Shown in pieces: positions 1 through 64,000 of a DNA stretch of 64,000 bases. Each line of letters begins with the position of its first letter. Positions within the stretch are counted from its first letter, which is position 1. The position numbers and the translations under genes are program-made. The stretch lies in the sequence record ON529860.1; one strand, 5' to 3'. A model generated the notes under the pieces. That model saw only the letters and a program-made list of their open reading frames with translations, made no database searches and was not told the origin of the DNA.

Positions 1-40
1 TCCTCGGTCGTCAGGTGCAGGTCGTGATATGAGGGCGCGG

Positions 41-343
41 TCACCGCTTGACCTCGAAGGTCGTGCCGTTGGGGCTCTGGAGGATTTCGCCGTAGAGCGG
101 CACGACGTCGAACACCTCGGTCGAGCCGTCGGCCCAGCCCTTCGCCCCGCGCAGGTCCCGCGTTTGCAGCAGGCGCAGGTGCGCTTCGCCGATGTCGAAG
201 TCGTGGAAGATCGTGCCGTGGTGGGGCGCTCGGGTCCAAGTCGACGGCGTCATGTAATAACGGACCTGGACGGCGCCGTCGGGCGCAGTCTTGGTCGAGC
301 GCAGGACGTAGCAGTTCTCTTCCAGCAGGGTGATCTTGCTCAC
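41..343 (-). CDS. hypothetical phage protein (100 aa)
   Basis: ORF in co-directional run, overlaps neighbour; no motif recognised. Confidence 0.7.
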   Translation of the reverse strand: MSKITLLEENCYVLRSTKTAPDGAVQVRYYMTPSTWTRAPHHGTIFHDFDIGEAHLRLLQTRDLRGAKGWADGSTEVFDVVPLYGEILQSPNGTTFEVKR

Positions 344-651
344 AGTCCGGCCGCCTGGCGCGCCGCCTTGATGTCGCCGATGCGCACCGAGACCTGATTG
401 AGCATGACCCGGTCATTGTCCTTCAGCCCGTGCCAATCCCCGTCGCTCGGCCCGCCGTAATACCCGGCAGCGGTCTTGGCGACCTGATCCAAGGCGCCAA
501 GACGCACGAACGCCGCGCTCAACAGATCACGGGCGTGCCCGCCTAGTCCGTGCGGCACCAGGGCGTCGGCCTCGTCCAGGGCCAGTACGGCGCCGATGCT
601 GCCCAGGAGGTTGGCGTTGTCGCCCCGGAAGGTGTCGGTGATTTCGGTCAT
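340..651 (-). CDS. hypothetical phage protein (103 aa)
   Basis: ORF in packed minus-strand run. Confidence 0.7.
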   Translation of the reverse strand: MTEITDTFRGDNANLLGSIGAVLALDEADALVPHGLGGHARDLLSAAFVRLGALDQVAKTAAGYYGGPSDGDWHGLKDNDRVMLNQVSVRIGDIKAARQAAGL

Positions 652-654
652 GGC

Positions 655-1092
655 TTATCCAATACGGAAGACGATGCGTTCGACGCCGAGCGCCCGCATC
701 TGGTGAAGGTCAGAGAAGTAGGCCTCGCCCAGGTGTTCGCGCACCGACATGGACACGCCGGCGTCAGGCGGCCGCTGATTGACGAAGGTCTGATCGTAGT
801 CGAACGCCAGCATCTCCTCCAGCGTCAGCCAGGACTTGACCCCGTCCCCGAGATCGTAGGCGTCGGCCCAGGCGGTCCAGCGGGCGAACCCGCCCATCTC
901 GTAGGGCGGTTCGTCGGGCCAGTCGGCGGGCAGGTGCCGGGGTTCTGCGATGCTGGGCGCGGCCGCGTAGTTGCGTTGGTTCGCCAGGACGCCGAAGATG
1001 TCATAGGCGCCCCATTCCGGATCGAACGCGATCGGCTCCCAGACCCCGGCGCCGTTACGGCGTTGTGCGACCAGTTTGAGAGAGGCGCTCAC
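655..1092 (-). CDS. hypothetical phage protein (145 aa)
   Basis: GTG start overlapping upstream stop; globular-looking sequence (YDIFGVLANQRNY). Confidence 0.75.
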   Translation of the reverse strand: MSASLKLVAQRRNGAGVWEPIAFDPEWGAYDIFGVLANQRNYAAAPSIAEPRHLPADWPDEPPYEMGGFARWTAWADAYDLGDGVKSWLTLEEMLAFDYDQTFVNQRPPDAGVSMSVREHLGEAYFSDLHQMRALGVERIVFRIG

Positions 1093-1412
1093 GACACCAT
1101 ATCCGCAAGCACCGTCTGCGCTTTCCTGTATTCGATCTCCAGGAGCCCGGCGATGTGGGCCTCAGGATCGTATTGAAGGGCGAAGTCCGGGTGGAACCAG
1201 AACCGGGCATGGTTGGAAATCCCGTCCGGCTCGCGGTAGGTCCAGAGCCCGCCATGGCCCTGCATCAGTCCTTCCGACAGGCTGTAGCCGGGGCGCCGCG
1301 TGATGCCGTCGAAATGCCCGCCGTCGATGTAGCCGGGTGTCGCCGCCCCGCCGAACGCCGCGTAGATGGCCTGGAACATGAGACGTTCCTTTTCCGTGGC
1401 GTAGCGGATCAT
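1089..1412 (-). CDS. hypothetical phage protein
   Basis: start moved to ATG of MIRYATEK (ATGA overlap). Confidence 0.7.
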   Translation of the reverse strand: MIRYATEKERLMFQAIYAAFGGAATPGYIDGGHFDGITRRPGYSLSEGLMQGHGGLWTYREPDGISNHARFWFHPDFALQYDPEAHIAGLLEIEYRKAQTVLADMVS

Positions 1413-1696
1413 GCGGCGGCCTCCCGCGCCAGGAACCGCCGCCTCGCCTCGCGCGCCTTCATCCCGCACTCGGTCGTGATGGAGCCGAACGGCTCACCGA
1501 CGCCCTCCAGGCAGGCGTCCTCGTCGTTGGCGTAGCGCGCCAGCGCTTCATCGACCAGGGCCAGTTCGGCCTCCAGAGCCGCGATATGTTGGGCGGCGTC
1601 CTTGACCACGGCCGGTCCGCGCCAGTTATCGCAGCCCAGCTTGCCCGACTTGTCGAGGAAGTAGGCGGCGCGGGGTTTGATCAGATCAGGACCCAT
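1409..1696 (-). CDS. hypothetical phage protein
   Basis: start moved to MGPDLIKP. Confidence 0.65.
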   Translation of the reverse strand: MGPDLIKPRAAYFLDKSGKLGCDNWRGPAVVKDAAQHIAALEAELALVDEALARYANDEDACLEGVGEPFGSITTECGMKAREARRRFLAREAAA

Positions 1697-2393
1697 AGTC
1701 GTCCCCCAGCTTGATTTCCAGGTTGGCGTACAGGTCCTCGGCGGCGGCCTTGAACCATTCATGTCCGGGCCGGAAGGCGTTGAAGTCGATCTCCGACCCG
1801 GTCTCGCGAGGCTGTAGCGCGGCGTTGTGCCAGTTGTTCGGATCGATGCCGGCCTTGCGCGCCAGGGCGAAAGAGATTTGCCGGATGGCGCCGGGGCGTT
1901 TGACCATGGAGCCGTGCTCCAGCGCCGACACCATCACCTCGACCAGATCGACCAGAGCCATGACCACCGAAGGATCGGCCTCGGCGGCGAAGGCGTTCTC
2001 TTCATGCCCGTCGAAGTTGGCGATCCAGTCACCGTTCTTGTCGGCCAGATAGCCTGCCTCGTTCCCATAGAGCGTGCGGGTGCGTTCGGTATGCTGCCAA
2101 GGGGTCGGCGACAGTTCCTGGGCGTCCTGGGCGGCCGCCCGCAAGCGACGCAGGCGCGCCCGGTCGATCACGGTGTCGTCGGGTTTGTCCGCTGCGGGCG
2201 CGTAGCCGACCTGACGGGCGGCCGCCGGCCCCAGCACCAGGGCGTAGTGGCGCGCACAGACATAGGCCGTCAGATTGTGCCGGGAGGGGTGGGGGTCGTC
2301 GTGCTGGATTTCCTCGCCGATCTTGGCGACGGCGGGCGCGCCGCAGCGGCAGGTCTCGCCCTCGCAGGTGCTGGAGATGAAGGGCGCGCTCAC
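1686..2393 (-). CDS. hypothetical protein with N-terminal Cys/His cluster
   Basis: start moved to GTG of MSAPFISS; CEGETCRCG...YVCARH possible metal site. Confidence 0.7.
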   Translation of the reverse strand: MSAPFISSTCEGETCRCGAPAVAKIGEEIQHDDPHPSRHNLTAYVCARHYALVLGPAAARQVGYAPAADKPDDTVIDRARLRRLRAAAQDAQELSPTPWQHTERTRTLYGNEAGYLADKNGDWIANFDGHEENAFAAEADPSVVMALVDLVEVMVSALEHGSMVKRPGAIRQISFALARKAGIDPNNWHNAALQPRETGSEIDFNAFRPGHEWFKAAAEDLYANLEIKLGDDYGS

Positions 2394-2929
2394 AGTTCCA
2401 GCCCCGCGTCGAACAGCACCGTCTTCGCGCGCTCGATTTCGGGCGCGTCTTCCTGGCCCTCGGCCAGCATGCCTTCGCCGACCGCCCAGTCCATCGTCGG
2501 GTAGATGCTTTCCCACGCGGCGCCCCAGTCGTCGCCTTCGCCGGCGGCGCGCGCCATCTCCATGGCCCACTGCGCCATCGGCAGGACGCCTTGCAGGGCC
2601 AGGGCGGCTTCACTCGGCGCGGGTACGCCTTTGCTCCAGCCTTCCAGCGCCAGGGCGTTGTCGCGCACGCGTTCGATCAGGGTAGTGTAGGTCGAGGCGA
2701 GCGCACCCGTCTCCTCGGCGTCGAAGCCTTGCAGGAAGACGTGCAGGTCGCACAGGTCGTTGTAGGTGTCTCGGACGCACTCCGCCTGCACCGCGATGAC
2801 GGCGCGTGCGCGCTCCAGCGACAGGTCGGTCGTGATGCCCAGGAACTTCGCCTTCTCGGCGCCCTCGGCGTCGAGGATTTCCCAAGCGCGCGGGTCGATG
2901 ATGCGGGCGATCCGTTCGGTCGGGGTCAT
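2390..2929 (-). CDS. hypothetical phage protein
   Basis: start moved to MTPTERIA (ATGA overlap). Confidence 0.7.
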   Translation of the reverse strand: MTPTERIARIIDPRAWEILDAEGAEKAKFLGITTDLSLERARAVIAVQAECVRDTYNDLCDLHVFLQGFDAEETGALASTYTTLIERVRDNALALEGWSKGVPAPSEAALALQGVLPMAQWAMEMARAAGEGDDWGAAWESIYPTMDWAVGEGMLAEGQEDAPEIERAKTVLFDAGLEL

Positions 2930-3348
2930 GGCTGCGCGGCCTTCGTGATGTCGTTGCTGCTGGTGGCGTGGAGACGCGGCGCCAGGACGTCTTTGATGGC
3001 GTCGTGAATGATGTAGCGGCTTGCTTCGTTGAAACCCGTGCTGTCCCCATAACAATGGGTCTGGTTGGCGCAGACCCGGATTCCCCATGCGCCGCTCGGC
3101 CACCAGATCGCCAGAGAACCGTCGAGCCGGGTGGCGGTGTGGGAGGTGATGGCCCAGCGTTCAGGGCGTTCACGGATGTCGCGGGCGACCGCCACGGCGG
3201 CGGGGTCAGGCTTAAGCCAGAAGGGGTAGATCAGGCCCTGGTTCGAGGCGAAAAGGGCGAGACCCGCCACCATCCCGACCAGACAAAGGAGGGCGAAGGC
3301 CCCCGCGAGGGGCGTTCCCGGCGTGCGGGAAGTCTGGTCCGGCTTCAT
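2926..3348 (-). CDS. membrane-anchored hypothetical protein
   Basis: hydrophobic N-terminal segment LAGAFALLCLVGMVAGLALFA. Confidence 0.7.
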   Translation of the reverse strand: MKPDQTSRTPGTPLAGAFALLCLVGMVAGLALFASNQGLIYPFWLKPDPAAVAVARDIRERPERWAITSHTATRLDGSLAIWWPSGAWGIRVCANQTHCYGDSTGFNEASRYIIHDAIKDVLAPRLHATSSNDITKAAQP

Positions 3349-3623
3349 GCGGCGTCCTGACGAATCATGGCGGCGGCGCGCCGATAGATGGTGTCGTGCG
3401 GCGCGCCTTCATGCGCGGTGCGGTCGATGGTGTCGGCGATGTAGTCGAGGATGGCAGCGACGGCGTGGCGCTCTTCAGGGGCGTCATGGTCGTTCGCCAG
3501 AAGCGGCAGCGCGCGGCGGTAGACGTTGGTGGCGCGATAACGCACGTCCATCTGGAGGGCCTTGAAGATGAAGACTTCGGCGATGTCGCCGCAGCGCTGC
3601 GGCGTCACATAGACTGGCGTCAC
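3345..3623 (-). CDS. hypothetical phage protein (92 aa)
   Basis: packed ORF with overlaps on both sides. Confidence 0.7.
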   Translation of the reverse strand: MTPVYVTPQRCGDIAEVFIFKALQMDVRYRATNVYRRALPLLANDHDAPEERHAVAAILDYIADTIDRTAHEGAPHDTIYRRAAAMIRQDAA

Positions 3624-3997
3624 CGCTGCATATCCTCAAAGGCGCCGAGACGGCAGCCCGCATGGAAGACCGATCCGTTACGGGTCCGCGCCATGTTGGG
3701 CGTCAGGCTTTCAGAGCCAGACATCAGGTACTCGCAACCCGTTTCGGGCTGGGTGACGATGTAGAAGGTGTCCGCGTGCCCCGCCGGATACCGGACGGTG
3801 AAGGTCCGAACGGCGCCAGGCGCGGGCGCCGTCGTAACGGTGCGGCCCAAGGGTTCAGGCTTGGCTTCCGCCGCTGCGGGCGCAGGCCTGCACCCCTCCA
3901 GGGCCACGCCCGCGCCGAGCAAGGCCGCCAACATCAACACGCTCACGGCGCGGCGGCCGAAGAAGAAGGCGCTCAAGGCGTCAACCGGATCACGCAT
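3620..3997 (-). CDS. exported/lipoprotein-like small protein (DUF6440-like C-terminus)
   Basis: hydrophobic signal ending LEGC, Pro/Ala linker, YIVTQPETGCEYL motif. Confidence 0.65.
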   Translation of the reverse strand: MRDPVDALSAFFFGRRAVSVLMLAALLGAGVALEGCRPAPAAAEAKPEPLGRTVTTAPAPGAVRTFTVRYPAGHADTFYIVTQPETGCEYLMSGSESLTPNMARTRNGSVFHAGCRLGAFEDMQR

Positions 3998-4193
3998 GGC
4001 GGCGCCTCCCCAGGTAGTGGAAGAACAATCCCACGGCGACAGCGGTCAAGCCCGCCGTCACCTGGGTCTCGATGGTCAGGGCGTGTGTCACACCGAACAG
4101 CGGCAGCCCGGCGTAGACGGCCGCCACCCCTGAAACAGCCACGAAGAAGAGGGCCGCAGCGAGCGACAGCCCGGCGAAGACGCGGTCGACCAT
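3990..4193 (-). CDS. small two-TM membrane protein
   Basis: start moved to MVDRVFAG; two hydrophobic stretches. Confidence 0.65.
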   Translation of the reverse strand: MVDRVFAGLSLAAALFFVAVSGVAAVYAGLPLFGVTHALTIETQVTAGLTAVAVGLFFHYLGRRRHA

Positions 4194-4387
4194 CAGCGCT
4201 TGCCGAAGTCCACCGAGATGACGCGACCGGAAACCCCCGTCACCTGGGGATGGCGCTCGCGCATGGCGGCCTTCTGCCGCGCCGCGATGGTCTCGTGGAC
4301 CTTGTCGATGGCGCGGGCGGCCTTGGACGCCGGCCGCAGCAGCGCCCCCAGGGTGTATTCCAGATCGGGTTCGAAGGTGTTGCCCAT
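4193..4387 (-). CDS. hypothetical protein (64 aa)
   Basis: stop/start overlaps on both sides. Confidence 0.65.
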   Translation of the reverse strand: MGNTFEPDLEYTLGALLRPASKAARAIDKVHETIAARQKAAMRERHPQVTGVSGRVISVDFGKR

Positions 4388-5073
4388 CAGTCTGCGCTCC
4401 TCGCCAGTTCAGCGGCCTCGGCCTCTGCAAATTCCGTTTCGTCGAACCGATCGCGCAGATAGGTCCGCATTTCCTCACCGACCCGCGACAGGCGCACGCC
4501 TTCCGGGGTCATCGGATCGGCGATCACGAACCCCTTCATCTGAAGGTATTTCAGCGTGCGATCGTAACTCATCTCCGGTCGGCTCGACTGCTCGATCGCC
4601 TTGGCAAGGCCGACCTCCGGCATCAAGCGGATGACCTGCCGGACCTCCAGCCCGAGCATGACCGCGCGGCCGTACATCAGCGAATCTTCATCCCGGACGC
4701 GCGCGGCCTCGGCGACGGCGTCAGAGGAGCCGCGCATGTTCATTTCGGCCAGAGAGCGCAACATGGCGCAGGCGAGGGTATTGGACTGTTCGGCGGCCTC
4801 GACCTGTTCGGGGAGAATTCGATACGCCGACCAGACTTCCATACCGAAGTGGACGTAGTCGCGTCCGCTGTCCGGGTCGATCGTGCCGTCAGAGTTCAAG
4901 CCGGCCGATCCCTGGATGCGGAACCGCGCCGTCTGCATGAGCGCGCGCCACAGGCGCGCATCCTCCAACGCCGCCAGGACCGTCTCCAGTGCGGCGTAGG
5001 GCGGGTTCCCCGAGTTTTCCACGACCGTGCGCAGTTCGGCTTCGGCGGCGTTCAGGTCGATGGCTTGGGTCAT
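4387..5073 (-). CDS. hypothetical protein, possible C-terminal winged helix
   Basis: first gene after promoter 5104-5129, SD GGAGG; LKYLQMKGFV...VRLSRVG resembles a wHTH wing. Confidence 0.75.
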   Translation of the reverse strand: MTQAIDLNAAEAELRTVVENSGNPPYAALETVLAALEDARLWRALMQTARFRIQGSAGLNSDGTIDPDSGRDYVHFGMEVWSAYRILPEQVEAAEQSNTLACAMLRSLAEMNMRGSSDAVAEAARVRDEDSLMYGRAVMLGLEVRQVIRLMPEVGLAKAIEQSSRPEMSYDRTLKYLQMKGFVIADPMTPEGVRLSRVGEEMRTYLRDRFDETEFAEAEAAELARSAD

Positions 5074-5525
5074 GGGTCCTCCGTGGCGTCGTCACCAGCA
5101 CGCGTAAAGGAACGTCCAGCGACTGTCAACAGTGCTGACATTCGGCGCCGCCGGTTTTTTAGGCGCGTCTCGACCAACTGGCGAAGCCTGTCGGGGTCAG
5201 CGGTGAAGGCGCGCTTCATCGCCCATTTCTCCTCCAAGGGTTTTGAGCCGGCCTCGGAATTGCAGATGGCGTGGGAGACGACGACGTTTTCCGGCAGGTA
5301 GCCGTCGGGGTGGTCCCGTCCCAGCAGGTGCTCGATCGTGCAGATCAACGCACCGCTGCCGAAGGGCCTGGCGCAGAACCAGCAGACGTCGCCGTCGCGG
5401 GCTCGGGCGTTCTCTCTCAGGAAGACGCGATACTCGTCGCGATGCTGGCGCGGGTCCTTGTCGGACCAGACCCTCATCCCGAGGTGATAGACACGGCGCC
5501 ACGATAGGGGCGTGGGCAGGGTCAT
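5070..5525 (-). CDS. HNH endonuclease-family protein
   Basis: CWFC...TIEHLL...ENVVVSHAICNSEAG (CxxC plus H-N-H/N pattern); start moved to MTLPTP. Confidence 0.75.
   Translation of the reverse strand: MTLPTPLSWRRVYHLGMRVWSDKDPRQHRDEYRVFLRENARARDGDVCWFCARPFGSGALICTIEHLLGRDHPDGYLPENVVVSHAICNSEAGSKPLEEKWAMKRAFTADPDRLRQLVETRLKNRRRRMSALLTVAGRSFTRAGDDATEDP
5104..5129 (-). promoter_or_regulatory. conserved phage promoter copy 1
   Basis: plus strand GTAAAGGAACGTCCAGCGACTGTCAA. Confidence 0.8.
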
Positions 5526-5863
5526 GCGTGAGGCCGGCGCGCCTTGATACGGGCGATGATGTCGGCCATGACGGCCTCGTCGTCGACGCCGTGCTTGTCC
5601 TTGAGGGCGTTCATGCGTCGGCGTGCTTTCCACTCAGGTTCGCCGCGCCGCCCCACTTTCGACCGGCGGCGGAAAGTCGGGCTGAACATGAACAGGCCGA
5701 AGAACACCACCGCCGCCAGGATCAGAGGGAGCCACAGGAAGGTCACGGCCAGCAGGCACAGGAACTGGTCCTTCAGGCCCATCATGTGGACCCGGAACCA
5801 ACTCAAGAGCGCCAGGACCAGGCCGATGCCGATATAGGCGCCGGTGATGTCGTTCCAGGTCAT
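5522..5863 (-). CDS. two-TM membrane protein
   Basis: two hydrophobic helices then a basic tail. Confidence 0.7.
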   Translation of the reverse strand: MTWNDITGAYIGIGLVLALLSWFRVHMMGLKDQFLCLLAVTFLWLPLILAAVVFFGLFMFSPTFRRRSKVGRRGEPEWKARRRMNALKDKHGVDDEAVMADIIARIKARRPHA

Positions 5864-6435
5864 AGGCCCTCCTTGGCGATGCGGTTCTCCAGAAGCTGGA
5901 GCAGGTAGAGGTAGGCGTCGAAGTCCGTCAGGACCGGTTGGGTCGGCGTCCCATCGATCTTGACGAAGACCCAGTCAGGATCGCCTTCGGCGTCAAAGGG
6001 TCGGTTGTCGCGCTGATAGATCATGACGTGCAGGGCGTGGTGAACCTTCTCCACCAGCTTGCGCGCGTCCATCCGTGTCAGACTGGCGTAGCTGAAGCGG
6101 ACGTTCGCCTTGTGCGCGTCGCCCATGCCTTTCGGGTAGCCGAAATTCGTCCCCCAAGGCAGGGTCAGCTTGATCAGGTAAAAGAGGTAGCGAAGCGCCA
6201 CCAGGCGCCCGCCAAGCATCTCGTCCCCGCGCAATACGAGAACGGTTGTCCAGATATGCTCGCCGTATTGATGGCGCGCCGCCTCGTCGTATTCGGGCGC
6301 CAGGGAATGCGGGTCGCGGTGGGCTTGCACGCCCTGGCGCAGCGCCGCCAGCAGTTGCGCACGGCTCATCGCCTTCAGATCGTCGACTTGGTAGGCGAGG
6401 ACGTGTCTCTGCCAGGGTTCGCGGCGGTAACTCAA
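5860..6435 (-). CDS. hypothetical phage protein
   Basis: start moved to TTG overlapping upstream TGA. Confidence 0.65.
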   Translation of the reverse strand: MSYRREPWQRHVLAYQVDDLKAMSRAQLLAALRQGVQAHRDPHSLAPEYDEAARHQYGEHIWTTVLVLRGDEMLGGRLVALRYLFYLIKLTLPWGTNFGYPKGMGDAHKANVRFSYASLTRMDARKLVEKVHHALHVMIYQRDNRPFDAEGDPDWVFVKIDGTPTQPVLTDFDAYLYLLQLLENRIAKEGL

Positions 6436-6623
6436 AGCGTGGAACTCCCGTCTTCGTCCAGATTGTGCCACCACTCGCCGATCGTGCTGCGGCTCAGCGC
6501 TTCGATCATTTCGGCGGTCAGGGTGCACCCGGTGCCGCGTTCGCTGGCGCGCTTCATGCGGCGCAGGGCGTCGCCCTGGAGCCGCTGCACCCGATCGTTC
6601 TCCGCTCGCCAGTCCTCCACCAT
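6432..6623 (-). CDS. hypothetical protein (63 aa)
   Basis: start moved to MVEDWRAE. Confidence 0.6.
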   Translation of the reverse strand: MVEDWRAENDRVQRLQGDALRRMKRASERGTGCTLTAEMIEALSRSTIGEWWHNLDEDGSSTL

Positions 6624-7420
6624 CACCAGTAGGCCGTGACGCTGCGATGGTCGGGGAAGGTGGCGTTGAGCCAGGCCAGGGCCTCGGCCTTCAGCGGCGC
6701 TTCGGCGATCTCGTGGTCGCGGTAGGCCATGGGCTCGCACTGGTAGGTGCCGGTCTCGAACACGAAGACGTCGCAGGCGCGATCCTTGACCCCGAAGCCC
6801 TTGGCGAAGGCCTGAGGCTGCGGCTGCTGATCATCCGGCAACGGCACCTCGACCTCGCGCATCTCGTAACGCGGACCGGGCTCGTAACGCTCGCCGTAGT
6901 AGCCGTCCACGTCAGGGAAGAAGAGGCCGCGCGCCTGGACCCACTCGGGATCATAGGAGTCGGCATGCCGCGCGCGCGCCTCGTCCTTGACACGGACCTT
7001 GCGCATGACCTTCTGGGTCAAGGTTTCGGGGCGATGCAGGCGCCACCAATTCTCGGGGCGCACGTCATCGATCGCGTAGCGGGTCAGGAAGTAGAAGCTG
7101 GCGAAGCGGTCATGCCAGGAGCCCTTGTAGCCCAGTTGACCCCGGACGCGTCCCTGAGCGTCCACGGCGTGCGAATACATATAGTGGTCGGTCGACACCA
7201 GGCCCCAGCCGGCCGGGGCCGTCACGGCGGTGAACAGGTCATCGACCGCCTCGCCGATGATGAACCCCAGGGTCTCAAGGTCGACGCGGTTCTCCGCGAC
7301 CGCGACGAACTCGGTCGGCAGGCGATTCAGGTCGCGCGGCTTGGTCGCGCGGGTCACCGTGTCCGGACCCGACAGCAGGGTGGTCAGGGCTTCTTCCTGG
7401 ATGCTCATCTGGGTCGACAT
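6623..7420 (-). CDS. hypothetical phage protein (265 aa)
   Basis: SD GAGGAGG, directly downstream of promoter 7451-7476. Confidence 0.8.
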   Translation of the reverse strand: MSTQMSIQEEALTTLLSGPDTVTRATKPRDLNRLPTEFVAVAENRVDLETLGFIIGEAVDDLFTAVTAPAGWGLVSTDHYMYSHAVDAQGRVRGQLGYKGSWHDRFASFYFLTRYAIDDVRPENWWRLHRPETLTQKVMRKVRVKDEARARHADSYDPEWVQARGLFFPDVDGYYGERYEPGPRYEMREVEVPLPDDQQPQPQAFAKGFGVKDRACDVFVFETGTYQCEPMAYRDHEIAEAPLKAEALAWLNATFPDHRSVTAYW

Positions 7421-7440
7421 CGGGTCCTCCTCGGCGGTGA

Positions 7441-7770
7441 TCAGAGGCGTGTAAAGGAATGTTTTGCGGCGGTCAAGCCGTAATCGTTGGAGGCCTGCAC
7501 GCGATCGGCGTATTTGAGCCCCGTGTTGAGCAGGGCTTCCAGATGATAGGCCTGGCCCTGGGCCAAACCGCGCCGCACCACGTATTCGTTTCGTCGGGGA
7601 CGGCCTTTCGATTCGTCATGGGCGTAGGCGACACCGTCGAGCAACACAACGGCGTAGCTGTACCAGGGGTGGACGCGCCGCCGGCGCTCGACGTAGGCCT
7701 GCAAGCTGGCGCCAAGCACCAGCAGCAGCAGGACGCCGTAGCCGGCGTTGAGCAGGGCATGGCCCGTCAC
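7441..7770 (-). CDS. membrane-anchored hypothetical protein
   Basis: N-terminal TM helix; GTGA overlap. Confidence 0.65.
   Translation of the reverse strand: MTGHALLNAGYGVLLLLVLGASLQAYVERRRRVHPWYSYAVVLLDGVAYAHDESKGRPRRNEYVVRRGLAQGQAYHLEALLNTGLKYADRVQASNDYGLTAAKHSFTRL
7451..7476 (-). promoter_or_regulatory. conserved phage promoter copy 2
   Basis: GTAAAGGAATGTTTTGCGGCGGTCAA. Confidence 0.8.
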
Positions 7771-8510
7771 AAGTAGCGCGCCCCGGCGTTCATCCGGCGT
7801 TCGGCGGCCTCGGCGCGATCGAACCAGGGCTCGGCCATCAGTTCGCCCGTCTCACCCGGATAGGCGCTGGACAGGTCCAGCCCCGCCGCGCGGCAGGCGC
7901 GGACATAGTCCTCCAGGGCGATCGGACCGGTGCTGTAGTCGCTGCGCGGCCGACGACCCGCCAAGGCGAGCCGGGCGTGATAGTGGGCTTGCTGGAACAG
8001 CGGAGTATTCTCGCGTTCGTGCAGCACCAGTTCAGTGGCGGTGAGGCCGCCCAGGAACAAGGCTTGGAGAATGCGGCCGCGCGCGCCCTCGATCGTCAGG
8101 CCGCCGAGGAAGTCGCCCAGAATGGTGCCGGCTTGGTTGGCGCCGATGCACAAAAAGGGGCCGCCCTCTTCCGCATCCCAGGTGACGTTGGCGAAGGGCT
8201 TGCCTTCCCATTCCTCGGGCCAGTTTTCAGGCGTCTCCGCCAGGGGCGCCTCGATCTGCGTGATCTGGGCCAAGGCGTCGTCGACGGCGCTCTGTCGGGC
8301 GATCAGCGGCCCCTCGACCGATTCCACCCGGCGCTGCTCGTCCAGCATGCCGTCGAACGGGTCCGCCGCCAGGGTTGTGAGGCCCAGCGCGGTCATGATC
8401 TTCTGAGCGGCCTCGCCCCGCACGCGGTCGGGGTCCTCGGCCGGCTGGGCGTAGGGGCAGAACAGGCGCAGAGCCTGCTTCAGGTCAGCGGTCGGCACGG
8501 TCGTGTCCAT
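7767..8510 (-). CDS. hypothetical phage protein
   Basis: start moved to MDTTVP (SD GGAGG, after promoter 8536-8561). Confidence 0.75.
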   Translation of the reverse strand: MDTTVPTADLKQALRLFCPYAQPAEDPDRVRGEAAQKIMTALGLTTLAADPFDGMLDEQRRVESVEGPLIARQSAVDDALAQITQIEAPLAETPENWPEEWEGKPFANVTWDAEEGGPFLCIGANQAGTILGDFLGGLTIEGARGRILQALFLGGLTATELVLHERENTPLFQQAHYHARLALAGRRPRSDYSTGPIALEDYVRACRAAGLDLSSAYPGETGELMAEPWFDRAEAAERRMNAGARYL

Positions 8511-8535
8511 CAGGTCCTCCATCGTTGAACCCGCC

Positions 8536-8561
8536 GTAAAGGAATGAGATGCGGATGTCAA
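8536..8561 (-). promoter_or_regulatory. conserved phage promoter copy 3
   Basis: GTAAAGGAATGAGATGCGGATGTCAA. Confidence 0.8.
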
Positions 8562-8602
8562 CCGGCTCGACATTTGTGTCGATAAGTGTCAGGTAAATCG
8601 AC

Positions 8603-9139
8603 ATGACCCAGTTGCGCCGCTACCACGTCGATCAGATCGAAATCACCGACCACCGGGAAGCGCGGCTTCCGCAGTCGGATGAATGGGCCTTCCCGATCCT
8701 CATCAACCACTCCAGAGAGATGGACACGGCCTACCTCCTGGGGGTCTGGCGCGCCAGCGTGCGGCTGGATGATCGACCGGGGCAGTCGGCTCCGCACGAC
8801 CCGGCGGCGGTCGCGGCGGCCCTGGAGACCTGGGCGGTGTCCTGGAACGGACGGAATTTCCAGAAACGGTTGAACGCCGTCCCCTTCGACGACGACCTGA
8901 AAACGACGCCAGGCCTGGAGCGGTTGGCGATCACCCTGTTCATCCAGGATCGAGAGTTCGACGGTCCCTACGAGGCCAGCGAAACCGAGGAAGGGAGCGA
9001 GATTTATCGCGCGGCCGACCCGAACGCCGTCACCCTGGTGACGGTGAACTATCTGGAGGACGAGAGCCTGGAGGACCATCAGGCGCGCGTGGCGGAGGTC
9101 GTGCGCGGCATGACCTGGGCGCTGCAAAACCCCGCGTGA
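8603..9139 (+). CDS. acidic hypothetical protein (178 aa)
   Basis: only long plausible ORF in the gap; divergent from the minus-strand block. Confidence 0.7.
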   Translation: MTQLRRYHVDQIEITDHREARLPQSDEWAFPILINHSREMDTAYLLGVWRASVRLDDRPGQSAPHDPAAVAAALETWAVSWNGRNFQKRLNAVPFDDDLKTTPGLERLAITLFIQDREFDGPYEASETEEGSEIYRAADPNAVTLVTVNYLEDESLEDHQARVAEVVRGMTWALQNPA

Positions 9140-9199
9140 TGTCTGGTATAACGCTGGGTTGTAAACCGTCAGGAAAACTGACAGTTACTGCGCGGAATC

Positions 9200-9228
9200 T
9201 TGACTTTTAGCCCCTGAAATGGTAACGG
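9200..9228 (+). promoter_or_regulatory. candidate sigma70-type promoter upstream of fibre island
   Basis: TTGACT-N17-TAACGG; a TG-extended TATAAC also at 9144-9152. Confidence 0.4.
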
Positions 9229-9282
9229 TCAAGGCTTGTTCCCTGCCAAAGGGTCCTTGCCTTCCGCCACCTTTCATGGGAG

Positions 9283-9314
9283 CGGCCGGGCCTTTGAGGC
9301 TGCGGCCGTTTTTT
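9283..9314 (+). terminator. intrinsic terminator-like hairpin
   Basis: CGGCCG-GGCCT/TTG/AGGCT-g-CGGCCG followed by six T. Confidence 0.6.
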
Positions 9315-9316
9315 AA

Positions 9317-9598
9317 TTGACGATTCTCGTTCTGGGCGCCCTGGGGCGTCACACCAATCTCCCCGTCAATGAACGGCCCGAGACCACTTTCACCGCCACC
9401 CGCCCTTCCGCTGATCACCTGATCAGCGCCACGGTGTCGGTCCACATCGCCCCGAGCGGCGAAAGCCCCACGTTCGATCACTTCAAGCTGCCCAAGGGCG
9501 TCTATGCGCGGGTTCGCCTGATGAAGGGCGAGACTCTGGGCTTCCTCGTCGGCGACGGCGAGCCCGACGGCGTCGTCTCCATCACGGAGGCTGTGTGA
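9317..9598 (+). CDS. small putative virion protein (93 aa)
   Basis: TTG start, beta-rich sequence, first of the co-transcribed structural-looking genes; no clear SD. Confidence 0.55.
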   Translation: MTILVLGALGRHTNLPVNERPETTFTATRPSADHLISATVSVHIAPSGESPTFDHFKLPKGVYARVRLMKGETLGFLVGDGEPDGVVSITEAV

Positions 9599-9996
9599 TG
9601 CCCGCTCTCTCCTACTACATGCACAACCGCCTGGTGAACTGGATGAAGGGGGCCTCGTTCGGCTTCCCGCCCACGGGCCTGCGTTTTGGTCTACTGACGG
9701 TCGAGCCCAGCGCCAACGGCCAGGGCGTCGTCGAGCCGCAGTCGTCTATGGGTTATGCGCGCCAGCCGATCACCCTGACTGACATCGAGCAGGCCAACGG
9801 CATCTCTTCGGTCAAGAACGTCCAGCCTCTGGTGTTCGGACCCGCCACCGGCAACTGGCCGGCGCTGACCTGGGGCGCGATCTTCGACCAGGACGGCAAC
9901 CTGCTGCTGCACGGCGCCCTGGCGGCGTCCCGTGTCGCCCCCACGGGAGATTCCATCTCCTTCGGCGCCGGCGCGATCCAGTTCCGCCTGAAGTAA
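9598..9996 (+). CDS. phage tail/fibre-associated protein (Gp80-like small beta protein)
   Basis: GYARQ...N...FGPATGNW...AIFD..GN.L.HG.L...GDSISF.AGAI pattern typical of this small tail-fibre family. Confidence 0.75.
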   Translation: MPALSYYMHNRLVNWMKGASFGFPPTGLRFGLLTVEPSANGQGVVEPQSSMGYARQPITLTDIEQANGISSVKNVQPLVFGPATGNWPALTWGAIFDQDGNLLLHGALAASRVAPTGDSISFGAGAIQFRLK

Positions 9997-9997
9997 C

Positions 9998-10369
9998 ATG
10001 GCGACGCTTGAGGGTCGTCTGGGCATCAACATCGAGGTGGACCTTGCGCTCGCCTCGGTGATGATCCGTCGCGGGGCGTGTGAGATGGACGGCTCCGTCG
10101 AGGTGAACTTTGTGGGTGAGGTCGGCCGCGCCGCCGCCTTCAGTCCCCTCTTCACTGTCGATGGCGACCCGAACTGGTTCAACGCCATCGGCTGGGCCAC
10201 TGACCGCGCCGGACCCATCACCCACGCCTTCGGCGTCATCGACGACGGCGTCCCGCTCTGCACCGCCTACGAATTCGATACCGGCCCCGTCGTCTATGCC
10301 GAAGGCGGGGGCGGACCCGTCCCTGATCCCGGCGACCTCACCCTTCTTTTCGACAACCGCCTGATCTAG
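9998..10369 (+). CDS. putative virion protein (123 aa)
   Basis: in structural operon; beta-rich. Confidence 0.65.
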   Translation: MATLEGRLGINIEVDLALASVMIRRGACEMDGSVEVNFVGEVGRAAAFSPLFTVDGDPNWFNAIGWATDRAGPITHAFGVIDDGVPLCTAYEFDTGPVVYAEGGGGPVPDPGDLTLLFDNRLI

Positions 10370-10387
10370 TCGGTCCGGAGTTCCCCC

Positions 10388-11191
10388 ATGTCTACGCTTA
10401 CGGTCCGTCTACAGGACCTCACCACCCGCATCGCCACGGAATGCAAGGCGATCCGCACGTTGATGAACGGCAATGCGGCGTCCAACAGCGCCTTGCTGAC
10501 GACGGCCAAGTCCAACCTCCTGGCGGCGATCAATGAACTGCACACCCGCCTGGCGTCCGCCGAAGGCGCGCTGGGTGGAAAGGCCACGATCGACGACGAA
10601 CTGTCGAGTCTGACGACGACCTTCTCGTCGAGCAAGATCAGCAACCTGATCAGCGCCAAGCCGTCGATCAACGACAGCGCGGCGTCGGCCACCACCGTCT
10701 ACTCTTCGTCCAAGACGGTCACGCTGATCGACGCCAAGGCGGCCATCAACGACGCCACGGGCTCGTCGGCGACCGAGACCTATTCGATCGACAAGATCAA
10801 GGCCGAGATCGCCGCCGCCGTCGGCGCCGTGGACGCCGGCGAAGTCATCAATGACGCCCTCTCTTCCTCGACCACCCGGACCTACTCGATCGACAAGATC
10901 AAGTCGGAACTGTCGGCGACCGCCATCGCCGTCAAGGATGAAATCCTGGGCGGCGCCGGCGCGGCCTATGATACGCTGAAGGAACTGCAAGACCTGCTGA
11001 TCGCCGCCGATGGCGACCTGACGGCCTTCAACACCGCGCTCGCCAACCGGGTGCGAACCGACATCAACAATCAGAACCTGACGGCGCTCCAGAAACAGAA
11101 CGCCCGCACCAACATCGACGCCTACGGCTCGCAGGAACTGGGCGACCCCGACACCGACCTCGTGGCGGTGTTCGTCGCCGCCCTGGTCTAA
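10388..11191 (+). CDS. phage fibre protein with I(N/D)D..S.T.T(Y/F)S..KI repeats
   Basis: TAKSNLLAAINEL, four ~23-aa repeats, ILGGAGAAYDTLKEL, QKQNARTNI fibre motifs. Confidence 0.8.
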   Translation: MSTLTVRLQDLTTRIATECKAIRTLMNGNAASNSALLTTAKSNLLAAINELHTRLASAEGALGGKATIDDELSSLTTTFSSSKISNLISAKPSINDSAASATTVYSSSKTVTLIDAKAAINDATGSSATETYSIDKIKAEIAAAVGAVDAGEVINDALSSSTTRTYSIDKIKSELSATAIAVKDEILGGAGAAYDTLKELQDLLIAADGDLTAFNTALANRVRTDINNQNLTALQKQNARTNIDAYGSQELGDPDTDLVAVFVAALV

Positions 11192-11194
11192 GCT

Positions 11195-12373
11195 ATGGCG
11201 ACGCTGATCAACCGCCTGTCGGCGGTGTTGCAACGCGTCGCCGACGAGTTCAACACCGTCGCCACGACTCTGTCGGGGAAGGCGGACAAGGCCGACACCT
11301 ACACCAAGGCTGAAGTCGACGCCTTGTCCGGAGGCGTAGCCGTCTGGACGGCTAAAACGGGAGCCTACACGGCCGTGGACGGAGACCGCATTCTTGCGGA
11401 TACGTCTGAGGCGGCCTGGACGCTGACCCTGCCTGAAGCCGGCGCCTTCGTCGAAGTGGCGGACCCGATCGGAGCCTGGGCGTCCAACGCCCTGACTGTG
11501 AAACCGGTTGCGGGCGAAGCCCTGCGCGGGGTGGCGGGAGACCTGATTTGCGATCAGCCGGCGAACCTCCAGTTTCAGAAGCTGTCTGGCGGCGTCTGGC
11601 TGGTGAAGAAGATCGCCGTGGTGCCCGGCAAGCCGCCGGTCTCGATCGACCCGCCTGTCATTACGGGTTCCGCATGGGTGGGCGAAACGCTCACCGCCTC
11701 GGCGGGGACCTGGGAGAATGCGCCGACCCAGTTCAGTTGGCGCTGGTATGCGAATGGCGTGGTGATCGCCGGCGCAACCGCCTCCACCTACACCGTCGCC
11801 CAGGCGGATGTCGGCAAAGCGATTTCGGTTCGGGTCACCGCCACCAATGGCGACGGAGCCACCACGGCTGTATCCGTCGCGACGAGCCAGGTGCCGAAGT
11901 CTCAGGCGGACTGGCTGGCCCACATCGCGAGCCGCGCGCCGACCTTCGCGGACCCGAACCGACAGATTTCCAACGTCGGCGCCGGCACGTTCCGCTATGT
12001 CGGAGGGACGTCGACCGAAACCAGCTACTGGGGCACGCCGTGGCGACCGCTCTATGCGAACGGCTTCGCCGGAGCCTTGCGTAGCGGTCTCATCCACGGA
12101 TTCGCTTCGGCGGCCGCCTTCACCGCCCAGAACGGCAAGACGATGCTGTTCGTCTCCCGTCTGCTGGGCGAGTTTGCGCAGATCGACGGCCACACCCGTA
12201 ACGGCCTCACCAGCGCCACCCTGACCCAGGCTCAGAACGGCGGGTCCCTGATCATGGGCTTTACGCTGGATGAAATCTCCTACTGGGACGCCGCGCTCGG
12301 CAAGCCGATGACCATGCGGCCGTCCGCCACTTCCAACAACGGCCCGAGCGATTACACGCACGCCGCCTGGTGA
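11195..12373 (+). CDS. fibre/receptor-binding protein with Ig-like domain
   Basis: KADKADTYTKAEVDA shaft, DRILADTS..WTLTLP module, Ig-like PVITGSAWVGETLTAS.GTW...ATASTYTV.QADVGKAISVRVTATN. Confidence 0.8.
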   Translation: MATLINRLSAVLQRVADEFNTVATTLSGKADKADTYTKAEVDALSGGVAVWTAKTGAYTAVDGDRILADTSEAAWTLTLPEAGAFVEVADPIGAWASNALTVKPVAGEALRGVAGDLICDQPANLQFQKLSGGVWLVKKIAVVPGKPPVSIDPPVITGSAWVGETLTASAGTWENAPTQFSWRWYANGVVIAGATASTYTVAQADVGKAISVRVTATNGDGATTAVSVATSQVPKSQADWLAHIASRAPTFADPNRQISNVGAGTFRYVGGTSTETSYWGTPWRPLYANGFAGALRSGLIHGFASAAAFTAQNGKTMLFVSRLLGEFAQIDGHTRNGLTSATLTQAQNGGSLIMGFTLDEISYWDAALGKPMTMRPSATSNNGPSDYTHAAW

Positions 12374-13296
12374 CCATGACCCTTCTCAGCGAACTCTTCC
12401 CTGACGGCTCCAGCGGCGGCTTGCGCCGTGGCGCTCGGATCAGCCTTACCACCTCAACCACGCTCCAAGTGGCGGACCATGTCGCCCTGGCGCCTCCGGG
12501 CTACGGCCTGTGGGGGTGGGACGTCATCTGCATCGGGGCCGGCGGCTCAGGCATGCGTTACTTCGGCGGTTCCGGCGGCGGCCGAGAACAACGTTTCGTC
12601 CCGGTCGCGGAAGTGGGGACGTCGGTGGCGGTCGTGGTCGGCGCCGGCGGCGTCGCCGCGAGCCACAGCATCGGCTCGCCCGGAGGCGACACCAGCTTTG
12701 GCGTCTCGCTCGGGGCGAGCGGCGGCGGCGCCGGGCTAGGGTCAGCGGCGGTCGACGGCATCTTCCCGGCGCGGACCTCAAAACGACCGCTCGTCGACGT
12801 CGGACCGAGCAGCGCGACCGCCTGGGCCAACTATCAGACCGGCTCTCCAGGGACTTCGGCGACTGCGACGGTTCCCACGAACGTGTTCGACGGCAGTCGG
12901 GGCGGCGGCGGCGGCGTGGGGGCGTCCCAGGCCGGAGGATCGGTCTGGCCTCACCCGAGCGCCATGAGCACCGTGCGTGCGGCGGGGGGCGGCTTTGGGG
13001 GCGTTGATGGCGGCGCCCCTGCTTCAGCCGCCCAACTTGCCCTGGTGCGCGTCCGCGCCGACATCGCTACAGCGGGGCCAGGCAACCCGTCCACAACGCC
13101 AGGCGCGCCCGGCCACCCCGGCGTGGGCGACTATCCGGGCGGCGGCGGCAACGGCAACGCAGGTTCCGCCGGCAATGCAGCGGGCGACGGCGGCTTTCCG
13201 GGCGGCGGCGGCGGCGGCAGCAACGGCACCAGCGGGACCCAGGGCAATGGCGCGGCCGGCGTCGTCTACCTCTATCCGATTTTCGAGCCTCTTTGA
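12370..13296 (+). CDS. glycine-rich tail/fibre protein
   Basis: IGAGGSG, GGSGGG, VVGAGG, GGDTSFG, GGFPGGGGGG, GNGAAGVV motifs. Confidence 0.8.
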   Translation: MTMTLLSELFPDGSSGGLRRGARISLTTSTTLQVADHVALAPPGYGLWGWDVICIGAGGSGMRYFGGSGGGREQRFVPVAEVGTSVAVVVGAGGVAASHSIGSPGGDTSFGVSLGASGGGAGLGSAAVDGIFPARTSKRPLVDVGPSSATAWANYQTGSPGTSATATVPTNVFDGSRGGGGGVGASQAGGSVWPHPSAMSTVRAAGGGFGGVDGGAPASAAQLALVRVRADIATAGPGNPSTTPGAPGHPGVGDYPGGGGNGNAGSAGNAAGDGGFPGGGGGGSNGTSGTQGNGAAGVVYLYPIFEPL

Positions 13297-13781
13297 TGCG
13301 CCACGCTCTCATCCGCGACGACCAGGTCGTCAACATCATCCTGTGCGGTCCTGAGTTCCAGCCGCCCGAAGGCCTCACGCTTGTTGCGTTGGGTGAAGCC
13401 GGAACGGCTGCGATCGGCTGGCTCTATGACGGCCAAAGCTTTGCACCCCCGCCCGATGCCGCGCCGGAGCCGCAAACGCCGGACCTGCGTCCGACCAAGG
13501 CGCGCTTCGGCGACCTGTTCACCGATGACGAGCACGCCGCTATGAACCTGATCCGGTGGCAATGCCGTCAGATGGACGCGGCCGAGCGCGCCATTCCCGG
13601 TAACCCGCTGGTCTACGCCGAGACCTTGTTCATCAAGTTCGATCTGCCGGCTGAATTCATTGAACTGGACCTGCCCATGGTGGCGCAGGGTCTGGGCCTG
13701 CTCGGCATGTTGGGTGTGTTCGGCGACCGCGCTGAGACGCGCATTCCCCAGGTCCTGGCGAACGAAGACCCGCCGGCCTAA
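13296..13781 (+). CDS. putative fibre assembly protein
   Basis: HALIRDDQVVNII...AIGWLYDGQSFAPP N-terminus typical of proteins that follow Gly-rich fibre genes. Confidence 0.65.
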   Translation: MRHALIRDDQVVNIILCGPEFQPPEGLTLVALGEAGTAAIGWLYDGQSFAPPPDAAPEPQTPDLRPTKARFGDLFTDDEHAAMNLIRWQCRQMDAAERAIPGNPLVYAETLFIKFDLPAEFIELDLPMVAQGLGLLGMLGVFGDRAETRIPQVLANEDPPA

Positions 13782-13966
13782 GTGATCGGCGGGTCGACCC
13801 ATTCGCCGAACTTGAAGACGCCTGGGCAGGTCTGTCCGTCTTGTCCCTTATGGCGGCGCGGAAATCGTTCGGAGCCGTCTCCTTTATGGCGCCCCTGTCG
13901 CGGCAGGCGTCCGTTCGCGGTCTCTTTACCACAGACGACGCACTGCACGATCAGCCAGGTCGCCAT
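13778..13966 (-). CDS. small zinc-ribbon-like protein (62 aa)
   Basis: CVVC...H...CPG. Confidence 0.65.
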   Translation of the reverse strand: MATWLIVQCVVCGKETANGRLPRQGRHKGDGSERFPRRHKGQDGQTCPGVFKFGEWVDPPIT

Positions 13967-14409
13967 CAGGCGTCCGGATTGAGCCGCCAGGTGGCGACCG
14001 CGCCGTGACGGGCGCCCACCAGGGTGTTCCTGCGTTCCGCCTTCCTGGCGTTAACCAGCATGCCGAGCATGCCTTGCAGCATCGCCGCGCTGCTGCGGTC
14101 GCCCCAGCGGCGGTGCAGAGCCTCGATGTCTTCCCAGTCGTCGGACAGGATGCCGAGGGCTTCCAGCGCCAGCGGCGGTATGGCGTCCTCGGCCAGACGT
14201 CGCGGCGGGCTCGTCGCCTCCCGCAGCGCCTTCTGGTGTTCGGCCGGCAGGCCGTAGAGCGCGATGAGGCCGTGGCTTAGCATTCGCGCCTGATCGTTCG
14301 ACAGGTCAAGCGTGAAGCTGCCCAGGCCGATCTCACAGCGACCGCTGCGATCGATCGATATGCCGCAGTCGCCGTGCGGGCGGAAACGCCCTGTAAATCC
14401 AGCGGTCAT
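13966..14409 (-). CDS. hypothetical protein, possible C-terminal wHTH
   Basis: start moved to MTAGFTGR (ATGA overlap). Confidence 0.65.
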   Translation of the reverse strand: MTAGFTGRFRPHGDCGISIDRSGRCEIGLGSFTLDLSNDQARMLSHGLIALYGLPAEHQKALREATSPPRRLAEDAIPPLALEALGILSDDWEDIEALHRRWGDRSSAAMLQGMLGMLVNARKAERRNTLVGARHGAVATWRLNPDA

Positions 14410-14855
14410 GCCATCTTCCAACGATAGGTCGGCGACCCCGCGCCCGTGGGCTTCGGGTTTTGCTCGATCCGACCTTCCGCCAGCAGGGTGGCGATGGCGC
14501 GGTTCAAGCGCGGGGTCGGAATGCCGGCTTCCCCCATGGAATCGTGGATTTGCAGCGGCGTGCGCCAGAAGCCGCGAATGTGCCGAGCAACCGTCTCGAC
14601 GTCCTGCACGGCGACCGACACCAGGCCCATGCGCTCCAGCCATTCCTTGTAGCGCAGGTCGCAGGCAGCCTTGGCCTGATCCACCGTCTTGAACTCGTCG
14701 GTGCGGAAGGGCTGGCTGTTGACGTAGTCGTAGACCGTGACCACCTCGCCGACCTTCTGGATGTCGAACACCGAAGGACCGGCATGACCATCCATGTCCA
14801 CAGCGCAGCCATGCGCCTCGTTCTTGTGTTCCGATTGCCAGATCAGCGCGCCCAT
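14406..14855 (-). CDS. hypothetical protein with C-terminal winged-helix-like segment
   Basis: start moved to MGALIWQS (SD GAGGAGG after promoter); RLNRAIATLLAEGRIE. Confidence 0.75.
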   Translation of the reverse strand: MGALIWQSEHKNEAHGCAVDMDGHAGPSVFDIQKVGEVVTVYDYVNSQPFRTDEFKTVDQAKAACDLRYKEWLERMGLVSVAVQDVETVARHIRGFWRTPLQIHDSMGEAGIPTPRLNRAIATLLAEGRIEQNPKPTGAGSPTYRWKMA

Positions 14856-14886
14856 ACGGCCCTCCTCGAATGTCGTTGAGGTGGTT

Positions 14887-14912
14887 GTAAAGGAATGATT
14901 TGCGGCTGTCAA
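14887..14912 (-). promoter_or_regulatory. conserved phage promoter copy 4
   Basis: GTAAAGGAATGATTTGCGGCTGTCAA. Confidence 0.8.
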
Positions 14913-15151
14913 TCCCACTGGAAGGCGTCCCAGTCGATCGCCAGCCGCGCCGCTTCCTCTTCCGAGATCGGGTGAGGGTCCGAACAGACCCGATAGGGCT
15001 CGCCCTTCAGGGTGACACGGCGGATGTGCCGCCCCTGGTGGCGTTCGTAGGCGCTGCACAGGCAATCGCCGCGAACTTCGTAAACCTCGACCACAATGCC
15101 AGGCTCGATCTTGCGCCGCCGTCGCCGGTTCATCGTCTTAAGGGTCGCCAT
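14909..15151 (-). CDS. small basic protein (80 aa)
   Basis: Arg-rich N-terminus. Confidence 0.6.
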   Translation of the reverse strand: MATLKTMNRRRRRKIEPGIVVEVYEVRGDCLCSAYERHQGRHIRRVTLKGEPYRVCSDPHPISEEEAARLAIDWDAFQWD

Positions 15152-15377
15152 GTCGCGCCTCCAGCTTGGTGTTGAGGTCAGCCCAGGCCTGGGCGACGCG
15201 ACGGTCGCGCTCCCGATCGGTAATGCGCCCTTGGTTCCGCAGCAGGTCTGCGTCCTCGATCTTCCAGCGGCAATGGCGCTTCAGTTCCGCCTCCGAGGCG
15301 ACATAGGCGCTCAATCGTCTAGTCCACGCAACGTGAGTTCCGAGAGTGCGCCGCGCCGCGCCATCGCCGCCCGACAA
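15138..15377 (-). CDS. hypothetical protein (start uncertain)
   Basis: fills gap between neighbours. Confidence 0.5.
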   Translation of the reverse strand: MSGGDGAARRTLGTHVAWTRRLSAYVASEAELKRHCRWKIEDADLLRNQGRITDRERDRRVAQAWADLNTKLEARHGDP

Positions 15378-15934
15378 CGGTTCAGGAAGTCGGGGTAGGC
15401 GGCGATCTTGTCCCGAGCGCAGTAGAGGATGCGCAGGTAGGTGACGATCTCGTTGTTGGACATCCGCGTCGGATCGCGCGCGGCGTAGACCTCCGACAGA
15501 TAGACCCAGTTCTCGGCGTGGGCATGGTCGCTCAGATCGCGCATCAACGCCGTCATCAGCGACGTCGACAGGGGCGCGGGGGTCTGGGCGATCGCCCAGC
15601 AGCGGTCCGCCGCCGACTGGGTGTGGAGGCAGGCGACCGTACCGCCGCTCGGATCGTATTCCCCGCCGTGACGGACATGGAATATGTCCCAGATGGCCCG
15701 GCCGATCTGCTCAATCTGCGCCTGCTCGTGCGTCAGTTGAGGCTCGGGAGGGCGGACCCAATCGGGACCTTGCGGATAGGCTTTTTCGAAATCGGTCCAG
15801 GCCTCGGCCGCTTCACGTCGGGCGTCGTCATGGGACAGATAGCCCAGGCGACGCCGCCTCGCGGCGGTTTCCGCCCGGTATTCGGTCACAGCGCGGGCGT
15901 CGTCCTCGGACGTCTCGGCGTCGAAGTAGGGCAT
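15311..15934 (-). CDS. hypothetical phage protein (207 aa)
   Basis: SD GGAGG upstream of ATG. Confidence 0.75.
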   Translation of the reverse strand: MPYFDAETSEDDARAVTEYRAETAARRRRLGYLSHDDARREAAEAWTDFEKAYPQGPDWVRPPEPQLTHEQAQIEQIGRAIWDIFHVRHGGEYDPSGGTVACLHTQSAADRCWAIAQTPAPLSTSLMTALMRDLSDHAHAENWVYLSEVYAARDPTRMSNNEIVTYLRILYCARDKIAAYPDFLNRCRAAMARRGALSELTLRGLDD

Positions 15935-15946
15935 AGGGCCTCCGGG

Positions 15947-16123
15947 TTAGGCGTTGGCGGCGGACAGGAAATAGCGCTGGGTTTGGTCCAGCCAGAGATG
16001 AAACGGCCGTACCGCCGCCTTTACGCCGCCACGCGGGGCCGTCTGGTCGAACAGGGCTTGTGCGCGGCCGACCTGGTCGGCGGTGACGCCGAGGCGTCGC
16101 ATCTCAGTCTCAACAGTCGTCAT
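15947..16123 (-). CDS. hypothetical protein (58 aa)
   Basis: start moved to MTTVETEM with SD GGAG. Confidence 0.6.
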   Translation of the reverse strand: MTTVETEMRRLGVTADQVGRAQALFDQTAPRGGVKAAVRPFHLWLDQTQRYFLSAANA

Positions 16124-16144
16124 GGGGCTCCAAGTACGCAGGAG

Positions 16145-16176
16145 GGGAAGAAGGCGGGCCGCCGGAGCGGCCCGCC
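16145..16176 (-). terminator. intrinsic terminator after HTH-ParB gene
   Basis: perfect 10-bp stem GGCGGGCCGC/TCCG/GCGGCCCGCC then TTCTTC on minus strand. Confidence 0.7.
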
Positions 16177-16184
16177 GTTGTGGA

Positions 16185-17486
16185 TTAGGCGCTTGCCTTG
16201 TCCAGGGTCGTCGAGGTGGCATCGCGCGGCTGGAACTTGCCGTCCTCGGCGCGGGTCATGTTGGCGAGGCGCTCGGCCGGCGAGACCTTGGGCGCCGGCA
16301 TGCGCAGGTCGGCGCGGGGGAAGGTCAGGCTGCTCGGGACATAGCCCATGATCGCCAGGTCCTTCTGGGTCGGGCTGGTGATGCCCCGGATCGTCGTCAG
16401 CGACTTGTCGACCGCAAAGGCGTTCCAGGCGCGGGCGGCGGCGCCGAAGGCGACGGACGGATGCACGATGTTGCGGCTGCGCGCGCGCTCCAGCGCCTCC
16501 CACTCACGCAGCGTCAGGCGCGGGTCGCCCTTCTCCAGTCCGGCGCCGGTTTCAAGCGCCTCCAGGAACTCGTCCACCTTCGAACTGAACAGGCCCTTGC
16601 TGTCGCCCAGCGCCAGCACGGCGGCGAGCGGACCCTTGGGGAAGCGAATCTTGCGCTTGGCGACCTTGTCGATGACGCCGTCCAGGACGGGGTTGGCTTC
16701 GATGAACTCCAGCAGGGCGACGCGGCCCAGCGGGCCGGTCAGCGACAGGTTGGCCCCGTAGTTGTGCACGAAGCGTCCGGCGGTCGCCAGCAGGCTGGAG
16801 TTCTCCTTGCCCGCCAAGGCGACGACGTCGCCGGCCGAACGGGTCTTGCCGTTGTCGATCGTGGTGAAGACTTCATCAGCCGCGTCGTAGGCGATCAACA
16901 TCTTCAGCGTGACGCCGGCGCGGACGATGGCGTGCAGGCGGTGCTGACCGTCCAGCAGGCGGTTGGTGAGGCTCACCACGATGGTGGCGCCGTTCTGTTG
17001 CCAGGACCCGGCGATCATATCTTGCGCGTACTTCCGCACCAACGCTTCCGAGAGCGGGCGGTTGTGGGTGTTGGCTTTCAGCAGGGCTTCGGCCTCGTCG
17101 GGGCCGATCATTTCGAACTGGATACGGGGCTGCATGGGCGCGGGTTGTCCTTTCGTGGCAGGGGCGGACGAGACCAGGGTCGCGGCCGGAGCAGATGAAG
17201 GTGAAGGGATGGACTTGGGGACCACCTTGAGCGCACGCGGTTGAGCGCCTCGGGTGGAGAAGAGCGGCGTGACGTCGCCGGCGGTTGCGGCTCCGGTCGC
17301 AGAGGCGGTCGTTTTACCGGCCTTGCGGTCGGCGCGCACGCGTTCGTAAATATCGGGAGCCTTGGCTTTCACCATCTGCTGCACGCCTGTGCGGTCGACG
17401 TTGAAATGACGCCCAAGTTGGGCGAAGGAGTAGTTGCCCGTCGCGAACATCTTGATCGCTTCGTCATGGTTATACTTGGCTTGCAA
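16185..17486 (-). CDS. HTH plus ParB/Srx-like (DGQHR) domain protein
   Basis: N-terminal SFAQLGRHFNVDRTGVQQMV helix-turn-helix; NRPLS..LVRKYAQDMIAGSW..NG..I...RLLDGQHRL.AIV. Confidence 0.8.
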   Translation of the reverse strand: MQAKYNHDEAIKMFATGNYSFAQLGRHFNVDRTGVQQMVKAKAPDIYERVRADRKAGKTTASATGAATAGDVTPLFSTRGAQPRALKVVPKSIPSPSSAPAATLVSSAPATKGQPAPMQPRIQFEMIGPDEAEALLKANTHNRPLSEALVRKYAQDMIAGSWQQNGATIVVSLTNRLLDGQHRLHAIVRAGVTLKMLIAYDAADEVFTTIDNGKTRSAGDVVALAGKENSSLLATAGRFVHNYGANLSLTGPLGRVALLEFIEANPVLDGVIDKVAKRKIRFPKGPLAAVLALGDSKGLFSSKVDEFLEALETGAGLEKGDPRLTLREWEALERARSRNIVHPSVAFGAAARAWNAFAVDKSLTTIRGITSPTQKDLAIMGYVPSSLTFPRADLRMPAPKVSPAERLANMTRAEDGKFQPRDATSTTLDKASA

Positions 17487-17487
17487 T

Positions 17488-17838
17488 TCAGAACTCCTGG
17501 GTCTTAGGGGGCTTGGAGACGCAGACGCGCCGGGGCTTGACGGGGGTTACGTGGTCGGGGTGGCGTTTCAGCGCCCGGCCGGGATGGCCCAGACGTCGGA
17601 GCGTGGCGTGATTGGCGCGCGAGGAGACCCGTCCGACCGGGAAGGCGCCTTTGACCGGGACCACCTTGCCGTAGCAATCGGGGTTCAAAGGGTCGTCGCC
17701 ATACCACAGGCCCGTGAAAAGGTAGTCCCCCGGCACACGGATCAGGGAGGTCGGACGCTCGACGTCCGCCTTGGACAGCGACAAACGCACCCACAGGCGG
17801 TCGCTGCGATCTCTCGGGCGGCGGTAGAGCGCGCTCAT
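17488..17838 (-). CDS. hypothetical protein (116 aa)
   Basis: ATGA overlap; packed run. Confidence 0.6.
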   Translation of the reverse strand: MSALYRRPRDRSDRLWVRLSLSKADVERPTSLIRVPGDYLFTGLWYGDDPLNPDCYGKVVPVKGAFPVGRVSSRANHATLRRLGHPGRALKRHPDHVTPVKPRRVCVSKPPKTQEF

Positions 17839-18188
17839 GCCGGGGCGTCCAGGATGGCCGAGAGCGATTCGATCTCGGCGGTCGTCAGGTGCGAAGGCGG
17901 GTCCATGTCATCCGCAAGCTTCCGGAGCCGACGCCAGGCCGCCTTGCGACCCTGCTCGGCGTCGAAGGCGTCTCGGCTCGGCCAGAGTTGGGCGCGATGG
18001 CCGAAGTCGGAATCCTGGCGCCCCGAGAAGTCATAGCGGTCCTGGGACCAGGTTGCCGATTGCACCGTCAACCAGGCGCGACCGATCTTCACGACCTTCG
18101 CCTCGGAGGTCTCGATCCCGCGCCGGCCCGGATAGGCGATGATCACCGCTTGGCCTTCGGTCCAGGTGCTTTTATCGAACGTCGGCAT
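17835..18188 (-). CDS. hypothetical protein (117 aa)
   Basis: SD GGGAGG after promoter 18218-18243; SH3-like beta N-terminus. Confidence 0.75.
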   Translation of the reverse strand: MPTFDKSTWTEGQAVIIAYPGRRGIETSEAKVVKIGRAWLTVQSATWSQDRYDFSGRQDSDFGHRAQLWPSRDAFDAEQGRKAAWRRLRKLADDMDPPSHLTTAEIESLSAILDAPA

Positions 18189-18397
18189 CAGCCCTCCCTC
18201 TCGTCTGAAGAGATGACGTAAAGGAATGGTTTCCGGCTGTCAACAGTCTCGCGCTGAATATTCGCAACGTCGTAGCCGCTCGCATCGAGCAACGCGTAGG
18301 CGATGTCTCCAGCCCTTTCAAGCGGCGCCGCGCCGCTATGGACGAGACCCGCCGCAATGGCGTTGAGTTGACGCCGGGTGGCGACGGGGGCCGTCAT
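18188..18397 (-). CDS. hypothetical protein (69 aa)
   Basis: start moved to MTAPVATR. Confidence 0.55.
   Translation of the reverse strand: MTAPVATRRQLNAIAAGLVHSGAAPLERAGDIAYALLDASGYDVANIQRETVDSRKPFLYVISSDEREG
18218..18243 (-). promoter_or_regulatory. conserved phage promoter copy 5
   Basis: GTAAAGGAATGGTTTCCGGCTGTCAA. Confidence 0.8.
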
Positions 18398-18741
18398 GCG
18401 TGACCTCGCGTGCGAACGGCCTCGCAGACCTCGCTGGCGGGGTCGCCGTCGTTGTTGCGCCGTCGTTCGCTGGCAGGGTGTTTGCGCCATCCTGACGGCT
18501 CGCCCTGGAAGTCCCGCTCGGACCATTCGATCAGGGCGAGCAGGGCGCGGCGGAAGTCCGCATAGCAGTAGCGGTCGAGATAGCCCGAACGGTCGCCCAC
18601 CTCCCCGATGTGCAGGGTCCAGTGGAAGAGCAGCGGCTTGACCCCGCACCACATGGCGTCCGGCATGATCAGCGCGGCGGCGTATCCCTGGCTTTCCAGC
18701 CAGGTCAGGAACTCGGCTTCAGCGGCGTCCGGCTTAAGCAT
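18394..18741 (-). CDS. hypothetical phage protein
   Basis: start moved to MLKPDAAE; GYLDRYCY...W....GEP.GWRKH pattern. Confidence 0.7.
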   Translation of the reverse strand: MLKPDAAEAEFLTWLESQGYAAALIMPDAMWCGVKPLLFHWTLHIGEVGDRSGYLDRYCYADFRRALLALIEWSERDFQGEPSGWRKHPASERRRNNDGDPASEVCEAVRTRGHA

Positions 18742-19081
18742 CGGGAGAACAGGCTGCGGCGCAGCGCAGCCCCATCGCCCAGCCGGCGGCGTTCGGGCGG
18801 AACCGGGCGATCGGCGAGAGAAAGTCGACGGATTCGCTGAAGTGCGGATCGACCACGCCGCGATTGCGCGCCACCACCGCCTCAAAGCAATCCGCCTGGA
18901 ACAACATGATCTTGCGACCCTCGTAGTTGCTGGCGTCCGGATACTGGACCTCGACGAGCACGAAGGCGCCGACGCGCAACTGTTGGATCAGGCGGAAGTT
19001 CGTTGCGACGGGATTTCCCGGCGGCGGCGCCGCCGGGCGATCGAAGGTGGAGCCGCTCAACCGGTAGCCGACCCCCATCAC
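18734..19081 (-). CDS. hypothetical phage protein (115 aa)
   Basis: YPDASNYEG.KI..F...DPHFS...SPIARFRP...GW pattern seen in phage hypotheticals. Confidence 0.75.
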   Translation of the reverse strand: MMGVGYRLSGSTFDRPAAPPPGNPVATNFRLIQQLRVGAFVLVEVQYPDASNYEGRKIMLFQADCFEAVVARNRGVVDPHFSESVDFLSPIARFRPNAAGWAMGLRCAAACSPDA

Positions 19082-19407
19082 GACGCCCTTTCGCTCAGGT
19101 AGACGACATTGGAGCCGTCGATCGCGCCCAGCCCCTGGTCGGCGTTGAGCGCACGTTCGACGCGGCGCTGCGCGTCCAGGCGGAACTGATCGCGATCCGC
19201 CATCGTCACCAGCGGAAGCGTCAAAGGCCCGCCCGTCAAGGCCAGGCCGTGGGACCGCGCGGCATCGGCCGCGCCCGTCCGGGTGCCGAAAGCGCCGTAG
19301 TGCGGCTGCGCCTTACCGGGGAAGAGCGTGCTTTCACTGACCAGGCGGTATTGGTGGGGATGGCTGCGGTAGCCGGTAGACTCTTCTATGATCCAGGCCT
19401 TGCGCAT
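19078..19407 (-). CDS. hypothetical protein
   Basis: start moved to MRKAWIIE. Confidence 0.65.
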   Translation of the reverse strand: MRKAWIIEESTGYRSHPHQYRLVSESTLFPGKAQPHYGAFGTRTGAADAARSHGLALTGGPLTLPLVTMADRDQFRLDAQRRVERALNADQGLGAIDGSNVVYLSERAS

Positions 19408-19408
19408 C

Positions 19409-19870
19409 TCAGACCGCCTTGCTCTTGGGCCAGTGCCGCAGCACACCGGCGGCGATCTGCTGCCCGCGCGCGGTGAGCGTGGTCTTGCCCGTCAGCAGCC
19501 CCAGGCGGATGAGATGGTCGAAGATCGGTTGCAGAGACCCGACTTCGGCCGGCATCGGGCGCTCCTGATGCAGACGGATCAGCACCCGGCGATCGTCTTC
19601 GTCAAGGGCGCTGTAGATTTGTTGACGTTCGCTGGCGTCGACTTCGCCCGTCTCGATCAACGTGGAGTCGATCTCCAACGCGCGCGCCGTCAGCATGTCG
19701 GCGATCTCCATCGCGGTATGCATGGCGCTGTTGCGATCCTGCGTGCGGAACGCGGCGACAAGGCGATGGCCCATCTGCGCAGCCGCCCAGGCCGAGATCA
19801 CCTTGGGAGAGCCTACAGGCTCCGCCGCCATCACGGTGTCCAGGGGAACTTCGATGTCGAACTCTTCCAC
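19409..19870 (-). CDS. hypothetical protein, C-terminal wHTH-like
   Basis: GTG start with SD AGGAGG after promoter 19901-19926; HLIRLGLL...TLTARG. Confidence 0.7.
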   Translation of the reverse strand: MEEFDIEVPLDTVMAAEPVGSPKVISAWAAAQMGHRLVAAFRTQDRNSAMHTAMEIADMLTARALEIDSTLIETGEVDASERQQIYSALDEDDRRVLIRLHQERPMPAEVGSLQPIFDHLIRLGLLTGKTTLTARGQQIAAGVLRHWPKSKAV

Positions 19871-19900
19871 GCAGCCTCCTATGTGTCGTCGAACCACCGC

Positions 19901-19926
19901 GTAAAGGAATGAATCCTGACTGTCAA
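19901..19926 (-). promoter_or_regulatory. conserved phage promoter copy 6
   Basis: GTAAAGGAATGAATCCTGACTGTCAA. Confidence 0.8.
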
Positions 19927-20074
19927 CCACCGCCAGTTCTGCTGACGTAGCTTGTCCTTTCACTGGGCGTCCTGTTTTCAGCGCGTGCTGAAACCACCGT
20001 GGGGAGTGAAACCGGCCGTCTTGCGCCATCGGCTGGCCGAGATATGGTGTCGGACGGCCATGGGAGGCAAGCGC

Positions 20075-20374
20075 ATGACTTACATGACGATCGGGCAGGT
20101 GGGCGCGATGGCGCGAGGTCGGGGCATGGTTTTCAGCCGGACCGCCGACACCTATCAATTCCGGCTGCGGTATCGGGACCCGACCGCCTCTGATGCGGAC
20201 GGCCGTTCAGAATGGATCACGGCGGACCTTCAAGAAATCATCGCGGTGCTGCGAACCATGGAGCCGTTCGAACCGCCTCCGGTCGTCACCATCCCCCGCC
20301 AGGCGAACTTCAGCAACAATCGGGCGTGCAGCGACCTGGAGCCGCGCGACAAGCGCTCGTCCAGCGACTACTAG
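20075..20374 (+). CDS. hypothetical protein (99 aa)
   Basis: SD GGGAGG upstream of ATG 20075. Confidence 0.65.
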   Translation: MTYMTIGQVGAMARGRGMVFSRTADTYQFRLRYRDPTASDADGRSEWITADLQEIIAVLRTMEPFEPPPVVTIPRQANFSNNRACSDLEPRDKRSSSDY

Positions 20375-20437
20375 GACAACGCCTAAGGACAGGATGTCCG
20401 CCTAAGTATACATCACGGGTAAAAAGAGTCCGATGGC

Positions 20438-20481
20438 TCACTCGTGGGCTTCGCCCCCTCGTGACCGGCTGCCGCCGGCCC
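20438..20481. repeat. 44-bp dispersed repeat, copy A (copy B at 31735-31778)
   Basis: 41/44 identity between copies; two hairpins. Confidence 0.85.
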
Positions 20482-20546
20482 CCTCCGGACGCCCTGCGCT
20501 CAGACCGACCCGGACCGGCACAGCCGTTTCGGTCGATGTGGATTTT

Positions 20547-20583
20547 TTCATGTTGCTTAAGTCAGCTTCATGTTGTTTAAGTC
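20547..20583 (+). promoter_or_regulatory. tandem 17-bp direct repeat (operator-like) upstream of HTH gene
   Basis: TTCATGTTGCTTAAGTC and TTCATGTTGTTTAAGTC, 20-bp period, AT-rich. Confidence 0.6.
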
Positions 20584-20611
20584 GCGTCATCGCTCAATCA
20601 AGGAGACCGCG

Positions 20612-20935
20612 ATGCGCTACACGCAAGAACAGATCGCCGCCCAGTCGCAACTGGTGACGGACGCCCTGGAGGAACTGACCGAGCATCAAGCCCGGCTCGC
20701 CCACATGCTGAAGCAGAACGCCGCGCCGCTGAAGCCGGGGCCGAAACCGGCCCTGCTGAACATGTACGGCAAGCTGACCGAGTACGGCACGATGGTCATG
20801 TTCGGCATGTTCGCGGCCGGCGATCGCGATAGCGACATTGCAGCCCACTTTGAGATCACGCCCTCGGCCGTGTACGCGCGCCGTCAGCGCTGGGAGAGCG
20901 CCCAGCGCAAGAAGAAGGCGCTTCAGTCGGCCTGA
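20612..20935 (+). CDS. small DNA-binding protein with C-terminal HTH
   Basis: SD AAGGAG; RDSDIAAHFEITPSAVYARRQRW. Confidence 0.75.
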   Translation: MRYTQEQIAAQSQLVTDALEELTEHQARLAHMLKQNAAPLKPGPKPALLNMYGKLTEYGTMVMFGMFAAGDRDSDIAAHFEITPSAVYARRQRWESAQRKKKALQSA

Positions 20936-20943
20936 CGCAGCCT

Positions 20944-20977
20944 TCGTGTTGCCGTATCGGCTGATACGGCAACACGA
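20944..20977. terminator. perfect 15-bp hairpin between convergent genes
   Basis: TCGTGTTGCCGTATC/GGCT/GATACGGCAACACGA. Confidence 0.6.
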
Positions 20978-20990
20978 TCTTTACACGAGG

Positions 20991-21114
20991 CCGGACAGTA
21001 TCCGGACATAAGCGGACATCGTGGCCGTCCATATATGGACGTTTAACCCGCATAACGCCCCTCAAACGTCCATATATGGACGGCAGGCTCGACAATCCGG
21101 ACATTATCCGGACA
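20991..21114. repeat. nested palindrome and ~11-bp direct-repeat array
   Basis: 21-bp perfect inverted repeat (21024-21044/21064-21084), each arm holding palindrome CGTCCATATATGGACG; CGGACA repeats on both flanks. Confidence 0.85.
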
Positions 21115-21645
21115 TCAGGACGGGCGAAGCTGGCTCAGCCGCATCTCGTCGATCCCCTTCGCCAGGGCGTAGTTGGAATAGGCGCGGTCCCCGGTGATCT
21201 CGGCGTCGACGGCTTCGGCGAACCAGGCCGGCATGTTGACGCCGTGGTTCTCGTCCGGCAGTTCGACCTCCAGGATCATCAGGTGGCGCAGGGCGGGGTG
21301 ATCGAACATGTCGAACTCCAGCGTCAGGTCGCCGTGCGGGATCGACCAACGCGTCTTCTCGATACAGGCGCCTTTTGTGTGGTGGATCGCCAGGTTCAGG
21401 TAGGTCATCCCGTCGATCTCGAACTCGATCTCATGGCTGGCGAAGGCAGAACCTTCGACGGGCCGCTTCATCGTCAGGTGATAGCGCGGGTTGAACAGCT
21501 TGCACGAGGTCTGGCGGATGCGCACGATCCATTCGCCCGTCCCCTGGATGTAGGCCTGGGTGATCTTCACCATGCGGGCGGCGTCCAGGACGGCTTCCGG
21601 CGGCAGCGACTTGAGCCGGAACCGGCGTTCGATCTCCACGCTCAT
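21115..21645 (-). CDS. CYTH / triphosphate tunnel metalloenzyme
   Basis: VEIERRF (ExExR), VRIR, LTMK, HEIE, IEKTR, LEVEL motifs. Confidence 0.85.
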   Translation of the reverse strand: MSVEIERRFRLKSLPPEAVLDAARMVKITQAYIQGTGEWIVRIRQTSCKLFNPRYHLTMKRPVEGSAFASHEIEFEIDGMTYLNLAIHHTKGACIEKTRWSIPHGDLTLEFDMFDHPALRHLMILEVELPDENHGVNMPAWFAEAVDAEITGDRAYSNYALAKGIDEMRLSQLRPS

Positions 21646-22358
21646 GCCGGCGCTCCGACGCTGTAAGCGGCTTCCTGCATCCGGCGCAAGGCTTGCGGCC
21701 GGAACGGGACTTCAGCCCGCACAACATCACGCGCGGCGTCCGACGGCTTGAACGTCACATGGGCGCCATGGGGCGACCAAACCGCCCGCACCGGATAGAC
21801 GAGGCCCGCCTGAACGGCGCCGGCGTACTCGTTGTGAATGAACGGCTCGTGGGTCCCGAACTCGACGCCGCGCACCGGCAGCAACAAGCGGGCCACCCGC
21901 CGGTTCACCGCCATCGGCTTAAAGTCCCATCCGCCCCGCTCGACCACTTGCTGGAAGGTGCAGACTTGGTCTGGATCGCCCTCCAGGGTCTTTTCACAGG
22001 CGTAGAGACGCCCCTTCAGGGTCACTTCCCATACGACGTCCTGGCCCTGCGCATCCTGTTCGCACGGCCGCAGGCGGCCGTCGGCGACCGCCGTCACGAC
22101 CAGAGCGCGAAGCGTCGGGTCTTCCCGCATCGGCGTGCGTCGCGCCTCGCCCAGCCAACTATACCGCAGGGTGTCGGCGCCGGTGTCGGCGGTGATGACC
22201 ATGGCGCCGGAGCGGGCGACCGCCGCCCACATGGCGTCGTCCTCCATCTGGGCGCTCTCGGGGTCCATGCCTTGCGGCGCGCGCGCGATGTCGGCGACGG
22301 CCGGCAATCCGACCAGGGCGGCGAGCGCGGTGAAGACGGTGCGTCGGTTCATGTTCAT
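21642..22358 (-). CDS. hypothetical protein with Tat-like signal peptide
   Basis: start moved to MNMNRRTVFTALAALVGL; twin Arg plus hydrophobic core. Confidence 0.65.
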   Translation of the reverse strand: MNMNRRTVFTALAALVGLPAVADIARAPQGMDPESAQMEDDAMWAAVARSGAMVITADTGADTLRYSWLGEARRTPMREDPTLRALVVTAVADGRLRPCEQDAQGQDVVWEVTLKGRLYACEKTLEGDPDQVCTFQQVVERGGWDFKPMAVNRRVARLLLPVRGVEFGTHEPFIHNEYAGAVQAGLVYPVRAVWSPHGAHVTFKPSDAARDVVRAEVPFRPQALRRMQEAAYSVGAPA

Positions 22359-22364
22359 GCCGCT

Positions 22365-22437
22365 TTTCTGCCTTGTCGATTTTTTCGTGTCAACCGCAAC
22401 GGCGCCGGTTGACAGCAATCCCGGCACATGCGAGAAA
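22365..22437. promoter_or_regulatory. back-to-back divergent promoters
   Basis: inverted repeat TGTCAACCG-N9-CGGTTGACA gives TTGACA on both strands, each followed at 17 nt by (C/G)AGAAA. Confidence 0.5.
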
Positions 22438-22443
22438 GAACAC

Positions 22444-22909
22444 CTCGGCGGCGCGGTCCCAGGACAGCGCCGTCGGGCGATCTCGACCGGCACACGGGCT
22501 TGGGAAGATCAGAGGAATAGATGGGGAACCACAGCAGCGCTCCGGCGGGCTGCCCGATCACCGCGCTATCCTTGCGGACCCCTCAGGGGATAGGCTCTGA
22601 CGCCGCAAAGATGTCGAGAGGACGGACCCTGCTGAACGGCGCTGTAACGCCGCCTCGGCAGGGAGCAAGGTTGACCCGACGCGTCTTCAGGCGCGTCCTC
22701 GACTGGACCCCGCCCATTACCAGTATCGTAGGTGGCTAAGCGTTCGCCTCCCCCGTCCGGGACATGTACCGGCCGGACCGAGAGGTATTCGCGAGGCGAG
22801 CACGCCAGGGTTACGTCACCGAAGCCGGTTCACCCGCCCGGCGCGATCGAGGGTCCATGGCCCTCCTTACCAAACCCCCGTCGGCTCGCGTCGGCGGGGG
22901 TCTCTTCTT
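22444..22909 (+). ncRNA. candidate long structured non-coding RNA (RNA1, ~465 nt)
   Basis: no convincing protein ORF; many hairpins; bounded by TTGACA promoter and terminator-like hairpin 22874-22909; family not recognised. Confidence 0.45.
22874..22909 (+). terminator. terminator-like hairpin
   Basis: ACCCCCGTCGGC/TCGC/GTCGGCGGGGGT followed by CTCTTCTT. Confidence 0.55.
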
Positions 22910-22917
22910 GAGGGCCT

Positions 22918-23136
22918 ATGCCGTACCAGATCAGGATCACCACCGCCGACTGCGAAACCCTCTCGGGCCAGACAGGCCTCAAGGGGATGATCTCAGGCTT
23001 GCGCGCCATGAAGGCCTGGGCCGAGGAACACACGCCGGGATGGACCTACATCGCGGGCCTTCAGCGGTTCCAATTCCAGACTGCGGATGACCTCGACCGG
23101 TTCGAAGCGACGTTCAAAAGCGCGCCGGAAGCCTGA
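22918..23136 (+). CDS. hypothetical protein (72 aa)
   Basis: SD GAGGG; protein-like composition. Confidence 0.7.
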   Translation: MPYQIRITTADCETLSGQTGLKGMISGLRAMKAWAEEHTPGWTYIAGLQRFQFQTADDLDRFEATFKSAPEA

Positions 23137-23410
23137 CGAGTCTTCAAGGCTGTATCGGGCGCTAACCCGGAGTTGCCTGGTCTCGTGATGATCAGGGCTG
23201 ATTTTCCTGGTGTTTCCTGCGCCGTATCCCAACAATTTGTTAAGACCTCAGGAGGCGTCTCCAGGCGGACTCGCTGCGCTTTCGGGCGAGGCTTCCCTGC
23301 CGCCGGGGATGGCGGGGCCTCGCGGCCGGAGCGTAATCGGGGGGCGTCATGCGCTCGCACAGGGAAGTGTCCTGCCAAGGACAAGCCTTTGTGGCACACT
23401 TGGGGCGAAA

Positions 23411-23442
23411 CGAAAAGCCCCGCCGGCGAACCGACGGGGCTT
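23411..23442 (-). terminator. intrinsic terminator
   Basis: AAGCCCCGTCGG/TTCG/CCGGCGGGGCTT then TTCGTTT on minus strand. Confidence 0.75.
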
Positions 23443-23658
23443 ATCCACAAGGGAAGGTCCTAAGACCTCGCTCGATGCCTCTTGCCTTACGGCTATCCCG
23501 CATAACGCGTGGACCCCTCACAGGGCGGGTGGACGCTTTTGCCCCGAATGGCGCAACCGATCTATCGTCCGAAACAGGGTGAGACCTCGGCGGCCGCACG
23601 AGGTCTCGGGCGTTCTCAAGCCGGCGTTCCGATCCTCGTACTGACCGGCGATTGAACA
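23411..23658 (-). ncRNA. candidate structured non-coding RNA (RNA2, ~245 nt)
   Basis: promoter TTGACT-N17-CATACT, internal 9-bp stem, ends at UUCG-capped terminator with U-tract; no plausible ORF. Confidence 0.5.
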
Positions 23659-23664
23659 GGCGGG

Positions 23665-23693
23665 AGTATGGCCCAGCTTGACTGTAAAGTCAA
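23665..23693 (-). promoter_or_regulatory. sigma70-type promoter for RNA2
   Basis: TTGACT (23693-23688), 17-nt spacer, CATACT (23670-23665); the -35 sits in palindrome CTTGAC-N6-GTCAAG. Confidence 0.6.
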
Positions 23694-24034
23694 GACCGCG
23701 CGGTGATGGAGCAGGCCATGGAGTTCGGGTCGTAGTCGTTGGATCGGTAGCCTTCCGCAAAAAGGTAGGTCTGGCCGCCGGTCTGGAACGTGTAGACGAT
23801 GCAGTGTTCGCCCGTGAAGACCCGTGTCAGGCCAACGGCGGCGCGTTCCTCAGCGGCCTTGTCGGCGGCGAAGCGCCGGCGTTCCTCGGCGGTCATCGGG
23901 CGGGTCTGATTTGGACCCACCTCGACAATGGTCGGGACGTTCTCGACCGGCGGAGAGGGGCTCTGCGACGGCGCATTGCAGGCGGCCGTCAGCAGCATGG
24001 CGGCGGCGGCGAGGATGAGTGTGGTCTTGGTCAT
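23690..24034 (-). CDS. putative lipoprotein
   Basis: signal ending LTAAC; C-terminal C..YTF..GGQTYL...CSIT. Confidence 0.8.
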   Translation of the reverse strand: MTKTTLILAAAAMLLTAACNAPSQSPSPPVENVPTIVEVGPNQTRPMTAEERRRFAADKAAEERAAVGLTRVFTGEHCIVYTFQTGGQTYLFAEGYRSNDYDPNSMACSITARS

Positions 24035-24091
24035 GAGGTCCTTTCGAGGGAGCGGCCGGGATTCCTCCCGAGGGCGGTGCCGGGGGTGGGA

Positions 24092-24418
24092 TTAGTCGTC
24101 TAAGTCAGGATGCCAGCCTGCTGGACGCGGCTCCGGCTTCCAGCGGCGATCTTCTCCGGTCGGGAAGCCGAACTTCAGCACCATGTCGTAAGATTTCCAG
24201 AACGCACGGGCCTGGGGATAGGAGACCAGGATCAGATACAGCGCCATAAGGCCGTTCAGTGCGGGGATCAGGAAGAACATCACCACCGGGAACAACATCA
24301 AAGGTCGGAGGACCGCGTTGCCGTAATCAGACCGGCTCCACCAGTGGGCGCTCTGGATGATGAAGACCCCGCAGACGCACATAGGTGCGAGCCAGTAGAT
24401 CAGGAATGGATCAGGCAT
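24092..24418 (-). CDS. two-TM membrane protein (108 aa)
   Basis: SD GGAGG; two hydrophobic segments. Confidence 0.75.
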   Translation of the reverse strand: MPDPFLIYWLAPMCVCGVFIIQSAHWWSRSDYGNAVLRPLMLFPVVMFFLIPALNGLMALYLILVSYPQARAFWKSYDMVLKFGFPTGEDRRWKPEPRPAGWHPDLDD

Positions 24419-24427
24419 GGGGACCTC

Positions 24428-24484
24428 CTAGAGACAGATCAGGGCGAGGATGAAGGTGAAGATGAAGACGCGTAGCGCGATCAT
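24428..24484 (-). CDS. 18-aa hydrophobic micropeptide MIALRVFIFTFILALICL (not in ORF track)
   Basis: ATGA overlap with upstream stop; exactly fills the gap; entirely hydrophobic. Confidence 0.5.
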   Translation of the reverse strand: MIALRVFIFTFILALICL

Positions 24485-24789
24485 CGGGGCGCCGGGGTGA
24501 TGGCGCAGCCCGCCCGAGAATACCGCGCGCTGGCCGCAACGAGATAGGTCTGCCCGTCGTAGGTAAAGGCCCCGACCTCGCACTCACTCACCTGCGCCAG
24601 CGGCGTGTAGGTCCACAGGGGGTCGCCGGCCGGCTTGTCTTCGGTCTGGATCGCCGCCTGCGACGGGCCAAAGGCCGCCGGCGCGGTCACCGCCGACGCT
24701 GCGGGCGCAGGGGCCTGGTTCGCCGGCTGGCAGGCCGCCAGTGAGGAGCCCAGGGCGGCGGCGAGCAGGGTGAGTTTGATACGGGGCAT
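24481..24789 (-). CDS. putative lipoprotein, paralog of 23690-24034
   Basis: signal ending SLAAC; C..GAFTYDGQTYL...CAIT. Confidence 0.8.
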   Translation of the reverse strand: MPRIKLTLLAAALGSSLAACQPANQAPAPAASAVTAPAAFGPSQAAIQTEDKPAGDPLWTYTPLAQVSECEVGAFTYDGQTYLVAASARYSRAGCAITPAPR

Positions 24790-24825
24790 GAAAAAGTCCT
24801 CCAGGCGTTGTCGTCTGGAGGACTT

Positions 24826-24850
24826 GTAAAGGAATGATTTGCGGTGTCAA
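24826..24850 (-). promoter_or_regulatory. conserved phage promoter copy 7
   Basis: GTAAAGGAATGATTTGCGGTGTCAA (one base shorter). Confidence 0.8.
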
Positions 24851-24948
24851 CCCAGGAAGAAGCGGATCAGCAGCCCGGCGGCCCCGAACAGACCGAAGAT
24901 CAGCACCAGGTCGAGCGCCATGCTCGGCGGCTTGTCTCGCTGAGGCAT
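24847..24948 (-). CDS. 33-aa single-TM peptide (not in ORF track)
   Basis: MPQRDKPPSMALDLVLIFGLFGAAGLLIRFFLG; start abuts upstream stop. Confidence 0.55.
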   Translation of the reverse strand: MPQRDKPPSMALDLVLIFGLFGAAGLLIRFFLG

Positions 24949-25445
24949 CAGGCGCGGTTGAAGTTGAACGGGGTGAAGGGTCGCCCTTCGCCAGCGTCCA
25001 GCAGGGTGTCCAGCAAGGCCTGCCCCGCCGCCGACTGCGGATCGAGGGCGGCGCCGAAGCCGCTCGCATAGAGGTCCAGGGCCAGGAACCGCAGGTTGGC
25101 CTCGGTGTTGGCGACGGGTGCGCCCCGATCCATCGCGGCGTGATAGGCCTCGTGGGCGTCCTCGTCATGGGGCACGGCGACTGTCGTCTCGGGCTCATCC
25201 GCATCAAGCAGTAGCGGAATGTCCGGGTCCAGGGTCAGGCCGTACTGCTTGGCGAGTGCCCGCGCATAGGCTTCTGCGCCGGGCTCGTCATCATAGAAGT
25301 CGCGGCGCGCCGCCAGGGCGTAGTCACGTCGCTCGTAGTCGCACGCCGGGGTGATCTCGGCGATGCCGATCCGGGTCCGGTCGCCGCGCGGATAGATGAT
25401 GATCCAAGTGCTGGGGACTAGGTCCCGATCAAGATGGTCGGTCAT
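24948..25445 (-). CDS. hypothetical acidic protein (165 aa)
   Basis: packed run, ATGA overlap. Confidence 0.7.
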   Translation of the reverse strand: MTDHLDRDLVPSTWIIIYPRGDRTRIGIAEITPACDYERRDYALAARRDFYDDEPGAEAYARALAKQYGLTLDPDIPLLLDADEPETTVAVPHDEDAHEAYHAAMDRGAPVANTEANLRFLALDLYASGFGAALDPQSAAGQALLDTLLDAGEGRPFTPFNFNRA

Positions 25446-25861
25446 GCGGGCGCCAGGGTCAGGTGAATGGGCTCGAACGTCGGGTAGTCGACGCCGCCGC
25501 CGGTGGCGTTGGTCATCTGGGCCATGCCTTGCCGCTCCAGAAGAACGGCGGCGGCGATCGCCTCGGCGCGCGTCATCCAGAACCCTTTCCGGGTGTTCAG
25601 GATGTCGTCATCCAGGCTCACGGTCTTGGCGGGACCGGTTTCCAGCAAGGTCAGCCAGATCGCGCCGGCGGCCGTCGTCACCCAGCGCTTGTTCAGCACG
25701 ACTTCCCTGATTTCGACGAGACCGCACCGCTCCAGCATGCGCAGTTGCGGCAGGCGGGCCAGGTTGATGGAGTGGCCCACCACCGACTCGTCGCGGGCGT
25801 AGGCGGCGACGAGGTGCCGTAGGACGTCTTCGGCGTCGCGAGGGTTGTCAGTCGTTCGCAT
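25442..25861 (-). CDS. hypothetical protein, wHTH-like
   Basis: SD GGAG; LRMLERCGLV...WVTTAAG. Confidence 0.7.
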   Translation of the reverse strand: MRTTDNPRDAEDVLRHLVAAYARDESVVGHSINLARLPQLRMLERCGLVEIREVVLNKRWVTTAAGAIWLTLLETGPAKTVSLDDDILNTRKGFWMTRAEAIAAAVLLERQGMAQMTNATGGGVDYPTFEPIHLTLAPA

Positions 25862-25870
25862 CTTGTTCTC

Positions 25871-26866
25871 CTAGTGATCGACGTCGCTGAAGATGTCTTC
25901 GATGGTGGCGCCTTGCAGGGCGAGCAGTCCGGCGGCGTTGGGCAGGATGTCGCCGCCGGCGATTCCGGCGGCCGACGGCGCCCACCCTGGACCGGTGATG
26001 AACTGCAACCACTGCTTCGCCGACAGGCCGTCCGAGTAGCGCAGGGAGAGGGACATGTAATCCGCCAACACCTCCGGGGTCGAGAACACCGGGGAGATCG
26101 GCCCGTCCGAAACGGTCTGCCACATCTGCCAGCCCTCGCCCTCGGGCGGCTCGGTGCGTTCCCAGGCGTCGAGCGCCGCCTTGATCTCGGGGCTGTCATA
26201 GACCACGCCGTCGTGGCAGTCGGGGTTAGGGCAGGTCCAGCTTTCGCCGGCCTCACGGATCACGCGGTCCATGCAGGCGCCCATGCCGATCTGACTGTGG
26301 CTTATGTTCATCGCTGAAAGCTGACGCGCCGTGAAGGACGGCGCGGGATCAAACGGAACCCAGACCTTAGCCTCGCGGTCGAACGTGCCCGTCAGATGCG
26401 GCGGGATGCCGTGCTCGGCCGCCAGGATGGCGTCCAGGTCGGCGTCGGACAGGCGGTACATCCAGGACTCGTTGAACAGAGCCGCCAAGCGGACCGATTC
26501 GTGTACGATCGCCGCCCTAACTTCGGGGCGAGACAGATCATCCTGGGTCAGGGGCGTTTCATCGCGCAGGGCGCCGATGCGGCCATAGACATAGTATCCT
26601 GGCGACTGCATGACGTTCTTTTGAGCAAACTGTCGCACTTCGGGGTCTTCGGCAGTCCAGTGGTGCGCGCCGGCGTCGTCGCCCCTCCGAGTATAATCCT
26701 CGCCTTGCCCATACCAGCGCTTCTGGAGTCGATTGGCGAAAGGGGATTGCCCCATGCCGTTGCAGGCCGAGCAGTTGTGTACGCCCTCCGACGGACGGAT
26801 GTAGCCCGCCCAGGCCGACTTTGGGGCGTCGAAGTCCAGGGCGACGCGTTTGACTTCACGACCCAC
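25871..26866 (-). CDS. hypothetical protein with split DnaJ-type zinc finger
   Basis: GTG start with SD GAGGAGG; CSACNGMG and CPNPDCHDG; WQMWQTVSDGPISPVF. Confidence 0.8.
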   Translation of the reverse strand: MGREVKRVALDFDAPKSAWAGYIRPSEGVHNCSACNGMGQSPFANRLQKRWYGQGEDYTRRGDDAGAHHWTAEDPEVRQFAQKNVMQSPGYYVYGRIGALRDETPLTQDDLSRPEVRAAIVHESVRLAALFNESWMYRLSDADLDAILAAEHGIPPHLTGTFDREAKVWVPFDPAPSFTARQLSAMNISHSQIGMGACMDRVIREAGESWTCPNPDCHDGVVYDSPEIKAALDAWERTEPPEGEGWQMWQTVSDGPISPVFSTPEVLADYMSLSLRYSDGLSAKQWLQFITGPGWAPSAAGIAGGDILPNAAGLLALQGATIEDIFSDVDH

Positions 26867-27131
26867 TGGGCAGGCCCTCCTCATGCAGTTGCTCTTGAAA
26901 GTCCGCGTCCGTCCAATCCAGCGGCTGGAAAAACCGGATGTCGCCTCGAACAGACCAGTACCGAGAATTGTGCTCGTTCTTGCGCACCCACGCCGGCTTT
27001 TGCTTAAGACGCCGGCCGACCTCGTCGAAGTCGAATCCTTCGCCGCGCGCGCCGAGTTCCAGGACGTGTTTCCATTGCGCGTCGCTCAGGCGCCAGAAGG
27101 CGCCGAACTGGCAGACATAGACGAACCTCAT
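26856..27131 (-). CDS. hypothetical protein (91 aa)
   Basis: packed run. Confidence 0.7.
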   Translation of the reverse strand: MRFVYVCQFGAFWRLSDAQWKHVLELGARGEGFDFDEVGRRLKQKPAWVRKNEHNSRYWSVRGDIRFFQPLDWTDADFQEQLHEEGLPSGS

Positions 27132-27718
27132 GCGACTTCATCCTTTGGCAGGATCGCCAGTTCAGGGAAGTCTCGGCCGGCGACGAAGACGAAATCGGGC
27201 TGGCCCTGGGCGACGCGCCACATGGAATGCGCCAGGTCGTCGTGCAGCCTTTCGATCGGCAGGCCGTAACGGGTGCTGTAGGCGCGGTACTGGTCGTCGA
27301 ACTGTTCGAACAGGGCCTTGACCGACGGGTCCGCCTGGAGCCGACGATAGGCGACCGCCCGAGAATGCTGCATCACCGCGCGCATGTCGGAGACGGTGTA
27401 TTGCTGATCCTGGGACAGATTGCGGTAAGGCGCTTCAGGCGCGTCGAAGATTTCTTCGATCATCTCGTCGTCGGTCCAGCGGAAGCGCTCGCCGTCCATG
27501 ACGAAGTGGTCGACGCTGGACGACAGCAAGGTGCGGGCGCCGGGGTGCTTGATCTGAGCCGCGTAGGCGATCTGCTGCGCCCGCATGTAGTCGACGTCTG
27601 GAGCGAGGGAATAGATGGTGAACTCACGCCCGCCGGGCAGGGTCAGGACCACGCCGCGATAGGTCGACTGATCGCCTTCATCATAGTCGATTGCGATGTG
27701 GAAGTTCGGCGTCGCCAT
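27128..27718 (-). CDS. hypothetical protein
   Basis: start moved to MATPNFHI with SD GAGGAG. Confidence 0.75.
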   Translation of the reverse strand: MATPNFHIAIDYDEGDQSTYRGVVLTLPGGREFTIYSLAPDVDYMRAQQIAYAAQIKHPGARTLLSSSVDHFVMDGERFRWTDDEMIEEIFDAPEAPYRNLSQDQQYTVSDMRAVMQHSRAVAYRRLQADPSVKALFEQFDDQYRAYSTRYGLPIERLHDDLAHSMWRVAQGQPDFVFVAGRDFPELAILPKDEVA

Positions 27719-27729
27719 GGGTCGCTCCT

Positions 27730-27927
27730 CTAGGGTTTGGCGGTCAGGGCGCAGCGCCGGCAGACATCTCCCTCGTAGACACGCTTCTCTTCGATGTTGT
27801 GCCACTCGATGGGGCCGCCGAACCCGTGGTTGGGCTCAGACTCCATCACCGAGATCGGCACCACCGAATAGCGGGGGCGCATCTTGTGGCCGAAAACTCG
27901 GCACCACCAGGGGGTCTCCTGCGTCAC
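27730..27927 (-). CDS. small Cys/His zinc-binding protein
   Basis: WCRVFGHK...VCRRC; start moved to GTG downstream of promoter 27950-27975. Confidence 0.6.
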   Translation of the reverse strand: MTQETPWWCRVFGHKMRPRYSVVPISVMESEPNHGFGGPIEWHNIEEKRVYEGDVCRRCALTAKP

Positions 27928-27949
27928 GATCTGACCTTTCGAGGGTTCT

Positions 27950-27975
27950 GTAAAGGAATGTTTTGAGGTCGTCAA
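27950..27975 (-). promoter_or_regulatory. conserved phage promoter copy 8
   Basis: GTAAAGGAATGTTTTGAGGTCGTCAA. Confidence 0.8.
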
Positions 27976-27995
27976 GCGCCGGCGCGCCCAGAGCG

Positions 27996-28388
27996 TCAGC
28001 GCCGTCGTTCACCGACGACCAGTCGGGCGCGTTCCAGCATTTCTGGCGCGCAGCCCGTCTCGCCGGCCGCCAGGCGCTCCGCCACGAAGGCGCGGCCCTT
28101 GTCGGTAGCCTCGTAGTCGCCCCGGCAGCCGCAGGGGCAGCCGTCAATCAGACCGCGCCGGATCAGGTTCGCCATCTTGCCGCGAAGCAGTTTTTCGGGG
28201 ATGTCCTCGGGAAAGAGCGGCGCGACCGAATGGAACCAGAACTGGGGATCGGCGTGGACGGTGTCGGTCCAGCACCAGGTCCCCCAGACGCCGTCCAGGG
28301 CGGTGACGAACTGGACGATCGGAAGGTCGGGGATGTCCTTGAGTTGACGCGGCATGGGGCCGGTCCAGTAGGAGACGAACGCGGTCAT
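27996..28388 (-). CDS. hypothetical protein
   Basis: KMANLIRRGLIDGCPCGCRGD motif, wHTH-like. Confidence 0.75.
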   Translation of the reverse strand: MTAFVSYWTGPMPRQLKDIPDLPIVQFVTALDGVWGTWCWTDTVHADPQFWFHSVAPLFPEDIPEKLLRGKMANLIRRGLIDGCPCGCRGDYEATDKGRAFVAERLAAGETGCAPEMLERARLVVGERRR

Positions 28389-28663
28389 CGCGCAGCGCCC
28401 TGGCGCAGGCTGTCATAGACCCCCGAGGTGATGTCGGCGATCTCGCAGGCGGCCTTGCGGAAGATGCCGCGATAGGGTTCGGCGTGGGCCTCGATATGGG
28501 TGATCACGTCGATGACCTCCAGATCGGTCGACGCGGGGGTCAGCCGGGCGATCATGGCGGGGATCGGCGCCTCGGGGTGAAGGACGCCGGCCTCGCAGCA
28601 GGCGTCGTCCGGCTCGGCCTTGATCTTCTCCATCAGCCATTCGCGGGTGATGTGCATCTTCAT
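28385..28663 (-). CDS. hypothetical protein (92 aa)
   Basis: SD GAGGAG; packed run. Confidence 0.7.
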   Translation of the reverse strand: MKMHITREWLMEKIKAEPDDACCEAGVLHPEAPIPAMIARLTPASTDLEVIDVITHIEAHAEPYRGIFRKAACEIADITSGVYDSLRQGAAR

Positions 28664-28908
28664 GCCTTGATCTCCTCAGGCGGACGATCCAGCCAACCCG
28701 GTTCTGACTTGAACCGGGTTGGCGCGGGCTCGTAGAGTTTCTCGATCGTCTCTCGTCGGCCCCAGTGCTGGACGTAGCCCTTGGCGTCGGTTACGACCCA
28801 CGCCCCGACCCAAGGGCCGCTGACGACGCCCTCGAACTCCGCGAGGTTCTCGGCGGTGATCTGCTCGACGATGCAGGGCGCCGAACGACCCTTGAGGGCG
28901 ACCTTCAT
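28660..28908 (-). CDS. hypothetical protein
   Basis: start moved to MKVALKG (ATGA overlap). Confidence 0.65.
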   Translation of the reverse strand: MKVALKGRSAPCIVEQITAENLAEFEGVVSGPWVGAWVVTDAKGYVQHWGRRETIEKLYEPAPTRFKSEPGWLDRPPEEIKA

Positions 28909-29339
28909 GCGCGACGGCCGTCGCACGCCAGGCAGGCCATCAGCGCCAGGGTCAGGCCGGAGGCGGAGCCGGCGGCGTCCACATGGAAGTAATCATCCGT
29001 GTGATCGTCCGTGATGTAACCGGGACCGGCGACCCAGGCCCGCACCTCGGTCGCGCCATCGTCTCCTGCGCCCGGCATGGTGCAGTAGCCATGCACCCAC
29101 TGGGGCAGGATGGCCTCGATCAGCCGGACGATCGAATCCACGGAGGCGGTGTAGCGCGGGACCGGCGTGCGGTCCGAAGCCTGGGGGTAGAGCAACGCAT
29201 GAAGGTCGCGATCAATGGCCCGATCGGCGCCCTTGACGAGGCGCTCGGACAGGGACTGGAGATGGGCCTTGGCGTCCGGGTCCAGCAGGATCGCGGGTTT
29301 CTGGACGGCGCCCGAGGCGGGGTCGTAGGCTTCAGTCAA
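28905..29339 (-). CDS. hypothetical phage protein
   Basis: VPRYTAS.D....LIE..LP.W motif common in phage hypotheticals. Confidence 0.75.
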   Translation of the reverse strand: MTEAYDPASGAVQKPAILLDPDAKAHLQSLSERLVKGADRAIDRDLHALLYPQASDRTPVPRYTASVDSIVRLIEAILPQWVHGYCTMPGAGDDGATEVRAWVAGPGYITDDHTDDYFHVDAAGSASGLTLALMACLACDGRRA

Positions 29340-29766
29340 GGGTCGTGCTCCCCGGTTTGATAAGGGCTTTGCCGCGTCGCATCAGGTCAACCAGTAACGG
29401 GCTGGGCGCGCCCAGGGCCATGAACATCCTCACGAGCAACAGCTTGTGCGCCTTGGGGATGGTGATGGATTCGTCCGGATTGATGACGCACAAGCGGGTG
29501 AGGGTTTTTGCGGCCTCTTCGCCGCCGGCGCGGTCCCGGTAGTGCAGGTCGAGGCGATCGACGAGCGTTTCTTCGGCCTCCGGCTCCCAGGGCTTTCCAT
29601 CCTGGAGCGCCAACATGAGGGCGCGAATCTGACCGGCGACCACCGGCGCGTCGATCAGATTATCGCGTTCAGCGAACTCGTCGAGCATCCCCGCCGCCGC
29701 CGCCATGACGTCGGGAAGCGGGGTGCGGCCGATCTTGTGCGGGACCTTCCGGGTCAGGAACTCCAC
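29332..29766 (-). CDS. hypothetical protein (144 aa)
   Basis: packed run. Confidence 0.7.
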   Translation of the reverse strand: MEFLTRKVPHKIGRTPLPDVMAAAAGMLDEFAERDNLIDAPVVAGQIRALMLALQDGKPWEPEAEETLVDRLDLHYRDRAGGEEAAKTLTRLCVINPDESITIPKAHKLLLVRMFMALGAPSPLLVDLMRRGKALIKPGSTTLD

Positions 29767-29768
29767 GC

Positions 29769-30056
29769 TTAGACGCTCGTCTTGGCCTTGGTGCGGCTGG
29801 CCGGCGACAGGGCGTCAGGCCCTTCGAATTCCAGGCCCTTGTAGAAGTGCGAGACCGGTTTGCCCAGCAGGCTCGCCAAGGCGAACAGGTTGTCCACCGT
29901 GATGCGGCGGTTGCCCTTCTCGTAGTGGTGCATCGCCACTTCGGAGATACCCATGCCGCGCGCCAGTTCGGCGCGGCTCAAACCGCGCTTCTCGCGGGTC
30001 TCGGCGACGACGGCGCCGACATGATCGGAAACGCGTTGATCGGTAGGTCTGGGCAT
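29769..30056 (-). CDS. XRE-family HTH transcriptional regulator
   Basis: RGLSRAELARGMGISEVAMHHYEKGNRRITVDNLFALASLL. Confidence 0.85.
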   Translation of the reverse strand: MPRPTDQRVSDHVGAVVAETREKRGLSRAELARGMGISEVAMHHYEKGNRRITVDNLFALASLLGKPVSHFYKGLEFEGPDALSPASRTKAKTSV

Positions 30057-30069
30057 GGAATGTCCTTTC

Positions 30070-30540
30070 TTAGAACGGATTGACGGCGGCCTCGAAGGCC
30101 GCGATGAACTGGTGATGTCGGTCCACAGGCTTGGCGGTCATCCGTGCGGCGAGCGCGTTCAACCCCTGGCGATTACGCACGAACCCCGTCAGCCAGTCCG
30201 GCACCTGGTAGGCGGTATGCCCGGTCTCCACGCACTGGATCGACAGGGTCTGATTCCGCTTGACCACGAAATAGGTGAACACCGCCGGATCATCCTTGGT
30301 GTAGGGCAGGGCCGGCTGGAACCACCGCAACAGGCGACGGGCTTGCTGCCGGGCGTAGACGCCGGCCTCGAAATCGCCCGACCGCCCCGAGCCGATCAGC
30401 GGAATCTTGTGACGTGAGCCGTCCGGCGCGATGATCCGCGCCATGTTGTGCTTCTTGGCGGGCTCGAAATCCACGCGGAATCCTTCGGGCTCCAGCACCG
30501 CACGGATGGCGTCAAGACCGGCTCGTTCGTGGGATGTCAT
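30070..30540 (-). CDS. hypothetical protein (156 aa)
   Basis: SD AGGAGG after promoter 30565-30590. Confidence 0.75.
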   Translation of the reverse strand: MTSHERAGLDAIRAVLEPEGFRVDFEPAKKHNMARIIAPDGSRHKIPLIGSGRSGDFEAGVYARQQARRLLRWFQPALPYTKDDPAVFTYFVVKRNQTLSIQCVETGHTAYQVPDWLTGFVRNRQGLNALAARMTAKPVDRHHQFIAAFEAAVNPF

Positions 30541-30564
30541 AGCGCCCTCCTTTCCCTCTGCGCT

Positions 30565-30590
30565 GTAAAGGAACGAGGGCGGGATGTCAA
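30565..30590 (-). promoter_or_regulatory. conserved phage promoter copy 9
   Basis: GTAAAGGAACGAGGGCGGGATGTCAA. Confidence 0.8.
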
Positions 30591-30606
30591 ACTATTTGTT
30601 AAGCCT

Positions 30607-30993
30607 TCAAGGCGCTCTGCCAAGAATCTCGGCAGCCTTTGCCCATGCTCTTTGGGTCGGGGGCACGATCACAGGAAGGCGCATGTTATAGCGCGAGGCG
30701 CTGACCACGTTGGCGACCCACTCCAGTTGCTGGTCCCGCAGCCGGGCGAACCAGTATTGCGCCACCAGACGCTCATCGTCGCCGCCGTCCTGCGCCCGAC
30801 GCTTGGCGTCTTCGGTATCCTGGCGTGCGGACGCCAGCAGGCCTTTGAGATCGTCAGCGTCGACCGTCTCGCGGGCCTCGCTGAACCCGCGCAAGGCTCC
30901 GGCGCGCTTGTAGGGGTCGGTATAGGCCAGGCCCACCTCGGCCTCGCCGTCGGCGCAGATTCGGCCTACGAACTCTCTATAGGACAGACCCAT
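30607..30993 (-). CDS. hypothetical helical protein (128 aa)
   Basis: SD GGAGGA; stop/start abutment. Confidence 0.7.
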   Translation of the reverse strand: MGLSYREFVGRICADGEAEVGLAYTDPYKRAGALRGFSEARETVDADDLKGLLASARQDTEDAKRRAQDGGDDERLVAQYWFARLRDQQLEWVANVVSASRYNMRLPVIVPPTQRAWAKAAEILGRAP

Positions 30994-31667
30994 CAGGATT
31001 CCTCCTCCTCCGGCGACAGTTCATCCAGCGGGCCGAAGGACCAGTCCGGCCCCGGAACCGCGCAATGCAGGGCGACGTCGTGTTCAGGTCGCCACAAAGG
31101 AAGCAGTTGACTTTTGGCGAGGTGGAGCGTGCGCGCGTCCTCGGATTCCGCCTTCACGGCCCGCAGATAGAGCCACAGAAGGATTTGCAGCCCGCCGAAC
31201 ACGGCGCCGGCGAAAAATCCCGGCAAGCCCATGAGGTAGACCGACCCGGCGATGATGCTCGCGGCGCCCGACCATACGAGGGCGATTCGCCGCGCCTTGC
31301 GCGCCCACTGGCGCTCAATCCGCTCAACCGCCGCCGCCCGCTCGGCGGCGGCTGCTTCGAAATGCGCCTTGACGAGTTCGGCGTGTTCTCGCCGAAGCCG
31401 GTTCAGGGTCTGCTTCTGCCGCAGATAGAGGTCCATGTTGCCGGGCTTGCGCAACCAGGCGACCAGGGCGTCGTCGCGCGCCTGGCGCACCGCCTGCTTA
31501 GCCTGCACGAGTTCGCGTAGCGCCGCCATCTCTTCCTCGGTCTCGTGGATCGTCGAGGCGGCGGAACCGCCGGATGAACGGTGCGACGCACTGGAACCGC
31601 TGTCCATGAACGCCAGGGGCAGCAGTCCTGGGTTGGCGACGCCCAAGGCGAGAAAAGCGGCGTTCAT
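30993..31667 (-). CDS. membrane protein with coiled-coil N-terminus
   Basis: two adjacent TM segments; first gene after promoter 31701-31726. Confidence 0.75.
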   Translation of the reverse strand: MNAAFLALGVANPGLLPLAFMDSGSSASHRSSGGSAASTIHETEEEMAALRELVQAKQAVRQARDDALVAWLRKPGNMDLYLRQKQTLNRLRREHAELVKAHFEAAAAERAAAVERIERQWARKARRIALVWSGAASIIAGSVYLMGLPGFFAGAVFGGLQILLWLYLRAVKAESEDARTLHLAKSQLLPLWRPEHDVALHCAVPGPDWSFGPLDELSPEEEES

Positions 31668-31700
31668 GGGAGGCTCCTTTGGTTCAGCGACGGTCCTGCC

Positions 31701-31726
31701 GTAAAGGAATGATGCGAGGTTGTCAA
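31701..31726 (-). promoter_or_regulatory. conserved phage promoter copy 10
   Basis: GTAAAGGAATGATGCGAGGTTGTCAA. Confidence 0.8.
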
Positions 31727-31734
31727 CAACGGCG

Positions 31735-31778
31735 TCACTCGTGCGCTACGCGCCCTCGTGACCGGCTGCCGCCGGCCC
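31735..31778. repeat. 44-bp dispersed repeat, copy B (copy A at 20438-20481)
   Basis: 41/44 identity; 8 bp from the -35 of promoter 31701-31726. Confidence 0.85.
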
Positions 31779-32147
31779 ACCTTCGGTCGGCTCTTTCACT
31801 GGAACATCCACGGCTCCGCGTCGGTCGCGTTGCCGCCAGGTCTCGCGCATCCAGATCAACCACCGATCATGAAGAAGGTCCGCCAGCATGTCCAGTTTGG
31901 CCGCCAGCACGGGATGATCCTTACTCACCCTCGCCTGGGTCGCCCTGACGACTCTGAACCACTCGTGGAGGTCTTGTTCTGACACGTCGTCGCGGCGGAT
32001 CACCTTCATGGTCAATCCGCGAAACGTCTGCGCCAGGCGATCGACCTTATCGGGGTGTTCGTCCAGGAAGGCGCGCAGGATCGGCCGCGCCTCGGCGGGC
32101 GTGCAGGTCCAGCACTGGATGCGGTGGAGACCGGGGTAGACGATCAT
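31746..32147 (-). CDS. hypothetical protein (133 aa)
   Basis: ATGA overlap. Confidence 0.65.
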   Translation of the reverse strand: MIVYPGLHRIQCWTCTPAEARPILRAFLDEHPDKVDRLAQTFRGLTMKVIRRDDVSEQDLHEWFRVVRATQARVSKDHPVLAAKLDMLADLLHDRWLIWMRETWRQRDRRGAVDVPVKEPTEGGPAAAGHEGA

Positions 32148-32401
32148 CGGCCCGCCTTGCGCGCCTGTTCGTCGGCGCAGTGTGGGTCGCCGTAGCCCCC
32201 ATGCATGGGAGAGGTGCAGCCCGCCATGCAGGCCCAGTTGCAGGGGTGTTCTTCCGGCGCGATCGGCTCCGCCAGGGCGGCGCGCACCGCCTCGACCATG
32301 ACGTCGTTCTGGGTCCGGTTGTTGCGGAAGGCATGGACGCGCAGCTTCTCGGCCAGTTCAGGCGGAAGGTAGAAGGTGCGGCCGACAGGACGATCGCTCA
32401 C
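32144..32401 (-). CDS. ribbon-helix-helix (CopG/Arc-like) DNA-binding protein
   Basis: RTFYLPPELAEKLRVHAFRNNRTQNDVMVEAVRAAL. Confidence 0.75.
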   Translation of the reverse strand: MSDRPVGRTFYLPPELAEKLRVHAFRNNRTQNDVMVEAVRAALAEPIAPEEHPCNWACMAGCTSPMHGGYGDPHCADEQARKAGR

Positions 32402-32712
32402 CAGCCGTCTCCGTCATCGCCGGGCAGACTGCTCAGATAGCGCTGCCGATCTTCCTCGTTGATTTCGCGCTGAAGCGCCGCTTCACGCTCCTGCTCCTCG
32501 CGCGCCCACTTGGCTTCCAGGTAATCCTGATAGACGTCATTCGCGCCGGCGCCCCAGTAGTCGCATTCCAGGCCGCAAGAGCGGCACTTCTCCCGCGACA
32601 CCGTTTCCACGTAGTCGGTGGAGTTGCACTGCGGACAGCGCTTCTGCCGGCTGGTCGCCAGGAGCGGAGCGCCGGTGTCGACGTGGCCGTTGCGGTAACG
32701 CGGATAGGTCAA
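32398..32712 (-). CDS. zinc-ribbon protein
   Basis: CPQC...CRSC then charged helix. Confidence 0.75.
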   Translation of the reverse strand: MTYPRYRNGHVDTGAPLLATSRQKRCPQCNSTDYVETVSREKCRSCGLECDYWGAGANDVYQDYLEAKWAREEQEREAALQREINEEDRQRYLSSLPGDDGDGW

Positions 32713-33332
32713 GAGACCGACACCCGACAGCCTGCGGCGCGAACCTCGGCGGCGAACTCGCCCAGTGAGACGCGCCCGTCCGTCATCGCCAGGTTGGACC
32801 GGAGCCCGGCGTTGTTCGTCAGGTCGATGCGCGCGGACTGCGGCGGGTTCAGCCGCAGGCGGCGGTCCGTCGGGTCCTCGTAGGCTTCACCCTCTTCATA
32901 AGGGTCGAAGTTCAGAGCCTCGGACCGCACGCCTGTGACGTCTTCCTCGACCACGTAGGTGATGGTGAACTCCAGGTCATGGCGCGCCGTGGCCGCTGTG
33001 GGTTCGGCGCCGTCCACGTCTTCGTCCTGGACCACGCGCCCCACCACCGGCAACCGGTGGGCATCAACGTATTGCCGCAGGGCCAAACGCGCCAGTTCAT
33101 TGGCCTCGTCGTCGCTCAGCAGGTCGGCCTCGTCTTCTCCGTCCTCGGGGGCTTCGATGTAGTCCGAGTAATAGGTCAGGCTGAACACCTGCACCCGTGT
33201 GGGGAAGGCGGTGGCCCGGCCGCCGCGCGAGTTCGAGCGCCGCCCGGAGCCCAGGGACACCTCCACCGAGGGCGCGTCCAGAACATAGCGGCTGGCGAGG
33301 AAGGCTTCAGGGGTTGTCGGGGGCGTCGCCAT
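32709..33332 (-). CDS. acidic hypothetical protein (207 aa)
   Basis: SD GAGGAG. Confidence 0.7.
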   Translation of the reverse strand: MATPPTTPEAFLASRYVLDAPSVEVSLGSGRRSNSRGGRATAFPTRVQVFSLTYYSDYIEAPEDGEDEADLLSDDEANELARLALRQYVDAHRLPVVGRVVQDEDVDGAEPTAATARHDLEFTITYVVEEDVTGVRSEALNFDPYEEGEAYEDPTDRRLRLNPPQSARIDLTNNAGLRSNLAMTDGRVSLGEFAAEVRAAGCRVSVS

Positions 33333-34026
33333 GCTTGATCTCCTCGCCGTCGATAAACAGGATGCCGGCGCCGTCGTTGGCGTCCAGCGCGGCGAGGTAG
33401 GTGCGCCACCCCGCGTCCGTAATGGGCAGGTTCCCCGGCGGATCGCCCAGGATGAAGTGGGTCGTCGCAGCCGCGTAGGCTTCGAGGTCCTGCGCCATCT
33501 GCTCGGCGACCGCCTCGGGCATGACGCCGTCAGGGAACAGCGGCGGTGTCGTTTCGTCCGTCCAGAGCGGGGACGACCAGGTGGACATGGTCATGCCCAT
33601 GCGGGCGGGCCACTCCTGAGGGAAGAGGCGCGTGAACCATTCCTTGGCCTTCTCGCGATGCTCGGGCGTGTCCGGACCGCTGACGTCGTCAATGATCTGC
33701 AACGGGGGCTTGAGGTCCTCGCCGCGCCAGTGCATCAGGAGGTCCTCCATCGCCTGCCGCTGGTGCGGGTAGAGGCCGTCGGTCTCGATGTCCATGAGGA
33801 CGGTCGGCGGCGCCGCCAGACCGGCGCGGGCGCGGCTGACATGACGGCCAGTGCCGGCGCAGACGCGGCAGGGTTTGTAGTAGGGCGGCATGGTCATGTA
33901 GACGTCGGGACCGCCGCGCTTCAGTTGCGCCAGGTATTCGTCTTCCCCGTCGACACGACCGGTCCCCTCGCAGGTCCGACAGCGCAGCGGCTCCAGTTCG
34001 AAAGAGGTGACATAGGCGATGGTCAT
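33307..34026 (-). CDS. DnaJ-type zinc finger protein with mosaic C-terminus
   Basis: CRTCEGTG and CRVCAGTG; start moved to MTIAYVTS. Confidence 0.7.
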   Translation of the reverse strand: MTIAYVTSFELEPLRCRTCEGTGRVDGEDEYLAQLKRGGPDVYMTMPPYYKPCRVCAGTGRHVSRARAGLAAPPTVLMDIETDGLYPHQRQAMEDLLMHWRGEDLKPPLQIIDDVSGPDTPEHREKAKEWFTRLFPQEWPARMGMTMSTWSSPLWTDETTPPLFPDGVMPEAVAEQMAQDLEAYAAATTHFILGDPPGNLPITDAGWRTYLAALDANDGAGILFIDGEEIKHGDAPDNP

Positions 34027-34637
34027 GCGGGCATCTCGGTGAAGACGTCTTCGGTCAGGCGATAGGAGCGCCGCGAGACAATCCGCAGGGGCTCGTCGCC
34101 CCGGCGGTAGTCGCCGCACCTGGCTTTCGCCAAGGCGAGGGAATGGAATTCCACCACGTCGCCGAGGCTCAGGCCGATGTCCCGCCACTCGTCGCCGACC
34201 TTGCGTTGCACGAAATGGGTTTCGTCCCACTGGCTTCGGCCCTGGGGCCGAACGACCGGCAGCGTCGGGTTCTGGATATGGGCGACGAGCGCCTTCAACG
34301 CCCGGTCCAGATCGGGCGCCGAGTCGAGGTCGCCTTCATCGTCCGGCGGCGGCGGCGTGTCCCAGCTAAAGGCGGCCGTGCCGCGCATGAGGGTGGAGAG
34401 GTCCAGCGTTTCCAGGACCTTCAGCGCCAGGCTGGCGTGTTCCAAGTAGGCGGTCCAGGCCGGTCCGCCCATGTCCACCTTCCGTTTCGGATTGTAGTCG
34501 AACCAGTGTTCGTCCTCATGATGCCCCTCGGCCAGGCAGATGGCGCGCGCCATCTTCTCCAGCGCCGGATGGATCGTCGTGATGTCGACCAGGGGCTCGC
34601 GCGGGACGGCGCAGGGCGGCGGCGCGTCAGCGGCCAT
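34023..34637 (-). CDS. hypothetical protein (204 aa)
   Basis: packed run; LEKMARAIC motif. Confidence 0.7.
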   Translation of the reverse strand: MAADAPPPCAVPREPLVDITTIHPALEKMARAICLAEGHHEDEHWFDYNPKRKVDMGGPAWTAYLEHASLALKVLETLDLSTLMRGTAAFSWDTPPPPDDEGDLDSAPDLDRALKALVAHIQNPTLPVVRPQGRSQWDETHFVQRKVGDEWRDIGLSLGDVVEFHSLALAKARCGDYRRGDEPLRIVSRRSYRLTEDVFTEMPA

Positions 34638-35229
34638 GGAGCGCTTCCTTATGTTGATCGAGAAAGGCTTGGGCGGAGGCCCCGGCGGCGGATTGCTGCG
34701 CCCCTTGGCCGCCGCCCTGGGCGATCGCCGTCAGCACGCCGAGGGCGCGATCCAGCAAGGTCGCTTCATGATAGGCGCGGTAAGCCATCTGCAAGGTTTG
34801 GGTCAGCAGGGTGCTTTCGCTGCGCTCCCACCCCCGGTGCTGATCCAGCAGGGTGAGGAGGCCCGCCTTGTCGTGCTGGATGAGGTCCAGCAGGGCGTCG
34901 GGCGTCATCCAACCTTCGCGGTCGATGCGCACAAAGGCCGCATGGGTGTCTCTCGCGGTGATGCTGACGTTGGTCCCGCCGACATGGTTGGTGCGGATGG
35001 TCAGGGCGTTGGTGTCGCGGATCACGAAGCCGAGGCTGGTCGAGCCGTCGGCGGCGAAGGCTCGAACGGTGACGTCGGACCCTTCATCCTGCTCGATTTC
35101 CGGCTCCAGATAAAGGACGAGGTCGCCGCCGGCGCAGGCCGGGCAAGGCTTCATCACCGGACCGTGGTCGGTCGGGACCTTGATCTCGCGATGGTCGCCG
35201 CAGAGGCGGCAGCGGACGTCAGCACCCAT
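34627..35229 (-). CDS. hypothetical protein with N-terminal zinc finger
   Basis: CRLC...CPAC; SD GGAG. Confidence 0.7.
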   Translation of the reverse strand: MGADVRCRLCGDHREIKVPTDHGPVMKPCPACAGGDLVLYLEPEIEQDEGSDVTVRAFAADGSTSLGFVIRDTNALTIRTNHVGGTNVSITARDTHAAFVRIDREGWMTPDALLDLIQHDKAGLLTLLDQHRGWERSESTLLTQTLQMAYRAYHEATLLDRALGVLTAIAQGGGQGAQQSAAGASAQAFLDQHKEALHGR

Positions 35230-35431
35230 GACGGCTCTCCTGGATGATCAGGGCCATGTGCTCCGCCTGGGCCTGTCGCAGGCGTTCGGCCGCCTCGGTC
35301 ATGCGACTGGGCTGGGCCACCACCATGGCGTCGATCGCCGCCGAGACCCGATCCCAGGACGCGATCACAACGTCGGGCACGCGGCGGTAGGATCGCGGCG
35401 GGACTCCGCCCATGCCGTCGCCGCCGGTCAT
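35219..35431 (-). CDS. hypothetical protein (70 aa)
   Basis: ATGA overlap. Confidence 0.55.
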   Translation of the reverse strand: MTGGDGMGGVPPRSYRRVPDVVIASWDRVSAAIDAMVVAQPSRMTEAAERLRQAQAEHMALIIQESRHGC

Positions 35432-35661
35432 TCCACCAGCTTCCGGTCGATCCAGTAGACGTCGTCGTCGCGCGACGACGTCGCCTTGATGACGTAGCCG
35501 ATCAGGTCGCCGTTGTGGCGCCAGTCGACGCGCGGCGGCAGGCCCGGCACGGGATTCTCGAAGGCGAGGCCGCCGTGGCGCATCTCGTAGCGGCGGACGG
35601 CGTCATGGAAGGCGCGCTTGCCGATGCGGCGGTAGTCGGTACGGATCATGGTCTGGATCAC
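35428..35661 (-). CDS. hypothetical protein
   Basis: start moved to GTG overlapping upstream TGA. Confidence 0.6.
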   Translation of the reverse strand: MIQTMIRTDYRRIGKRAFHDAVRRYEMRHGGLAFENPVPGLPPRVDWRHNGDLIGYVIKATSSRDDDVYWIDRKLVE

Positions 35662-36449
35662 GAGCGCTGCGCCTGCGCGAAGATGACGTCCACGGAGCAG
35701 TCGTCGCACAGGGTGACGCCGTCCACGATGTTCTCGTTGCCCAGGGCGCCGCCGCGCGCGCCGTGGCAGCGCTTGCAGTTGTCGGGACCAGGGGCCACGG
35801 ACAGGCTGCTCGCCAGTCCGCCGGCGTTCTCCAGGTCGGTGTGGATTGTATCGAACAGGGCGCGCTCGCCGTCCTGGAGGTGCAGGGCGTCCTCCACCTG
35901 GAAGAGGTCATCACGGGCGCTCTGGATCAGGGTCGCGGCCTCGGCCGCCATGGCGGCGTGCTTCTCCAGCGGCTCCAGGGTGCGGGCGATCCGCATCGAC
36001 ATGATCAGGTCCGACTGGGCCTTGTCCCGCAGGTCGGCCGGCACGCGGTCTTCCTGGAGGGCGCGTTCCAGATCAACCGCCCATTGACGGTGATGGGTGA
36101 CGATCTCGGCCAGGGTCAGCGGCGGGACCTTGTCCTCGGCGCGCCCCGGCAGATAGCCCATCTGGGTCTGGATGCCGTCCGGATAGCCCAACGCCTTGTC
36201 GCGGGCCGACATGCGCGGCGCCGGCTGGGGGTTCTTGGGGTCGTGCAGCGGCCGCGCGACGGCGTCCTCCAACTTGCGGAAGACGTCGACGAAGTCGCGT
36301 TCCTCCGACCACAACAAGGCCTGGCCGACGGAAACCGGAAGACCGTTGACGTAGGAGACCTCGTGCAGGCCGAATTCCATGCCGTCCTCGGTCTGATAAC
36401 CCACCACGCGGTAGCCCCAGGTGTGCGTCGGTTCCACTTCATCAGCCAT
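35658..36449 (-). CDS. multi-domain hypothetical protein
   Basis: N-terminal WGYRV...GLHEVSY module; C-terminal CKRCHG...LCDDC. Confidence 0.75.
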   Translation of the reverse strand: MADEVEPTHTWGYRVVGYQTEDGMEFGLHEVSYVNGLPVSVGQALLWSEERDFVDVFRKLEDAVARPLHDPKNPQPAPRMSARDKALGYPDGIQTQMGYLPGRAEDKVPPLTLAEIVTHHRQWAVDLERALQEDRVPADLRDKAQSDLIMSMRIARTLEPLEKHAAMAAEAATLIQSARDDLFQVEDALHLQDGERALFDTIHTDLENAGGLASSLSVAPGPDNCKRCHGARGGALGNENIVDGVTLCDDCSVDVIFAQAQRS

Positions 36450-36588
36450 GCAGATACATCTCCTTGTCGTCGTAGCGGCTCCAATGGAGCCCGGCGTAGA
36501 CCGCCAGCGCGAGAGGGATCGCCACCACCAGAAGAACCAGGGCCGCTGGGATCATCCACAGCAGGTTGAGGGCTTCGAGATCGGTCAC
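36442..36588 (-). CDS. 48-aa single-TM peptide (not in ORF track)
   Basis: GTG with SD AGGGAG; MTDLEALNLLWMIPAALVLLVVAIPLALAVYAG... Confidence 0.65.
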   Translation of the reverse strand: MTDLEALNLLWMIPAALVLLVVAIPLALAVYAGLHWSRYDDKEMYLHG

Positions 36589-36663
36589 GGTCGTCTCCCT
36601 TATCATTTTGTTACGACCACGCTAGTCTGTGCCGCCAATCCTGACAAGAGGCGCCAGCGATTT

Positions 36664-36885
36664 TTAAGTCCAGCCGATCGCCTTGCTGAGTTCGGGCGTC
36701 CAGTCGCCCAGGGCGCGGAACCGCGCCTGGATGCGTTCCAGGATGGCGATCTCGGCGTCGAGGACCTCATGAAAGTCGTCGCGGCCCAGGGCATGGTTGG
36801 CGGGGGACGGCAGATGCCGCAGCCAGCGGCCCAACTGCATCTTGTCGGCCGCCTCGACCTGATCTGGCGTCGGATAGCGGCTCAT
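36664..36885 (-). CDS. hypothetical protein (73 aa)
   Basis: start moved to MSRYPTPD; GGW/GDWTPELSK.IGW-type C-terminus. Confidence 0.7.
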   Translation of the reverse strand: MSRYPTPDQVEAADKMQLGRWLRHLPSPANHALGRDDFHEVLDAEIAILERIQARFRALGDWTPELSKAIGWT

Positions 36886-37511
36886 GCGCACGCTCGCCAT
36901 TCCGCGTGCTCGCGCAGGATCGCCGCCACTTCCCGCTCCTGCGGAGTTTCCGCATAGAGGGCGTCATGGCGCCGGCGCTCGACCCAGGATGCGGGCGGCC
37001 GGTAGGCCGCCAGCGCCTTGATGAAGAAGGGTGCGATCTCGTCCCACTCTATATAACCGTCCAGCGGATGGACGCTGGTGCGGCGATGCTCGGCGTGGGG
37101 ATGCTTGTTGACGCCGGCGTCGATCGCGCCGTCCCGACTATGCGGGTGCAGGCCGATGCGAACGCGGGCGCCGCGATACCGGGCGTAGAAGACCGTGCCG
37201 TCGGACAGTCGCCCTTCCCACTGACTGGGGCAGACCCGACAGGTCTGGACGACCTCAGCGAACACGTCGGGGTCCAGGCGGAAGTCACGCACGTCGAAGC
37301 GCGTCCAACTGAAGCCGAGGTGCTTGTGGATCGCCCGGCTGCGGCGTCCAGGACGGGCCTGGGCGGTCATCGAATGGAACTGGGCGAAGACCGACCGCGC
37401 CAACAGGGCGGCAGGCGCGTTGCGCCAGGCCCGTGAAGGTTCGTTTCGAATCAGCGCGCGCTGCCCACGCAGATGAGGGATCGGGCCGACATAGGTGGCG
37501 ACAACGATCAT
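36882..37511 (-). CDS. two-module hypothetical protein
   Basis: YVGPI..LRG.RAL module plus QTC.VCPSQWEG..SDG...YARYR module. Confidence 0.75.
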   Translation of the reverse strand: MIVVATYVGPIPHLRGQRALIRNEPSRAWRNAPAALLARSVFAQFHSMTAQARPGRRSRAIHKHLGFSWTRFDVRDFRLDPDVFAEVVQTCRVCPSQWEGRLSDGTVFYARYRGARVRIGLHPHSRDGAIDAGVNKHPHAEHRRTSVHPLDGYIEWDEIAPFFIKALAAYRPPASWVERRRHDALYAETPQEREVAAILREHAEWRACA

Positions 37512-38008
37512 TGCTTGGCTTTCAAATGCCGCTCGACGCTCGGCGGCACGAGCCAGGACATGTCCTCGCCGATACGCGCGAGTTCACGCGCCATGCTGGA
37601 GGAGACGTGCAGGTAGTCCGACTGGCAGATCAGATAGACCATAGGCAGGTCCGGGGCGATCCGTTCCATGACGCCGTGAATACCGAACTCGTCGTTGAAA
37701 TCGCTGGCCTGGCGGAAGGCGCGCACGAGGTGGGTCGCTTCCACGGACCGGGCGGCGGCCGCCAGGCTGCCTTCGAAGGCGAGCGTAAAGATGCGCGACG
37801 CGTCCTCGGGGAACTGCGCCTGGCATGCCTCGTAGGCCATAAAGGACCGTTCTTTGGGATCGAACAGCCCCTGTTTGGCGGCGTTGCTGCCCACCGCCAC
37901 ATACAGAACGTCAAAGACGGTCAGGGCCTGCCGGATCACGTCGAGGTGCCCCCGCGTGATCGGATCAAACGACCCAGCGTAAAAGCCGATTTTCAGGTCA
38001 CGGCTCAT
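37508..38008 (-). CDS. coaD: phosphopantetheine adenylyltransferase-like nucleotidyltransferase
   Basis: YAGSFDPITRGHLDVI.QA..VFD.L.VAV..N..K..LF...ER; DF..E; VSSSMAREL. Confidence 0.88.
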   Translation of the reverse strand: MSRDLKIGFYAGSFDPITRGHLDVIRQALTVFDVLYVAVGSNAAKQGLFDPKERSFMAYEACQAQFPEDASRIFTLAFEGSLAAAARSVEATHLVRAFRQASDFNDEFGIHGVMERIAPDLPMVYLICQSDYLHVSSSMARELARIGEDMSWLVPPSVERHLKAKQ

Positions 38009-38250
38009 GACGACTTCCAGCCTTCCCAGAAGTTCGCGGTCTCGCCCGTCCCCCGGAAGACCCTGATGTCCTCAATGCGATGCTCGTCTTCGTCGAGGCA
38101 GACGCTGTCCGGGGCGCCTGGGCGCATGTGCCAGGGCGACGCTAGGCGCGCGGCCTGAATCGCCTCGCCCCGCGTCAAACCCTTGATCAGCGAAACCTGC
38201 CCGCCTTCAGTCTTGGTGAAGAGGCACCAATCCGCGACGTCGCCGCTCAC
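38005..38250 (-). CDS. hypothetical protein (81 aa)
   Basis: start moved to GTG of MSGDVADW (GTGA overlap). Confidence 0.65.
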   Translation of the reverse strand: MSGDVADWCLFTKTEGGQVSLIKGLTRGEAIQAARLASPWHMRPGAPDSVCLDEDEHRIEDIRVFRGTGETANFWEGWKSS

Positions 38251-38675
38251 GGATGCAGGTCCAGCGGCGCCACGGCGCGTTCGATGGCGATCTTCGGGCC
38301 GAAGATGTAGGCGCAGGTGTCCAGCGGGAACAGATGCACCACCGAGCCGTCCAGCAGCGGGTAGGACGGATCGTTGACCACGGCGCAGGGGAAGCCCAGG
38401 CGGGTGGCGATCGCCAGCGCCTCGTTCATCTGCCGGTTGTCGCAGCCCATCGTGAGCACGGTGCCGAAACCGCGCGACTCGGCCCAGTCCCGAAGCCAGT
38501 TCTGTTGCGTGACCGTCCAGGTCTGGCGATCCTTCAGCGCCATCTGGGTGCCGGCGTGGTGCGACTGGGCATGACCCTTGCCCGCGTTCATCGACGCCAT
38601 GTCGGTGCGCATCAGCAGGTAGACGCACAGCAGTTCGGGAGCGGCGCCTTCGGGTGGCGTAGTCTGGTCGATCAA
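38247..38675 (-). CDS. Pth2-type peptidyl-tRNA hydrolase
   Basis: YLLMRTDM..MNAGK..AQSHHA, VVND, IFGP pattern of the PTH2 family. Confidence 0.75.
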   Translation of the reverse strand: MIDQTTPPEGAAPELLCVYLLMRTDMASMNAGKGHAQSHHAGTQMALKDRQTWTVTQQNWLRDWAESRGFGTVLTMGCDNRQMNEALAIATRLGFPCAVVNDPSYPLLDGSVVHLFPLDTCAYIFGPKIAIERAVAPLDLHP

Positions 38676-38971
38676 GCTTCATGTCCTTGCAGGGCGGGGA
38701 AGGCGTCGATCAACGCATTCGCCAGCCGGGTTTTCGAACCCCCCAGCGGACCGGGGTAAAAATGGTGGTAGATGACCTGCTCCAGGGTCTCGACCAGCGC
38801 CGGGCCGGCGGCGGCCGGCGGGCGCATCAACGCGGCGACGACCGCCTCGCGATGCTCCAGCACGAAGAGCGCCAGGACTTCTCGCGCGTCGAGGTCTTCG
38901 GAAGACGGGGCCGCGTCGCACGCCGCCATCAGCGACCTCAGCTTCTCGACCCGTTTCAGATCAATCGGCAT
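38672..38971 (-). CDS. hypothetical protein
   Basis: start moved to MPIDLKRV. Confidence 0.65.
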   Translation of the reverse strand: MPIDLKRVEKLRSLMAACDAAPSSEDLDAREVLALFVLEHREAVVAALMRPPAAAGPALVETLEQVIYHHFYPGPLGGSKTRLANALIDAFPALQGHEA

Positions 38972-39497
38972 CGGGGTGTTCCTGGGCGCCAGGCGTCTTA
39001 GGCATCGGCGCCCAGAGGCTCGGCGCCGGACCGTCCCAAGGGACGCACCGATCATCGTCGGCGTGATACCAGGTCCACTCGTACTCCTGCCCAAACCAGT
39101 GTGCGCCGGAACCGGTGAACGCCGTCCATTCCTCCAGCGTGCCCCAGCGAGTGACCATGCCGGAAAGCGGGGTCGCCCAGTCGGGACCACAGAAGAGGAC
39201 ATCGGCCTGATGCCCGACGGCGCATGGTGCGCGATCGAGCAAGCGGTGCCAGGTCGAGGGGCGTCCGTAGAGGCGGTCGCGTGCGTCCTGCACGAACTCC
39301 GAACACTGGCGGCCCGAGAAGGGCGCGGCCGGGTGCTCGCGTAGATGCGCCGCGATCGTCGTCATCGCGTCATAGTCGTGCTGGTTCTGGTCGAACCGCC
39401 CCGCCAAGTCTCGGGCGATGGCGACCTGATCCGCCGCAGGCGAGAGCCTTACGTTGACCATGGGCGTGACCAGATTCATGCGGTCCTGGATGCTCAT
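38961..39497 (-). CDS. hypothetical protein
   Basis: start moved to MSIQDRMN; C-terminal WHRLLDRAP..V.....VL...GP.LWAPMP resembles Lar/ead-type small domains. Confidence 0.7.
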   Translation of the reverse strand: MSIQDRMNLVTPMVNVRLSPAADQVAIARDLAGRFDQNQHDYDAMTTIAAHLREHPAAPFSGRQCSEFVQDARDRLYGRPSTWHRLLDRAPCAVGHQADVLFCGPDWATPLSGMVTRWGTLEEWTAFTGSGAHWFGQEYEWTWYHADDDRCVPWDGPAPSLWAPMPKTPGAQEHPDAD

Positions 39498-39670
39498 GCG
39501 CACACACACTGGCCCAGCAGCAGGCGCGCGCGCTGGGCGCGTTCGGCGGCACTCGGAATCGCCTGGCGCTTGCCGTGCTCCTGACGGCGACGCGGCGGGA
39601 GGACGGGACTCTGGACAAAGGCTTCAAAAGCCTCGTCGCGGCCGGGGATGGTGTAGGTCGTCGAGTGCAA
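39494..39670 (-). CDS. 58-aa hypothetical protein (not in ORF track)
   Basis: TTG start after SD GAGGAGG downstream of promoter 39700-39725; its TGA overlaps the next ATG. Confidence 0.55.
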   Translation of the reverse strand: MHSTTYTIPGRDEAFEAFVQSPVLPPRRRQEHGKRQAIPSAAERAQRARLLLGQCVCA

Positions 39671-39699
39671 TAGGTCCTCCTCAAATCGTCGGAGAGGGC

Positions 39700-39725
39700 G
39701 TAAAGGAACGATCAGCGACTGTCAA
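39700..39725 (-). promoter_or_regulatory. conserved phage promoter copy 11
   Basis: GTAAAGGAACGATCAGCGACTGTCAA. Confidence 0.8.
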
Positions 39726-40189
39726 CCATCCTGACTCACTTTCGGACGCCGGCGCGCCTCCTTCTCAGCCCGACGCCATTCGCTGATGTCACGGGCGATC
39801 TCGATGGTGTTCTCGGCGCAAACCTTCTGGCCCACGACCTTGACCAGGGCCTCGACCTCGTGGCGCTTGAGGTCCAGAGCGCACTTCATCGCCCGCACGA
39901 ACCGCTCGAATTCCATGCTGGTCCGCTCACTCGCCACATAGAGGCGGATGATGATTTCGATTTCCTCGGTGCTGGCGGTCGGTTTCAGGCGGGCGACGCA
40001 ATCCAGCCGGTAACACTCTTCGATGTAGCGCCCAAGCAGGGACAGGTTGAAGCGTCCGTCCAGACCGATGTCGTGGTCGTCTTCCTCCCAGACGTGCGGC
40101 GCGCGCGACGGCAGGATCGCGTCGCGGTAAAGGGCGAACGCGCGGCGCAGGACTTCGGGCGTGATGTGGGTCGGGTCAAGCAGGTTCAA
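39722..40189 (-). CDS. hypothetical protein
   Basis: start moved to TTG (TTGA overlap). Confidence 0.65.
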   Translation of the reverse strand: MNLLDPTHITPEVLRRAFALYRDAILPSRAPHVWEEDDHDIGLDGRFNLSLLGRYIEECYRLDCVARLKPTASTEEIEIIIRLYVASERTSMEFERFVRAMKCALDLKRHEVEALVKVVGQKVCAENTIEIARDISEWRRAEKEARRRPKVSQDG

Positions 40190-40398
40190 CGACGCGCCTC
40201 CAGAAGCCGCAGCGCTTCTTCGAGCGCCTGCGAGCGTTTGACAAATGCCTTGTCGCTGATTTCTCCGGCGAGGTAGGCGTCGTGGGCCTGGCGCAGGCGC
40301 GTCAGGAGGAGACGACGGACGCGGTCGAGGTTCGCCTGACGATACCACCGCCAGCCGAACCACGCCCCGACCACCAGGAGGATCAACGGTTCAGCCAT
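40186..40398 (-). CDS. small single-TM protein (70 aa)
   Basis: SD GGAGGAG; N-terminal hydrophobic helix. Confidence 0.75.
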   Translation of the reverse strand: MAEPLILLVVGAWFGWRWYRQANLDRVRRLLLTRLRQAHDAYLAGEISDKAFVKRSQALEEALRLLEARR

Positions 40399-40431
40399 GT
40401 TCTCCTCCTACTCTACGTCAAAAACGGTCGC

Positions 40432-40797
40432 CTAGTTCGTGAAGCCCTCTGATTCGGCCCTACGGTCATTGTAGGCCTGCATCCAGGGATTCGCCGCGTA
40501 ACGCCAGGTCCAGGGAGTTTCACCTGGTTTCGCCCCGTTGAAAGCGCACAACCATTTATAGGCGCGCGCTGACAACGGGTAGTTGTAAGCTTCACCGGTC
40601 CGCCCGCCAAGCCTAAAACTGGCGTGAATCTGTTCCGGCGTCAGATTTGCGGGCTCGTCACGACCCACCTTGATCTTGATCTCCGGAGCATGAACGTCCG
40701 ATGACTCCGGCGGCTCCACGCTCCACCCGGCTTTTCGCAGCAGCTTGATGGCCGCCTTGAGGTCTGCATTCATGTCGCCCGCCTCAATTCGGTTCAA
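40432..40797 (-). CDS. hypothetical protein
   Basis: packed run; somewhat lower GC. Confidence 0.6.
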   Translation of the reverse strand: MNRIEAGDMNADLKAAIKLLRKAGWSVEPPESSDVHAPEIKIKVGRDEPANLTPEQIHASFRLGGRTGEAYNYPLSARAYKWLCAFNGAKPGETPWTWRYAANPWMQAYNDRRAESEGFTN

Positions 40798-41069
40798 TAT
40801 GAGTAGCCATCATCGACCTCGGTCAGGGGATGGGACTCCTCCAGCATCTCCAGAGCGCGTGTGCGCCAGCGCGCCCGCTCCTGCCGCTCCAGTTCCGCCC
40901 ACGGGGCGTAAGAGGCGGTGGCGACAACGGCGGCGCGAACCTGATTATCCTGGGTCGACAGCCCGCCGCTGTACCAGGACGCCCTGCCCTTGTCGAAAGA
41001 CCGGCAATCGCTCTCGTAAAGGGCGATCGCCACCATTTCGATGTCTGCCCGTGTCGGCGCCTCGGTCAT
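40794..41069 (-). CDS. hypothetical protein
   Basis: start moved to MTEAPTRA (ATGA overlap). Confidence 0.65.
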   Translation of the reverse strand: MTEAPTRADIEMVAIALYESDCRSFDKGRASWYSGGLSTQDNQVRAAVVATASYAPWAELERQERARWRTRALEMLEESHPLTEVDDGYSY

Positions 41070-41449
41070 TGGACGACGTCCGGCGCCGGGACGATAGGCT
41101 GGGTCACGGCCGCATACTGGTTCATGAAGGCCGACACCAGGGAGGCGTCCTCCAGGGTGGCGTGGAAGGTGTAGACGCCCAGTCGCCAACGATCCTTGTC
41201 CGCCTTGATCTCAGCGGTCACGACGCCGTCGCCGGCCTCGGGCACGCCGGTGCGCACCCACGTCAACACGTCTTCCTTGATCCGGTCCCCCAGCCAGCGC
41301 GCCTCGCCTTCGGTGACGATGTCCTCAATCACCATGATCGCCAGGATGTGATCGTTCGGCCCCTTCATGACGCCGACCTTGATAGACTGGTCGGCGACGG
41401 TGAAGTGTTCCGCGTCGTCGAGGTGCTTGGTCAGATCATGTGTCAGCAT
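41066..41449 (-). CDS. hypothetical protein (127 aa)
   Basis: SD GGGAG. Confidence 0.7.
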   Translation of the reverse strand: MLTHDLTKHLDDAEHFTVADQSIKVGVMKGPNDHILAIMVIEDIVTEGEARWLGDRIKEDVLTWVRTGVPEAGDGVVTAEIKADKDRWRLGVYTFHATLEDASLVSAFMNQYAAVTQPIVPAPDVVQ

Positions 41450-41903
41450 TGCGGGTGCTCCCCGCCAGGCGGGCGAACCAGCCGGGCTTCTTGACGTCGG
41501 GCGCCGGCGCTGCGGCGGGTTGAGGATGGTCGGGCACCCCGAAGGCGCGGGGGCTGAGCCCGCCGACCGTGACAGGCTTCACCGTAGGTTTGTGGCCCAG
41601 CTTGGCGATTCGGTCCAGTTCCTTTCGGACATCCTTCCACAGGTGATCCTCATCGAAGTAGATTTCCCCGACCACGCGACATTCCGCACGCCGGCGCACC
41701 AGGATGCCCATGCAGAACAGCCAGAACTCATCCCGCGCCTGGCGCTTCAGATAGTCGGAGTGACCGGTGAACAGCGTCTGCTGCTCGAACATGATGTCGA
41801 AGGCAGAGAAACCGGTCTTGCCGTGTTCGGGGCACTCCCAAAGGCGCGGCGCCATGTCGCCGGCGCTCGCCTTGGCGCTGCACACGCAAGGGACCCGGCC
41901 CAT
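41436..41903 (-). CDS. hypothetical protein with N-terminal Cys cluster
   Basis: CVC...WECPEH. Confidence 0.7.
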   Translation of the reverse strand: MGRVPCVCSAKASAGDMAPRLWECPEHGKTGFSAFDIMFEQQTLFTGHSDYLKRQARDEFWLFCMGILVRRRAECRVVGEIYFDEDHLWKDVRKELDRIAKLGHKPTVKPVTVGGLSPRAFGVPDHPQPAAAPAPDVKKPGWFARLAGSTRNADT

Positions 41904-43651
41904 CAGCGGCGCTCCGCCAGGGCGTGCAGCCGCTGTTCGAGGTCGATCACACGGTCTTCGATGGCGGCGGCCTGGTCTGAGACTTTCTCGGCCGCCGCAT
42001 CCAGCATCACCTTGGTGTCGACCCTGATCTGCTCCATCAGGGCGGACTGACGCGCCTCGATCTGCTCGACTTCATGAGCGCCGTCGTCGAACAACTTCTC
42101 CTGAAGCGTCTTCAAGGCCTTGACCTCGTCCTTCAGGGCCTCGATCTCAAGCGAGTCCTGCGAGGACGTCTCATTGATGTCGGGGCCGTACAGCATGGCC
42201 TCACGCCGTTCCGCCACCCACTCGGCAGGAACCCCCAGAAGGGCCGCCAATGCGGCGTCCGAGAAGTCCCCGGCGTAGTAGCCGCCCTCGCCGTTGCTGG
42301 TGGCGCGGACATAGTGATCGTTCAGCGCCTCGCCGATCTTGATCCGGTCCAGAACGCCGGGGGCCGACGGCGTCACGGTGTTGTCGTGGATAGGCATGGG
42401 AGCCGGTTTGGCGTTCATCGGGGTCTCCGGCTTGGGGGTCTGAGGGGCAGGCTCGACGAGCCGCAGGCGGGGTGGGGCGGACGCGCGCACGGCCTTTGCC
42501 TGTCGGCGCGTTTCGGCTTCGGACTTGCGCGCCTCGTTGCGCTCGGTCCACTCTTCGAGGGACAGGCCCGCCTTGGCGGCGAACTTCATATTGCGCTTGA
42601 GGGACATGCGCGCGACCCGGTCGGCGTGCTCCTCCGGCGTCATGCTGTCCCAGCCTCCGGTGCGCTTGACCCGGTTGGGCGCCTTGCGCGCCGGCGCGGG
42701 CTCCGGTGAGGGGACGACCTCCGTCGGAGCGGCGATGGGTAGGGGTGCGGATTGCTTGGATTTCACGACCGGCAGAGGCGCCTTGCGGGCCTTACCGACC
42801 ATCTTGACGCCTCGACGGTCGTCGCGGGCCTGATCGGAAATCAGCTTGTCGAGCGTCGCCTGGTCCTCAGGCGAGCGTGGCGGCCTCTGGGCGCCGGCCT
42901 GCTTGATCTTGTCGGTCTGCGCCTTGACAAAGGCGGCGCCCAACGCGGTGTCGGGACGAGCGGAGCGGGGCTGCATGGGTTCGGCCTCCTTTGCGGGACG
43001 GGGCTGGGGCATGTCCGTCGCGTTGACCTGCTCCATCAGGGGGATCAGCGTGACGGCTTGTTCGTCCAGTTCCGCCATCAGGGTGTGGATTTGCGCGATT
43101 CGGTCGTCGATCTCGGACAGCATGGCGTCGTCCAGAAGGTGATCGCGCCGGGCGCGCTTCAACGCGGCCTGGAGAAGGACTTCCGCGCGCGTCTGGAAAT
43201 TGGACGGCAGGGCGCGCCCCTGCTCGGCGTGCTCAATCTCCACGGACGCCATAAGGATCGCCAGCAGAGGGAAGTCCTGATAGAGGACGTCATATTCCTT
43301 CTGGCGCGTGTATTCCGGGTCGAGCGCCACGCGGCTTTTCAGCTTCTCGCTGAGGTCCGCCAGCGTTGCCTGGCGCTTGTCCTGAGGCACGCAGGCGATC
43401 TTGCTGCGCGCGGCGCAACTAGGGCAGACGTCCTTGTTGCGGTGGGCGCCCATCTTCCATCCGAGCCTGCGGCGGAACATCTTGGAGCCGGCTTCCGGCG
43501 GCACAGACCCGGCGTTGTTCGGGATCAGGATGGCGCCCTCGGCGTCGCAGTTTCGGCAGAAGGCCAGAATATGCGATTTGTAATCGTCGGTGCCAGGAAC
43601 TTTACGGGTTTCGGTCGGGAACGCGGTACGCGATGACGCTTGACGAATCAT
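41903..43651 (-). CDS. large multi-domain protein (zinc finger, low-complexity linker, HTH-like, coiled coil)
   Basis: CRNC...CPSC; Pro/Ala/Lys linker; SDAALAALLGVPAEWVAERRE; coiled-coil C-terminus. Confidence 0.8.
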   Translation of the reverse strand: MIRQASSRTAFPTETRKVPGTDDYKSHILAFCRNCDAEGAILIPNNAGSVPPEAGSKMFRRRLGWKMGAHRNKDVCPSCAARSKIACVPQDKRQATLADLSEKLKSRVALDPEYTRQKEYDVLYQDFPLLAILMASVEIEHAEQGRALPSNFQTRAEVLLQAALKRARRDHLLDDAMLSEIDDRIAQIHTLMAELDEQAVTLIPLMEQVNATDMPQPRPAKEAEPMQPRSARPDTALGAAFVKAQTDKIKQAGAQRPPRSPEDQATLDKLISDQARDDRRGVKMVGKARKAPLPVVKSKQSAPLPIAAPTEVVPSPEPAPARKAPNRVKRTGGWDSMTPEEHADRVARMSLKRNMKFAAKAGLSLEEWTERNEARKSEAETRRQAKAVRASAPPRLRLVEPAPQTPKPETPMNAKPAPMPIHDNTVTPSAPGVLDRIKIGEALNDHYVRATSNGEGGYYAGDFSDAALAALLGVPAEWVAERREAMLYGPDINETSSQDSLEIEALKDEVKALKTLQEKLFDDGAHEVEQIEARQSALMEQIRVDTKVMLDAAAEKVSDQAAAIEDRVIDLEQRLHALAERR

Positions 43652-44430
43652 AGGCGGCGCAGACCCAGGCTGGAGACGCGATCGTCGGTGTAGAGCACTG
43701 AGCGAACGACGTAATCGCCCCAGAGGTCCTCATTGTCCGTGCGGTCCCAACCGAGCGACAAAGTCGCGTGGGTCTCGGCCAGGTCGATTTCGTCCTGCGT
43801 GAGGGTCAGGCTGACGTCGTCCATATCGGCGAACGTCAGCGTGACCGCGTGGCCGTCGGGCGCTACATCCCCCGGTAGATCACCGACCGAGGCAAAACGG
43901 CCGTCCTGCATCTCGGCGGGTGGACGCAGGAACCAGGCGCCGTCGATCTCGTCGCGATAGATGGTCAGGGCGGCGCCGTCGGTCAGGGGGCGCTCGGTCT
44001 GGAGCATGCCCACCGCGTGCACGGCGTAGGTGGTGCCGCGTTTCTTGTGGCGCAGCGTGGGGCGCTCCGCCGCCTCCGCCAGCAGGATCAGCGCGGTCTG
44101 GACAGCCTCGGCGCGCTCGTCGCGCATCTTGATCTCGCGATCCATTTCTTCGCGCGAGAAGGAGCCCTTTTCCGTCCCTTCAACCAGGCGGTCCAGCCGC
44201 TTGGACTCGAACCGATCATCGATCAGCAGCGCGTTGAGAATGTCCAGAGCCTTGCCGGCGCGGACGCCGCTGATCGGCTGCGTCAGTTCAGTCCATATAG
44301 CCCTATGCTCCTCCAGGGCCTTGCGGGCCGCTGCGCGATGGTGATCGCTGTAGAGGTTGCCGTCGGTGTCCAGGACCTGCTGGTTCTGGCGAATCTGTTC
44401 TTGATGGAAAGCTAGGGCGCGCTCGAACAT
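43648..44430 (-). CDS. hypothetical protein with DUF1653-like domain
   Basis: LRHKKRGTTY.V......IYR...G.WFLRP..EM.DGRF; start moved to MFERALAF (SD GGAGG, downstream of promoter 44458-44483). Confidence 0.75.
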   Translation of the reverse strand: MFERALAFHQEQIRQNQQVLDTDGNLYSDHHRAAARKALEEHRAIWTELTQPISGVRAGKALDILNALLIDDRFESKRLDRLVEGTEKGSFSREEMDREIKMRDERAEAVQTALILLAEAAERPTLRHKKRGTTYAVHAVGMLQTERPLTDGAALTIYRDEIDGAWFLRPPAEMQDGRFASVGDLPGDVAPDGHAVTLTFADMDDVSLTLTQDEIDLAETHATLSLGWDRTDNEDLWGDYVVRSVLYTDDRVSSLGLRRL

Positions 44431-44457
44431 GGGGCCTCCGTTGATGTCGTCACCGGT

Positions 44458-44483
44458 GTAAAAGAATGATTTGCGGTTGTCAA
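44458..44483 (-). promoter_or_regulatory. conserved phage promoter copy 12
   Basis: GTAAAAGAATGATTTGCGGTTGTCAA. Confidence 0.75.
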
Positions 44484-45166
44484 CCAAGCGCGGCGTCGAA
44501 AGCCTTTTGGCGCTCTTCGGCCAGGCCGACGAACACCGTCACCGCCCAGTACGCAACATCCTTGTCGCCGGCCCGGTCCAGGATGAGGGCCTTGGCGGCG
44601 GCGAAGGCCTCATCATAGTCCGACGCTGCGAGCACTGAGGTCTGGCCCTGGATTTCCACGCTGTAGGCTTCGTCCGCCTTGGCGTAGCGCAGCCATCCGA
44701 CGGGAGTGCTCGCGACCGCCAGGATGCACTGAAGCGTGAGATCGGAGCGGTGCGGCAGGCGGTTGGAGACGTCCTGGATCGTGATCTGATCCTGCGCAGG
44801 GTAGTCGGCCGTGGCGGCGATCGTCGCCAGGGCGTCCGCATGCAAGGCTTTCAGTTTGGCGCGCACAGATGTGAACGAAGGGCCTTTGAAATCTCGCAAG
44901 AGATCATTCAGCGTTCCCAGCGATCGCAACGCGGCGGCGCAGGCCGTCTTGTTCGGGGTCAATCCCTCGGGGTCGGCGGAGACGAAGCGGTCCGGGTCAT
45001 AGCCCACGACCTTGCCGTCATCCGAAGCGACCCGGCACCATTCCTGGACGCCGCAGCCGGAGTGTCCGTCGTAGGAGGAGTGGACCCGGTAGGCGCGCCC
45101 GGCGGTCATGCGATCGCTGTCGATCAGGTTGACGACAAGCTGGTTGGCCGCGAAGGTGTGGGACAT
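44480..45166 (-). CDS. hypothetical protein (228 aa)
   Basis: SD GAGG; SH3-like N-terminus. Confidence 0.75.
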   Translation of the reverse strand: MSHTFAANQLVVNLIDSDRMTAGRAYRVHSSYDGHSGCGVQEWCRVASDDGKVVGYDPDRFVSADPEGLTPNKTACAAALRSLGTLNDLLRDFKGPSFTSVRAKLKALHADALATIAATADYPAQDQITIQDVSNRLPHRSDLTLQCILAVASTPVGWLRYAKADEAYSVEIQGQTSVLAASDYDEAFAAAKALILDRAGDKDVAYWAVTVFVGLAEERQKAFDAALG

Positions 45167-45177
45167 GCGGGTTCCTC

Positions 45178-45978
45178 TCAGAAAGGGCGGATGACGGCGT
45201 CGGTCAGGCGGATCGCCAGGGGATCGCCGGAGGTGGAATAGCGCAGGAAGACTTCGGCGGTCTGGGCGGCGATCAACTTGCGCACCGTCTTGATGTCGAC
45301 GCTCCAGGCGTCTTCGGCCAGGGTGACAGCGCCGGGGTTCGAGACGTCGCCGATGACCGACTTGACCGACCAGCGCCCGCCATGGGTCTTGAACAGGCTG
45401 TAGGCCTCGCCGGGCTCCAGCATCCGGCGCTTAGCCTCGGCGAGCGCATCTTCGGCCGCCTTGTCCTTTTCAGCCTTGATGCGCGCCTGCACGGCGCGGC
45501 GCGCCTCCCGGCGCATCTCCCGCTCATTGGGCTGGAGACTTGACCACAGGATGTCGCCGTCGAGCCGAGCGGCGAAGCCGTAGCGCCGTGTCACGTTGAA
45601 GACGGACTGGTTGCCGCCGATCAACGGCGTGAAGACCTTGCGGAGCGACTGGGCGTCGGCGGCGTGCGCCTTGGGCGCCCGCGCGAAGAGTTCCGCGCTG
45701 GTCAGGGCGACGATGCTGTCGTCCAGACTGGCGACCCAGAACCACCCGCGTCGCCAGGCGTAACCGGGCTCGTCGCTCTCGATCGGCCCTTCTTCCGGCT
45801 CAAACTGCGGCCAGGCGGCGTGGACTTCGGCGCTGAGTTCGCTAGAGGCGAAATGGCTCTGGAGCGCCATGTCTTGCGCCGACTTCAAGGCGGAGGCCTC
45901 GTCGCGCGCCATGACGTGAATCTGAATGCGGTTGGTCTGCGTGACCAAGACGCTGTAGTTCCGAAACTCGTCGCTCAT
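45178..45978 (-). CDS. hypothetical protein (266 aa)
   Basis: SD GGAGG. Confidence 0.75.
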   Translation of the reverse strand: MSDEFRNYSVLVTQTNRIQIHVMARDEASALKSAQDMALQSHFASSELSAEVHAAWPQFEPEEGPIESDEPGYAWRRGWFWVASLDDSIVALTSAELFARAPKAHAADAQSLRKVFTPLIGGNQSVFNVTRRYGFAARLDGDILWSSLQPNEREMRREARRAVQARIKAEKDKAAEDALAEAKRRMLEPGEAYSLFKTHGGRWSVKSVIGDVSNPGAVTLAEDAWSVDIKTVRKLIAAQTAEVFLRYSTSGDPLAIRLTDAVIRPF

Positions 45979-46008
45979 AAGCCCCTCCGATCTATTCTAC
46001 GTCACTCC

Positions 46009-46034
46009 CTACGGCAGTGATTGCCGGCTGTCAA
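46009..46034 (-). promoter_or_regulatory. degenerate promoter variant
   Basis: CTACGGCAGTGATTGCCGGCTGTCAA; -35 intact, proximal box diverged; upstream of 45178-45978. Confidence 0.5.
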
Positions 46035-46039
46035 CGACC

Positions 46040-46543
46040 TCAAGCCAGAACATCATGCTCCGTGAGAACGGGCTTCGTTGACAGCGCCTTGACCACCTCG
46101 GTCCAGATCGTGGCCCGTTTCAGCCGAGCGTGGGCCATCAGCTTCTCCACGACGCCGGACGTATCAAAAACAGCCCGGATACCAAAGTCGCGCATGGATT
46201 GTGTCTGAGCCTGTGCGATCTTCTCGCCGTGCTGGGCCAAGACCGGCTCGATTTGCGCGCGATAGGCGCGGAGCCCCTCGCCGGCGTCTTCCCAGGCCTT
46301 GTCCAACATCGTCTTCAGCGTCATGATCTGGGCGACGTCGTTGCTTCGGGTGACGATGGTGTTCGGCGGGATCGCGACGGGTTCGTCCTTAGGGTCCCGA
46401 TCGTGCCGCAGTCCCAGGCATCCGCCAGGAAACTCATAGAGGAGCCGGTAGACCGAGCACGTTCCGGGATCGCTGACGACGTCCGCCACCAGGGCATAGG
46501 CATGCTGGGTCACTGCATGGGCGGGATCAGGAGTCAGGGTCAT
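46040..46543 (-). CDS. hypothetical protein (167 aa)
   Basis: ATGA overlap. Confidence 0.7.
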   Translation of the reverse strand: MTLTPDPAHAVTQHAYALVADVVSDPGTCSVYRLLYEFPGGCLGLRHDRDPKDEPVAIPPNTIVTRSNDVAQIMTLKTMLDKAWEDAGEGLRAYRAQIEPVLAQHGEKIAQAQTQSMRDFGIRAVFDTSGVVEKLMAHARLKRATIWTEVVKALSTKPVLTEHDVLA

Positions 46544-46857
46544 GCGCCTTGAATGTCCTTGCGATAGTCGTCAATGGCGCCGACGGACCGACCAATCTCC
46601 AGGATGGCCTTGTTCACATCGAACTCCGCCCGGACGAGATAGGGGAAGATGTCGTGGTCGTACCAGCACTCCAGAACGAAGTCCCAGCCGCCCGTTTCAT
46701 AGTGGGCCTGGGCGTGGGTCTTGATCTCGTCGATCAGAGCGCGCTGCTCGGGGGTCGCGGCCGCCATGGCGGCCTTGCCGGCCTCCTCCTGGGCCACGAA
46801 CTCTTCATGGGACGTCGGCGTCTTATACATCAGGGTTCTCGCGTTGAAGCTTTTCAA
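46540..46857 (-). CDS. hypothetical protein
   Basis: HAQAHYETGGWDFVLECW motif; start may be ATG 46830. Confidence 0.7.
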   Translation of the reverse strand: MKSFNARTLMYKTPTSHEEFVAQEEAGKAAMAAATPEQRALIDEIKTHAQAHYETGGWDFVLECWYDHDIFPYLVRAEFDVNKAILEIGRSVGAIDDYRKDIQGA

Positions 46858-47173
46858 GTCGGCGGCGCCAGCCCTGAATCCAGGTGTTCACGCGGCCGCG
46901 CATGTAGACGTCGGACAGCGCGCCGCCGCTTTCGACGAAGATGACAGTGAAGGCGTCCAGCGACTTGATGCCGTCGGCGATCGTGACGGTGCGATTGGCG
47001 AAGGCCTGAAAGACATGGCGCTCGGCCACAGCATCGACCAGGGCGTTGGAGGCGCCCGCGCGTTCGAGCACCTCATAGGCGTCATCCGCCAGACCCTGGA
47101 CAAACTGACCGATCACGAGATCAAGCCGTTTTCCGTGCTCTGTCTTGAAAGCTGCGTAGGCAACGTGAGGCAT
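46823..47173 (-). CDS. hypothetical protein (116 aa)
   Basis: stop/start abutment. Confidence 0.65.
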   Translation of the reverse strand: MPHVAYAAFKTEHGKRLDLVIGQFVQGLADDAYEVLERAGASNALVDAVAERHVFQAFANRTVTIADGIKSLDAFTVIFVESGGALSDVYMRGRVNTWIQGWRRRLEKLQRENPDV

Positions 47174-47673
47174 CAGAAGTCCACCTGAGTACGAAAGTCG
47201 AGGATGCGGAAGAAGCGGGAGCAGGCGTCGTCGAAGAACCGATGCGCCTCGCCAAGGTCGTCGAAATGACGGGAAATGCGGTGGGCCGCGAAGGCGTCGG
47301 CCTTGACGAACCCCGCCGCCTTGACGAAGCCCTCCACGTCGTAGGTGAAGTCCACCGAGTCGACCGCCAACTTCAGGGCGAAGCAGTTGGTGCGGACCTC
47401 GGCCAGGGTCGCGCTGGTGTCACGATAGGGGTCGTTGGTCAGCATCGCCGGCGCGTACCCGCCCCTGGCGTAGACTTCATCGGCGCGCTGACGCATCATC
47501 TGCGCCGTGTCCAGCTTGGCCTGATTGACCGCGACCGTCAGCCGCGACTTGGCCTTCAGGCGCTCGGACTCGGCAATGCGTTCGTGCAGACGTTGTTGGC
47601 TCGCCAACAGTTCAGCCATGGCGACCGGGGTCACGACGCCCTCGGGGGTCTGGTTCGGGTTGGGAGTCTGCAT
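47173..47673 (-). CDS. hypothetical protein
   Basis: start moved to MQTPNPNQ (SD AAGGAGG, downstream of promoter 47708-47733). Confidence 0.75.
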   Translation of the reverse strand: MQTPNPNQTPEGVVTPVAMAELLASQQRLHERIAESERLKAKSRLTVAVNQAKLDTAQMMRQRADEVYARGGYAPAMLTNDPYRDTSATLAEVRTNCFALKLAVDSVDFTYDVEGFVKAAGFVKADAFAAHRISRHFDDLGEAHRFFDDACSRFFRILDFRTQVDF

Positions 47674-47707
47674 GGGAAAGCCCTCCTTGTTGTCGTCTAG
47701 GTGGGCT

Positions 47708-47733
47708 GTAAAGGAATGATTCGAGGTTGTCAA
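47708..47733 (-). promoter_or_regulatory. conserved phage promoter copy 13
   Basis: GTAAAGGAATGATTCGAGGTTGTCAA. Confidence 0.8.
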
Positions 47734-48017
47734 GCGGCCACGGCCGCCGGGCGGCGTTTTCTGGGCGGGCCTTTGATCCGCGCCGGTTTCAGCCTCGCCG
47801 GCGCGGTCTGCAAGCCGGCGAACTTGCCGTTGCGGGTGACGCCCACGGGATCGACGCCGGCGATATACCAGCGCTTGTCCTTCTCGTAGATGTAGGCGAT
47901 CCCGTCAGGGTCTCTCATGTTATAGCACCGAAACTCGCCGTCCCACCCGCTCGGGAGCGGGACGATATAGACCGCCGCCGGCGTCCCGCGCGGCGGCTTT
48001 ACGCTGTAATCCATCAT
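47730..48017 (-). CDS. hypothetical protein
   Basis: start moved to MMDYSVKP. Confidence 0.6.
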   Translation of the reverse strand: MMDYSVKPPRGTPAAVYIVPLPSGWDGEFRCYNMRDPDGIAYIYEKDKRWYIAGVDPVGVTRNGKFAGLQTAPARLKPARIKGPPRKRRPAAVAA

Positions 48018-48262
48018 CCCTTGAGGGCATCCTGCATCACGTTGCGCACCCACTGCGCGGTTTCCTGGGTCTGGTAGCGCGCGATGACGACCTCGCCCTG
48101 CGCGCTGATTTCGATGACGCCGAGACGCCCCTGGGGGCCGGCGGGCGGCAGGGGGCGGACCTCGTAGCGGGTGGTCGGGCGCTTGCGCGGTGCGGCGAGC
48201 CTCGCGTCGATGCGCTCGACCATGCGCTTCATGGCCTTCTTCTTTTCAGCCTTCTTGCCCAT
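48014..48262 (-). CDS. small basic protein (82 aa)
   Basis: stop/start abutment. Confidence 0.7.
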   Translation of the reverse strand: MGKKAEKKKAMKRMVERIDARLAAPRKRPTTRYEVRPLPPAGPQGRLGVIEISAQGEVVIARYQTQETAQWVRNVMQDALKG

Positions 48263-48498
48263 CAGTCGGCACGCTCATAGTCGACGAAGGTCGCGCCGCC
48301 GGTCAGGTCGTCGATATAGCCTTCAGGGCCGTTTTCGCAGCGGGCGGCGATCTCGTCGATCAGGGCGGTCCAGTCGGCGCCGCGTTTCCTGGCCTCGCGC
48401 TGGGCCACCTCGCGGAAGCGGGCGATACAGGCCTCGGGCGTGTCCGCGAACACCTCGATCTTGAGGTAGGCGCGCATATTGGCGATCAGTCGATACAT
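48262..48498 (-). CDS. hypothetical protein (78 aa)
   Basis: SD GGGAGG with GACGAC leader. Confidence 0.7.
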   Translation of the reverse strand: MYRLIANMRAYLKIEVFADTPEACIARFREVAQREARKRGADWTALIDEIAARCENGPEGYIDDLTGGATFVDYERAD

Positions 48499-48530
48499 GG
48501 GGTCCTCCCTGTTTGTCGTCAGCCTTTCTC

Positions 48531-48556
48531 CTAGAGGGCCGAGTGACGGTTGTCAA
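48531..48556 (-). promoter_or_regulatory. degenerate promoter variant
   Basis: CTAGAGGGCCGAGTGACGGTTGTCAA; follows terminator, precedes GACGAC leader. Confidence 0.5.
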
Positions 48557-48568
48557 CGCTCTCGCGCC

Positions 48569-48599
48569 AAAGAAAAAGCGGCGGGATTGCTCCCGCCGC
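48569..48599 (-). terminator. intrinsic terminator ending the hfa-like operon
   Basis: GCGGCGGGA/GCAA/TCCCGCCGC then TTTTTCTT on minus strand. Confidence 0.85.
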
Positions 48600-48625
48600 C
48601 TCTCATTCAGCCTTGATCCGAAGAC

Positions 48626-49621
48626 TTACGGACGGGTGCCGGCCGTCACGGTCACGGTGTTGCCGATAGCGGTGGCTCCCACCGTGGCGCTGCCGCCGAT
48701 GAAGCTGTTGTTCAGGTTCATCGTGGCGATTTGCGGCGTATTCAGCCCTTGCGCGCTGATGTTGGCGAGGACGCCGCCGGCGCCGTTGATGTTGACCATG
48801 TTACCGAACGCCCCGGCGTTGCCCGTCAGCGAGGAGCCGAACGACGCCGAAGAGATGTTGGTGGTCGCCGTCTGGGTCGCGCCCGGATAGCCGCCAGTCC
48901 CGAAACCATTGGTCTGGAGGACCGTGGCGTTGACGAAACCGTCGGCCGACACGTCAAGGGCCGTGCCAACCGCTTGAGAGATCAGGCCGGCGGAGCCGCC
49001 GACGCTGCCGTTCGAGTAGTTCAGCGCCGCGTTTTGGACTGCACCGGAGTTCACCAGCAGGGGCACGTTGCCGCCATTGATCAGGACGTCACGGTCCGCA
49101 TCAATGTTGATCGCGGCGCCCACTGCGCCAGAGACGCCATCCAGGCGACCATCCACGCGGGTCGAGCCCATGTTCAAGGTCGAGGATTGGTTGCCTTGGT
49201 TGACGATCGCGAAGTTCGAGTTGACCACCGCGTCGAACGCACGCACGTCGAGCGCCCCGCCCAGGGACTGAGCGCGCAGGTCAGCGCGATCGATGGACGA
49301 GGAGTTGACGTTGAGCGTCGAGGTTTGCACGCCGCCATTCGCGATGTGCGCGCCGCCGATATAGGGGTTGTTGTAGTAGGCGGCATTGCCCGAAATCGTG
49401 GCGGTTCCGAACGCCTCGACGTTCAGTGCCGAACCCACGGCCGCAGCTTGGCCCGTCAGCAGGTGATCGACACGGACGTTGGCGACATTGGCCGTGGCGG
49501 TTTGAGTGTTCGGCGAGTGGATGCCGAGGTTACTGCCGACGCGGACGTCGACCGACTGCGCCGAAGCGGCGCCGGCGAACAGGACGACCGAAGCGGCCGC
49601 CAGAAGGAAAGTCTTACGCAT
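48626..49621 (-). CDS. secreted beta-repeat protein, HfaD/curlin-like
   Basis: Sec signal (AGAASA-Q); six repeats Q-x-(A/S)-(T/A)-x-N...A.G..(L/V).V; rich in Asn/Gly/Ala/Ser/Thr; downstream of hfaB homolog. Confidence 0.7.
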   Translation of the reverse strand: MRKTFLLAAASVVLFAGAASAQSVDVRVGSNLGIHSPNTQTATANVANVRVDHLLTGQAAAVGSALNVEAFGTATISGNAAYYNNPYIGGAHIANGGVQTSTLNVNSSSIDRADLRAQSLGGALDVRAFDAVVNSNFAIVNQGNQSSTLNMGSTRVDGRLDGVSGAVGAAINIDADRDVLINGGNVPLLVNSGAVQNAALNYSNGSVGGSAGLISQAVGTALDVSADGFVNATVLQTNGFGTGGYPGATQTATTNISSASFGSSLTGNAGAFGNMVNINGAGGVLANISAQGLNTPQIATMNLNNSFIGGSATVGATAIGNTVTVTAGTRP

Positions 49622-49770
49622 TGAGATATTCTCCCGTTGATGAATGGACGAGGCTCGAATGAGCCCCGCTTAATCCCGACCGCTGAACTGGGAGCGGTCG
49701 TCCCTCCCGCCGGGAAGCCCCGGAGGTTGGCGACGCGGTGACCCAGGGCCGCCGCGAATAGGGGTGCGGC

Positions 49771-50661
49771 TTAAGACCGGAAGCTGGCGTCGACGAGCGG
49801 CGCGCAGTCGCGGAAGTAGTTGCCGTAGAGCGGGTTCAGCAGTTCCAGCGTGGCGTATTCCAGCGTGGCGCGGACGCCGAGTTGGAGCGGCTCCTGGCCC
49901 TGCTTGCCGGTGTTGATGTCCACCAGATAGTCGCCGAAGAAGCGGAACAGGCCGGCGCGGGTCTCGTAGCCGATGATCTGCTTCTGCACCGAGACGGTCT
50001 TGACGACCTTCAGCGACTTGGTGTCGACCAGGCGCAGGTCCACCGCCGTGTTGATCACGTAGTAGCGCATGCCGGCCTCGAACAGGCTGACGCCCAGTTC
50101 GGCGCCGCCCGAGACGATGTCGTAGTTGACCTCGGTGATGCCGCCGACGATGTAGTAGTCGGAGCCCTGATACTGACCAGCGGTCAGGTTCAGGCGGCGC
50201 AGCGTGGCGGCCTGAGGGTTCGCGGGATCGTAGGCCGGGTCCTGGATCAGTTGGTTCTGGGTCAGGGTGGCTTCGTTGGAGGCGATGTCCATGTCGAAGC
50301 GCTCGACCTGTTCGATGCCGTCCAGCTTGCCCAGAGCCGACATGACCATGAGCGAGCCGCCCTGGGTGATGCGGAAGCCGCCTTCACTGGCCTCGTTCGA
50401 GAACTTGCCGGTGTAGTCGCGGATTTGGCCCACGGCGATGCGGTTCGGAACCACGCTTTGACGCGTCGCCTGGGCGAAGCATTGCATGGCGGGGTCCATC
50501 GGGCTGGAGTTCAGCGTCGGGCGGGTGCCGACCACGACCGGGGCCTGGCCTTGGGCGTTCAGAACCGGCGAGACGGGGGCGGTCGTTGAGGCGCAGGCAG
50601 CCGTCGACAGGGCCAGCACCGACAGCGCGGCCAGGGTGATGATGCGGTTCTTCATGCTCAA
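49771..50661 (-). CDS. hfaB: CsgG-family outer-membrane secretion lipoprotein, holdfast anchor HfaB-like
   Basis: lipobox STAAC; IAVGQIRDYTGK, ITQGGSLMVMSALGK, VERFD, YIVGGITE, VDLRLVDT, VRSLQKQIIG-type and EPLQLGVR motifs. Confidence 0.88.
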   Translation of the reverse strand: MSMKNRIITLAALSVLALSTAACASTTAPVSPVLNAQGQAPVVVGTRPTLNSSPMDPAMQCFAQATRQSVVPNRIAVGQIRDYTGKFSNEASEGGFRITQGGSLMVMSALGKLDGIEQVERFDMDIASNEATLTQNQLIQDPAYDPANPQAATLRRLNLTAGQYQGSDYYIVGGITEVNYDIVSGGAELGVSLFEAGMRYYVINTAVDLRLVDTKSLKVVKTVSVQKQIIGYETRAGLFRFFGDYLVDINTGKQGQEPLQLGVRATLEYATLELLNPLYGNYFRDCAPLVDASFRS

Positions 50662-51155
50662 GCAGCCCCGCCCGGTTGACCATTCGTCTGCGAGCCGGAG
50701 CCCGTGTTCGTATTGGTCTGGTTGCCCTGGCTCGTGACGGTGTTGTCACGAATGGTGTTGGTCGCGTCCTGGGTGTTGCCGGTCGAGGTCTGGTTGTTGC
50801 TGACCTGATTGGACGAACCCGAGCACGTCAGCGAGGCGCCGACGGCGGAGGCCGAGCAGTTGTTGTGGGTCACCGACTGGTCGATGAACTGGAACACGTT
50901 GTTGGTGTTCGCGGCCGAGCCGCCCAGAAGACCGCCGGCTCCAGCGACGGCGGCGGGATTGCCGGCCTGAAGCTGATCGAAATAACCGGCCTTGTTCAGT
51001 TCGAACAGTTGCAGGCTGTTCTGCTTGGCGACGCGGTCGTTGGCCGTCCCGAAGCGCCACGGGGCGTCTTCGCCGATGGCGCGATCCTGGGCGTGCGCGG
51101 CGCTCGCCGCCATGGCGAGGGCGACAGCCACCCCCGCGAGAATCTTCATTCTCAT
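50658..51155 (-). CDS. secreted N/Q/S/T/G-rich protein, HfaA/curlin-like
   Basis: signal peptide AASAAHA-Q; GG.LGGSAANTNN linker; Asn/Gln/Thr-rich C-terminus; first gene of hfaB operon. Confidence 0.6.
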   Translation of the reverse strand: MRMKILAGVAVALAMAASAAHAQDRAIGEDAPWRFGTANDRVAKQNSLQLFELNKAGYFDQLQAGNPAAVAGAGGLLGGSAANTNNVFQFIDQSVTHNNCSASAVGASLTCSGSSNQVSNNQTSTGNTQDATNTIRDNTVTSQGNQTNTNTGSGSQTNGQPGGAA

Positions 51156-51244
51156 ATAAAAGTCCCTCCGTATCGGCGCGTGCGCCTTGATGATGGGCCG
51201 GGGCGCGGGAGAGTTCCCGCCGGCCCCGGTCAGTGATCGAGGGT

Positions 51245-51270
51245 GTAAAGAAACGATTTACGTCTGTCAA
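51245..51270 (-). promoter_or_regulatory. conserved phage promoter copy 14 (drives hfa-like operon)
   Basis: GTAAAGAAACGATTTACGTCTGTCAA. Confidence 0.75.
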
Positions 51271-51866
51271 CACTCGACGTCATTTTTCTTGAATCGGTTG
51301 ATCGGGATGCCGCTCAGCGCCTCCCGATACCGCGAGACCGCCGCCTCTGGCGTCAGGAATTCTGACGTGCTCAAGGTCGCAGCGATCCACAGGCGTTGAG
51401 GACGATCCGCCCACACGCCGCCCCAGTCCGCCGCCAAATGTCGGGAATCCTGCCGTTCAGACCCGCATTGAGTCAGAGCGTGTAGATGGGTCTGCTGTTT
51501 CAGGCAGATCAGATCGCCCGCGAGATGCGGGGCGTCGAGCCCGCGCCAGACGCGCGGACCGGTCACATTGTAGCCCGAGGCCCGGAGGATCAGGAGGTAG
51601 CCGTAACGGGGGAAGCCCTGGTCGCGGTGGAAGCCGATCTCGCCGTTGGCCGAGATCACCTGGACCTCGCCAAAGGCCTGACCCATGTTGACCTCGGATT
51701 CCCACAGGCGGTGGCGCATGTGCGGCCGTTGCTGGCGAACGTAGTCGAGTTGCTCGCGCTTGAGGTTGGCGATCCACTCGGGCGGCACCAGAGGCAGCAG
51801 GGCCTTGCCGACGCCGCGCGCCACCCAGCCGATGGCGTCGTATTTAGGCGGGCTCAGGTCGTGCAA
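51267..51866 (-). CDS. putative 2OG-Fe(II)/cupin-fold protein
   Basis: start moved to TTG; FHRD (HxD), distal HLHAL and late Arg. Confidence 0.55.
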   Translation of the reverse strand: MHDLSPPKYDAIGWVARGVGKALLPLVPPEWIANLKREQLDYVRQQRPHMRHRLWESEVNMGQAFGEVQVISANGEIGFHRDQGFPRYGYLLILRASGYNVTGPRVWRGLDAPHLAGDLICLKQQTHLHALTQCGSERQDSRHLAADWGGVWADRPQRLWIAATLSTSEFLTPEAAVSRYREALSGIPINRFKKNDVEC

Positions 51867-52435
51867 GGCAGGCCTCGCCGCAGACGCCCGACACCGAGTT
51901 CGACCGCCGCCTTGGCCTCGCGCAGCGAGGGCGCTTCCCCCTCGGCGAGCGGCGGACCGCCGGGCGCGGCCGGGTTGTCGATCAACCAGGCGTAGGTCTT
52001 GCCGTCCCAGAGCCCCGAAGGCCCGATCGAGACCCGGCCCAGACGCGGCGCCTCGCGGGTGTTGCGCGGCTCGTCGAGGTCGATCACGGGGGTGTTGGAC
52101 CACAGGCCGTGACAGCGATGACCGCGCTCCCAGTGCGCGCCGCGCATCAGGTCCTTGCGCGCCTGGCGTGCGACGCGCTCCAGGACGCGCCCTTCTTCAG
52201 CGAGGATTTCCCGGCGCCCGAGGCGGGTCAGAATATAGGCCGGCTCACCGGGCGCGAGGCGTGCGTTCCGGCCCTGCCAGACGATGAAGCCCGCCCGTTC
52301 CGCCGCGCTCAGGGTCGCCCCGCGCCCGACGGTGCGAGACTGCGACCCCCGCCCGTTCACCAGCGGGACCCAGGACGGATCGTTCCCGGATTCCAGCAGC
52401 TTGAGGACGTGCATGATTTCGGCGGAAACGCTCAA
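51854..52435 (-). CDS. hypothetical protein, N-terminal wHTH-like
   Basis: TLSAAERAGFI...YILTRLGR. Confidence 0.7.
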   Translation of the reverse strand: MSVSAEIMHVLKLLESGNDPSWVPLVNGRGSQSRTVGRGATLSAAERAGFIVWQGRNARLAPGEPAYILTRLGRREILAEEGRVLERVARQARKDLMRGAHWERGHRCHGLWSNTPVIDLDEPRNTREAPRLGRVSIGPSGLWDGKTYAWLIDNPAAPGGPPLAEGEAPSLREAKAAVELGVGRLRRGLPCTT

Positions 52436-53034
52436 GACGCGAGGCTTTCAGCTTCGCGTTCCAGACCCTCGGCGCGGGCGATCACGGCAGCGCGCGCCTC
52501 GCCGTCCAGAACCCTCGCGGTGTCGCGCATCTCCTGCGCGGCGCGGCGCAGGCCGGCGATCTCCAGGTCCAGGCCGTTGGACGGTTTGTCGATGACGATC
52601 ACGCGGACCTTGTCGGCGCGGGCGCGATCGCTGGACTGCTTCTTGGGCTTGATCCGGTTTGCGATCGGTTTGTAGCCGCCACTCTGGCCCTCGATCGGTC
52701 CATAGGTATGGTCGAGCGTGAACCAGCCCGGCTGCGTGGCGCTCGGGCGGCGAATCTGGCGCGCCTGGATGGGGAACTCCGGCGCGGCGATTCTCACCCA
52801 GCGCTCTTCGTCGAAGGGGATGAAGGGTTCGAACGTCTTGGGACCGCCCATGTCGGGGCTGTCGCGGCCGATCTTGACCCCGTCCATGGCGAAGAGCACG
52901 AGGTCCATAAAGACCGCGTCGCCGGAGAAGTAGGCCTGACGCACGCGGCCGACGCGCACGGCGCCGAGGCCATCGCGCCTTTCAGCCACCCAGTCGCCCT
53001 GCGCGATAGGGAGAACCCGTTCTGCTTCGGTCAC
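52432..53034 (-). CDS. hypothetical protein
   Basis: start moved to GTG of MTEAERVL; GRDSP..GGPK.FEP motif. Confidence 0.7.
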   Translation of the reverse strand: MTEAERVLPIAQGDWVAERRDGLGAVRVGRVRQAYFSGDAVFMDLVLFAMDGVKIGRDSPDMGGPKTFEPFIPFDEERWVRIAAPEFPIQARQIRRPSATQPGWFTLDHTYGPIEGQSGGYKPIANRIKPKKQSSDRARADKVRVIVIDKPSNGLDLEIAGLRRAAQEMRDTARVLDGEARAAVIARAEGLEREAESLAS

Positions 53035-53276
53035 GCGGCGGCCTCCAGTTCTTCTTCCAGGGACGCCAGCGCCAGGAAATGGGTTTGACGATAGGTGCGC
53101 CACACGTCGCCGGGGCGCTTGATCCACCACATCCGTTCCAGTCCGTCGCGTCGGACCTCCACGCCCAGCTTGGCGGCGGCGGCCTCCACCTGCGCACGGG
53201 TGACGCGCGGCGCGCCCGGCGGGTTGAGCGGCGGCGGCTTGGCCTGATCCTGGCCCATGGTGTGGCGGGTGCGCAT
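53031..53276 (-). CDS. hypothetical protein (81 aa)
   Basis: stop/start abutment. Confidence 0.65.
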   Translation of the reverse strand: MRTRHTMGQDQAKPPPLNPPGAPRVTRAQVEAAAAKLGVEVRRDGLERMWWIKRPGDVWRTYRQTHFLALASLEEELEAAA

Positions 53277-53623
53277 CAGAGGCTGTCGATCCCGATGGTG
53301 AACGCCTGGCCGTCGACCGTGACGAGGTTGATCGCCATGACGGTGACGGTTTCGACTTCGAACTCGGGGTTGACCACCGGCAGGGTGATGCCGGCGTCGG
53401 ACAGGGCGCGCACGATGCGGCCCATCAGGTCGGCTTCGTTCTCGACCTCAGCGAGGTCATGCAGGGTATGGGCCATGGCAGGCTCTCCATAAAAGCGATG
53501 ATGGGCGGCGATGTAGGTGTCGGCGAGGGCGAGCCGCGCCGCCTGTTCGTCGGGCGGCAGGCGGTCAAACTCCTGCGCCAGGTCCTCGTCAGTGGGTAGG
53601 GTGGTGACGTAGCTGTCGGTCAT
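53276..53623 (-). CDS. hypothetical acidic protein
   Basis: start moved to MTDSYVTT. Confidence 0.7.
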   Translation of the reverse strand: MTDSYVTTLPTDEDLAQEFDRLPPDEQAARLALADTYIAAHHRFYGEPAMAHTLHDLAEVENEADLMGRIVRALSDAGITLPVVNPEFEVETVTVMAINLVTVDGQAFTIGIDSL

Positions 53624-53937
53624 CAGTCGAACCCGTCGTCGAGGCCTTGAGCCGCGCACAGGGCGCTGTGCTCATCCATTTCGCGATCCCCTTCGGCGAC
53701 GAAACGTCGACGGGTCTCTTCGTCCAGACCGGCGAAGACGCCGACGCGGAACAGGCCGTAGCGGGGGTCCGCCAGGACGGCGGGGTCCGGTTCGGGGATG
53801 CCCTTGAGGATGTCCGAGATCGGCCGCTCATGACCGAAGCGGACGTCGAAGATCATTTCTTCGGGCGTGTCGTCCGTCGTCAGCGGCTCGCAGGCGGACC
53901 ACTGGGCGTCACAGGCGATTTCATCCGCAGGGTGCAT
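53623..53937 (-). CDS. hypothetical acidic protein (104 aa)
   Basis: first gene after promoter 53968-53993. Confidence 0.75.
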   Translation of the reverse strand: MHPADEIACDAQWSACEPLTTDDTPEEMIFDVRFGHERPISDILKGIPEPDPAVLADPRYGLFRVGVFAGLDEETRRRFVAEGDREMDEHSALCAAQGLDDGFD

Positions 53938-53967
53938 TCCATCTCTCCGTCGTTGTCTTGAGCGGTT

Positions 53968-53993
53968 GTAAAGGAATGTTCTGAGGCTGTCAA
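53968..53993 (-). promoter_or_regulatory. conserved phage promoter copy 15
   Basis: GTAAAGGAATGTTCTGAGGCTGTCAA. Confidence 0.8.
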
Positions 53994-54439
53994 TCGCCTT
54001 CGTCTTCGAGCGCGGCGGCGCCGGCCTCCAGGGCGACGATCACCTCTTCGGCCGTGCGATCCTTGCGGTTGTTCCAGGCGTTGGCGTGTTGCGGCAGGTC
54101 CATGATCCGGGTCGCTTCGGACATCATGGCGAAACCGTAGGAGTCGGCATCGGTCCAATCGCCGTTCCAATGGGATAGGCTTGCCTGGGGATGGAACAGG
54201 TCCAGATCGACGCCGGCGCGCACCAGGGCGCCCATGATGCAGAAGCAGGCTGCCTCGGGAGCCTCGATGTTGCACACGCGGCCGCCCTGGTCATGCGGTC
54301 CGGTGGCCGCGAACACCTCGCGGGTGTGTCCCTTGGTGCGGATCAGATCGGCGGCGGCCCGGTAGACGGCGGGATTGCGCACCGCCGTCTCGACCTCTTG
54401 AAGCACCTGGCTGTAGCGGGCGTCGCGTTCCGGCGTCAT
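53990..54439 (-). CDS. DUF6197-like phage protein
   Basis: AADLIRTKGHT..., CFCIMGAL, WNN..DRTAEEVIVAL; start moved to MTPERDAR. Confidence 0.7.
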   Translation of the reverse strand: MTPERDARYSQVLQEVETAVRNPAVYRAAADLIRTKGHTREVFAATGPHDQGGRVCNIEAPEAACFCIMGALVRAGVDLDLFHPQASLSHWNGDWTDADSYGFAMMSEATRIMDLPQHANAWNNRKDRTAEEVIVALEAGAAALEDEGD

Positions 54440-54828
54440 CAGGCGGCGTCCTGTGCGACGCGGCACGCGTCGAGCGATTGGATGAGGAAGTCGAGGTCCT
54501 GCCCCTCGATCCAGGACGCCGAATCGGACAGGCAGATGTCGCCGACCATGCGCACGATCTCCGACAGGCAGGTGATCGAGCCTACGGGCGCCATGTCCGG
54601 CATGACGTCGTAGACGTCGGTCATGCCCTTTGCGCGGTTCGCGATGGCCGCGCGATATTTCTCGCTCCGCTGCACGGCCCTCTGGGCGTCGGCGATCAGA
54701 TCATAGACCGGTCGGGCGTAGATCGTCGGCATCGGTTTCACCGCCGCGCTCATGCGGCGCAGCGCGTTCAGGCTGGCGCGCCCGCGCGCCTCGTTGGCGA
54801 TCTCGGTCTCGGTCTTTTCGCGGGGCAT
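54439..54828 (-). CDS. hypothetical protein
   Basis: start moved to MPREKTET (SD GAGGAG after promoter 54861-54885). Confidence 0.7.
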   Translation of the reverse strand: MPREKTETEIANEARGRASLNALRRMSAAVKPMPTIYARPVYDLIADAQRAVQRSEKYRAAIANRAKGMTDVYDVMPDMAPVGSITCLSEIVRMVGDICLSDSASWIEGQDLDFLIQSLDACRVAQDAA

Positions 54829-54860
54829 CGGGCTCTCCTCTCGTCGGTGTCGGGAGGGTT

Positions 54861-54885
54861 GTAAAGGAATGCTGCGCGGTGTCAA
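54861..54885 (-). promoter_or_regulatory. conserved phage promoter copy 16
   Basis: GTAAAGGAATGCTGCGCGGTGTCAA (one base shorter). Confidence 0.8.
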
Positions 54886-55709
54886 CCCATCGCGTCGCCG
54901 TAGTCGCGTTCAATCGGGTCCGCGCCCGCCATGATGAACTCGGTGCGGTTGACGATGCGCTGGAGCGGCGGGACCGACAGTCGGGTCATGGAGGAGCGAA
55001 CCACCGACGTGTCCTCAAGTCGCGCCGGGCGCATGGCGGCGGGAATGCGGGCGGCCTCGGCCGGCGTCAGGGGCCGCTCGACCGTCTCCTTGCGCACGAA
55101 CGTCCCCAGGCGGAACGCCTCGGGGTAGTCGGCGAACACCACGCCCTTCCCGGCGATCATGTCGATCATCGCCTGGCGCCCCTTGCCATGCATCTGACTC
55201 GGCGAGTATTGCGCCCGGCACGCCATGGAGGCGGCGTTCTTCTGGCAGTCGAGGTTGCGCCACAGGAACATGTTGGCGGCTTCCCAAGGATGAGGAAGCT
55301 GACAGACGCGCGCGTCGAACGCCGGCAGGCGATCGTTGAAGGGCTCCCAGAAGCGGATGGCGTGCGCCATGCGCGCGGCCGCCATCGACGCCAACACCGA
55401 GGTCATCTTGACGATCTTGCCGGAGAAGAAGATGTCGCTCTCGTAGTCGGGCGCCTCCCACACCAGGCTGATCTCGTCAGACTGAACGTAACCGATCTTG
55501 GCGTGGGTCTTGTCGACCAGATACTCCGCCACCACGATCATCGCCTCGGTCATGCGCGGATCAAACGGCCGCTCCATGCCCTTGGTGAACTTGGAGAAGC
55601 CTCGGCCGTCGATGCGGGCGTAGACTGGCAGGGACGGGAAGAAGCGGCGCGCGGTCTCGCGGCGCTCATAGTCCTTCATCCGGTCGCCGAGTTCGTCCTT
55701 TGTCGTCAT
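54882..55709 (-). CDS. tRNA(His) guanylyltransferase Thg1 / Thg1-like 3'-5' polymerase
   Basis: RMKDYE, RIDGRGFSKFT, PFD, YVQSDEIS, FFSG...KM.S..AS, PAFDAR, WR..DC.KN. Confidence 0.9.
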   Translation of the reverse strand: MTTKDELGDRMKDYERRETARRFFPSLPVYARIDGRGFSKFTKGMERPFDPRMTEAMIVVAEYLVDKTHAKIGYVQSDEISLVWEAPDYESDIFFSGKIVKMTSVLASMAAARMAHAIRFWEPFNDRLPAFDARVCQLPHPWEAANMFLWRNLDCQKNAASMACRAQYSPSQMHGKGRQAMIDMIAGKGVVFADYPEAFRLGTFVRKETVERPLTPAEAARIPAAMRPARLEDTSVVRSSMTRLSVPPLQRIVNRTEFIMAGADPIERDYGDAMG

Positions 55710-56176
55710 GGGAATCGTTTCCTCCGCGCTGCGGCGACGATGGGATCGGGCTTCTTTGCGACCACCGCTCGGGGTGATCGCTCGCTGGCCTTCGGCTGCG
55801 CTCGCGCCCGGCTGCCGCCGGCCTGTCCTTCGGACGCCGAGGCGCCCGCTTCGGCCGCTGCGCCCTTCTTGGACGTCTCGGCCTTCTTGCGCTCCGCCAT
55901 CTGGGCCATCACGGCTGGATCGGGCGGGGCGATCTCGTATTTGATCGGCGCCAGCTTGTCCCAGCCGAGCGTCTTTTCGTTCTCCATGGCGGCGCGCCCC
56001 GCGTCCTCCAGGCTCAACAGCCGCCCGACCTTCTTGGTCCGGCCCGATTCGGTCGGCAGGTGGACCTCGTAGAGGACGCGCCCGGTCTTGGTCTCGACCT
56101 TGCCGGTCTGGACCAGATGCATGATGACCATGCCGGCCTTGTTGGCGTAGGGGCAGCTATGCAGAGGCGCGCTCAA
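55706..56176 (-). CDS. hypothetical protein with basic low-complexity tail
   Basis: TTGA overlap. Confidence 0.65.
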   Translation of the reverse strand: MSAPLHSCPYANKAGMVIMHLVQTGKVETKTGRVLYEVHLPTESGRTKKVGRLLSLEDAGRAAMENEKTLGWDKLAPIKYEIAPPDPAVMAQMAERKKAETSKKGAAAEAGASASEGQAGGSRARAQPKASERSPRAVVAKKPDPIVAAARRKRFP

Positions 56177-56394
56177 GGCAGACCCTTCCAGAACGGCACG
56201 AAATGGAGGGTGACAGCGCTGACGTCGCCCAACCGCATGTAGAAGGGGAATCCTCTGTGGTCGTCGGCGGTGAGATTGGTCAGGGCGCCCGTCTCGGTGT
56301 TGTAGGTCCGGGTAACGCCGCGCGCGAAGAATCGCAGCACCTTACCGCTCTTGAGGTGCACGCGCACCTCCTGCTTGACGAAGGGATTCCGCAT
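56173..56394 (-). CDS. hypothetical protein (73 aa)
   Basis: stop/start abutment; beta-rich. Confidence 0.7.
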   Translation of the reverse strand: MRNPFVKQEVRVHLKSGKVLRFFARGVTRTYNTETGALTNLTADDHRGFPFYMRLGDVSAVTLHFVPFWKGLP

Positions 56395-57038
56395 CAGCGG
56401 GTGTTCCTCATGATGCGGGTGGCGCGGACCCAGGGGATGTAGTGCTCAATCAGGAACTCGGCGGCCTTGGCCTCGACGTCGCCGTAGCTTTCAGGCCAGT
56501 GGATCGGCCAGATGTCGCCCTTCTGGGTCGTGACGGAGGTCTCGACGAACAGCAGGTTGGTCCACCAGGAATGGTTCCCGTGGAACTCGGCCTTGAAGCC
56601 CCCACGGTCGGTCCAGGCGTAGATGGCGCCCTTGCCGATGTCCAGTTCGTAGAGGGTGGGGATGTGGGTGGTCGGCTTGAAGTCAGCGGCCTGCAACACC
56701 TCGACCACCGTTCCGACGGCCGGTCGCGGGTCACGAAGGCGCTCGATCAGCGCGATCAGCATCTCCATGCGCGAGCAGTAGATGATCTCGCTCTGGGGAG
56801 AGATATGCGCCCAGAGTTTGCGGAACTCGGGATCGGCGATGTAGTCGTGCGTGTCGTCCTTGGGCCAGGCCTGATAGGCCGCCATCTTGTCCGGCGTCAT
56901 CGGCAGCGTCAGGCTGCCGTGGGCGACGTCGTCGCGGCGGTCCGCCAGCCACCAACGGCAGCCGTCAGGCTGGAACCCTTCGCGGACGTCCGATGTCGAG
57001 CCCTTGATCGGGACGGTGCGAAATTGAATCGGTTCCAT
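56394..57038 (-). CDS. hypothetical protein
   Basis: start moved to MEPIQFRT (SD GGAGG after promoter 57066-57091). Confidence 0.75.
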   Translation of the reverse strand: MEPIQFRTVPIKGSTSDVREGFQPDGCRWWLADRRDDVAHGSLTLPMTPDKMAAYQAWPKDDTHDYIADPEFRKLWAHISPQSEIIYCSRMEMLIALIERLRDPRPAVGTVVEVLQAADFKPTTHIPTLYELDIGKGAIYAWTDRGGFKAEFHGNHSWWTNLLFVETSVTTQKGDIWPIHWPESYGDVEAKAAEFLIEHYIPWVRATRIMRNTR

Positions 57039-57065
57039 GGGGTCCTCCGTTGCGTCAGAGGTTGC

Positions 57066-57091
57066 GTAAAGGAACGATCCGCGAATGTCAA
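57066..57091 (-). promoter_or_regulatory. conserved phage promoter copy 17
   Basis: GTAAAGGAACGATCCGCGAATGTCAA. Confidence 0.8.
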
Positions 57092-57099
57092 CTATCCTG

Positions 57100-57411
57100 T
57101 CAGCCGCATCCGCCGCAAATACCCCCGCCGATCGGCCCGCGCCCGAAGCAGGAAGTGCAGACCTCGGGACCAGCGACGCGCACCAAGCGCGCCGCCTCCT
57201 CAAAGGCCTTCGCCAGGGTCTCGCGTCGCGCCTGCGAAGCCGGAAGCCAGAAGGTGACGGCCGAGCGATCGTCGTCCATGGGCGGATGGTGAAGCTGCCC
57301 TGACGAATGCAGCATGAACATGACGGCGCTGTAGGTCTCCCCGTCCTCGCCGTCCTTGGTCGTCAGGTTCACCTCGTCGGTGAGTTCCTGGCTATAGACG
57401 TTGACCCGCAT
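57100..57411 (-). CDS. hypothetical protein with C-terminal Cys cluster
   Basis: start moved to MRVNVYSQE; CTSCFGRG..CGGCG. Confidence 0.75.
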   Translation of the reverse strand: MRVNVYSQELTDEVNLTTKDGEDGETYSAVMFMLHSSGQLHHPPMDDDRSAVTFWLPASQARRETLAKAFEEAARLVRVAGPEVCTSCFGRGPIGGGICGGCG

Positions 57412-57668
57412 CAGGAGGCCTTGCCAGCCCGTGCGTCGTGCTTCGCCTTGCGGTCCTCCTCGCGCTTCCACACGGCGGCGGACATGCGCAGCAGGCGCGC
57501 CTCTTCCAGGAGCGGTTCAGCAGGATGGTGGTCGCCGGTCCACATGCAATGCTCCAGGTTCTTGGCCTGGGCTTCGGCGGCCTCGGCCTTCTTGATCAAC
57601 TGCGCGCTCATCGGCAGACGGGAGGTGGCGAGCATGTCGGCCAGCCAGTCGGGCGGGGCGGTGTCCAT
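57411..57668 (-). CDS. hypothetical protein (85 aa)
   Basis: packed run. Confidence 0.65.
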   Translation of the reverse strand: MDTAPPDWLADMLATSRLPMSAQLIKKAEAAEAQAKNLEHCMWTGDHHPAEPLLEEARLLRMSAAVWKREEDRKAKHDARAGKAS

Positions 57669-57669
57669 C

Positions 57670-58065
57670 TCAGAATTCCCGAAAGCTGTAATGATACTCC
57701 AGGCTCGTCTCTTTGTAGTCCATCGACCCCGCCGAAGCGATGTCGACCAGACGACGCGTATGGGGCCACACGCGGCGCGACGACAGGTTGAAGCCAGGGT
57801 ATTCGCCCTTGATCAGCGGATGCAAGTGCGCGGCGACCGCGACGTCATCGGACGACACATAGCATCCGGCCCAGTTTTCGATCAGGTGTTTGGTGGCCTG
57901 ATGGCGCCGATTTCTGTTCTCTCGGACCAGTTGCGCATCCAGCCACTGGAAGGCGATCAGCACGGGGTCGACTTGATCGGCCGGCAGGTTAAGCGCGACA
58001 CGCGCCGCGATGACCTGCTCGGGGGACGGGGGTGTATGGGGCCGCAGGGTTTCGATGGTCTTCAT
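57670..58065 (-). CDS. hypothetical protein (131 aa)
   Basis: KHLIENWAGCYVS..DV.VAAHLH motif. Confidence 0.7.
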   Translation of the reverse strand: MKTIETLRPHTPPSPEQVIAARVALNLPADQVDPVLIAFQWLDAQLVRENRNRRHQATKHLIENWAGCYVSSDDVAVAAHLHPLIKGEYPGFNLSSRRVWPHTRRLVDIASAGSMDYKETSLEYHYSFREF

Positions 58066-58068
58066 GGG

Positions 58069-58275
58069 TCAGTCTTTCGGAGGAGGTGAATAATCAGGCC
58101 CGCGTTCGATCACGTCGGGGTCGGGGTCGCCGGGCTTCCAGTCGGACGGCACCAGAGTCATAGGCCCTTGCGGGTAGGCCTTGCCGCACTTCTCCTCTCG
58201 CGTCCCGTAGCGGGCGATGAAGGCTGCCTGGCGCAGGGCCTCCAGAATTTGCTCCGGCGTGCCCAGCAGGCTCAC
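58069..58275 (-). CDS. hypothetical protein (68 aa)
   Basis: GTGA overlap. Confidence 0.65.
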   Translation of the reverse strand: MSLLGTPEQILEALRQAAFIARYGTREEKCGKAYPQGPMTLVPSDWKPGDPDPDVIERGPDYSPPPKD

Positions 58276-58616
58276 GACAACAGGCTCTCGTCGAAGGTGG
58301 GCCAGGTCAGCACCGGCTCGATCACGGCCGCCTTGCCGTTCTTGAAATAGTGGCGGCTCTCGTAGGTCATGTCGTACTCGACCGTCGCCTCGACCACGAT
58401 CAGCACCTTGGGATGCTTGAGCGAGAAGACCTTCATGTCTTCGTCAAACTCCCACTCGCTGCCGGCGCCGATCGGCTTACCGTCCTCGTCGATGAAGTGC
58501 TTCGCGTCGGGAACCTGCTTGCGCAGGCTGTAGATGAAGTAATCGAGATCGAAGCTTTCGAGGTCGCTCGGCGACACCATCGGCTTCAGGGTATAGCTGG
58601 CGGATTCCACGCCCAT
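58272..58616 (-). CDS. hypothetical acidic protein (114 aa)
   Basis: MKVFSLKHPKVL..V..T.E.D....R.YFKNGK motif; SD AAGGA. Confidence 0.75.
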   Translation of the reverse strand: MGVESASYTLKPMVSPSDLESFDLDYFIYSLRKQVPDAKHFIDEDGKPIGAGSEWEFDEDMKVFSLKHPKVLIVVEATVEYDMTYESRHYFKNGKAAVIEPVLTWPTFDESLLS

Positions 58617-58639
58617 GGGTCAGTCCTTTACTTGAGGCG

Positions 58640-59794
58640 TCAGCCGCCTGGCGCCTGGCGCACGCCGTCGAGCGCCTTCAACATGTCTTCACGGGTCGCG
58701 GTGTAGTCGCTCAAGGCCCAGGTCAGGCGCGCCGCCATCAAACCGGCGCCGATTTCCTTGGGCTTGAACCCCTTCGCGACGAAATCATCCCCATTGATGG
58801 GCAGCGTCGGAACCGTCCAGGAAGAGACTTCGGCGAAGACTTCGGGGACCCCGGTTGCTCGCGCCCAAGCCTCGGCATAGGCGGGCGAGGCTTTTTCGCA
58901 TGCCAGGAGGTATTTCAGGTTCTTCAGGGACGGCGGGATATACTGGCGGTTCTCCAGGAATTTCGCCAGAGCCGTCTCGGGATTCGACCAGCGCCAGCGC
59001 TTGGCGATCGGCGGCCAGTTCTTGGCGAGCGCGCTCATCAGGACCACAGGATCGCGGGTGTGGGCATGCGCGATGTCCATGCGTTCCGGCAGGACTTCTC
59101 CGGAGACCTCCAGATGTTCCAGCAGCCCCAGGCGGCGCATCTCGCGCACCATGCGCGGCCCGCTGTCGTGGGCCACCACCTTCTTCATCTCGACCCAGAT
59201 GCGTTCGCCGGAAATGCCGCGCAAGCCGTGACCGAACAGGGCGCAGGCCGCCGCCGCCGCCGGGTCTAGGGGACCTCGCCCGTAACGCCCCTGGAAGCGG
59301 AAGAAGCGCAGGATGCGCAGATGGTCTTCCTCAATCCGCTCGGAGGCGTCGCCGACGAAGCGGACCACGCCGGCGTCCAGATCGTCCGCGCCCCCGTAGG
59401 GGTCGATCAGGACGCCTTGGAAGGTCATCGCCATGGCGTTGATCGTCAGATCGCGTCGCGCCAGGTCCTCATGCAGATCGCGGGTGAAGGCGACCGTGGC
59501 GTGGCGGCCGTCGTGCTCCGATTCCGTGCGCAGGGTGGTGATCTCATAGGGCTCCGCGCCGATCACGACCGTCAAGGTGCCGAACTCGATCCCCGTCGGA
59601 TAGCAGACCAGGCCCAGGGCCTCATAGAGGGCCTGCTGCTCGTCGGGCGTGGCGTCCGTGCACAGGTCGACATCCTTGTGGGCTTCGCCCCGCAAGGCGT
59701 CACGCACGCAGCCGCCGACGAACCACAGACTGAAGCCGCGCTCCTGGTAGGCGCGTTCGACCGCCGCCAGTTCTGGGGTGACCGGCATACGCAT
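58640..59794 (-). CDS. cca: CCA-adding tRNA nucleotidyltransferase (class II, no HD domain)
   Basis: VGGCVRD, DVDL, GIEFGT, EITTLR, DLARRDLTINAMA, DPYGG..DL, RIEEDHLRILR..RF. Confidence 0.9.
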   Translation of the reverse strand: MRMPVTPELAAVERAYQERGFSLWFVGGCVRDALRGEAHKDVDLCTDATPDEQQALYEALGLVCYPTGIEFGTLTVVIGAEPYEITTLRTESEHDGRHATVAFTRDLHEDLARRDLTINAMAMTFQGVLIDPYGGADDLDAGVVRFVGDASERIEEDHLRILRFFRFQGRYGRGPLDPAAAAACALFGHGLRGISGERIWVEMKKVVAHDSGPRMVREMRRLGLLEHLEVSGEVLPERMDIAHAHTRDPVVLMSALAKNWPPIAKRWRWSNPETALAKFLENRQYIPPSLKNLKYLLACEKASPAYAEAWARATGVPEVFAEVSSWTVPTLPINGDDFVAKGFKPKEIGAGLMAARLTWALSDYTATREDMLKALDGVRQAPGG

Positions 59795-60325
59795 CTATTC
59801 GATCTCCAGGTCGGCTTCGGTCCAGCCGAATTCCCGCAACAGACTGGCGCGAAGCGCGCCGCCAGTGGAGCGGATGCGCTTCACCTGTTCTTCCCGATAA
59901 AGCCTGGCCTTCTCCAGCACCGCCGCCACGTCTGCGGCGCGGCCGCCGGCGGTGTCATAGAGGCGCAAGGCCCGCTGGAAATCGTTGAGGTGCACGGCGT
60001 TCTCGATCACCGTGAGGTCTTCGGGGCGAACGGGATAGCCGTCGATCTCCAGTATGGCGCCTTCGTCTTTGGCGTAGGCGACGACGCCCTGGAGAGCGCC
60101 CGAGCGAGCGTACTTGCCCACCAGGCAGTCCGCATCGGTGTAGTCGTCGACGCTACGCCACCGGCCCGACCAGGTCAGAGGATCGCCCCGCTCCAACACG
60201 CGCCACTCGCGGGTCGAACGGCGCAGCGAGGTCGAATAGGAGCCGTAGCGGGCGGGGATGCGCGGCCCCGGCACGACGTCGTCGCGTTGGTGTTCGGGCA
60301 GCAGAGGCAGATCGGACTGGCTCAC
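59795..60325 (-). CDS. hypothetical protein (176 aa)
   Basis: GTGA overlap. Confidence 0.7.
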   Translation of the reverse strand: MSQSDLPLLPEHQRDDVVPGPRIPARYGSYSTSLRRSTREWRVLERGDPLTWSGRWRSVDDYTDADCLVGKYARSGALQGVVAYAKDEGAILEIDGYPVRPEDLTVIENAVHLNDFQRALRLYDTAGGRAADVAAVLEKARLYREEQVKRIRSTGGALRASLLREFGWTEADLEIE

Positions 60326-60921
60326 AGGGTCACCGGGGTCTTGATGATGCGCAGACCGTGCGCGGCGGCGTAGGCGCGGTAGCGGTCGGTCTTTGTGGTG
60401 TATCGCCCGAACGCCCGGTCATAGTTCATCTGCTGGATCACCGCCGCATGACGTCTGATCTGGAACGACCACCGTTTCGTCAGCGCCAGCTTTTCGTTGA
60501 GCGTCAACCGCGACACATCCACGTCCGGTTCGAAGCTGAGCGCGTATTGCGTGGCGTGCACGGCGGCCGTGTAGGGATCGGCGCTGAAGCAGACGACGTC
60601 GCGTCCCTTCAGGGTCACGTAGATCGTGCGCGCGCCGTCCTGGAAGGTGAAGGTGTAGATCACCCCTGGCGCAGCCGTGCGCCGGATCAGAGTCAGGCCT
60701 TCAGCGGTCTCACCCTTGCGCAGCTTGCTGCTCAGGCGCCGGATCGCCTTCAGACGGTCTTCACCGAACTGACGCGCGAAACCGTCGGACGGGTCCTTGA
60801 CTTCGTCTTCACGGATGATGCGCTCGGTACCGCGCCGGGTGTATTTGTCCAGCACCACGGGCGCCTTCGGCTCGGCGGGCGGCGTGCGCTTGGTGTTCCA
60901 TTGTACGGTGGCGACGGTCAC
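60322..60921 (-). CDS. hypothetical basic protein (199 aa)
   Basis: GTGA overlap. Confidence 0.7.
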   Translation of the reverse strand: MTVATVQWNTKRTPPAEPKAPVVLDKYTRRGTERIIREDEVKDPSDGFARQFGEDRLKAIRRLSSKLRKGETAEGLTLIRRTAAPGVIYTFTFQDGARTIYVTLKGRDVVCFSADPYTAAVHATQYALSFEPDVDVSRLTLNEKLALTKRWSFQIRRHAAVIQQMNYDRAFGRYTTKTDRYRAYAAAHGLRIIKTPVTL

Positions 60922-61367
60922 GACGGTTCAGGCCCTTTCGGCAGCATCGAGCCCAGGTCGATCAGGGCGTCTCGGGCTTCGACCCCTCGCGCCATTTCGG
61001 CCGTCAAGGCGGCGACCTCGCCCAACTGATGCTGGAGCGCGTTGATCTGCTCGTCGCGGCGGCTGACCATGTTGAACAGGTCGATCACCGTGTCGACCAG
61101 GTCGGGGTAGGTTTCATACAGCAGGTCGTGTTCGGCGTCGTCCTGCCGGGCGTCGCCGTTCTCGATGACGTCGGCCAGCAGCAGGACCTTGACCCAGTCG
61201 TCACCCTTCATTTCCTGCACCTGCGTGCGGGCGTTCGGGCTCAGCCAGGGGCCGTCGCGCAGCAGGGCGCCGACCAGCAGGCTCTGCACCCGGTTGTCGC
61301 GCGCGCTCGCCGTCCACTCGCGACCGCCCATGGAGGGCTCGTGGCTCAGGTCGATGGTGTGATTCAT
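60918..61367 (-). CDS. hypothetical protein (149 aa)
   Basis: SD GGAG; coiled-coil C-terminus. Confidence 0.7.
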   Translation of the reverse strand: MNHTIDLSHEPSMGGREWTASARDNRVQSLLVGALLRDGPWLSPNARTQVQEMKGDDWVKVLLLADVIENGDARQDDAEHDLLYETYPDLVDTVIDLFNMVSRRDEQINALQHQLGEVAALTAEMARGVEARDALIDLGSMLPKGPEPS

Positions 61368-61368
61368 A

Positions 61369-61635
61369 TCAGTCTACTCCGTAGGTGCCGGGTTCGTGGA
61401 TGTGCATCTCGCATCCATGCAGACCCACGATTCGCTGCGCCGCTTCAAGTGGCATGCCGGCGTTTTCCACACAATAACCCAGCAGACGCCCCACCAGGTC
61501 CTGCAAATCGGTGATGTCGGCCGCCATCCGATCGAGCGTGTCGCTTCGGTCGTTCGGGTCCGGCGTCAGCGCGTCGTCCACCGCCATCACCTGGGGCGCG
61601 CGGCCGGACCATTTGCGGGTGACGACGACCTTCAT
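61369..61635 (-). CDS. hypothetical protein
   Basis: start moved to MKVVVTRK (ATGA overlap). Confidence 0.65.
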   Translation of the reverse strand: MKVVVTRKWSGRAPQVMAVDDALTPDPNDRSDTLDRMAADITDLQDLVGRLLGYCVENAGMPLEAAQRIVGLHGCEMHIHEPGTYGVD

Positions 61636-61928
61636 CGGGCGGCCCCCTCGGCGCGGCGCAGCAGGGCGATGACCTCGTCCTGGGTGCGGGCCTCGTCGTT
61701 CAGCCAATCCGTCAGCGACCACACCTCCAGAATGTATCCCAGAAACCAGACGGCTTCCTGGTAGAGGCCTGAGATGCTCTGTTCATCCGTCTGAACAGGG
61801 TAGTGTTGCCGCGCCGCGCGATAGACGGCGGCGTGCAGGCTAAGCCCCGCGCCATCCGGGGCGAACCGGGGCGGCTTCCAGACAGACGCCGTGAGCATGT
61901 TGGCGGCCAGATCGTACACGCTATGCAC
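61632..61928 (-). CDS. DUF6197-like phage protein
   Basis: LSLHAAV...[20 protein letters not shown]. Confidence 0.7.
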
Positions 61929-62868
61929 AGGACGTTTCCTTCAAGCCCGCCAGCGCCTCCGGCTCCAGGAACATGCCGCACGACGCCTTCACGTCCAGCC
62001 CCACACGGGGCACGATGCGCGATTTCGGCGCGTCGAAGGCCGTCGCCAGCTTGGCGGTCAGGTAGGCCAGGTCGCGCTCGTCGGGCTCGACCCCCTGGGC
62101 GGGACTGTATGGATTGTAGCGCACGCAGTTGAACCGGGTCTTGAGCCCGCGATCCTTCACCGCCTGGATGATCTCGTCGACGGTGTCTTCGTCGTCGTTC
62201 TGGCCCTTGATGAAGGACCAGTGCAGGACGATTTCGCCGGGCTCGCGACCGTAATCCGGGGCCGTGCGTTGGAACTCCGCCAGCATGTCCAGGGCCGTAT
62301 TCGGGTCCATCGCCTTGGGCAGCCAGCGCTTCCGGAACGCGGGGCGCATCGAATAGAGGCTATAGTAGATGTTGAGGCCAGGATGCGACGGCCCCAGCAC
62401 ATCTACCAGCGAGCGCCCCTCCAGGTCGCGAGGCATGATGGTGCTGTAGTTCAACTGCGCGCGCGGCACGCCGGCGAACAACGCCTCCTCGCGCAGCGCC
62501 TTGAACAGCGCCCGATGCCCGCCGTTGAGGATGTCAGGGTTGGCGAAGGGCTCGCCCCGCGCCATGAAATTGAAGTTGACGAATTGGGGCTCGTCGTCGA
62601 CCGCTCGCTCGACCTTGTAGCGCGCCAACACCTGTCGCGCCTGGTCCAGATAGTCCCCATGGCGCGCGGGCGTCATCATGGTCTGACCAGTCTGGGTCAG
62701 GTGACACATCCGGCAGGCCTTGTCACAGCCGGAATGGCTGGACAGGTAGACGATGAAGTAGGCGTCGGCGCGGCGCACGAAGCGGCACTCGAAGGCGCCC
62801 CCGTCCTCGGTTTTGAGGACGTGGTTGACCGAGGCGTCCTGGGTCGAGACGAGAGTCTCGTAGGTCAC
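61921..62868 (-). CDS. divergent RlmN/Cfr-like radical SAM enzyme
   Basis: [14 protein letters not shown] (CxxxCxxC), MARGEP, SLYS, W.FIKGQND, RYNP, ASCG C-terminal Cys. Confidence 0.85.
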
Positions 62869-63194
62869 GACTGGCCCATCCGATCCACGCCTGTCACGCG
62901 ATAAGCCTGGGCCACGATCCGCGAGCCCTTCGGCGGGGTCGCGGGGGCTGAGGCCGTCAGGCTGCTGCGGTTCAAGGCGTCAATGAAGGCCTCGACCTCC
63001 TCCGCCGGCATCTCCACCAGGACTTCGCGCATCTCCTGGAAGCGCAGCTTCACGGTCGGGATGTTGCTGTTGGGGCAGACCTGTTGCAGGCGCGTATCGC
63101 CGGCGGCGTCCGTTCCGCGACAGTGGATGCAGATTTCGTCATACAGGGACGAATCCGAGAAGCGGGTCTCGTGCCCCAGGCTCTCAAACGACAT
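62865..63194 (-). CDS. hypothetical protein with Cys motif
   Basis: [17 protein letters not shown]...L.Q.CP. Confidence 0.7.
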
Positions 63195-63402
63195 TACGGA
63201 CCTCCGTCAGAGCCGCCCATTCGGCGGACAGCAGCGCGCCCTGGGCGGGCGTCGCCTCGATGCAGTCGGCCATCGCGCCTTCACCCACAACGCAACCGAT
63301 TTCGCGGGCGTAGGCGGCGAAAGCGGACATGATCGACTGGGCGGCGATCTCCTGGGCGAGCAGGGCGTTCAGATCGACCGGCCGGATGGTCCCCGTGGTC
63401 AT
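63184..63402 (-). CDS. hypothetical protein (72 aa)
   Basis: packed run. Confidence 0.65.
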   Translation of the reverse strand: MTTGTIRPVDLNALLAQEIAAQSIMSAFAAYAREIGCVVGEGAMADCIEATPAQGALLSAEWAALTEVRNVV

Positions 63403-63761
63403 GCTCGCGCGATCCGGTTCAACATCCGCTGCTTGTCCCAGCGCCCGACGTTGTAATAGACGCGGACGGGCGCGCCTTCATACTGCCAGCGGGGCGGGCG
63501 CGAGGAGGTGGTGCGGCGATCGGATTCGCCGAGATAGGCGACCTCGACCGCCCACTCCTCGGCGCACCACTTCGTCTTGGACTTGCCGTTGGAATCGGTG
63601 GTGGTGCCGCAGGTCCGGCGGGGACGGTGGTCGATGTCGGTGATGCGGCCCTGGGCGACCTGGGTCGGCGTGCCCGCGTAGTTGCCGATCATATAGCTGA
63701 CGCCGCCCACCAGCAGGAGGACGATGGAGACGCCGATGGCGATGAGACCCTTGTCGGTCAT
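63399..63761 (-). CDS. membrane-anchored OB-fold-like protein
   Basis: N-terminal TM, Cys pair, beta-rich. Confidence 0.7.
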   Translation of the reverse strand: MTDKGLIAIGVSIVLLLVGGVSYMIGNYAGTPTQVAQGRITDIDHRPRRTCGTTTDSNGKSKTKWCAEEWAVEVAYLGESDRRTTSSRPPRWQYEGAPVRVYYNVGRWDKQRMLNRIARA

Positions 63762-63762
63762 G

Positions 63763-63966
63763 TCAGGTTTCCTCCGGAAATTCGTTGTGCAGGCTGAGCG
63801 CCAGGCGGATCACCGCGTCTTTGGACATGGCGCGCAGTTCGGCGTAGGTCGGCGGCGCCTTGTCCAGCGCCCGACACATGGACTGGATGTTCATCTCGGC
63901 CACGGAACGGTTGCGCTTCTCGTAGTAGCGGTAACTGACCGAAGAGACAGAGGTCACGATCGCCAT
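63763..63966 (-). CDS. hypothetical protein at window edge
   Basis: start moved to MAIVTSVS; start uncertain. Confidence 0.55.
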   Translation of the reverse strand: MAIVTSVSSVSYRYYEKRNRSVAEMNIQSMCRALDKAPPTYAELRAMSKDAVIRLALSLHNEFPEET

Positions 63967-64000
63967 CAGTCTGGCCGTCCGTGCGCAGCATTCCACGTCG

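What the first reader, a model, noticed from the sequence alone, without database searches (positions are those of the whole stretch)
48569..51270. Phage-encoded holdfast-anchor/curli-like secretion operon (hfaA-like, hfaB/CsgG, hfaD-like)
Seen: a self-contained unit with its own copy of the phage promoter (51245-51270) and a strong terminator (48569-48599). It encodes a signal-peptide N/Q/S/T-rich protein, a CsgG-family lipoprotein and a secreted six-repeat beta protein. Established: in Caulobacter, HfaA, HfaB (CsgG-like pore) and HfaD anchor the holdfast at the stalk tip, and CsgG exports curli amyloid. The gene order here matches hfaA-hfaB-hfaD. Inference: the infected cell exports a phage-specified amyloid-like fibre. 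It could change adhesion or biofilm behaviour, hijack or poison the host holdfast anchor, or mask the polar receptor (superinfection exclusion). The two substrates look too divergent to be recent captures of host genes. I cannot confirm whether this operon has already been described in related phages.
Basis: partly seen in the sequence, partly recalled or inferred. Interest (0 to 1): 0.85.

Follow-up and report, generated by a model that had tools for sequence, protein, structure and literature searches.

The report
Phage surface-display operon with swappable gene
A giant Brevundimonas phage carries its own three-gene outer-membrane export module, related to the curli and holdfast-anchor machinery, and its third gene is replaced wholesale between otherwise identical phages, which suggests the phage places a strain-variable protein on the surface of the cell it infects.

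Summary
The window is Brevundimonas jumbo phage vB_BpoS-Domovoi/Papperlapapp. Between a repeated promoter-like motif (51243-51270) and a strong terminator (48567-48599), the minus strand carries three genes. p1 is a 165-aa protein with a signal peptide and an N/Q/S/T/G-rich tail. p2 is a 294-aa CsgG/HfaB-family lipoprotein. p3 is a 331-aa six-repeat all-beta protein with a signal peptide.

- p2 is HfaB-like but falls below NCBI's HfaB cut-off and sits in its own phage clade.
- p3 is a remote HfaD-like repeat protein.
- p1 is not HfaA. It belongs to an uncharacterised family of small exported partners encoded upstream of non-Hfa CsgG/HfaB-like genes in many bacteria and in an ICE.

New here: p3 is an exchangeable cassette. 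Bambus and Marchewka are about 100% identical in DNA across the locus except for the mature p3 coding part (34% protein identity). Alleles cross phage lineages, yet each allele class is under purifying selection.

Best reading: a phage-specified surface-display module with a variable outward-facing component. Its biological role (adhesion or exclusion) is not shown.

The gene family was already annotated in GenBank (CcrColossus, CcrPW, Kabachok), and phage CsgG/CsgF pores are known from marine phages. The complete trio and the cassette swapping appear undescribed.

The parts
51243..51270 (-). Promoter-like motif, one of 15 minus-strand copies in the window; it overlaps the stop codon of the upstream gene
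   Evidence: 16 matches (15 on the minus strand) against 0.9 expected, with 0 of 100 shuffles reaching that number; the copies sit upstream of ribosome-binding sites and starts.
51156..51242 (-). Unusually long (about 88 nt) structured 5' leader of p1
   Evidence: -38.9 kcal/mol, z -2.4. Other copies of the promoter motif have leaders of about 20-30 nt.
50658..51155 (-). p1: 165-aa Sec-exported small partner protein. It has a conserved mature N-terminal motif, two invariant Cys and an N/Q/S/T/G-rich tail. It is not HfaA.
   Evidence: family and invariant columns; homology to bacterial partner proteins, hhalign 97.8%; no HfaA relation; no PDB or Pfam relative; AF2 pLDDT 46.
49771..50655 (-). 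p2: 294-aa CsgG/HfaB-family outer-membrane lipoprotein, the presumed channel
   Evidence: CsgG and HfaB matches; 1743 relatives; own phage clade; phrog_20175, unknown function.
49622..49770 (-). Structured p2-p3 spacer of about 150 nt, with a hairpin just after the p2 stop that is kept in divergent phage contigs
   Evidence: 12 of 23 predicted pairs have compensatory changes across 7 loci.: -71.5 kcal/mol, z -3.0. Spacer length is 138-153 nt in 9 related loci.
48626..49621 (-). p3: 331-aa Sec-exported six-repeat all-beta protein, a remote HfaD-like protein and the hypervariable component
   Evidence: repeats and beta prediction; HfaD link; very few relatives; allele divergence.
48614..49552 (.). 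Approximate extent of the exchangeable cassette: the mature p3 coding part plus about 12 nt beyond the stop. The signal-peptide codons and the terminator are the conserved flanks.
   Evidence: (sliding identity). Bambus and Marchewka are identical over the first 69 nt of p3 and again from 12 nt past the stop, and unalignable in between.
48567..48599 (-). Intrinsic terminator: G+C-rich hairpin plus T-run
   Evidence: -32.8 kcal/mol, z -3.5; sequence. CcrColossus has an annotated terminator at the same relative position.

Best explanation
The locus is a phage-borne, three-gene envelope module of the CsgG/HfaB type, and it is a lineage of its own rather than a copy of the host hfaABD genes.

Proposed mechanism:
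- All three products are exported by the Sec pathway (shown by their sequences).
- p2 is a CsgG-fold outer-membrane lipoprotein and presumably forms the oligomeric channel (homology shown, pore inferred).
- p1 is the conserved small partner always encoded just upstream of this kind of channel. It is probably an adaptor or cap that engages the channel through its conserved mature N-terminus and presents its N/Q/T/G-rich tail outside. This is inferred from position and conservation.
- p3 is a beta-repeat protein of the HfaD type. I propose it is secreted through p2 and held or polymerised on the outer surface of the infected cell (inferred).

p3 is the outward-facing part that selection acts on. 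Its scaffold residues are kept, the rest is free to differ, and whole alleles are exchanged by recombination between the conserved signal-peptide codons and the terminator.

The infected cell therefore acquires a phage-specified, strain-variable surface fibre or coat. My estimate for its role:
- about 0.35 that it is an adhesin, holding the infected cell to surfaces or neighbouring host cells;
- about 0.30 that it masks receptors or excludes other phages;
- the remainder unknown.
For: 1. Family assignments.
- p2: Pfam CsgG 1e-17; NCBIfam HfaB 236.6 bits; alignment with solved CsgG over residues 45-275.
- p1: hhalign 97.8%, E 8.5e-13 to the upstream partners of 58 bacterial CsgG/HfaB-like loci, with signal peptides removed. 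Columns shared with those partners are shown.
- p3: six repeats; all-beta periodic model, pTM 0.58; HfaD is the only family hit recurrently, by 12 of 27 members; hhalign 38-58%; precomputed Pfam HfaD on relatives.

2. Conservation of the trio. It has the same order, tight p1-p2 coupling and a spacer of about 150 nt in the five Brevundimonas phages, in CcrColossus and CcrPW, in a 500-kb IMG/VR contig and in several phage-like metagenome contigs.

3. Cassette behaviour (protein identity for p1/p2/p3).
- Bambus versus Marchewka: 100/100/34%, with about 100% identical flanking DNA.
- Kabachok carries the Marchewka-type allele, although the isolation paper places it in the Domovoi species.
- Marchewka versus contig L022: 73/73/84%.
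- Within an allele class, dN/dS is 0.13-0.34, like p1 and p2.
- The columns invariant across alleles are the repeat-motif residues.
- Only 19 clusters among 1.84 billion representatives match the p3 profile.

4. p1 is identical in phages with different p3 alleles, so any p1-p3 contact must use conserved scaffold features.
Against: - No experiment or expression data exists for any member.
- The pore state of p2 was not modelled.
- The p1 model is low-confidence and mostly disordered, so its adaptor role rests on gene position and conservation only.
- The p3 model has mean pLDDT 56, and Foldseek found nothing significant. The best hit, the functional amyloid FapC, has E 0.13 and probability 0.02.
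- The window's own p3 does not hit the HfaD HMM; the link runs through relatives and profile comparison.
- The p2 lipobox is non-canonical at position -3.
- The tree is neighbour-joining, without support values.
- Phages with different p3 alleles were isolated on the same host strain, which fits neither a simple host-tracking adhesin nor any single role cleanly.
Confidence: 0.6

Rival explanations
1. One reading: a captured hfaA-hfaB-hfaD holdfast-anchor operon that replaces, hijacks or poisons the host's own holdfast anchor at the cell pole.
For: - The gene order and export signals match bona fide hfaABD loci.
- p2 scores far higher on the HfaB model than on the CsgG model.
- p3 relatives hit HfaD models weakly.
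- The hosts are Caulobacteraceae, and at least B. abyssalis, B. diminuta and C. crescentus carry holdfast genes (PMC3798453, PMC6707917).
Against: - p1 has no detectable relation to HfaA. It belongs instead to the partner family of non-Hfa loci.
- p2 scores 236.6 bits against a cut-off of 300. True HfaB scores 407.
- The phage p2 proteins cluster apart from the bona fide HfaB clade.
- The window's p3 fails the HfaD model outright.
- An anchor that must fit one host polysaccharide would not be expected to come in 30%-identical alleles within near-identical phages isolated on one host.
Confidence: 0.15
2. A phage outer-membrane pore used for lysis timing, permeabilisation or uptake, as proposed for the CsgG/CsgF pores of pelagimyophages and phage Melnitz. 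On this reading p1 and p3 are accessories rather than cargo.
For: PMC9004378 describes phage-encoded CsgG plus CsgF without fibre genes and proposes a gated pore acting in lysis. Here too, a small exported protein is encoded directly upstream of the CsgG homologue.
Against: - A third, conserved, exported repeat protein under purifying selection is always present. This is the cargo-like element that the marine phages lack.
- No lysis gene is recognisable among the neighbours tested.
- tblastn with p2 found no pelagiphage or Melnitz protein at E<=1e-3.
- p1 gave no CsgF hit in Pfam or the PDB.
Confidence: 0.08
3. p3 is a virion host-range protein of the tail-fibre or tailspike type. That class of phage gene typically shows cassette swapping.
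For: The allele-swapping pattern is typical of receptor-binding proteins. Beta-helical tailspikes appear in the non-significant part of the Foldseek list.
Against: - Every allele starts with a conserved cleavable Sec signal peptide, and virions assemble in the cytoplasm.
- p3 is co-transcribed with an outer-membrane channel gene and lies among small non-structural genes.
- None of the Foldseek matches is significant (all E > 0.1).
Confidence: 0.05
4. The trio is a selectively neutral passenger, and p3 diverges only because low-complexity repeat proteins evolve quickly.
For: p3 is compositionally biased and has very few detectable relatives.
Against: - dN/dS is 0.13-0.34 within allele classes.
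- The breakpoints fall sharply at the signal peptide and the terminator in genomes otherwise about 100% identical.
- One allele is more conserved across lineages than its neighbouring genes.
- The trio is retained from phages of about 280 kb up to a 500-kb contig.
Confidence: 0.05

Closest known systems
HfaA-HfaB-HfaD holdfast anchor of Caulobacterales (PMC6707917; bioRxiv 10.1101/2022.07.20.500906)
   Same: - Three-gene order: small exported protein, CsgG-like lipoprotein, large exported repeat protein.
- p2 is closest to the HfaB model.
- p3 shares the HfaD type of repeat and a matching C-terminal motif region.
   Different: - p1 is unrelated to HfaA.
- p2 and p3 are below the equivalog cut-offs.
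- The module is carried by lytic jumbo phages and forms a separate clade.
- p3 is hypervariable and exchanged as a cassette.
- No link to holdfast polysaccharide is shown.
Curli (type VIII) secretion: CsgG channel with CsgE and CsgF accessories and CsgA and CsgB fibre subunits
   Same: - CsgG-fold lipoprotein, aligned over its full length with solved CsgG.
- A small exported protein is encoded directly upstream of the channel gene, which is where I recall csgF lying in E. coli.
- The candidate substrates are N/Q/G-rich repeat proteins.
   Different: - No curlin repeat, CsgE or CsgF was detectable by Pfam or PDB sequence search.
- Amyloid formation is not shown.
- The protein I had in mind for p1 was CsgF, and it did not come back as a hit.
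Phage-encoded CsgG/CsgF pores of pelagimyophages and Methylophilales phage Melnitz (PMC9004378)
   Same: A phage carries a CsgG-family channel plus a small partner. The proposed roles include capture of neighbouring cells.
   Different: - Those phages lack any fibre or cargo gene, whereas a conserved third gene is present here.
- There is no detectable sequence relation at tblastn E<=1e-3.
- The phage group and the hosts are different.
Uncharacterised bacterial and ICE modules: a p1-like partner plus a CsgG/HfaB-like protein (often fused to an OmpA-like domain), sometimes followed by a large third gene
   Same: - The p1 family is shared (hhalign 97.8%).
- p2 is 42-52% identical.
- One version, with a third gene, sits at the end of a Trb conjugation operon in Sphingomonadales.
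   Different: - Most bacterial versions have the OmpA-like fusion and no third gene.
- The third genes of the ICE and short-type loci show no relation to p3 or HfaD.
- The phage p2 proteins form a separate clade.

Membership tests
HfaABD holdfast anchor system | HfaB equivalog (NCBIfam NF037935, cut-off 300 bits) | tested here: not met
   p2 scores 236.6 bits. Bona fide HfaB from Robiginitomaculum scores 407.2, Colossus p2 206.9 and the ICE version 188.5.
HfaABD holdfast anchor system | HfaA present (NCBIfam NF037934, cut-off 50 bits) | tested here: not met
   p1 gives no hit at E<=1, whereas true HfaA proteins score 77-147 bits. An HMM built from true HfaA finds no phage p1. hhalign probability is 0.4% and 6%.
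HfaABD holdfast anchor system | HfaD present (NCBIfam NF037936, cut-off 100 bits) | tested here: not met
   The window's p3 gives no hit at E<=1. In the individual scans, relatives scored only 23-39 bits; the group scan gave a best E of 4e-10. True HfaD scores 174-313 bits. Remote similarity only: hhalign 38-58%.
HfaABD holdfast anchor system | Gene order small exported protein, lipoprotein, large exported protein in one unit | tested here: met
HfaABD holdfast anchor system | Anchors holdfast polysaccharide at the cell pole | not testable with these tools
   This needs localisation and biochemical data.
CsgG family (Pfam PF03783) outer-membrane lipoprotein channels | CsgG domain above Pfam's gathering score, and full-length similarity to solved CsgG | tested here: met
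   64.6 bits against 20.8. PDB CsgG: E 1.3e-9 for the single sequence over residues 45-275 and 1.8e-17 for the profile.
CsgG family (Pfam PF03783) outer-membrane lipoprotein channels | Lipoprotein signal peptide with an acylated Cys | tested here: inconclusive
   There is a hydrophobic N-terminus followed by Cys21. Position -3 is Thr, not the canonical Leu. No dedicated predictor was available.
CsgG family (Pfam PF03783) outer-membrane lipoprotein channels | Nonameric beta-barrel pore | not tested
   Both structure-prediction jobs went to p1 and p3, and no multimer modelling is on hand.
Curli system substrates and accessories (CsgA, CsgB, CsgE, CsgF) | Curlin repeat, or CsgE or CsgF domains, in the flanking proteins | tested here: not met
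   No such Pfam hit at E<=10 for the p3 alleles or for 26 p1-family members. No PDB sequence relative of p1 at E<=10.
Phage CsgG/CsgF pores (pelagimyophages, Melnitz) | Channel plus CsgF only, with no fibre gene, and sequence relatedness to those phage genes | tested here: not met
   A third gene is present here. tblastn of p2 against 50,697 phage records found only Dolichocephalovirinae: 9 records covering 7 phages.
Uncharacterised p1-like partner plus CsgG/HfaB-like module (bacteria, ICE) | Small exported partner with the conserved mature N-terminal motif and an invariant Asn-Cys, encoded directly upstream of the channel gene | tested here: met
   hhalign 97.8%, E 8.5e-13 with signal peptides removed. 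Joint alignment with invariant F35 and C100 and nearly invariant E29, N99 and G106. The gap between p1 and p2 is 2 nt.

The most novel reading that the evidence does not exclude
The trio is a previously unrecognised kind of phage 'surface identity' locus. The infected cell is coated with a phage-encoded fibre whose specificity part (p3) is kept polymorphic by frequency-dependent selection among co-circulating jumbo phages. Through it the phage would control which particles or cells can bind the infected cell: exclusion of rival phages, protection of progeny from debris, or selective capture of new hosts. On this reading the same p1 plus channel chassis is a widespread, unstudied secretion system that mobile elements (phages and ICEs) have repeatedly armed with different cargo.
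Probability: 0.25. Interest if true: 0.85.

Novelty: new variant of a known kind. Interest (0 to 1): 0.66.

Why it matters
Lytic phages are rarely seen to build a structure on the outside of the cell they are about to kill. Here a complete export-and-display set (channel, partner and cargo) is conserved from phages of about 280 kb up to a 500-kb contig. Its cargo gene behaves like a specificity determinant: discrete old alleles, purifying selection within each allele, and clean swapping between otherwise identical genomes from one sampling site.

That gives a concrete, testable handle on two questions:
- What phage-encoded CsgG-type pores are for. This has been open since they were found in marine phages.
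- How the little-understood HfaD-type proteins are handled by HfaB-type channels.

It also points to a large, unnamed family of partner proteins for CsgG/HfaB-like channels in bacteria and conjugative elements.

Tried and rejected
- HfaA identity of p1: rejected.
- CsgF, CsgE or CsgA identity of p1: no hit in Pfam or the PDB.
- Structure of p1: AF2 with 21 sequences gave pLDDT 46, mostly disordered. It was too poor for a fold search.
- Structure of p3: only two sequences were admissible for the alignment, giving pLDDT 56. Foldseek against the PDB gave no significant match. I draw only 'all-beta, periodic' from it.
- Genome-collection scan for host hfa loci: only 6 loci came back (Robiginitomaculum, one Hyphomicrobiales and one Gemmatimonadales MAG), with no Caulobacter or Brevundimonas. 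Bona fide hfaABD loci were instead recognised among metagenome loci by their NCBIfam scores and an HfaA HMM. The host's own HfaB could therefore not be compared directly.
- The local Pfam copy lacks the HfaD family PF27277 that appears in precomputed annotations.
- Rfam: only a sub-threshold chance hit, Acido-1, lying on the terminator.
- The sigma-70 and terminator consensus scanner found neither the promoter motif nor the terminator. Both were shown by other means.
- A diversity-generating retroelement as the source of p3 variation: rejected on the pattern. The whole mature region is unalignable and differs in length (326, 331 and 355 aa), rather than showing site-specific changes.
- Relation of the ICE and short-type third genes to p3 or HfaD: none.
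- Lysis-cassette context: none recognisable.

- My script printed a majority line for the 15 promoter-like sites. I use that line for nothing and describe the motif only by the search pattern and its counts.


Full report
**Origin and anatomy**

Window 48500-51400 is 100% identical to Brevundimonas phage vB_BpoS-Domovoi (ON529855, 352.7 kb) and to Papperlapapp. Both are jumbo siphophages of the subfamily Dolichocephalovirinae, isolated from sewage on B. pondensis. In Domovoi all three genes are annotated 'hypothetical protein'.

On the minus strand lie:
- p1, 50658-51155, 165 aa;
- p2, 49771-50655, 294 aa, with its ATG 2 nt after the p1 stop;
- p3, 48626-49621, 331 aa, after a 149-nt spacer.

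A pattern taken from the site at 51243-51270 matches 15 times on the minus strand of the 64-kb window, against 0.9 expected. Nearly all copies sit just upstream of a ribosome-binding site and start codon. It is therefore a genuine repeated promoter-like element.

The copy in front of p1 is followed by an unusually long, structured leader of about 88 nt. The hairpin at 48578-48599 with its T-run is a convincing intrinsic terminator (-32.8 kcal/mol, z -3.5).

**What the proteins are**

*p2* is a CsgG/HfaB-family lipoprotein.
- Pfam CsgG scores 64.6 bits against a cut-off of 20.8.
- It aligns with solved E. coli CsgG over almost the whole mature protein.
- NCBIfam HfaB scores 236.6 bits against 37.9 for CsgG.
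- 236.6 is below NCBI's HfaB cut-off of 300. A bona fide HfaB, flanked by bona fide HfaA and HfaD, scores 407.

In a neighbour-joining tree of 93 homologues, the phage proteins form their own clade together with two metagenome contigs of unclear origin. That clade is separate from the true HfaB clade and from a large clade of bacterial proteins that are mostly fused to an OmpA-like domain (no support values).

*p1* is not HfaA.
- NCBIfam has an HfaA model that recognises true HfaA at 77-147 bits. p1 gives nothing at E<=1.
- An HMM built from true HfaA finds no phage p1, and the reverse is also true.
- Profile-profile comparison gives 0.4% and 6%.

With signal peptides removed, the phage p1 profile matches the small proteins encoded directly upstream of 58 bacterial CsgG/HfaB-like genes at 97.8% (E 8.5e-13). 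The match lies over a conserved motif at the very start of the mature protein. A joint alignment also shows an invariant Cys preceded by a nearly invariant Asn.

This partner family has no Pfam, NCBIfam or PDB relative. The AlphaFold model of p1 is low-confidence and mostly disordered.

By position (small exported protein directly upstream of the channel gene) it recalls CsgF. CsgF did not come back from any search, so this is an analogy, not a finding.

*p3* is a repeat protein of the HfaD type, but only remotely related.
- The window's own p3 hits no family.
- Its relatives in CcrColossus and in phage-like contigs hit NCBIfam HfaD below threshold (E 1.5e-5 to 4.7e-10).
- HfaD is the only family hit recurrently, by 12 of 27 p3-family members.
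- Four relatives carry precomputed hits to Pfam PF27277 (HfaD), two of them unmarked, meaning E<=1e-5.
- hhalign against seven or eight true HfaD sequences gives 38-58% probability over 131-151 columns.

The model is all-beta with strands recurring once per repeat (pLDDT 56, pTM 0.58). Foldseek finds nothing significant.

**The new observation: p3 is a swappable cassette**

Protein identities for p1/p2/p3:

| Pair | p1 | p2 | p3 |
|---|---|---|---|
| Domovoi vs Bambus | 93% | 99% | 34% |
| Bambus vs Marchewka | 100% | 100% | 34% |
| Marchewka vs Kabachok | 92% | 96% | 93% |
| Marchewka vs contig L022 | 73% | 73% | 84% |

- The isolation paper places Kabachok in the same species as Domovoi, yet Kabachok carries the Marchewka-type p3.
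- In DNA, Bambus and Marchewka are essentially identical (95-100% per 100-nt window, mostly 100%) over about 5.9 kb, except for the body of p3, which is unalignable.
- Identity holds for the first 69 nt of p3 (the signal peptide) and resumes 12 nt after the stop codon.
- Against contig L022, the p3 allele is more conserved than its neighbours (84% against 73%), which indicates transfer between lineages.
- Within an allele class, dN/dS is 0.13-0.34, the same range as p1 and p2. The alleles are therefore functional and constrained.
- Across alleles, the invariant columns are the repeat-motif residues, the signal peptide and, in the Brevundimonas-phage group, a short C-terminal motif.
- Only 19 clusters among 1.84 billion representative proteins match the p3 profile at E<=0.001.

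This combination is the signature of a specificity determinant. It is not neutral drift and not a diversity-generating retroelement.

**Distribution**
- tblastn against 50,697 phage records finds the trio only in the five 350-kb Brevundimonas phages and in CcrColossus and CcrPW.
- IMG/VR adds a 500-kb contig and a 107-kb contig.
- Metagenome contigs with phage-like gene content carry the same trio, with p3 of 335-500 aa.
- A related three-gene set (p1-like partner, channel and an unrelated 453-aa protein) lies at the end of a Trb conjugation operon in an integrative element of Sphingomonadales.
- Most bacterial relatives are two-gene sets with an OmpA-like fusion and no third gene.

**How it most likely works**

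Shown: three co-oriented genes between a promoter-like motif and a terminator; Sec-type signal peptides on all three; CsgG homology of p2; membership of p1 in a channel-partner family; the HfaD-type repeats and cassette behaviour of p3.

Inferred: p2 forms the outer-membrane channel, p1 docks on it, and p3 is exported and displayed or polymerised on the infected cell. p1 is identical in phages with different p3 alleles, so any p1-p3 contact must use the conserved scaffold.

The role of the displayed protein is open. I give about 0.35 to adhesion. Capture of neighbouring cells has been suggested for phage curli pores (PMC9004378), and the ICE parallel fits a benefit from cell contact. I give about 0.30 to receptor masking or exclusion.

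The rivals are a true hfaABD capture, a lysis pore, a virion fibre and a neutral passenger. They are weighed in their own sections.

**Comparison with what is known, and novelty**

The CsgG/HfaB homologue has been annotated since 2012 in CcrColossus ('putative CsgG-like curli assembly protein'), in CcrPW ('hfaB') and in Kabachok. Phage CsgG/CsgF pores are described for marine phages.

In the searched library I found no paper that discusses the trio in Caulobacter or Brevundimonas phages. The phiCbK genomics paper mentions neither curli nor hfa.

The following appear new:
- the complete channel-partner-cargo set in phages;
- the assignment of p1 to a widespread unnamed partner family rather than to HfaA;
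- the clean allelic replacement of p3.

I rate it a new variant of a known kind.

My script printed a majority line for the promoter-like sites, and I use it for nothing.

Noticed in passing
window 5102-57091, minus strand (15 sites: ends at 5129, 7476, 8561, 14912, 18243, 19926, 27975, 30590, 31726, 39725, 44483, 47733, 51270, 53993, 57091): A repeated promoter-like element with two fixed blocks 16 nt apart. It has 15 copies against 0.9 expected, and nearly all lie 20-30 nt upstream of a ribosome-binding site and start. It probably marks one temporal class of phage transcripts.
   Followed up: partly
L010:5459-8363 (Sphingomonadales chromosome CP045434; same in L011-L013): A p1-like partner, a CsgG/HfaB-like lipoprotein and a 453-aa protein sit directly after trbL, virB8, trbG and trbI and a DUF2274 gene, and before a serine recombinase. 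This is an integrative conjugative element carrying the same kind of module with a different third gene.
   Followed up: partly
L033-L111 (metagenome loci): At least 556 metagenome stretches encode p2 relatives. Among the 80 loci kept, most are two-gene sets: a p1-like partner of 180-230 aa plus a CsgG/HfaB-like protein of about 440-480 aa. The longer proteins that were checked carry a C-terminal OmpA-like domain. It is a widespread module with no named family for the partner.
   Followed up: partly
window 49622-49770 and the equivalent spacers in L016, L017, L019, L022, L023, L026: The p2-p3 spacer keeps its length (138-153 nt) and a hairpin just after the p2 stop, with compensatory changes across divergent phage contigs. 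It could be an attenuator or a transcript-stabilising element that sets the p3:p2 ratio.
   Followed up: partly
window 51156-51242: The leader of p1 is about 88 nt long and strongly structured, unlike the short leaders behind the other copies of the promoter motif.
   Followed up: partly
L019:6328-6648, L023:6186-6506, L026:6481-6804: In three phage-like contigs a thioredoxin-fold gene directly follows p3. p1 has two invariant cysteines, so a link to disulfide formation is conceivable but was not examined.
   Followed up: no
window about 48294-48490 and 52074-52460: Two further mosaic stretches. The small gene downstream of the terminator is only about 57% identical between Domovoi and Bambus/Marchewka. 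A stretch upstream is 48-73% identical between Kabachok and the other three. Both are much less extreme than p3.
   Followed up: no
L021/L027 (IMG/VR UViG_3300049988_000286, 499,572 bp): A 500-kb contig classed as viral carries the same trio, with a 475-aa p3 that has a precomputed Pfam HfaD hit. Its p2 is 72% identical to that of contig L024, which also carries a GGDEF/EAL gene and may be bacterial.
   Followed up: no
L001:12383-13210 (Domovoi; window about 54882-55709), L022:10-831, L017:690-1142: A tRNA-His guanylyltransferase (Thg1) gene lies a few kb from the trio in Domovoi and in contig L022. Contig L017 instead has a fragment resembling histidyl-tRNA synthetase.
   Followed up: no
window 48577-48637, minus strand: A sub-threshold Rfam match to Acido-1 RNA (26.5 bits against a cut-off of 50, E 0.029) lies on the terminator hairpin. 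It is most likely chance.
   Followed up: yes
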